Positions 1 to 28,450 of a stretch of DNA of 28,450 bases are shown one piece after another. Both the position numbers and the translations under genes were made by a program. Location: assembly GCA_039794085.1 (NCBI GenBank), contig JBDIWC010000049.1, positions 1 to 28,450 on the forward strand, read 5' to 3'. Source of the DNA: Gemmatimonadales bacterium (lineage in GTDB: Bacteria > Gemmatimonadota > Gemmatimonadetes > Gemmatimonadales > GWC2-71-9). The notes beneath the pieces are model-generated. The model searched no databases and had not been told where the DNA came from. It saw only the letters and a program-made list of their open reading frames with translations. Each line of letters starts with the position of its first letter. Position 1 is the first letter of the stretch.

Positions 1-79
1 GTCCATCCACTTCAGGGTTGGGCTCTTCCGGCTTCGGCATGGGTTCCTGTCCCTCCGGAGCCCTCTCCCCGCCCCCAGA

Positions 80-183
80 GCCAACCACAAGAAGCACAAA
101 AGGCACAGAACCTCTCTCGCCCCCTGGGGGGCCCCCAGGCGCCCCGAGGTGTGCCTCTTGTGATTTCTGTGCTTTTTGTGGCC
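80..183. repeat. Inverted repeat of 9-mer-periodic arms (CCACAAGAAGCACAAAAGGCACA ... TGTGATTTCTGTGCTTTTTGTGGC), dispersed hairpin/MITE-like
   Basis: Left arm ~80-108 is roughly complementary to ~155-183; a related left arm recurs at ~7512-7540. Confidence 0.6.
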
Positions 184-241
184 ATCCCCCTCGCACGGCG
201 GGGCCGGGGCGATCGACGGGTCTGACGGGGGGGTCGGGCGT

Positions 242-292
242 CGCCCACAATATTGTTGCCGTTTTACGTTCCATCCTGTCCGTAAGGGACTA
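242..292 (-). repeat. 51-bp element, probable IS/MITE end; inverted copy at 28324-28374
   Basis: 46/51 identity, counted by hand, to the reverse complement of 28324-28374. Confidence 0.85.
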
Positions 293-435
293 AACTGGAG
301 AAGAAGCGAAAGAGTGAACACCCGCATCCAGGCGATCACGCGCAAAGCGGACGGATTCCACCATCCGGACTACTTCGCCCCCAGGGTCAAGCAGGCGTTC
401 CCGGGCCGATCCTGCACCTATATTGGAGAAGAACC
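293..435 (+). mobile_element. ISL3-family transposase 3' remnant with right terminal repeat
   Basis: Translation SERVNTRIQAITRKADGFHHPDYFAPRVKQAFPG resembles the ISL3 transposase C-terminus (EGxNNKIKVIKRxAYGFRDxxYFxLKIxAAFPG). It ends in GGAGAAGAACC, the reverse complement of a GGTTCTT ISL3-type end. Confidence 0.7.
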
Positions 436-457
436 CAAACTTCAAACTTCAAACTTC
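436..457. repeat. Heptamer tandem (CAAACTT)3
   Basis: Read directly; a related CTTCA(C/A)A tract lies at 15790-15822. Confidence 0.75.
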
Positions 458-512
458 CTCCCCCCTTCCCATTTTCCGCCTTCTCCTTCAAACTTGAACC
501 TTCCTCAGCTGG

Positions 513-2393
513 ATGCCAGCCATGCGCCGTCTCCCCTCGGGGCTCCTCGCCCTTCTTCTGCTCGTTATCCCCGCGGTGTCGGTGGCCCAGCAGACCGCCA
601 AACCCCCACTCCATGGCCGTCATTGGATTGCCATCACCGGCAAACCCCTCGCCGCGACGGCGGGAGCGGCGATCTTCCAGCAGGGGGGGAACGCGGTCGA
701 TGCGGCGGCTGCCATGCTCGCGGCCACCGCCACGATGTGGGATGTGTTGAGCTGGGGAGGGGAGACCCAGGCGCTCATTTATCACCCCGGCCTGAAAAAG
801 GTCATCGGGATAAATGCTTTGGGATGGGCGCCGAGCGGTGCGACACCCGAATACTTCGCCGCCAAGGGGCACCGGTTTCCACCTGAATTCGGAGTGGATG
901 CCGCCGTCACCCCCGGCACGCCCGGCGGCCTGATGGTGATGCTCGCCGAGTATGGGACGCTGAGTCTGGCGCAGGTGCTGGCCCCGGCGATCCAGATGGC
1001 GGACGGGTATCCGATCGAGGCGCAGACGGCCAACCGGATCGAGGGGGAGAAGAAGCGACTCGCGGAATGGCCCTACTCCAAGGCCGTGATGTTGCCGCAC
1101 GCGGGCCAGGAGCGGGAGGCTCCGGTGGCGGGCGAGATCTTCCGGCAGCCCGACCTGGCCGCCACGTTGCGGAAGCTGGTGGCCACGGAGAGTGAGGCCC
1201 TGGCCCGGGGGGCCACGCGCAAGGCGGCGATCCTCGCGGCCAATGACCGGTTCTACAAGGGGGACATCGCCCGGGAGTACGTGCGGGGCGCCCGGGAGCA
1301 GGGGTCGCCGGTGACGGAGGAGGATCTGGCCACCTGGACGGTGCGGATCGAGGAACCCGTCTCCACGACCTACAAGGGGATCGAGGTCTACAAGCTCAAT
1401 GTGTGGACCCAGGGGCCGGCCCTCCTCCAGGCGTTGAACATCCTCGAACAGGCCGACCTCAAATCGATGGGGTACAACAGCACTCGCTATCTCCACACCC
1501 TCTATCAGGCCATGAACATGGCCTTCGCCGACCGCGACTTCTACTACGGGGACATCTACAACGGCCCGGAGGAGCCGGTGCGCGGCCTCCTGTCGAAGGA
1601 GTACGCCCGGCAACGGTTTGCGGGGATGAACCACGAGAGGAACGATTCCACGGTCACACCGGGGGATCCGTACCCCTTCCAGGGCGGGATCAATCCCTTC
1701 ACCGAGATCCTGCGGAAGTGGGACCCCACGGGACCCCGCCCCGCGGTGGCCGATGACGCCGCCTCCACGAGCGCCCGGGCCCTCGACGACGACTTCATGC
1801 GGGCCTTCTACGCCGGCACCACCAGCATCCAGGCGGCTGACACCGCGGGGTGGGTGGTGAGCATCACGCCGAGCGGTGGGTGGCCCCCCGCCGTGATCGC
1901 CGGACGGACCGGGGTCGGGATGAGCCAGCGGGCCCAGAGCTTCGTGACCTCACCGGCCGATGGCCCCTACAACGTGGTGGGGCCCCGGCGGCAACCCCGG
2001 GTGACGCTGACCCCGACTCTCGCCCTCAAGGATGGTGCGCCTTTCCTGAGCTTCGCAGTGCAGGGGGGCGACAGTCAGGACCAGAACCTGCTGCAGTTCT
2101 TTCTGAACGTGGTGGAGTTCGGGATGACGGTGCAGGAAGCGACCGAGGCGGCCAATATCAACAGCTTCCAGATGCGGGCGTCCTTCGGGAAGCACGAATC
2201 ACGGCCCGGCCGGATGCTGGTGGCCGAAAGTGTCCCGGACTGGACCCGCGCCGACCTCCGGAAAATGGGGTACCGACTGGAGTTCCAGCGCCGGACCAGC
2301 GGCCCGATCAACGCGATCTGGTTCGACCGGGTGCACGGCACATTCTGGGGTGGCTCGTCGAACCACGGTGAGGACTACGGGATTGCGTGGTAA
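513..2393 (+). CDS. ggt: Secreted gamma-glutamyltransferase family protein (Ntn hydrolase)
   Basis: Signal peptide, GGNAVDAA, AFADRD, GTTS autocleavage/nucleophile Thr, QGGDSQDQ; start 513 or 522. Confidence 0.92.
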   Translation: MPAMRRLPSGLLALLLLVIPAVSVAQQTAKPPLHGRHWIAITGKPLAATAGAAIFQQGGNAVDAAAAMLAATATMWDVLSWGGETQALIYHPGLKKVIGINALGWAPSGATPEYFAAKGHRFPPEFGVDAAVTPGTPGGLMVMLAEYGTLSLAQVLAPAIQMADGYPIEAQTANRIEGEKKRLAEWPYSKAVMLPHAGQEREAPVAGEIFRQPDLAATLRKLVATESEALARGATRKAAILAANDRFYKGDIAREYVRGAREQGSPVTEEDLATWTVRIEEPVSTTYKGIEVYKLNVWTQGPALLQALNILEQADLKSMGYNSTRYLHTLYQAMNMAFADRDFYYGDIYNGPEEPVRGLLSKEYARQRFAGMNHERNDSTVTPGDPYPFQGGINPFTEILRKWDPTGPRPAVADDAASTSARALDDDFMRAFYAGTTSIQAADTAGWVVSITPSGGWPPAVIAGRTGVGMSQRAQSFVTSPADGPYNVVGPRRQPRVTLTPTLALKDGAPFLSFAVQGGDSQDQNLLQFFLNVVEFGMTVQEATEAANINSFQMRASFGKHESRPGRMLVAESVPDWTRADLRKMGYRLEFQRRTSGPINAIWFDRVHGTFWGGSSNHGEDYGIAW

Positions 2394-2399
2394 AAGCCA

Positions 2400-2578
2400 G
2401 GGAATAGGGAGTTGGGAGTTGGGAGTGGAGTAGGGAGTAGGGGCGACGCACGCGTCGCCCTGGGGCGACGTACGCGTCGCCCTTGCTTGATAGGCAACCC
2501 AAGCCCGTCATTCCCGCGAACGCTGACGGAGGTGACTCCCCTCTCCCGCCCTGCGGGAGAGGGGCCGGGGGTGAGGGC
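2400..2578. repeat. Composite repeat patch between convergent genes: GGGA(G/A)T(T/A) heptamers, two GGGCGACG-N4-CGTCGCCC hairpins (2441-2460, 2463-2482), GTCATTCCCGCG and CCCTCTCCC REP-like elements
   Basis: Hairpins read directly; GTCATTCCCGCG recurs at 7444 and the CCCTCTCCC element recurs inverted at 9589-9633. Confidence 0.75.
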
Positions 2579-2599
2579 ATCGGGCGTGAGCGCCGACTG

Positions 2600-3187
2600 T
2601 CAGGCCTTCGGGAGTTCGGACGACCGTTCGATGATCGATCCGACCAGCCCGTATTCGATGGCCGCGGCGGGATCGAGCCAGAAGTTGCGATGGGTGTCCT
2701 CCTCGATGCGTTCGAGGGTCTGACCCGTTTCCCGCGCAAAGATCCGGTTCAGGCGATCCCGCATGCGCAGGATCTCCCGGGCCTCGATCTCGATGTCACT
2801 GGCCGATCCTCCCGACCCTCCCGCCGGCTGATGCAGCAGGAAACGCGTATTCGGCAGGCAGTACCGGTCTTTCGTTGGCACGGACACATAGATCAGCGCA
2901 CCGGCACTCGCGACCCAGCCGGTTCCGATCATCTGGATCGGGGCGTCCACGAAACGGATCATGTCGTGAATGGTGTCTCCCGCCTCGACATGTCCCCCCT
3001 GCGAGTTGACGAAGATCCGGATCGGCTTGGTCGATTCCGCAGCCAGGGCCAGCAGCTGGGCTGAGATATGGGCCGCGAGACGCTGGTTGATTTCCCCGCT
3101 GATGATGATGGTGCGGGCGGTGAAGAGCCGCTCCGCGAGCAGATCGGTGGAGGTGGATCGTGGAGAATCCGGGGTGTTCAGAGACAT
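2600..3187 (-). CDS. clpP: ATP-dependent Clp protease proteolytic subunit, ClpP2/LmClpP1-like with Asn at the triad Asp position
   Basis: NSQGGHV, GWVASAG (Ser), LLHQP (His), THRNFW, AIEYGLV; start placed at ATG 3187, the longer N-terminus looks non-coding. Confidence 0.93.
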
Positions 3188-3396
3188 GGCCAGGCTTCCG
3201 AATGGGGGGAAAACAGGTCGGTCACGGGCAGAAGAATAATCGGATCCGGGACAATAGCGTGACCCGCCCGCGCGACCGCCTGGTCCGGGCGGGCCCCCGG
3301 TTCTGTTTCCCGGACTCCGCTTCCCGTTATCTTTCCGTGGTTCCGTCCGCGTTCGGGTCGACCGGCGCGGAGCCTGTTCCTCCTCCCAGGAATGCC

Positions 3397-5034
3397 GTGT
3401 CTCCATCCCGACCAGACAAACCCGCCCCGACCGGTCTTCATCGCCTGCACCAACCGCGCCTGAACAAGGGAACCGCCTTCTCCCCGGAGGAGCGAGAGGC
3501 CTACGGGCTACGGGGTCTCCTCCCTCCCCGCCGGTTCACCATGGCGGAACAGCTGGACCGGGCGTTGACCAATCTCCGGCGCAAGAACTCGGACCTCGAG
3601 CGGTACATCTTCCTGACCGCGATGGAGGACCGGAACGAGCAGCTGTTCTACCGTCTCGTCATCGACCATCTCGCCGAAACGATGCCGATCATTTACACCC
3701 CCACGGTGGGGGAAGCGTGCCAGCAGTTCGGCGACATCTTCCGGCGTCCCCGCGGGCTCTACGTCACCATCGAGGACCGGGGAAGCATCCGCCGAGTGCT
3801 GAGCAACTGGCCCACCCGCGAGGTCGATGTCATTGTGGTGACGGACGGGGAACGGATCCTCGGCCTGGGTGATCTCGGGGCGCAGGGAATGGGAATACCC
3901 ATCGGGAAGCTCGCCCTCTACAGCGCCTGCGCCGGGATCGACCCCGCCCGATGTCTCCCGATCACGCTCGATGTCGGAACCGACACGGCGACTCTTCGGG
4001 AACGTCGGTTCTACACCGGGTTGCAGCGACCCCGCGTGCGAGGGGAGGAGTATGACGCCTTCCTGGACGAGTTCGTCGAGGCGGTGGCGGAAACCTTTCC
4101 GATGGCGCTGCTCCAGTTCGAGGATTTCGCCACCGAGAACGCCCTCCGCCTCCTGGCGCGCTACCGTGATCGTTACCGCACCTTCAACGACGACATCCAG
4201 GGAACCGCCGCGGTGACGCTCGCCGGTCTCTACTCCGCGGCCCGGGCGATGGGATCGAGCCTCCGGGACCAGCGGATCCTCTTCTTCGGCGCCGGATCCG
4301 CCGCGGCCGGAATTGCGGACCTCATCGTGCGTGCCCTGAGGGGCGAGGGATTGTCGGAGGACGAGGCCCGCGGCCGGTGCTGGTTCTTCGATTCGAAGGG
4401 ACTCGTGGTCCGGTCGCGGTCCGACCTTGCGGTCCACAAGCGCCCGTACGCGCATGACCACACCCCCGAAACCGATCTCGTCGCCGCCATCCGGTCGGTG
4501 GCCCCGACGGCCCTTTTCGGCGTGTCGGCCCAGGCGGGGGCGTTCGGTACACCGGTGCTCGAGGCGATGGCGTCGGTGAACCCGCGACCGATCATCTTTC
4601 CGTTGTCCAATCCGACATCCAAAGCCGAGTGCACCGCCGAGGAGGCGTATCGAGCCACCGGAGGACGGGTGGTGTTCGCCAGCGGGAGTCCCTTCCCGGA
4701 GGTGGTCCAGGACGGCACCCGGTTCATTCCGCGCCAGGCCAACAACGTCTACGTGTTCCCGGGAATCGGCCTGGGAGTGGTCCTGTCCCGGGCGCGGCGG
4801 GTGACCGATGCGATGTTCCTCGCGGCCGCCCGCACCCTCTCCGACATGGTGGCCCAGGGGGATCTGGACCGGGGAAGCCTCTTCCCCCCCCTCGAGGAGA
4901 TTCGCTCGGTGTCACGGAAGATTGCCGCCTCGGTCATCGCCGTGGGCGAGGAGGAGTGCCTGGTGACGAAGCGGGTTCCGGAACCGCGGGAGGAGTTCAT
5001 CGCCTCTCGGATGTACGACCCGCGCTATCCATAG
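3397..5034 (+). CDS. maeA: NAD-dependent malic enzyme
   Basis: [58 protein letters not shown] 3397 after AGGA is the inferred start. Confidence 0.93.
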
Positions 5035-5064
5035 GTCCGGCTCGAGACGTCGGGTCGGAAGGTG

Positions 5065-5502
5065 TCAGCGGGGGGTCACCGTGACCTTCGCCACCATGCC
5101 GAGGGCCTCGTGCAGGCTACAGAAATAGGCGTATTCTCCCGGAACGGTGGGAACAATGCGGATCTCGCCGTCGGCGTCCACGAGGCCGGAGTCCCACCCC
5201 TCGGCGCCTTCGGGGAGAGAGGTGTGCTCGGGGACGGCGGCCCGGCCCGGCTGGTTGGTGCTCGTGTGCGGCATGCCCCCGACGTTGACCCAGAGGATGG
5301 TGTCTCCCACGGCCACGGTCGGGCTGGCGGGGTCGAAGGTCATGTCGTCCCGCATTTCGATGCGGAGCAGGCCGTCGGTGCTGGTGGGGGCGGTGGCCTG
5401 CGGGAGCCCGGGATCCTGTGGGGCGGGATCGGTGTCCGGAGCGGGGCCACAGGCGGCGGCGAGGAGGAGAATCCCCAGGGCGAGGAACCGACCGGGTCTC
5501 AC
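5065..5502 (-). CDS. Plastocyanin/azurin-family type-1 copper lipoprotein
   Basis: Lipobox AAAC, upstream His (MPHT) and YFCSLHEALGM (C-x2-H-x4-M); start uncertain (GTG 5502 or ATG 5553). Confidence 0.85.
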   Translation of the reverse strand: MRPGRFLALGILLLAAACGPAPDTDPAPQDPGLPQATAPTSTDGLLRIEMRDDMTFDPASPTVAVGDTILWVNVGGMPHTSTNQPGRAAVPEHTSLPEGAEGWDSGLVDADGEIRIVPTVPGEYAYFCSLHEALGMVAKVTVTPR

Positions 5503-5641
5503 CGGCGTTTTGGGGATATGACAGCGACCCTGAAGTATTGCGAACTCCGGCATGAGGCACATTCTCCGGCGAAGGGTGGTTTGGTGAAGCGCTTCTGGAA
5601 GACAAGACGCCCCGGAACGCCATCCGGATCGGAGGAATAGC

Positions 5642-6109
5642 ATGCGCATCCTGCACCCCTTGTTCGTCCACCTGCACATCGCCTTTCTCCTGATGGCTTT
5701 CGTGGCCATGTACACGTGGCTGATCCGGGGCCTCGCGTCGAGCGTTTTCGAGGACCGGATCTACCAGTTCGCCCGCGCCAACACCTGGGCCGGCATGGCC
5801 ACGGTGGCGCTGTCGATGCTGGCGGGAGCGCGGGACGGATTCTTCGGGTCGGTCGCCCGGTTCAACGGACCGATCGGGGGCTGGCTGGCGCTCAAGGTGG
5901 TGCTGGCGGTGCTGTTGCTGGTGGTGTACGGGCTCTTCCTCTATTGGAGCGGCACCAAGAAGCGGTACCTCCAGGAGGACCGGAAGGCGATGCTCTGGTG
6001 CCTCGGAACCCAGTTGGTGGGGATCATCCTGGTCGGAGTGATCACGGCGATCGGGACCATGGTGGTGTATTTCCAGGACCAGCTCTCCCGCTTCGTGCTT
6101 CCGCTCTGA
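5642..6109 (+). CDS. DUF2231-like four-TM membrane protein
   Basis: N-terminal LHPLFVHLHIA, four hydrophobic segments, GGAGGA RBS. Confidence 0.7.
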   Translation: MRILHPLFVHLHIAFLLMAFVAMYTWLIRGLASSVFEDRIYQFARANTWAGMATVALSMLAGARDGFFGSVARFNGPIGGWLALKVVLAVLLLVVYGLFLYWSGTKKRYLQEDRKAMLWCLGTQLVGIILVGVITAIGTMVVYFQDQLSRFVLPL

Positions 6110-7407
6110 TGGGGCGTCCGGTGAGACGGATCGTTGTGGTGGGTGGGGGGTTCGCCGGCCTCTATGCCGCGAGCCAGCTCGGGCGCTCCGATCTGGGGGC
6201 GGACGGGGCCGAGATCACGCTCATTGACCGGAAGAACTACTTCACCTTCACGCCGCTCCTGCCGGAGGTTGCGGCGGGGAATCTCAGCCGAGAGCACGTC
6301 ATCCAGGGCTATCGATCGCTGGGCCGGCGATATGGATTCACCTTCGTGCAGGGCGAGGTGCTCACGGTTGACCCGGCCGCGCAGGTGGTCGTCACCACCG
6401 ACAATCGGTACCCCTATGACCATGCGATCCTGGCACCGGGCGCCGAGCCGGGATACTTCGGCAACGCCGACCTGCCGCGGCACAGCTGCCCCCTCGTGTC
6501 GGTGGACGACGCCGTGGCCATCCACGACCGGGTGGTCCATGCGATGGAGGCCGCGGCGCGCACCACGGACACCGCCACCCGGGACGCGCTGCTGACCATC
6601 GTGGTGGCGGGGGCCGGGCCGGCCGGGGTGGAAACGGCGGGGGAGCTGCATCACTTCGCCAACGACGTGCTCGGCCCGTACTATCCGACTCTTCCCCCGG
6701 TTCGCGTGCTGGTGGTGTCGGCGGGAGACCGGATCCTGCCCGGATTCGACGACACGCTCGCGGCCGGAGGGCTCGTGGCCCTTCGCGGGATGGGGGTGGA
6801 GGTGGAACTCGACACGATGGTGACGGGTGCCTCGGCGGGGTGTGTGGAGACGAAGGGACCCGACGGGGTCATCCGGCGGATGCGCACCGGAACCCTGATC
6901 TGGACGGCGGGCACCCAGCCCGCGACATGGCTCGCCAGCTGCGGACTGCCGCTGGAAAGGGGATCCCTGAAGGTCCTCCCCACACTCCAGGTGGCGGGGT
7001 GCGACACCCTGTTCGCCGCGGGTGATGCCGCCGGACTCGTCGACCCGCGCACCGGCCGGGGCTACCCGAAGGTGGCTCCCATCGCCCTCAGCCAGGGCAT
7101 CCGTGCGGCGGGGAACATCGAGAACCTGGTGTACGGGCGCCCGCTGGAGGAGTACCACGCCCACCACGCGGGCAAGATCATATCCCTCGGCCGGGGTGTG
7201 GCCTTTGCCGATGTGCTCGGGTTCCAGCTGCGGGGCCGCGCGGCGTGGTGGATGTATCGCACCGCCTACACGCTCAAGCTGATCGGGTTGAAGAACAAGG
7301 TGAGGGTGGTCATGACACTGCTCTTCAACCGGATCTTCGAGAGGGATATCGCTGCCGCCGGTGCGCGTCCGGCACCCCCGCCTCCGCTGGATCCCGCTGG
7401 TCCCTGA
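6109..7407 (+). CDS. ndh: Type II NADH:quinone oxidoreductase-like flavoprotein
   Basis: VVGGGFAG, FTPLLPEVAAG, second Rossmann AGAGPAGVE, WTAG, FAAGD; ATG overlaps upstream stop (TGATG). Confidence 0.85.
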   Translation: MGRPVRRIVVVGGGFAGLYAASQLGRSDLGADGAEITLIDRKNYFTFTPLLPEVAAGNLSREHVIQGYRSLGRRYGFTFVQGEVLTVDPAAQVVVTTDNRYPYDHAILAPGAEPGYFGNADLPRHSCPLVSVDDAVAIHDRVVHAMEAAARTTDTATRDALLTIVVAGAGPAGVETAGELHHFANDVLGPYYPTLPPVRVLVVSAGDRILPGFDDTLAAGGLVALRGMGVEVELDTMVTGASAGCVETKGPDGVIRRMRTGTLIWTAGTQPATWLASCGLPLERGSLKVLPTLQVAGCDTLFAAGDAAGLVDPRTGRGYPKVAPIALSQGIRAAGNIENLVYGRPLEEYHAHHAGKIISLGRGVAFADVLGFQLRGRAAWWMYRTAYTLKLIGLKNKVRVVMTLLFNRIFERDIAAAGARPAPPPPLDPAGP

Positions 7408-7443
7408 GGAAATGTCGGTTGATTGACGGGACCACCACGGCCC

Positions 7444-7680
7444 GTCATTCCCGCGCACGCGGGAATCCATGCATGCAGGGGATTGAAGATCAGGACCTCA
7501 CCACCCCGAAAGCCAACCACAAAAGGCACAAAGGGCACAAACGGCCAACCAGAGCGGCCCTGGTTCGGTGCCCTTTCCACAGGAACAACATACTGTCAAT
7601 CCTGTTCATCCTGTCAAAAGACCACGCTCACCGGGATCGAACGGCCATTTCTGACAGGATTGACAGGATGATGCAGGATG
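7444..7680. repeat. Intergenic patch of REP-like/hairpin repeats (GTCATTCCCGCGCACGCGGGAATCCA; CCACAAAAGGCACAAA; ATCCTGTTCATCCTGTCA...TGACAGGATTGACAGGAT)
   Basis: Inverted complementarity read directly, between convergent genes. Confidence 0.7.
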
Positions 7681-7752
7681 ACCCAACCCGTCCCCGGCCA
7701 TCTCCTGTCTGTTCAGTCGAGTCGACGTGGGGGGCCTCGGAGGGCATTGTGG

Positions 7753-8499
7753 CTACTCGATCACGAACCGGGTGGTGACTTCGGGTGCGCTCCGCTCCCC
7801 GCCGGCCACGATCACCTCGTGGCGACCAGGCTGGAAGGTCACCACTATCCATCCCTCCCTCCCCGGTCCGAGTTCCGTGATTCCCCCCACGGCTTCGGGG
7901 CGGTCCCCGTCGTCAAGCCGATTCAACGACACGGTGACATTCCCCAGTCGCTCGTTGGTGATCCGGACGATGCGGCGGCCCGGGGCCGGGGTGGGAAGCC
8001 ACGTTACGCTGTCCATCCCGATCTGGAGGATCGCATCGGTGAGGGGGGGCTCTCGATCGGGTGAATTCGGGGGCGAGTCGAGACCGAAGGAAGCCATCGG
8101 AGGAACAGAGGACCCGCTGTCGGGCACGGGGGGAAGGCAGAGAACGATGTACCGGCCGGCGGGGAGATGAAGTGTGACCACAGAGGAGTCCCCTGGAGGG
8201 GCCACTCCCGGCCCACCGATCCACTCCATTCCGGCGGCTGGAAGAGGGTCGTGGCGGGTGTACCAGGCGACGACAGCGGAGTCCGTTGTGGAATCGTCCA
8301 GTCGCGCCAGGGTGGCCCGCTGGATCTGGCCGGTGGAGTTGAGGAGGGTCACGTCGGTGAAGCCCGGACCCTCCGGAGTGCTGACGATGCAGGTGCCATC
8401 GTGAACGAGGCGCAGAACCCCGTTTCGTGGAGAATCGGTCTCCCCACTCGTGCACGCAGTGACACCACCCACCAGCAGGGCCACGAACCATCGGTTCAC
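7753..8499 (-). CDS. Hypothetical lipoprotein with two cupredoxin-like beta repeats
   Basis: Lipobox VTAC after GTG 8499; similar segments GVAPPGDSSVVTLHLPAGRYIVLC and TELGPGREGWIVVTFQPGRHEV; no complete Cu ligand set. Confidence 0.6.
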   Translation of the reverse strand: MNRWFVALLVGGVTACTSGETDSPRNGVLRLVHDGTCIVSTPEGPGFTDVTLLNSTGQIQRATLARLDDSTTDSAVVAWYTRHDPLPAAGMEWIGGPGVAPPGDSSVVTLHLPAGRYIVLCLPPVPDSGSSVPPMASFGLDSPPNSPDREPPLTDAILQIGMDSVTWLPTPAPGRRIVRITNERLGNVTVSLNRLDDGDRPEAVGGITELGPGREGWIVVTFQPGRHEVIVAGGERSAPEVTTRFVIE

Positions 8500-8688
8500 G
8501 ATAGCCTCCCGGGATGCGGACCAGGGACGGCAGGACGATCCCCGGGCCTCGGTGCCTAAAGATACGTGAGTGAACAAGTCTTCATGGTGTCAGTTCCGGA
8601 ACCTTCACCGCCACGGGTGAATATTGTATGCGGCGCCATTGTGGCCGCCGGTGGTGTTCACGCGTTCAGGTTGTGCCGAGGAGGCCCC

Positions 8689-9585
8689 ATGTTCCGCCGA
8701 TTCCTGGTTCCCGTGGACGGTTCGCCCTTCAGTGAACTCGCCATTCCCGTTGCCCTGGATCTCGCCACTCGGGAGGGTCCCGGCGCCGAGGTTCATCTGG
8801 CGCTGGTGTATGAGCCGATCCTCGACGTTCAGGGGGTGCCGCCGATCGATCCGACCTATGGGAAGTCGATCCTCGCGGGGTACGAGGAGGTGATGGCGGA
8901 TCTGGTGTCGCGGACGGGAACGGACCGTCTGACCCCCAAGGCGGAGGTGTTGATCGGCCCGGTAGTGGCGACTCTCACCGATCATGCGAAGAAGGTGAAG
9001 GCCGATCTGATGATCCTGACGAGCCATGGCCGGGGGGGTCTCAATCGCCTTTGGTTGGGGAGCACCGCTGAGGGGCTGGCTCGGCACGCCGAGGTTCCGG
9101 TGCTTCTGCTCCGGCCCGATGAGGATGTGCCGCCGGGTCTTCCTCCGGTTCGTTCGGTCCTGATCCCGTTGGATGCTTCGGGATTCGGGAAGGAGATCGT
9201 GGAGTGTGCGGTCCGGCTCGCCGGGGTGGAGGGGGTCACGTATCATCTGGTGCACGTGATCCAGAAGATTCCGGTGGTGCTGAGCGCAGCCAACCTGGAC
9301 CACGATGTCGAGTTGTATCAAGCGCGGCGGACCCTGGCCCGGGACTATCTGGATGGGGTGGCCGAGGGTCTTCGGAGCCGTGGGGCGACGGTTCGTGTGG
9401 AGGTACGGGCGTCGAATTCCGTGGCGAAGGAGTTGCTGGCGATGGTGGAGGAAGGGGACTATGATCTCATCGCGATGGCCACCCATGGCCGGAGCGGGAT
9501 CGGGCGGATGGTGATCGGGAGTGTGGCGGACAAGGTTCTGCGAGGGACGCGGGTGCCGCTGCTGCTGCACCGTCCGGCGGAGTGA
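8689..9585 (+). CDS. Universal stress protein with tandem USP domains
   Basis: LVPVDGS, SHGRGGLNRLWLGSTAE, THGRSGIGRMVIGSVADKVLR; GAGGAGG RBS before ATG 8689. Confidence 0.93.
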   Translation: MFRRFLVPVDGSPFSELAIPVALDLATREGPGAEVHLALVYEPILDVQGVPPIDPTYGKSILAGYEEVMADLVSRTGTDRLTPKAEVLIGPVVATLTDHAKKVKADLMILTSHGRGGLNRLWLGSTAEGLARHAEVPVLLLRPDEDVPPGLPPVRSVLIPLDASGFGKEIVECAVRLAGVEGVTYHLVHVIQKIPVVLSAANLDHDVELYQARRTLARDYLDGVAEGLRSRGATVRVEVRASNSVAKELLAMVEEGDYDLIAMATHGRSGIGRMVIGSVADKVLRGTRVPLLLHRPAE

Positions 9586-9588
9586 TGA

Positions 9589-9633
9589 GCCCTCACCCCC
9601 TGGCCCCCTCTCCCGCAGGGCGGGAGAGGGGGG
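9589..9633. repeat. REP-like hairpin (CCCTCACCCC...CCCTCTCCCGCAGGGCGGGAGAGGG) after USP stop
   Basis: Palindromic stem; inverted relative of 2538-2578. Confidence 0.75.
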
Positions 9634-9687
9634 ATGTGCGCGGGCTCGGCGTCTGCGGTGACGGACCCTGAAGGACACCGGATCCTC

Positions 9688-9719
9688 CGTACCCGTACCC
9701 GTACACGTACTCGTACACG
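9688..9719. repeat. Hexamer tandem (CGTACN)5
   Basis: cgtacc cgtacc cgtaca cgtact cgtaca. Confidence 0.75.
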
Positions 9720-9777
9720 AGCGGTTCCAGAGCCTACGGTTTTTGACAGGGGCGCGTCCACCCGACAACCAACCATT

Positions 9778-10475
9778 GATCTCAGTGCGCAAGGCGTGGA
9801 GCGACGGGAATCATGCGGAGACCTCCGTGTCCTCCGCGGCCTCTGTGGTGACCCCTCCCCGCTCCCCGTCTCGGACGCCGGGCATCGGCATGATGGGGGC
9901 CCTTCCACCCCCCACACAAAGGCTCCTGATCTCGGCGCGCCAGGCGTGGAGCCGCGGGAATCATGCGGAGACCCTCCGTGTCCTCCGCGGCCTCTGTGGT
10001 GCCCCCCCCTACGTCACTCCGGATTGAACCACAGAGAACACGGAGGACGCAGAGGGTTGACGGCATCCACGAGGCGTTCCCAGTCTCGGTCCCCGGGCAT
10101 CGGCAGGACGGGGGCCCTTCCACCCCCCAGAAACAGAATCCGGATCTCGGCGCGCGAGACTTGGAGCCGCGGGAATCATGCGGAGACCCTCTGTGACCTC
10201 CGTGTTCTCTGCGGTGATTCCTTCCCGCCTTTCCCGATCCCATACCCCCGGGCATCGGCAGGATGGGGGCCCTTCCACCCCCCAAAAACAGAATCTGGAT
10301 CTCGGCGCGCAAGGCGTGGAACTGCGGGAATCATGCGGAGACCCTCCGTGTCCTCCGCGACCTCTGTGGTGACCCCCTCCCCACCCCAGAATGAACCGCA
10401 GAGAACACGGAGGACGCAGAGGGTTGTCGGTTCACACGACACCCTCCCCGTCTCGGAAGGCGGGGATCGGCATGA
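9778..10475. repeat. Modular non-coding tandem repeat, four units starting 9778, 9928, 10143, 10298
   Basis: ~73-bp module containing invariant GGGAATCATGCGGAGACC x4; CCGGGCATCGGCA..GGGGGCCCTTCCACCCCCCA x3; inverted half-module x2. Confidence 0.9.
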
Positions 10476-10563
10476 GGGCCGAGTGAAGCCACAGATGACA
10501 CGGAGGGTTCGGCCCACACCATCCGCGGAAAACGATGGAGGGCACATCCGCATGTCACCGGAT

Positions 10564-10579
10564 TGTGACGCAGAGCACA
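10564..10579. promoter_or_regulatory. Candidate CRP/FNR-family operator
   Basis: TGTGA-cgcaga-GCACA, one mismatch from TGTGA-N6-TCACA, ~60 bp upstream of a TTGACA. Confidence 0.4.
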
Positions 10580-10641
10580 ACATGCATGGGACGGCAATCA
10601 CAATGGCCCAACTTATGCTTGCAGCGCGCAATGTGTGACCC

Positions 10642-10670
10642 TTGACATACCCACCACTGTTTCGGATATT
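10642..10670 (+). promoter_or_regulatory. Candidate sigma70 promoter for the peptidase-cassette locus
   Basis: TTGACA-17 nt-GATATT, followed by GGAGGT RBS and ATG 10759. Confidence 0.55.
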
Positions 10671-10758
10671 GGTTAGGGTCAAGATCCCCTCGGCATCGCA
10701 CCGATCGGGCTCTTGATGGCAGTGGTCCGCCCGCCCGGGCGACAAATGGAGGTGTCAC

Positions 10759-12491
10759 ATGGGTTCCATCCCGCAGTCTCGCTCCGCATGGCTGGTTGGC
10801 ATGTGCCTTGCGGGGGGGGGTAAATTCTCTCCGGTTGTGACAGCAGCACCGTGAGTACTCCCTCCGAAGTGCAGCCGGTACCAACCACGACCTCCGCAAA
10901 TGTTGTCCAGGAGGGATTCGACATCCCGAGCAGTCCCCGGTACCACCTGAAGGTGGATGGATCCGGGTCGTTCCGGCCGGGTACCCCTGTCATCCTGACC
11001 GTTGATGTCGAGAGCATGAAGGGAACGGGTGCCACTGACCTCGAGCTGTATCTCCCTGAATTGACGGCATTTGAGGCCTCCCCTGCAACCTGGAGAGGTA
11101 TCCCCCGCGACACCCGGATGACCCCGGCCCAGAACCGGCAGATCGCGCTGAACCCGGGGTCGCGGTCCGGGCAACCGTTCACGGTGGTCTTTCCGGAGCC
11201 GGGGCTCTACACGGTCCAGGTGATTGCCCGCCAGCGCGCCCCCGATGCGGTGCGCGACTGGACCCCTCAATCGACCACGACCCACGCCTGGGTGCTCGTG
11301 CTGGAGGATGGGGGGCGGTTCTCCCCAGTGTATGACACGACGATGATTCTCCGCGACGCCATCAGCACGGGCCCCTTCCGCCATGTGGATCCGCAGCGTC
11401 AGGGGCCTCCCGTCAGTGGGGTCACCGCGTTCCGGGGTGGGGAGAACCAGTTTTGCGAAGTGAATTGCCCGCCCAGGGACTGCTGTTTCGGCGGGTCTCT
11501 GACGTATACGGATCCGGTTCTCAATCAGATTCTGCCCTTGGGGGGTGTCACGGTCCAGCTCAGCTTCGCCACCGGGGAACTCTTCCAGACGGTGGCGTCC
11601 ACCGGCGGGTACGGGGGGCTTCCCTGTCCCAACCCCGGTGAGACCGGCTTTCTGTCCTTTGTGACGATTTCATCCGCCTTCACCGTACGAGACCACGGTT
11701 CGGCCGGCACGACGTTCGCGAATGTGTCCTCGGCTGTCTGCGGCACCACCTACATGGCGCACAACACGGTGCTGGACGGCCCGCTGGTCTTTGCCCACAT
11801 GACCACGGCACGTAACAACGGGGGGAATCTCTTCGGCAAAGTCAGGGGCCCGCTCCCCGTGGACATCGAGACTCCGCCGTCTCCTGATGCACACAGCTTC
11901 TACTCCCCGTCTCAAGACCGGATCCATATCATGGATACGGAGGTGGACGAACAATTCGGGGGTTTTGTGGCTGCGCACGAGTACGGCCATGCCTTGCAGG
12001 CCACTGCCTTTGCCCATGGGGCACCGGGAATGGGGTCGTGCAACAATCCACACGATGTCGGTCTACCGAACACCATGGGATGTGCCGTTTCAGAGGGGTG
12101 GGCCGACTACTTCTCCATCAGTGTCATCCCGACCAATCTCTGGGATTTCGAATCGAATCCCTGGGTTCTGAACTTCCCGTTTCAAGGTGCCCAGATCGAG
12201 GGCGCGGTCGTGGGGTACTATCTGGACATGTCGGATCCCGCCAACGCGAGCGAAGCGGATGCGCTGAGTCTGGGAACGCGATTCGTCGCCGACATCATAT
12301 CGTCATGTGAGAATTGGGAAGGCGCTGGTGCGGCAACCATCGCTGAACTGCGTAACTGCTTCAATAACACTCTTACAACCGGATTTCAGCTCGTACCACC
12401 GGTGACCTTCCCTTCCGGGTGGACCCTGAGTGGAATGGAGCAGGACTATGATTGGAATATCCTCGGGTGTCGCGGTGCCTCCTGCTCCTAG
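10759..12491 (+). CDS. Putative Zn-metallopeptidase (gluzincin-like) lipoprotein; signal peptide frameshifted at 10812-10824, open frame 10824-12491
   Basis: AAHEYGHAL plus downstream SEGWADYF; Cys-rich body. RBS+ATG 10759 (MGSIPQSRSAWLVGMCLAGG) and lipobox ILSGC lie in different frames. Confidence 0.7.
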
Positions 12492-12909
12492 TCTGGCTTC
12501 ACTCGGTCGCGGCCTGATCTGTGCCGCTGGGGTCTTGGTCGCTTCCTGCGGGACCGAACCGGTTGACATCAATGCCATCGGGGCCACCATCTTTGGTGTG
12601 GTTTCCCGGGAGGGTGTCCCGGCGGTCGGGGTTGCGGTCCGCACGTCCTTGTTTCGGGAGCAGTGCCAGGAGCCTGTCCAGACCACGGCACCAGTTGTGA
12701 CGGACGGCATGGGCCGGTATCGCAAGGTCCTGGTGTTCGGACTCACTGCGCCGGGAACGCCGTTCTGCGTCGAAGTGCGGGTGGTGTTTGAGCGCGATCG
12801 AGTGGCAGACAGCGTGACGCTCAGCGGCATTCCGATCACGATGTCGGATTTCGTGGCCGTGGGCCAGCCGAGGGACAGTTTCCGGGTGGATATCGTGCTG
12901 CCACCGTGA
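12448..12909 (+). CDS. Cassette lipoprotein 1 (core type A), 153 aa, unknown function
   Basis: Lipobox LVASC, G-x-V..G-x-P-x2-GV and TDxxGRY beta-sandwich-like pattern; start overlaps peptidase 3' end by 44 nt (alternative GTG 12475). Confidence 0.8.
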   Translation: MIGISSGVAVPPAPSLASLGRGLICAAGVLVASCGTEPVDINAIGATIFGVVSREGVPAVGVAVRTSLFREQCQEPVQTTAPVVTDGMGRYRKVLVFGLTAPGTPFCVEVRVVFERDRVADSVTLSGIPITMSDFVAVGQPRDSFRVDIVLPP

Positions 12910-12912
12910 CAA

Positions 12913-13017
12913 TGGACAGTGAACAATGAACAGTGAACAATGAACAGTGAACAATGAACAATGAACAGTGAGCAATGAACAATGAACAATGAACAATGAA
13001 CAATGAACAATGAACAA
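12913..13017 (+). repeat. Heptamer tract (TGAACAR)15
   Basis: Units counted by hand; begins 4 nt after the stop codon. Confidence 0.95.
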
Positions 13018-13089
13018 TGAATGGTTGAGGCTGGAAAACTGCTTCGACCTTCGCTTCCGGGTGGACGCTGAGGGGAATGGAGCAGGATC

Positions 13090-13536
13090 ATGATTGGAAC
13101 ATGTTCGGGTGTCGCGGTGCCTTCTGCTTCTAGTCTGGCCTCGCTCGGTCGCGGCCTGATCTGTGGCGCGGTGGTTCTGGTCGCTTCCTGCGGTACTGAG
13201 CCAGGGGACATCTTCTCCATCGGGGCAACTGCCTTCGGGACGGTGTCCCGGAGCGGCCTTCCCGTAGCGGGCGTAGAGGTCCGCAGCACTCTGTTTCGGC
13301 AGGAATGCGTGGAACGGGTTCAAACCACTTCGCCCGACACTACGGACGACCAAGGCAGGTACCGCAAGTTCCTCGTATTCGGACTCACTGCGCCGGGGAC
13401 GCCCTTCTGCGTCGAAGTGCGGGCGATGTTCGACCGGGGTGGCGTTCCAGACAGCGTGACCATCGGCGGTATCCCGATCACGATGTCGGACCAGCCGCGG
13501 GACAGCTTCCGGGTGGATATCGCGCTGCCGCCGTGA
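13090..13536 (+). CDS. Cassette lipoprotein 2 (core type B), 148 aa
   Basis: Paralog of cassette 1; lipobox LVASC; 5-aa in-frame deletion near the C-terminus (TMSD-QPRDSF). Confidence 0.8.
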   Translation: MIGTCSGVAVPSASSLASLGRGLICGAVVLVASCGTEPGDIFSIGATAFGTVSRSGLPVAGVEVRSTLFRQECVERVQTTSPDTTDDQGRYRKFLVFGLTAPGTPFCVEVRAMFDRGGVPDSVTIGGIPITMSDQPRDSFRVDIALPP

Positions 13537-13539
13537 CAA

Positions 13540-13672
13540 TGAACAGTGAACAATGAACAATGAACAGTGAACAATGAACAATGAACAGTGAACAATGAAC
13601 AATGAACAGTGAACAATGAACAATGAGCAGTGAACAATGAACAGGGAACAATGAACAGGGAACAATGAACAG
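13540..13672 (+). repeat. Heptamer tract (KGAACAR)19
   Basis: Units counted by hand. Confidence 0.95.
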
Positions 13673-13757
13673 GGAAATGAACGGATAGATGAGGCTGGGA
13701 TGGGTTGCGATCTTCCCTTCCGGGTGAACGCTGCGGGGAATGGAGCAGGATTATTAT

Positions 13758-14216
13758 ATGAGTGGAACATTCTCGCGTGTCGCGGTGCCTTCTGCATGTA
13801 GCCTGGTTTCCTTCGGCCGAGGCCTGATCTGCGCGGCAGGGGTCCTCGTCGCTTCCTGCGGGACAGAACCGGGGGATATCACCAGTGTCGGCGCGGTCGT
13901 TTTTGGGCGCGTCTCCCGGGAGGGTATGGCCGTGCCGGGCGTGGAGATTCGTTCCTTTGCGTTCCCGCGGTGTGCTGATCCGACGGGACCCCGGCAGCCT
14001 GTCCTGACGGATTCTCTGGGCCACTACCGCGATCTGCTGACGACAGTGCTGACCGCCCCCGGTACACCGTTTTGTGTCGTTCTCCGTGCCGTGTTTGTCC
14101 GCGATGGGATCACCGACAGCGTGACCATCAGCGGGGTCCCGATCACGATGTCGGAATTTGTTGGCCCGAACCAACCGGCGGACAGTTTTCGGGTGGATAT
14201 CGCACTGCCACCGTGA
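13758..14216 (+). CDS. Cassette lipoprotein 3 (core type C, most divergent), 152 aa
   Basis: Lipobox LVASC, LTAPGTPFCV and DSFRVDIALPP conserved; alternative in-frame ATG 13740. Confidence 0.8.
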   Translation: MSGTFSRVAVPSACSLVSFGRGLICAAGVLVASCGTEPGDITSVGAVVFGRVSREGMAVPGVEIRSFAFPRCADPTGPRQPVLTDSLGHYRDLLTTVLTAPGTPFCVVLRAVFVRDGITDSVTISGVPITMSEFVGPNQPADSFRVDIALPP

Positions 14217-14219
14217 CAG

Positions 14220-14310
14220 TGGACAGTGAACAATGAACAGTGAACAATGAACAGGGAACAATGAACAGGGAACAATGAACAGGGAACAATGAACAGGGAA
14301 CAATGAACAG
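14220..14310 (+). repeat. Heptamer tract (KGAACAR)13
   Basis: Units counted by hand. Confidence 0.95.
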
Positions 14311-14389
14311 GGAATGAACGAATAGATGAGGCTGGGAACTGTTGCGACCTTCCCTTCCGGGTGGACCCTGAGTGGAATGGAGCAGGATC

Positions 14390-14851
14390 ATGATTGGAAC
14401 ATGTTCGGGTGTCGCGGTGCCTTCTGCAGGTAGCCTGGCCTCCTTTGGCCGAGGCCTGATCTGTGGCGCGGTGATTCTGTCCGTTTCCTGCGGGACAGAG
14501 CCAAGGGATATCAACACCATCGGGGCCACCATCTTTGGCGTTGTTTCCCGGGAGGGTGTCCAGGTAGCTGGAGTCTCGGTCCGCACGTCCTTGTTCCGGG
14601 AGCAGTGCCAGGAGCCTGTCTAGACCACGACACCAGTAGTGACGGATGGCATGGGTCAGTATCGCAAGGTCCTGGTATTCGGACTCACTGCGCCGGGAAC
14701 GCCGTTCTGCGTTGGGGTGCGTGCAGTGTTCGATCGCGACGGGGTCGCCGACAGTGTGACCATCAGCGGGATCCCGATCACGATGTCGGAGTTTGTGGCC
14801 GTGGGCCAGCCGCGGGACAGCTTCCGGGTGGACATCGAGTTGCCGCCGTGA
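14390..14851 (+). pseudogene. Cassette lipoprotein 4 (core type A) interrupted by in-frame TAG at 14621-14623
   Basis: Cassette 1 has CAG (Gln) at the same codon; the frame continues unshifted to 14851. Confidence 0.85.
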
Positions 14852-14854
14852 CAG

Positions 14855-14966
14855 TGGACAGTGAACAATGAACAATGAACAGTGAACAATGAACAATGAA
14901 CAGTGAACAATGAACAATGAGCAGTGAACAATGAACAGGGAACAATGAACAGGGAACAATGAACAG
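14855..14966 (+). repeat. Heptamer tract (KGAACAR)16
   Basis: Units counted by hand. Confidence 0.95.
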
Positions 14967-15045
14967 GGAATGAACGAATAGATGAGGCTGGGAACTGTTG
15001 CGACCTTCCCTTCCGGGTGGACCCTGAGTGGAATGGAGCAGGATC

Positions 15046-15507
15046 ATGATTGGAACATGTTCGGGTGTCGCGGTGCCTTCTGCAGGTAGCCTGGCCTCCT
15101 TTGGCCGAGGCCTGATCTGTGCCGCGGTGGTTCTGGTGGCTTCCTGCAGCACCGAGCCAGGGGACATCTTCTCCATCGGGGCAACTGTCTTCGGGACGGT
15201 GTCCCGGAGCGGTCTTCCCGTAGCGGGCGTAGAGGTCCGCAGCACTCTGTTTCGGCCGGAATGCGTGGAACGGGTTCAGGCCACTTCGCCCGACACTACG
15301 GACGACCAAGGCAGGTACCGCAAGGTGATGGTATTCGGGTTGACTGCGCCGGGAACGCCATTCTGCGTCGAAGTGCGGGCGGTGTTTGAGCGCGATGGAG
15401 TGGCAGACAGCGTGACCATCAGCGACATCCCCATCACGATGTCAGGGTTCGCCGGCCCGAACCAGCCGGCGGACAGTTTTCGGGTGGATATCGCGCTGCC
15501 GCCGTGA
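15046..15507 (+). CDS. Cassette lipoprotein 5 (core type B with type-C tail), 153 aa
   Basis: Lipobox LVASC; core nearly identical to cassette 2, tail GPNQPADSF as in cassette 3; no heptamer tract follows. Confidence 0.8.
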   Translation: MIGTCSGVAVPSAGSLASFGRGLICAAVVLVASCSTEPGDIFSIGATVFGTVSRSGLPVAGVEVRSTLFRPECVERVQATSPDTTDDQGRYRKVMVFGLTAPGTPFCVEVRAVFERDGVADSVTISDIPITMSGFAGPNQPADSFRVDIALPP

Positions 15508-15590
15508 TCGCATCTCCGGGTTGAAGACCGGGTCCCCGGAGCCTGCGGCGCCGGGTTCTGACAGACACTGGTTCCCGTACACAGAGTCGC

Positions 15591-15670
15591 TGTGGGTGCG
15601 CCGCTTGCGGCGCACCCGGGAGCAGGCGGGACTGGACTCGCGACGGTGCGCCGCAAGCGGCGCACCCACA
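15591..15670. repeat. REPIN-like inverted doublet of GGTGCGCCGC-(TT/AA)-GCGGCGCACC hairpins
   Basis: 15591-15616 is the exact reverse complement of 15645-15670, and each arm is itself a hairpin. Confidence 0.85.
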
Positions 15671-15789
15671 GGACACAGAGGCTGGCCTGCCGCTCCGCGG
15701 GGCCCGCCTTCCTTACCCAGATCCCTCGTTTCACTCGGGATGACGCTCCGATGGCGGAGTGGGTCTCGACCTCCTCGCCTCCGCGTGAG

Positions 15790-15822
15790 CCTTCACACTT
15801 CACACTTCGAACTTCAAACTTC
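15790..15822. repeat. Heptamer tandem CTTCACA/CTTCGAA/CTTCAAA
   Basis: Read directly; same family as 436-457. Confidence 0.7.
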
Positions 15823-15920
15823 CCACGAGCCACCCCGACGGGGTCCCCGAACCTTTCGCCCCACCGGAAACCGCGTAGATTCCCTGACAACCCTTCTTTT
15901 GTCCTGGCCGACGGTTCCCG

Positions 15921-16346
15921 ATGTCGATTCGCTCCACCCAGCCGCTCGTTCGCTCCCTGGTGGCCCGGTTAATCTCCGGGATCCCTCTGACCTTCTTCGG
16001 CACGATGAAGTTCCTGAACGAGGGCACCCAGACCAACTTCCAGGCCACCCTCGGTCTGGCCGGTTTTCCCCAACCCGATCTGTTGATCTTCGTGGCCGCC
16101 ACGGTGGAGGTGGTGGGAGGAGTCCTCCTGCTCACCGGGTGGTACGCCCGGATCGGCGCGCTCCTGGCCGTGGCCGAGATGCTCGTGGCACTCTATGTTC
16201 ACCTGACGGTGGATTTCTCACTCGCACCCGCCGGGGGGCCTCCCCATTGGCTTCCGGTCACCGTTCTCCTCTCCGCCCTCCTCGTGTTGTGGACGGGTGG
16301 GGGCCGAGGCAGTCTCGATCGCCACCTGACAAGGAGTGCTCCATGA
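15921..16346 (+). CDS. DoxX family membrane protein
   Basis: R..G...F..G..K, EVVGGVLLLTGWYARIGA, GGGRGSLD. Confidence 0.88.
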   Translation: MSIRSTQPLVRSLVARLISGIPLTFFGTMKFLNEGTQTNFQATLGLAGFPQPDLLIFVAATVEVVGGVLLLTGWYARIGALLAVAEMLVALYVHLTVDFSLAPAGGPPHWLPVTVLLSALLVLWTGGGRGSLDRHLTRSAP

Positions 16347-17212
16347 GCCGTGCGCGCGCCGCACTCGCGGTGTTGTTTTTCTCCGCAATTGTCTTCCCGC
16401 TGACGGCCCAGCAGATGGATCCCCCGGGCGGGTCGCTCGTGATCGTGGGCGGCGCGATGCGGGACACCGCGATCGTCCGGCGCTTCCTCGATCTGGCCGG
16501 GGGGCCCGATGCACCGATCGTCCTGATCCCCACCGCCGGTGGCGCCGAGAGCTATGACCAGGCCTGGGAGGGGGGACAGCTCTTCCGCGCCCTGGGGGCC
16601 ACCCGCCTCACCGTCCTGCACACGTATGACCGGGGCGAGGCGGACACCGAGGCGTTCGCCGCTCCCCTTCGCGAGGCCCGTGGCGTCTGGTTCGGCGGCG
16701 GGCGTCAGTGGCGCCTGGCGGACTCCTATCTCGGAACCCGGACCCACCAGGAGCTGCGAGCGGTGCTGGCACGCGGCGGCGTGGTCGGCGGATCCTCGGC
16801 GGGGGCCACGATCCTCGGGTCGTACCTGGCCCGCGGCCACACTCGCGACAACACCACGATGATGGGGGATCATACCGAGGGACTCGGTTTCCTGACATCG
16901 GTGGCGATCGACCAGCACCTCCTCCGGCGGAACCGCCAGTTCGACATGCTGGAGATCGTCGAGGCCCACCCGGAGCTGCTCGGCATCGGGATCGACGAGA
17001 ACACCGCGATCGTGGTCCAGGGCGAGGAATTTGAGGTGATGGGCGAGAGCTACGCGGTGATCTACGATGCCCAACGCCGGATCGGGGAGCGCGGGGGGTT
17101 CGCCTTTCTCGCCCCCGGTGACCGATTCCACCTCCGGACCCGGACGGCCTCCCGCCCCCGGGCCCAGGGGGACCCCCTGCAACGATACCAACGGATTGAG
17201 GACAAGCCATGA
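16343..17212 (+). CDS. Secreted cyanophycinase-like serine peptidase (S51)
   Basis: Signal peptide, LVIVGGA, IPTA, FGGGRQ, GGSSAGA (Ser), IDQH, GIDE; AAGGAG RBS and ATGA overlap. Confidence 0.9.
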   Translation: MSRARAALAVLFFSAIVFPLTAQQMDPPGGSLVIVGGAMRDTAIVRRFLDLAGGPDAPIVLIPTAGGAESYDQAWEGGQLFRALGATRLTVLHTYDRGEADTEAFAAPLREARGVWFGGGRQWRLADSYLGTRTHQELRAVLARGGVVGGSSAGATILGSYLARGHTRDNTTMMGDHTEGLGFLTSVAIDQHLLRRNRQFDMLEIVEAHPELLGIGIDENTAIVVQGEEFEVMGESYAVIYDAQRRIGERGGFAFLAPGDRFHLRTRTASRPRAQGDPLQRYQRIEDKP

Positions 17213-18522
17213 TGATGCGTCGCGGACTGCTCGCCCTGCTGCTCTCCCTTGCGGCTCCCCTCTCCGCGCGGGCGCAAGCTCCCGATCCCGCGATCAGCGC
17301 CCTGGTGGAAGGGATCAGCGCCGAACGACTCGACACCATCATCCGGGCCCTGGCGGGGTTCGGGACCCGGCACACCCTGTCCAGCACCGACTCGCCGACC
17401 CGCGGGATTGGCGCCGCCCGGCAGTGGATCCTCGACCGGTTCCGGGCGTCGAGCCCCCGGCTCGAGGTGTCGTTCGACACCTACCAGGTGGCTCAACAGG
17501 GACGGATCACGCGCGACGTGGAATTGCGCAACGTGATGGCGATCCTCCCGGGTCGCAGTCCACGCCGCATCTACGTCAGCGGCCACTACGACACGGTGGC
17601 CCGGCCCGAGGAGGGGAACACCTTCGACTGGGCCCAGGGCGATCTCCCGGCTCCGGGAGCCAACGATGATGGCAGCGGAACGGCGCTCGTGCTCGAACTC
17701 GCCCGGGTTTTTGCCAACAGCGGATTGACCTTTGATGCCACGCTGGTGTTCATCGCCTTCGCCGGCGAGGAGCAGGGGCTGGTGGGGGCGGGTCTGCACG
17801 CGGCCCGGATGGCGGCCGACAGCGTGGTGATCGATGCCGTCTTCAACAACGACATCGTGGGAGGGAAGGGAGCGGGAGACGGTCGCACCGACACCCGCGC
17901 GGTCCGGGTCTTTTCCGATGCTCCCGAGGACGGGGTCTCCCGTCAGCTTGCCCGGACGGTTCGGGAGGTCGCCGCGCGCTACGTTCCCGGACATGAGGTA
18001 CGCCTGGTGGCCCGGCTCGACCGATTCGGGCGCGGGGGCGATCACACTCCGTTTGCCCAACGGGGTTTTCCCGCGATCCGCTTCACCGAAACCCATGAGA
18101 ATTACTCCCGCCAGCACACCGTGGCGGACACCCCGGAGGGGGTGGACCCCGAGTACCTGAGGCGGAATGCGATGGTCAATGCCGCGGCGGTGGCCGAGCT
18201 CGCTCTCGCCCCGGCGGCGCCGGTGGTGTCCGCTCCCCGGCGGGGCCCGATGCTCGGACGAGGGCCGTCGGGATACGACGCGGCCCTGCGCTGGATGCCG
18301 GTGGACGGAGCGGCGGGATACCGTGTCGTGTGGCGCCGGGCCTGGAACCGGGATTGGGAGTTTTCGCGGGAAGTGCGTGGCGCGACGGAGCTCCTCCTGC
18401 CCAACGTCTCCATCGACGACTACGTGTTCGGCGTGGCCGCCATCGGCGTGAACGGGCATCAGAGCATCGTGTCGGCGTACGTGACCCCCGGGCGAGGCCT
18501 CGTGAACCCTCGCACCCGCTGA
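17209..18522 (+). CDS. Secreted M28-family metallopeptidase with C-terminal FN3-like domain
   Basis: GHYDT, GANDDGSG, AGEEQGL, NNDIVG, GGDH, QH; ATGA overlap with upstream gene. Confidence 0.9.
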   Translation: MMMRRGLLALLLSLAAPLSARAQAPDPAISALVEGISAERLDTIIRALAGFGTRHTLSSTDSPTRGIGAARQWILDRFRASSPRLEVSFDTYQVAQQGRITRDVELRNVMAILPGRSPRRIYVSGHYDTVARPEEGNTFDWAQGDLPAPGANDDGSGTALVLELARVFANSGLTFDATLVFIAFAGEEQGLVGAGLHAARMAADSVVIDAVFNNDIVGGKGAGDGRTDTRAVRVFSDAPEDGVSRQLARTVREVAARYVPGHEVRLVARLDRFGRGGDHTPFAQRGFPAIRFTETHENYSRQHTVADTPEGVDPEYLRRNAMVNAAAVAELALAPAAPVVSAPRRGPMLGRGPSGYDAALRWMPVDGAAGYRVVWRRAWNRDWEFSREVRGATELLLPNVSIDDYVFGVAAIGVNGHQSIVSAYVTPGRGLVNPRTR

Positions 18523-18537
18523 CGCCTCGATTCGTTC

Positions 18538-19164
18538 ATGGCTGACCTGGAGGTGGTTCGGGCGGAGGCGATTCAACGGCTCTGCGCAGCTCACGCGGGG
18601 GACCATATTCCCCTGGTGGTGTTCGAGGACCGGCTGGAACGCCTTCGCACCGCTGAAAGTGAAGGCACCGTGGCGGCTCTCGTGGCGGACATCGATCCGT
18701 CCGGCGAGTGGACGCAGCCGGGAACTCTTCCGGCGCGACTGGGGGCGCTGTCGCCGCTCCGCATCGCCAGCTACTTCTCGTCCACCACGCGGGCCGGTTT
18801 CTGGAGGGTTCCCGATCGCCTTGAACTCCAGATTCTCTTTGGCTCCATCCGGCTCGATCTGAGGGACGCCGATCTCATGTCGGACCTGGTGGAGATCGAG
18901 GTCTCCTCGACCCTGGGGTCCTCCGAACTGGTCGTACCCCCGGGCACCGCGATCGAGAACGAGATCGACGAGACGCTCTCGTCCTCGAGTCACAAGCGGA
19001 AGAGGGCCTCGGGGCGAGGGCCCGTCTCATCCGATCTGCTGGTTCGTCTCACGGGGCATCTCCTGCTGAGCGAGCTGGTGATCAAGGAACGGCCCCCCAC
19101 TCCGGCCGTGGACGAGGGAGGTGCTCAGAGGAAATGGTGGCGCCGCCTGATCCCGGGCGCGTGA
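18538..19164 (+). CDS. DUF1707/LiaF-like domain protein
   Basis: N-terminal R..AI.RL..A.A...I.L..FEDRLE helix hairpin; R.GFWRVP and FGSIRLDLRDA beta domain. Confidence 0.7.
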   Translation: MADLEVVRAEAIQRLCAAHAGDHIPLVVFEDRLERLRTAESEGTVAALVADIDPSGEWTQPGTLPARLGALSPLRIASYFSSTTRAGFWRVPDRLELQILFGSIRLDLRDADLMSDLVEIEVSSTLGSSELVVPPGTAIENEIDETLSSSSHKRKRASGRGPVSSDLLVRLTGHLLLSELVIKERPPTPAVDEGGAQRKWWRRLIPGA

Positions 19165-19177
19165 CGGCGCACCGATG

Positions 19178-19771
19178 TCAGAACTGGTGAGGATGCCGCG
19201 GGGTCACGCCGTCATAGCAGGCCCGAATCCGGACCATGTCGGCCTCCAGGTCGCCGGTGGGCAGGATGGGATCGCGGAAGCCGACGATCTTGCGCCGGTA
19301 ATCGAACCAGGCCGGCACGATCGGCACTCCGGCGCCCAGGGCGATGCGGTAGAATCCGGTGCGCCAGGTCGCGACCTTCTTCCGGGTGCCCTCCGGGGCG
19401 ATGGTCAGGATGAGCTTCTCGCGCTCGCGGAAGGCGGCGATGGCGCGGTCCACATGGCCCTGCCCCTGGCCCCGTTCCACGGGAATTCCCCCGAGCCATC
19501 GCAGAATCCCGCGGACCGGCCAGCGAAAGAGCGTGTGCTTGCCGAGCCAGGAGACCCGGAATCCGATGGCGAAGAGGGTGCATACCCCTATCAGGAAGTC
19601 CCAGTTGGACGTGTGTGGTGCGGCGATGATCAGGAAGCGGGGACAGTTCGGAATGGCCCCGTCCAGGCGCCACCCGGAGAGCCGGAAGGCGAGGCGCCCG
19701 AGGGCTCGGGACAGGCGATTGCCTCGGGTGGGGACCTGATCGCCCAGGGGAAGGGTCAGCGCTCTCTGCAC
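19178..19771 (-). CDS. Lysophospholipid acyltransferase (PlsC-like)
   Basis: APHTSNWD (HX4D), GGIPVER, APEGTR, GFY; start uncertain. Confidence 0.9.
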   Translation of the reverse strand: MQRALTLPLGDQVPTRGNRLSRALGRLAFRLSGWRLDGAIPNCPRFLIIAAPHTSNWDFLIGVCTLFAIGFRVSWLGKHTLFRWPVRGILRWLGGIPVERGQGQGHVDRAIAAFREREKLILTIAPEGTRKKVATWRTGFYRIALGAGVPIVPAWFDYRRKIVGFRDPILPTGDLEADMVRIRACYDGVTPRHPHQF

Positions 19772-19839
19772 CGGCCAATCATCTCCGGACCGGGGCGTGG
19801 GGTCAAGTCGTGGTCACCGGACTCCGGAGCTGCGCGCGG

Positions 19840-22758
19840 ATGAGCACCCGGATCGCCAACGGCCCCACGGCGGCTCAGGCCCGGGCGATCACCGCGCCTC
19901 CGGGTCCCCTGCTGGTCGTGGCGGGTCCCGGAGCCGGAAAGACCTTTTGCCTGATCGAGCGCATCCGCCACCTGATCCTCGAGCGGGGAATCCCGGCGGA
20001 CCGCATTTGTGCCGTGACCTACACCAACAAGGCCGCCGGCGAAATCGCCCTGCGCCTCGACGAGACGATGCCCGGGGTCTCGGCCCAGGTGCGTCGCGGA
20101 ACGGTCCATTCGGTGGCGGTCGAGATTCTGCGGGCCTGGCCCGTGGAGGCGGGTCTCGACGCCGGGTTCGGGATCGCGGATGACGCGGCCCAGATGGCCA
20201 TTCTCGACCGAATGGGGTACCACGGGAGACGGGGTCGGGCCCTCCTCGGCGCCTTCGGCCGGCATCGTCTCCGCGGCGACGACCTGGACCCCGAGGATGT
20301 TCCGGTGCTCCAGGGATATCTGTCGAGGCTGGTGCGCGGGAACCTGGTGGATTTCGACGGCATCCTGGTGCGGATGGCGGCCCTGCTCGACGAGCATCCC
20401 GGATTGGCGGAGCGGATCGCCGCCCGGTGGGACGCGATCCTGGTCGATGAGTTCCAGGATGTGAACCGTCTCCAGTACCGCATCCTGAAGCACCTGGCTC
20501 CGCACCGGCATCTCTTCGCGGTGGGTGACGATGATCAATCGATCTTTTCCTGGACCGGGGCCGATCCCGATGTGCTGACCCGCTTCCAGCGGGACTTCGG
20601 CGTGGCCGCGCCGATCATTCTCGATCGGAACCATCGGTCGAGCGTCGCGATCTTCGATCGGGCGCGCGCTCTGGTGCAGCGCAATCCCTCCCTTTTCGAC
20701 AAGGACCTGGAGGCCACGCGCGAGTCGCCTCACCCCGTGGTGGCGCTTCGTTTCCCCACCGAAAGGGACGAGGCGGCGTGGATCCTGGGGGACCTTGCCG
20801 CGGCCCGAACCCGGAATCCGTCGCTTCGCTGGGGTGACTCCGCCATTCTGTACCGGATGCACACCATCGGTGCCTTCCTCGAACGGGAACTCCTCGGGGC
20901 CGGCATCCCCTGCCGCATGGCGCGGGGCCAGGCCCTGGGGGACGACCCGATCATCGCGGTGATCCTCCGATCCCTGCGGGTCATGGGGGCGCCCGGGGAC
21001 CCCGGCGCACTCGAGGCGCTGGCTCACGCGATGTTGCCTCACGATCTCCTTCAGGAGGCGGGCCTCGCCGAGTCACCCGACCTGGTGGCCGCGCTTCGGG
21101 CGCATGCGGCGAGCCTGCCCCGAGAGGCGCCTCACCGGAGACCGGCCTGGCGCTTCGTCTATTTCGTGGAGAATCTGCGCGGCCTCCTGCGCACGGCCGG
21201 ATCGATCCGCGACGTGGTGCGGGATCTCCTCGGGCAGAACCTGGGGAAAGCGCAGGGACCGCTCGACCGTCACGCCCCCGAACTCTCCGATCCCGCCGGG
21301 TATCCCGGCGCGTCCGCCCTGGCGATCCGCCTGCGGGAGGCGAGTCTCCGGGGGAGGACCATCTGGATCGAGCCCGACCGGGGGATCGAGGCGGGTCTCC
21401 GCGCCATGCTCCACGCCCCCGACTCCGGTTACCGGCCGATGACCCTCACGCCCGAAAGCCAGCCCGACCCTGAGGACGTGGTCCTCGCCCGCGGCGATGT
21501 GGCCGACGGCGGGTGGCCGGTCCTGTTGTTCAAGGCGCTCCAGCTCGCGAGCACAGTCGAGGAGGGGTTGGGAGAGGGTGGGTACGTCACCTTCGATCTG
21601 GAAACCACCGATCTCGACATTGCGACCTGCGAAACGATCGAGATCGGGGCCGCGCGGGTGCGGCACGGACAGGTGGTGGACCGGTTTCACACGCTGGTCC
21701 GCCCCGGGGGACCGGTTTCCGAGGGGGCCACCCGGGTGCACGGGTATCGGGAGGAGCACCTGCGCGATGCTCCGCCCTTTGCCGAGGCGTGGGAGCGGTT
21801 CCGGGCTTTTGTTGGTGACGATCTGGTGGTGGCTCACAACGGGCAGGACTTCGACATTCCGGTCCTGAAACGCCAGGCGGCACCCCATGGCGGTACCGGC
21901 ACCATGGCCTTTCTCGACACCCTTCCGCTGGCCCGCGCGGTGGTGCAGGGGAGTGCGAAGCTGGAGCACCTGGCCCGCCGGTACGGGGTCGACACCGGCA
22001 CGAGCCACCACGCCCTCGACGATGCGGTCTGCCTCGCGGGCGTGTACGAGGGGCTCACGCGCGACCGCGCGCGCCGGAATCGCACCGTGGCCCTTCCTCA
22101 ACTCCTCGGGCCTCTCGGGCTCGCGCTCGCCCTGGCCAGCGCCGGCCCCGCCGACCCGGAAAAGGTGCTGCTGCGCCGGATCACGCGGGCCGCGGCTCTC
22201 GGGCCCTGGAGCCAGATGCTGGAATATTACGCGTCCTGGCGGGATCGGGAGGGGACTCCCGAGGCTCCGACCCTGCAGGTCGTGATCGAGAGGTTGGGAG
22301 GGCATCGGCTCCTGGAGAGGATCCGGGCGGAGAGGCGGCCGGAGGATCGCCATCCCGCCGCCCTGGCCCGGCTGGAGAGTCTGCTGGCACTGGTGGAGCA
22401 CCTGCCCCTGGCCGAGGCAATTCCCGAGTTGCTGGATCGCGCCGCACTGTCCACGTCGGACAGCATCGAAGCCGACCCCGACCGGGTCAACCTGCTCACC
22501 CTGCATGCCACGAAGGGATTGGAGTTTTCCACGGTCTACATCGCCGGGGTCGAGGATCTGACCATCCCCGGCGCCCGTACACTGCGGGACGCACGGGCCG
22601 CGGAGCTGCCGGAGGCACGGAGGCTCCTCTATGTCGGCATGACCCGGGCCCGGGATCGGCTGGTTCTGACCCGCACTGAAACGCGCAACGGGGAACCGGG
22701 AGGGGGGAACCTCTTTCTGGACGAGATGGGTCTCGACCCTCAGTGGGTCATGCCGTAG
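19840..22758 (+). CDS. UvrD/PcrA-family SF1A helicase with inserted DEDDh 3'-5' exonuclease domain
   Basis: AGPGAGKT, TYTNKAA, VDEFQD, VGDDDQSIF, NHRS, TLHATKGLEF, YVGMTRAR; internal FDLETT, AHNGQDFD, HHALDD. Confidence 0.9.
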   Translation: MSTRIANGPTAAQARAITAPPGPLLVVAGPGAGKTFCLIERIRHLILERGIPADRICAVTYTNKAAGEIALRLDETMPGVSAQVRRGTVHSVAVEILRAWPVEAGLDAGFGIADDAAQMAILDRMGYHGRRGRALLGAFGRHRLRGDDLDPEDVPVLQGYLSRLVRGNLVDFDGILVRMAALLDEHPGLAERIAARWDAILVDEFQDVNRLQYRILKHLAPHRHLFAVGDDDQSIFSWTGADPDVLTRFQRDFGVAAPIILDRNHRSSVAIFDRARALVQRNPSLFDKDLEATRESPHPVVALRFPTERDEAAWILGDLAAARTRNPSLRWGDSAILYRMHTIGAFLERELLGAGIPCRMARGQALGDDPIIAVILRSLRVMGAPGDPGALEALAHAMLPHDLLQEAGLAESPDLVAALRAHAASLPREAPHRRPAWRFVYFVENLRGLLRTAGSIRDVVRDLLGQNLGKAQGPLDRHAPELSDPAGYPGASALAIRLREASLRGRTIWIEPDRGIEAGLRAMLHAPDSGYRPMTLTPESQPDPEDVVLARGDVADGGWPVLLFKALQLASTVEEGLGEGGYVTFDLETTDLDIATCETIEIGAARVRHGQVVDRFHTLVRPGGPVSEGATRVHGYREEHLRDAPPFAEAWERFRAFVGDDLVVAHNGQDFDIPVLKRQAAPHGGTGTMAFLDTLPLARAVVQGSAKLEHLARRYGVDTGTSHHALDDAVCLAGVYEGLTRDRARRNRTVALPQLLGPLGLALALASAGPADPEKVLLRRITRAAALGPWSQMLEYYASWRDREGTPEAPTLQVVIERLGGHRLLERIRAERRPEDRHPAALARLESLLALVEHLPLAEAIPELLDRAALSTSDSIEADPDRVNLLTLHATKGLEFSTVYIAGVEDLTIPGARTLRDARAAELPEARRLLYVGMTRARDRLVLTRTETRNGEPGGGNLFLDEMGLDPQWVMP

Positions 22759-23176
22759 ATGAGCAGGTTGATGCCGAGCTTGTAGGCGGGCGTCGCCCAG
22801 GTCGGTGTTCCAGTTGGGACGTTGGGGACCTGGAGGATCTCGTCGATGTCGTACATGGTGTGGAGGAGGGGGTGATCGAGAGGGATGTCCACGATGGGGT
22901 ATTCGGGCAGCACCTGGCGGATCTCCTCCGCGAACGAGTCCCACTCACGCGAGCCCCAGAAGTCGTCGACGATGAGCATGCCGCCGGCGTGGGGTAATCG
23001 GTGGACCAGCTTCCGCGGCCCCGGCGGAATCCGTCGCTGTAGATGGCCCGGGTGAAGGAGAAGGCGTGCTCCGCTCCCGGGGGCACGTCATCCTGGAGCG
23101 GGGAGCGGAGAGGAGACAGGGCGGGAGAGGTGCCGGTGGTTGCCAGGAGGACCACGAGGACCACGCGCGTGATCAC
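22740..23176 (-). pseudogene. DUF4159-family gene collapsed by three internal deletions
   Basis: Collinear motif blocks FSFTRAIY..WSTDYP | GGMLIVDDFWG..QVPNV | NWNTDLGDA | AYKLGINLLIYGMTH in changing frames; RBS GGAG and signal peptide retained. Confidence 0.75.
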
Positions 23177-23203
23177 GGGTTGTTCTCCACACGAGGAGAG
23201 TGC

Positions 23204-24358
23204 ATGAGGCACCGGGGCAGATCGGGATGGACCGTGGCACGCCGGGCGCGCACCATCGCCCGTCTTCTCCTTCTGAGCACCGGAGCCGGGTGCGCCGGGA
23301 CGCCGCCCCTCGAGGTGCGCACCACTCCCTTCGCGGCGATGGTGGAGCAGCTCTCGGAACCGGGCGGGTTCTTCGACACCGACAATCTGATCTCCAATGA
23401 AACCTCCTACCTGCATGTGGTCGGGGCCTTTGCCCCGCTCGGCGTGCGTGGGGGAGCCTATGTCGGGGTCGGGCCGGACCAGAACTTCTCGTACATCGCC
23501 GCGATCCGTCCCGAGATCGCCTACCTGATAGACGTCCGTCGGGACAATCTCCTGCACCACCTTCTGTTCAAGGCCCTTTTCTCGGCGGCGGAAACCCGCA
23601 CGGAATATCTGGCCCTGTTGCTCGGGCGCGCCACCCCGCCACCCGATTCCGCGCGTGAGTCCTGGGCGGTACCGCGGATCGTGGCCTTTGTCGATTCTCT
23701 CCCGCTGGGTCCGGACACCGGCGCCGCGGCCCGCCGCCTGGTTCGCACCCGGGTCCAGGGGTTCGGACTGGACCTGTCGGAGGGTGATCTCGCCACCATC
23801 GACCGGTTCCATCGCACCTTCATTCTGTCGGGTCTCGATCTTCGGTTTACCACCTTCGGCCACCGACCCCAGCCGTATTATCCCACGTATCGCGATCTTC
23901 TGCTGGAGCGCGACCTGACCGGTGCGTACCGGAGCTTCCTCGCCGAGGAGGACTCCTATCACTTTCTCCGGAGCCTGCAGGAAACGGATCGCATCATCCC
24001 GGTGGTGGGTGATCTGGCCGGTCCTCACGCCCTGCGCGCCATCGGGGCCGACATCAGGTCCCGGGGGCTCATGACCTCGGCCCTGTACGCCTCGAACGTG
24101 GAGTTCTACCTGATGGGCGACGGGCTGTTCGGCACCTTCGCGGAGAATCTCGCGGCGCTCCCGCACGACTCCACGGCGGTGATCATCCGGAGCTACTTCG
24201 GGACCGGATTCCGGGGCCGACATCCGCAGGCCGTGCCCGGCTACTACATGACCCAGTTGCTGCAGCGGATGGACCGGATGCTGGAGGAGTGGAGGGCCGG
24301 ATCGATCCGGTCCTACGGCGACCTGGTGGTCCGCGGCTCCCTTCCGCTGGCCCCGTGA
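23204..24358 (+). CDS. Conserved hypothetical exported (lipo)protein
   Basis: GAGGAG RBS, GAGC lipobox-like; LSEPGGFFDTDNLISNE, GVGPDQNFSYI, PVVGDLAG, YASNVEFYL; typical coding bias; function unknown. Confidence 0.75.
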   Translation: MRHRGRSGWTVARRARTIARLLLLSTGAGCAGTPPLEVRTTPFAAMVEQLSEPGGFFDTDNLISNETSYLHVVGAFAPLGVRGGAYVGVGPDQNFSYIAAIRPEIAYLIDVRRDNLLHHLLFKALFSAAETRTEYLALLLGRATPPPDSARESWAVPRIVAFVDSLPLGPDTGAAARRLVRTRVQGFGLDLSEGDLATIDRFHRTFILSGLDLRFTTFGHRPQPYYPTYRDLLLERDLTGAYRSFLAEEDSYHFLRSLQETDRIIPVVGDLAGPHALRAIGADIRSRGLMTSALYASNVEFYLMGDGLFGTFAENLAALPHDSTAVIIRSYFGTGFRGRHPQAVPGYYMTQLLQRMDRMLEEWRAGSIRSYGDLVVRGSLPLAP

Positions 24359-24371
24359 TCCCCGGGAGGGC

Positions 24372-25190
24372 TCAACCGGTCTTCCGCCGTTCGGTGGTGT
24401 CGTCCGGGGGGGAGGGGGACTGGCCGAGACTGGCCCGGAGTGCCTCCATGAGGTCGAGAATCCGGGCTCCCGACGCCTCCTCGGTGGGCTGGGTGGTGAT
24501 CTCCTCCCCGTCGACCTTGCGTTGTATTGCCGCCATGACCCGTTCGCGGACCTCGTCCCGGAAGCGCTCCGGATGGAACTCGTCGGTGGCGGTCTGCTGG
24601 ATCAGTTGGCGGGCCAGCTCGAGCTCGGCCGGCTTGACCGGGGTGTCCCCCACGGGAACCTCGCTGGGGGGACGGAGTTCGTCGGCATAGTGAAGCTGTT
24701 CCATCACCAGAAGGTGGTCCAGGGGGCGGATGAGTGCCAGGTACTGGTTGCCCCGGGCGGCATACTGTCCGAGGGCCGCGCGCCCGGTGTCCCGAAGGGC
24801 CTCGGCGAGGAGGCGATAGGCGCGCTCCCCCCCCTTGTCGGGGCCGAGGTAGAAGGTCTTGTTCACATAGGACCGCTCGACCGAGTCCAACGGGACGAAC
24901 TCGGCGATGTCGATGCTGTTGGTGGCGGTTTCGTCGAGCGTCTTGAGTTCCTCGGGGGTAAACTGTACATACTTCCCCTTGGCGAACTCGTACCCCTTGA
25001 CCATCTCGTCCCGGGGGACGGTGGCCCCGTCGGCCGGGCAGATGTACTGCTGCTTGAGGCGGGATCCGCACGCCTTGTGGAGCAGGTTGAAGGAGATGGA
25101 CGCGGCCGACTCGCTCGAGGAAAAGAGCTTGACCGGGACCGACACCAGTCCAAAGGAGATCGTGGCAGAGCCGATGACGCGCGCACCCAT
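24372..25190 (-). CDS. ku: NHEJ DNA end-binding protein Ku
   Basis: ISFGLVSVPVKLF, VKGYE, FYLGP, DLMEALRASL. Confidence 0.96.
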   Translation of the reverse strand: MGARVIGSATISFGLVSVPVKLFSSSESAASISFNLLHKACGSRLKQQYICPADGATVPRDEMVKGYEFAKGKYVQFTPEELKTLDETATNSIDIAEFVPLDSVERSYVNKTFYLGPDKGGERAYRLLAEALRDTGRAALGQYAARGNQYLALIRPLDHLLVMEQLHYADELRPPSEVPVGDTPVKPAELELARQLIQQTATDEFHPERFRDEVRERVMAAIQRKVDGEEITTQPTEEASGARILDLMEALRASLGQSPSPPDDTTERRKTG

Positions 25191-25217
25191 GTGGCAAAAC
25201 TATAGGGTTTCCTGAGC
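25191..25217. promoter_or_regulatory. Overlapping bidirectional -10 elements for leaderless ku and ligD
   Basis: 27-bp gap without SD; TATAGT (minus, 25199-25204) 8 nt before ku ATG; TAGGGT (plus, 25203-25208) 9 nt before ligD ATG. Confidence 0.5.
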
Positions 25218-27773
25218 ATGGGCGCAACCAGCCCGGGCGAGGGACCGGACCGCGGGAGTGGGGGTTCGGGAAGCGAGCGCCTCGGTCCGTATCGCGCCAA
25301 GCGATCGCTCGACCGGACCCCGGAGCCGGGAGGCGCCCCCCCGCGCCCCGGGGGGAGCCGGTACGTCTTTCACAAGCACGCCGCCCGGAATCTCCACTGG
25401 GATCTGCGCCTGGAATTCGAGGGGGTGCTGCTTTCCTGGGCCGTCCCGAAGGGCCCCTCCTACGATACCGCGGAGAAACGTCTCGCGGTTCATGTGGAGG
25501 ACCACCCGGTGGAATACGGGGACTTCGAGGGTCGCATCCCCGAGGGCAACTACGGTGCGGGGGCGGTCATCACCTGGGACGCCGGCACCTGGGTTCCGAT
25601 CGGGGATCCTGCCGAGGGACTCGTCTCCGGGAAACTCCTCTTCGAACTGCGGGGGCACAAGCTCCGGGGCCTCTGGACCCTGGTCAAGATCCGGAAAACC
25701 GAACGGGAATGGCTTCTGATCAAGGAACGAGACGACTGGGCGGCCTCAGCGGAGTCTCCCCGAGTGGTCCCCGAACAGTCGGTGAGGAGTGGCCTGCTGG
25801 TCGAGGAGTTGAAGGCGGGGGTCGATCCCGTCTCCCGTCTCCGCGATCGCCTCGCCGAACTCGGGGCCCCTCTTCTCACTCCCGGGGCCCCGCCTCCCCG
25901 TCCGATGCTTGCCGAACGCGCCGAGAGGCCCTTCACCCGCGACGGCTGGGTGTTCGAGCCCAAGCTTGACGGATACCGGATCCTTGCCCTGCGCGAGGGA
26001 GCGGTCACCCGGCTTCTCACCCGCAACGGCCGCGATGCGACGGCGGCCTTTCCGGAAGTTGCGCGCGCGGTCGAGGCGCTGCCCTATCCTGATCTTGTGC
26101 TCGATGGGGAGGTGGTCGCACTGGATGAGGCGGGTCGGCCGAGCTTCCAAGATCTGCAGCGGAGAGCGCAGTATCTGCGACCACACGACGGGACGCGGGG
26201 CGCCTCACTCTCCGCGGTGCGGTACTATGTCTTCGACCTGCTGACCCTGGCGGACCGGGACCTGCGACCGCTTCCCCTCCTCGCCCGCAAGGAGATCCTG
26301 CGCCGGGTTCTCCCTCCGGTGGGCCCCCTCGCGATGGTGGACCATTTCGACCGGGAGGGGGAACGGGTGTTCCGCGAGGTGGAACGTCTCGGGCTCGAGG
26401 GGCTCGTGGCGAAGCGCGCCGACGCGCCGTATCGGGAGGGGAGGTCCCCTGCGTGGCTCAAGATCCGGAGCGAGCGCACGGGAGATTTTGTGGTGGTCGG
26501 GTACACCGAGCCCAAGGGTTCCCGGGCCGGTTTCGGCGGGCTCCATCTGGCCACGCACGAGGGAGAGGGCGGGGCCTTGGTGTACTGCGGGAGTGTGGGC
26601 AGTGGTTTCGCAGAGGAGGATCTCACCGCCATACGCGCCCAGCTCGAGACCCTGCGAGAGGAGACCACGCCCTGTCGTGAGCCCCTCCCCGACGGAGTGG
26701 CGGGGACCTGGACCCGCCCGGTTCTGGTTTGTGAGGTCCGCTTTGTGGAATGGACCGATCAGGGGCAGCTGCGCCAGCCGGTGTTCCTCCGGTGGCGGGA
26801 CGACAAGGGACCGGAGGACTGCCTCCGTCACCTTCCGGAACCCGTGGCCGAGGATCCCCCGCTTCCCGAGAACGCTCCCGCCGTCCCCCACGAGGTTCAC
26901 CTCACCAATCTCGACAAGATCTTCTGGCCCGAGGAGGGATTTACCAAGCGGGACCTCATCGAGTACTACGAAGCGATCGCCCCCTGGATGCTGGTGTATC
27001 TCCGGGATCGTCCCGTCGTGCTGACCCGGTACCCCGACGGCATCACCGGACCCTCCTTCTTCCAGAAGGATGCTCCGGAGTATGCCCCGGAATGGCTCCG
27101 GCGGGAGACGATGTGGAGCGAACAGGCCGGGCGCGAGATCCGGTACTTCATCGCCGACGACGTGCCCTCTCTGCGGTACCTCGCCAACATGGCGGCCATC
27201 CCGCTCCACATCTGGGCCAGCCGCGCGGCTCAGCTGGAGCGCCCCGACTGGTGCGTTCTCGACCTGGACCCGAAGGAGGCGCCGTTCTCCTCCGTGGTCA
27301 CGGTGGCGCTGGCGGTTCATGCCCTGTGCGAGGACGTGGGGCTCCCCTCGTTCGTCAAGACGACCGGGTCAACGGGTCTGCACATCCTCCTTCCCCTGGG
27401 CCGGATGCTGACCCACGAGCAATCACGGAATCTGGGAGAGCTGCTGGCACGTGTGGTGGTGGGAACCTGTCCCGAACTGGCCACCGTGACCCGTATCATC
27501 GATCGCCGGGAGGGAAAGGTGTATGTGGATTACCTTCAGAACGGGCATGGCAAGCTCATGGTGTCGCCCTTCAGCGTGCGACCGGTGCCCGGGGCCCTGG
27601 TGTCAATGCCCCTCCGGTGGGAGGAGCTGGGGCCGGACCTCAATCTGCGGGACCACACGCTCCGGAACGCCGTCGAACGGATGGAGACGTGGGGAGAGGA
27701 TCCGATGGCGGGGGTTCTGACTGCCGTGCCCGATCTGCCGAATGTCCTGGCGCGGCTCGCCACCCGCCGCTGA
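25218..27773 (+). CDS. ligD: NHEJ DNA ligase D (phosphoesterase-ligase-polymerase)
   Basis: HAARNLHWDLRLE (PE), EPKLDGYR and EGLVAK (ligase), RYPDG, DLD, KTTGSTGLH, VDYLQN (Pol). Confidence 0.96.
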   Translation: MGATSPGEGPDRGSGGSGSERLGPYRAKRSLDRTPEPGGAPPRPGGSRYVFHKHAARNLHWDLRLEFEGVLLSWAVPKGPSYDTAEKRLAVHVEDHPVEYGDFEGRIPEGNYGAGAVITWDAGTWVPIGDPAEGLVSGKLLFELRGHKLRGLWTLVKIRKTEREWLLIKERDDWAASAESPRVVPEQSVRSGLLVEELKAGVDPVSRLRDRLAELGAPLLTPGAPPPRPMLAERAERPFTRDGWVFEPKLDGYRILALREGAVTRLLTRNGRDATAAFPEVARAVEALPYPDLVLDGEVVALDEAGRPSFQDLQRRAQYLRPHDGTRGASLSAVRYYVFDLLTLADRDLRPLPLLARKEILRRVLPPVGPLAMVDHFDREGERVFREVERLGLEGLVAKRADAPYREGRSPAWLKIRSERTGDFVVVGYTEPKGSRAGFGGLHLATHEGEGGALVYCGSVGSGFAEEDLTAIRAQLETLREETTPCREPLPDGVAGTWTRPVLVCEVRFVEWTDQGQLRQPVFLRWRDDKGPEDCLRHLPEPVAEDPPLPENAPAVPHEVHLTNLDKIFWPEEGFTKRDLIEYYEAIAPWMLVYLRDRPVVLTRYPDGITGPSFFQKDAPEYAPEWLRRETMWSEQAGREIRYFIADDVPSLRYLANMAAIPLHIWASRAAQLERPDWCVLDLDPKEAPFSSVVTVALAVHALCEDVGLPSFVKTTGSTGLHILLPLGRMLTHEQSRNLGELLARVVVGTCPELATVTRIIDRREGKVYVDYLQNGHGKLMVSPFSVRPVPGALVSMPLRWEELGPDLNLRDHTLRNAVERMETWGEDPMAGVLTAVPDLPNVLARLATRR

Positions 27774-27800
27774 ACTGCCCGGTCCCCCGGGCCCAACACC

Positions 27801-28319
27801 ATGGAGTGGTCCGTGCCTCTGCGCACCCGCAACCGCGTCGCGATCCTGCTCACCCTCGTGTCCCTCGTCATGCTCATCCCGGGCCTGTTGGCGCCGCTCA
27901 TCACCATCACCGCCTCGATGGACCTGCTGGGCGTGTCGCGTGAGCTCTTCCGGGAAACCCGCAGCATTCTCGGCGCCATCCAGAGCCTGCACGATTCGGG
28001 TAATGATTTCGTCGCCGGCCTCATCCTTCTCTTCAGCATTCTCGTGCCGGCCCTCAAGGCCCTGCTCCTGTTCGTGATTCTTCTCCTGCGGAAACCGGAA
28101 TCGCGCCACCGGCTCTACCTCTTCGTGCGCTCCATCAGCAAGTGGTCCATGGCGGATGTGTTCGTGGTCGGCGTGTTCATCGCCCTCCTGGCGGCCAAGG
28201 CCACCGACAACCTCGACGGCGTGATCGGAAGCGGCTTCTACTGGTTCACGGGGTACGCCGTAGTCTCCAACCTGGCGTTTCAGTTCCTGGTGGTACGGGG
28301 AGCAGGGAGTAGGGAATAG
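27801..28319 (+). CDS. Paraquat-inducible protein A (PqiA) domain membrane protein
   Basis: SILGAI..L, FSILVPALK, ISKWSMADVFVV, G.GFYWF. Confidence 0.85.
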   Translation: MEWSVPLRTRNRVAILLTLVSLVMLIPGLLAPLITITASMDLLGVSRELFRETRSILGAIQSLHDSGNDFVAGLILLFSILVPALKALLLFVILLLRKPESRHRLYLFVRSISKWSMADVFVVGVFIALLAAKATDNLDGVIGSGFYWFTGYAVVSNLAFQFLVVRGAGSRE

Positions 28320-28326
28320 GGAATAG
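28298..28326. repeat. Heptamer tandem GGGA(G/A)(C/T)A x4 overlapping the PqiA stop
   Basis: gggagca gggagta gggaata gggaata; same family as 2400-2440. Confidence 0.75.
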
Positions 28327-28374
28327 TCCCTTACGGACAAGATTGAACACAAAACGGCAACAATATTTTGGGCG
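28324..28374 (+). repeat. 51-bp element, inverted copy of 242-292
   Basis: TAGTCCCTTACGGACA.GAT.GAAC..AAAACGGCAACAATATT.TGGGCG. Confidence 0.85.
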
Positions 28375-28450
28375 CCCCCCGGACACCCGCTCCGGCCGTG
28401 CGTGTGACGGCGTCTGTGACGGCATCCCACTTGGGGCTCTTCAGGGTTTC

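What the first reader, a model, noticed from the sequence alone, without database searches (positions are those of the whole stretch)
10759..15507. Metallopeptidase followed by a five-cassette array of variable lipoproteins punctuated by heptamer tracts (candidate undescribed system)
Seen: one large HExxH...EGWAD protein is followed by five tandem units, with ATGs at 12448, 13090, 13758, 14390 and 15046 (spacing 642/668/632/656). Each unit consists of the peptidase 3' tail, a ~150-aa lipoprotein and a (TGAACAR)n tract; the last unit lacks the tract. The lipoproteins keep the lipobox, two Cys, LTAPGTPFCV and DSFRVDIxLPP but vary in the central ~50 aa. Known: enzyme plus tandem paralogous lipoproteins is the layout of effector/immunity loci (T6SS Tle/Tli, orphan immunity arrays) and of variable surface-lipoprotein arrays. 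Inference: a diversifying set of peptidase partners (inhibitors, immunity proteins or substrate adaptors). I recognise neither family, and no secretion machinery or recombinase is in the window.
Basis: partly seen in the sequence, partly recalled or inferred. Interest (0 to 1): 0.9.

Follow-up and report, generated by a model that had tools for sequence, protein, structure and literature searches.

The report
Surface protease with swappable partner genes
An unnamed family of predicted membrane-anchored zinc proteases is usually followed directly by a gene for a small exported protein, drawn from many unrelated families; these partner genes stay behind and pile up (five here) when the protease gene breaks, which likely makes them inhibitors that protect the cell from its own and its neighbours' proteases.

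Summary
The array is real: five paralogous lipoprotein genes with a transthyretin-like fold follow a HEYGH...EGWAD peptidase, and units 2-5 each carry a copy of the peptidase's 3' end. The peptidase is frameshifted in its signal peptide. Unit 4 has a stop codon. The heptamer tracts occur across the genome (25 of 29 lie outside the window).

The window is one case of a wider pattern. Peptidase homologues occur in 37 of 401 genomes of the phylum (likely Gemmatimonadota). A small exported gene follows 45 of 57 peptidase ends, against 49 of 588 control genes. These partners fall into at least eight unrelated families, including outer-membrane barrels, and sister peptidases carry different ones. 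Peptidase remnants keep their partner. Close orthologues vary most in the catalytic domain, and the lipoproteins swap old central blocks under purifying selection.

Best reading (0.5): a protease with a cognate inhibitor, plus orphan inhibitors. No binding was shown. Against it, 0 of 21 held-out homologous lipoproteins lie beside a peptidase. It is a new variant of a known kind.

The parts
10642..10670 (+). sigma-70-like promoter match (TTGACA-17-GATATT) upstream of the peptidase
   Evidence: 10 of 12 consensus; match only, no function shown
10759..10854 (+). ribosome-binding site (10748-10753) and start of the peptidase signal peptide; this frame stops at 10852 because the G9/A3 run at 10812-10824 is 2 nt longer than in intact relatives
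10824..12491 (+). body of the lipoprotein metallopeptidase gene: lipobox Cys at 10836, predicted pro/Ig-like N-terminal part, middle part, gluzincin-type catalytic domain (HEYGH 11976-11990, EGWAD 12093-12107); out of frame with its start codon
   Evidence: domain limits inferred from alignment and Atlas neighbours
12448..12909 (+). lipoprotein unit 1 (centre type A), start overlaps the peptidase end; predicted cognate partner; transthyretin-like beta-sandwich
12909..13021 (+). heptamer tract 1 (genome-wide intergenic repeat)
13029..13130 (+). copy of the peptidase 3' tail, holding the start region of unit 2
13090..13536 (+). lipoprotein unit 2 (centre type B)
13536..13676 (+). heptamer tract 2
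13713..13795 (+). broken copy of the peptidase tail before unit 3
13758..14216 (+). lipoprotein unit 3 (centre type C, closest to P0016 and P0017 from other samples)
14216..14314 (+). heptamer tract 3
14326..14430 (+). copy of the peptidase tail before unit 4
14390..14851 (+). lipoprotein unit 4 (centre type A), pseudogene with TAG at 14621
14851..14970 (+). heptamer tract 4
14982..15086 (+). copy of the peptidase tail before unit 5, identical to the one before unit 4
15046..15507 (+). lipoprotein unit 5 (centre type B)
15590..15671 (.). perfect 27-bp inverted repeat after the array; possible transcript end or dispersed palindrome
   Evidence: z -6.1 for 15500-15760

Best explanation
This is a predicted exported zinc protease gene, frameshifted in this strain, followed by its likely inhibitor lipoprotein and four extra variant copies that would guard the cell envelope against related proteases of other strains. 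Inferred mechanism: the protease is made as a lipid-anchored zymogen with a mycolysin-like layout and acts outside the cytoplasm, possibly on neighbouring cells. The overlapping, likely translation-coupled downstream gene supplies a surface protein that binds it, here probably through the variable, Cys-anchored loop. Catalytic-domain alleles differ between strains, so partner variants with other centres are worth keeping. New partners arrive or duplicate together with the last 25-70 codons of the protease, which carry their start signals and offer homology for recombination. The protease is often lost while the partner stays. Shown: linkage, partner swapping, retention after loss, mosaic variation, fold of the partner. 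Not shown: proteolysis, toxicity, binding, inhibition, expression.
For: (1) Linkage: 45 of 57 peptidase 3' ends have a short ORF with a hydrophobic N-terminus starting within -75 to +120 nt, 38 of 57 with a lipobox; the same rule on long genes of the window's genome gives 49 of 588 and 7 of 588. Loci were chosen by the peptidase alone. In this genome all 10 partner-family genes sit directly behind a peptidase, a tail copy or another unit. (2) Retention: 23 of 24 partial peptidase ends and 27 of 33 full-length ends are followed by a recognisable partner; 7 of 7 isolated tails and 5 of 6 new tails from a tail-only search. In L116 the catalytic core is deleted and the partner kept. A 28-residue tail plus barrel in G377 (L150) matches the end of an intact peptidase-barrel pair in G350 (L057). 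4 of 5 peptidases in this genome are damaged, against 1 of 10 partners. (3) Variation: among three close orthologues the catalytic part is 75-79% identical against 90-95% for the rest (Fisher p 2e-10 to 2e-5), and contigs of relatives replace blocks around the zinc motif. The five units have dN/dS 0.18-0.32, and centre dS is 1.2-1.8 between types but 0.13 and 0.42 within types. Centre types recur in other samples. The most variable stretch flanks a conserved Cys. (4) Precedents: potempins are lipoprotein inhibitors of two folds (PMC9890683); PA0261 binds the VgrG2b metallopeptidase (PMC6899460); an orphan immunity gene was shown to protect (PMC10539506).
Against: The lipoprotein family often stands without the peptidase: 0 of 21 held-out loci have one within 1.5 kb, and it forms arrays in peptidase-free islands. 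Eight or more unrelated partner families for one enzyme family, with switches between sister enzymes, is more than known pairs show. Small outer-membrane barrels are not known to me as protease inhibitors (recalled). No T6SS sheath gene was found and the route to another cell is unknown. No dN/dS above 1 in the centre, and synonymous divergence rises there too. The catalytic-domain excess disappears against the distant orthologue P0005 (p 0.56-1). The peptidase gene is about four times longer than a partner gene, which accounts for part of the damage asymmetry. The 57 ends include related loci and are not independent, and the control comes from one genome with a crude gene rule.
Confidence: 0.5

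Rival explanations
1. The partners are independent variable surface proteins (adhesins, receptors, decoys) that collect in unstable, repeat-rich sites. The peptidase only lends its promoter and start signals, and the array is ordinary tandem duplication aided by heptamer tracts.
For: Homologues are common without the peptidase. The module is accessory and lies beside a dispersed repeat; it is absent at this site in G001 and G002. The heptamers are genome-wide. There is no sign of positive selection.
Against: It does not explain 45 of 57 against 49 of 588 direct adjacency across 12 or more genera, overlapping starts, or excess variation in the catalytic domain of close orthologues.
Confidence: 0.2
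2. The partner is the substrate: the peptidase matures or sheds the adjacent surface protein, as Pro-Pro endopeptidase does with its neighbouring adhesin (recalled), and loss of the peptidase leaves the proteins attached.
For: Both genes are predicted exported and overlap. The partner folds (transthyretin-like, Ig-like, barrel) are common in adhesins. Many partners have Pro-rich linkers after the lipobox.
Against: There is no shared cleavage-like motif across partner families. Integral barrels are poor candidates for shedding. Variation lies in the folded centre, not in the linker.
Confidence: 0.15
3. The partner is a positive subunit: an anchor, foldase or specificity adaptor that holds the matured protease at the surface or directs it to substrates, and swapping partners changes its target.
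For: One-to-one overlap and swapping between sister enzymes. A self-processed enzyme would lose its lipid anchor and could use a holder (inference from the mycolysin-like layout).
Against: Partners are kept under purifying selection after the enzyme is lost, which a helper of the own enzyme should not be.
Confidence: 0.15

Closest known systems
KLIKK-peptidase/potempin system of Tannerella forsythia (PMC9890683; abstract and section 2.12 read)
   Same: Secreted peptidase gene adjacent to a small lipoprotein gene; the lipoproteins belong to more than one fold.
   Different: Potempins lie upstream, one per peptidase of different families; the peptidases use type IX secretion; the parts read describe no orphan arrays. 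Here one enzyme family has many partner folds downstream, and orphans are common.
VgrG2b metallopeptidase/PA0261 effector-immunity pair (PMC6899460; abstract, 3 passages and section 12 read)
   Same: Zinc metallopeptidase with an adjacent, Cys-containing, envelope-located partner, often a lipoprotein.
   Different: T6SS-delivered; no TssC found here. This enzyme has its own lipoprotein signal (101 of 118 N-complete homologues).
Polyimmunity loci, Rhs/CDI orphan modules and AID arrays (PMC3482391, 12 passages; PMC10539506, 12 passages; 10.1101/471110, search listing only)
   Same: Tandem same-strand paralogues, strain-variable, orphans matching other strains' in-use pairs.
   Different: In Rhs the toxin C-terminus is swapped with its immunity gene. 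Here the retained piece is only the conserved last 25-70 residues, too short to be an enzyme. No recombinase lies at the locus, and the partners match none of the Pfam immunity families at the thresholds used.
Mycolysin (peptidase family M5; family name recalled)
   Same: Nearest named structural neighbour of a close orthologue's Atlas model (TM 0.47-0.49 by query, up to 0.69 by target); HExxH plus a downstream Glu.
   Different: No sequence-level match; model confidence is low (pLDDT 0.57); this family is lipid-anchored and partner-linked.

Membership tests
gluzincin-type zinc metallopeptidase | HExxH plus a conserved downstream Glu as third ligand | tested here: met
   139 of 148 new homologues have HExxH and E[GA]xA 30-41 residues later; H, E, H and E invariant in 36 of 36 aligned rows
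gluzincin-type zinc metallopeptidase | zinc-dependent proteolysis | not testable with these tools
   no assay
mycolysin / M5 | sequence match to the family model | tested here: inconclusive
   no Pfam or PDB sequence hit; PF29610 is not in the held library
mycolysin / M5 | same fold and domain layout | tested here: inconclusive
   Atlas rows 2, 4 and 5 are named PF29610 at TM just under 0.5 by query; my own model did not finish
T6SS effector-immunity pair | T6SS in the genome, VgrG/PAAR link | tested here: not met
   0 matches to PF05943 in a 94.7%-complete genome; no such gene among the window's ORFs by inspection
protease/inhibitor or toxin/immunity pair | conserved adjacency of enzyme and small co-located partner | tested here: met
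   45 of 57 against 49 of 588
protease/inhibitor or toxin/immunity pair | direct binding and neutralisation | not testable with these tools
protease/inhibitor or toxin/immunity pair | partner family confined to the enzyme's neighbourhood | tested here: not met
   0 of 21 held-out homologues beside a peptidase; met only inside this genome
homogeneous polyimmunity locus (PMC3482391) | tandem, same-strand, strain-variable paralogues | tested here: met
homogeneous polyimmunity locus (PMC3482391) | members of a recognised immunity family, not interrupted by toxin cassettes | tested here: not met
   no family hit over cut-off; peptidase tail copies lie between units
potempins | OB-fold or eight-stranded barrel lipoprotein upstream of a KLIKK peptidase | tested here: not met
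   transthyretin-like sandwich, downstream
phase-variable lipoprotein cassette array | dedicated repeats or a recombinase that switch the expressed cassette | tested here: not met
   repeats are genome-wide; no recombinase among the window's ORFs by inspection; mosaic exchange is seen

The most novel reading that the evidence does not exclude
A phylum-wide, T6SS-independent conflict system: lipid-anchored mycolysin-like proteases attack neighbouring cells, and immunity has been recruited again and again from unrelated surface scaffolds, including integral outer-membrane beta-barrels as a new class of protease inhibitor, with the protease's last codons serving as the portable handle that moves immunity genes between loci and strains.
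Probability: 0.22. Interest if true: 0.88.

Novelty: new variant of a known kind. Interest (0 to 1): 0.66.

Why it matters
The peptidase family is large (575 clusters at 50% identity with E up to 1e-30) and has no curated model. If the partners inhibit it, this gives at least eight new metallopeptidase-inhibitor scaffolds, possibly including membrane barrels. It would also give a natural test of how one enzyme fold acquires unrelated inhibitors, and a candidate antagonism system in a phylum whose cell-cell conflict I found undescribed in four searches. Each pair is two short genes, so the test is cheap. If the partners do not inhibit, the finding is still a conserved two-gene module with unusual partner turnover.

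Tried and rejected
Complex prediction of peptidase with unit 1 was not available: no verdict. My own peptidase model had not finished at submission, so there is no PDB fold search for it; the wide VIA search of the lipoprotein model was busy. Two metagenome scans found no relative, and a third query was too diverse. Pfam, NCBIfam and PDB sequence searches gave nothing over cut-off for either protein; DUF6795 (E 0.1-0.2) is not counted. No RNA holder was listed. The gene-neighbour look-up for P0004 and P0016 gave no accessions; their adjacency rests only on an equal contig length and is not counted as shown. Earlier scan findings: nothing by sequence or words, one unrelated note.

Rejected: heptamers as system-specific signals; assembly error at the frameshift; T6SS delivery; positive selection in the centre; homology among partner families (hhalign probability under 2% for 35 of 36 pairs, the other pair being two barrel clusters). 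Phase variation at the G run is possible but unsupported: relatives differ in length there, yet the window carries changes in two runs. Promoter-like matches at the start of each tract (9 of 12) may only reflect the repeat period. The weak matches (146 of 401 genomes) include transthyretin-like domains inside ORFs over 1000 residues and were not counted as lipoproteins. The label-change count on the tree (9) was not compared with shuffled labels. Supplements of the papers were not read; the supplementary tables of PMC3482391 could list these families.
Full report
OBSERVATION. Each lipoprotein is 148-153 residues and 62-86% identical to the others. Four heptamer tracts of 14-20 units separate them, and a copy of the peptidase's last 25-30 codons precedes units 2-5. 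Three corrections matter. First, the ATG at 10759, which has a strong ribosome-binding site, runs into a stop at 10852; the lipobox and the enzyme lie in another frame. Relatives 2 nt shorter at this site have an intact signal peptide, and contigs from three runs of one sample match the window exactly, so this strain's peptidase is a real frameshift allele. Second, unit 4 has a TAG at 14621. Third, the heptamer forms 29 tracts in the genome, 25 outside the window, among 288 perfect heptamer triplet sites of many units. No contig spans the whole array.

THE ENZYME. No curated family matches. A 36-row profile finds 575 clusters at E up to 1e-30. Of 148 new top hits, 139 have HExxH plus a Glu motif 30-41 residues on, and 101 of 118 N-complete ones have a lipobox. 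The Atlas places the intact orthologue P0004 with a cluster whose commonest phylum is Gemmatimonadota (score 0.98), which is my only basis for the taxon. Its nearest named structural neighbours are mycolysin-like proteins at TM 0.47-0.49 by query, from a low-confidence model. I infer a lipid-anchored zymogen with a gluzincin-type domain. A 9-row profile matched 37 of 401 genomes of the phylum, with only 3 candidates scored per genome. The window's genome has five copies, four damaged: two frameshifts, one deletion, one His-to-Tyr change in the motif.

THE LIPOPROTEIN. The model of unit 1 is all-beta (pLDDT 89.8). Its Foldseek matches are mostly transthyretin-like sandwiches such as hydroxyisourate hydrolase, intradiol dioxygenases and the teneurin TTR domain, all weak (E 4e-4 to 8e-3). 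Pairwise dN/dS is 0.18-0.32. Central codons 34-98 have dS 1.2-1.8 between types A (units 1, 4), B (2, 5) and C (3), but 0.42 and 0.13 within types, while units 4 and 5 are identical over the tail and first 60 nt. So old central blocks are shuffled between homogenised flanks; this is mosaic exchange under purifying selection, not proof of positive selection. Types A and C recur in other samples. The most variable stretch surrounds the first conserved Cys.

THE WIDER PATTERN. I fetched 40 loci around peptidase matches and 18 more regions, 11 of them around partial peptidase matches. A fixed rule found a short ORF with a hydrophobic N-terminus directly behind 45 of 57 peptidase ends, 38 with a lipobox. 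The same rule gave 49 and 7 of 588 long genes in the window's genome. By clustering and inspection, 50 of 57 ends have a partner; seven have none. Two further loci (L076, L078) fell outside the rule's threshold and were not counted. The partners fall into nine multi-member clusters. Profile comparison links only two of them, both barrel-like, leaving at least eight unrelated families: 19 of an unnamed Cys/Trp family, 10 of the window's family, 5 and 2 that look Ig-like by inspection, 6 outer-membrane barrels (one over the Pfam cut-off), and three pairs. On a quick tree of the catalytic region, well-supported sister enzymes carry different partner families (L054/L056, L063/L069, L064/L065). The rows are related and not independent.

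RETENTION AFTER LOSS. All 7 isolated tails from the first survey are followed by a partner. A tail-only search of 10 near-complete genomes chosen for having matches gave 26 hits; of 6 new tails, 5 have a partner. One orphan, a 28-residue tail plus barrel (L150), matches the end of an intact pair in another genome (L057). Extra tail-plus-partner units also follow peptidases in L056, L062, L069, L077, L078 and contig C24 of this genome. Many partner starts overlap the peptidase end, which explains why the tail travels with them. The module is accessory: G001 and G002 lack it at this site, and G001 keeps only a promoter and about 60 codons elsewhere.

VARIATION IN THE ENZYME. Among three close orthologues the catalytic part is 75-79% identical and the rest 90-95%. 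The difference vanishes against a 62% orthologue. Contigs of soil and cave relatives replace blocks at 11821-11973 and 12053-12194 and carry other lipoprotein centres.

RESULTS AGAINST. The window's lipoprotein family is not confined to peptidases: 0 of 21 held-out loci have one within 1.5 kb, and it forms arrays of 2-4 genes in islands without the enzyme, two of which also hold similar barrels. This fits orphan immunity islands, but equally fits independent surface proteins. No TssC match was found. Barrels as inhibitors have no precedent that I recall. No interaction could be predicted or measured.

MECHANISM. The best reading (0.5) is a protease with a cognate inhibitor plus orphan inhibitors of other alleles. 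It accounts for adjacency, overlap, retention after enzyme loss, shared allele types and variation near the active site. Rivals are independent surface proteins using the enzyme's signals (0.2), substrate shedding (0.15) and a positive adaptor (0.15). In this strain the enzyme is likely off, so the locus would now be purely defensive.

COMPARISON. It works like potempin/KLIKK pairs (PMC9890683: abstract and section 2.12), VgrG2b/PA0261 (PMC6899460: abstract, 3 passages, section 12) and orphan immunity arrays (PMC10539506 and PMC3482391: 12 passages each). It is a member of none: the fold, gene order and delivery differ. Protealysin/emfourin, Bacteroides C10 protease/inhibitor, AID and PPEP papers were seen as search listings only; what I say of PPEP's substrate is recalled. 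Searches for mycolysin, for Gemmatimonad with lipoprotein, immunity and peptidase terms, and for heptamer repeats listed no description of this family; subscription papers and supplements were not covered.

VERDICT. The feature is real and is a new variant of a known kind. Interest is 0.66: an unnamed large enzyme family with unusual partner turnover and a cheap decisive test, but with function inferred from genomics alone.

Noticed in passing
window 9750-10480: Dispersed repeat of about 360 bp in several copies just upstream of the module; dozens of matches in G001, one directly before the DoxX flank where the module is absent.
   Followed up: partly
G000 whole genome: 288 sites with perfect heptamer triplets of many units (ACATAGG 48, ACCGCCT 29, AACTTCG 19, AACAATG 18); a genome rich in short tandem repeats.
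   Followed up: partly
L027, L054, L061, L066-L068, L070 and others (cluster 0): Commonest partner: an unannotated lipoprotein family of about 200 residues with a conserved Cys/Trp motif near the C-terminus; no Pfam hit in the 6 members scanned.
   Followed up: partly
L123 and L124 (G268, G420): Peptidase-free islands with 5-6 transthyretin-like lipoprotein matches, two small barrels and other exported genes; L124 also holds a transposase-like and a methyltransferase-like gene.
   Followed up: partly
G000 contigs C80, C5, C43, C24: Four more peptidase loci, each with an Ig-like lipoprotein partner; C24 has a second tail-plus-partner copy.
   Followed up: yes
L045, L046, L047, L050, L073: Some family members carry C-terminal extensions of 100-280 residues; L050 is followed by a long ORF with repeated PKD-like units instead of a small partner.
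   Followed up: no
window 12913-12941, 13533-13561, 14220-14248, 14848-14876: Each heptamer tract begins with a weak promoter-like match (9 of 12) pointing at the next unit.
   Followed up: no
window 19810-22758 (+): UvrD-like helicase with an inserted exonuclease-like domain, by inspection of the translation.
   Followed up: no
window 24372-25190 (-) and 25218-27773 (+): Divergent Ku-like and LigD-like genes (end-joining repair), by inspection of the translation.
   Followed up: no
L119, L120: A more distant HExxH peptidase type with a C-terminal extension matched only the catalytic part of the profile; neighbours not examined.
   Followed up: no
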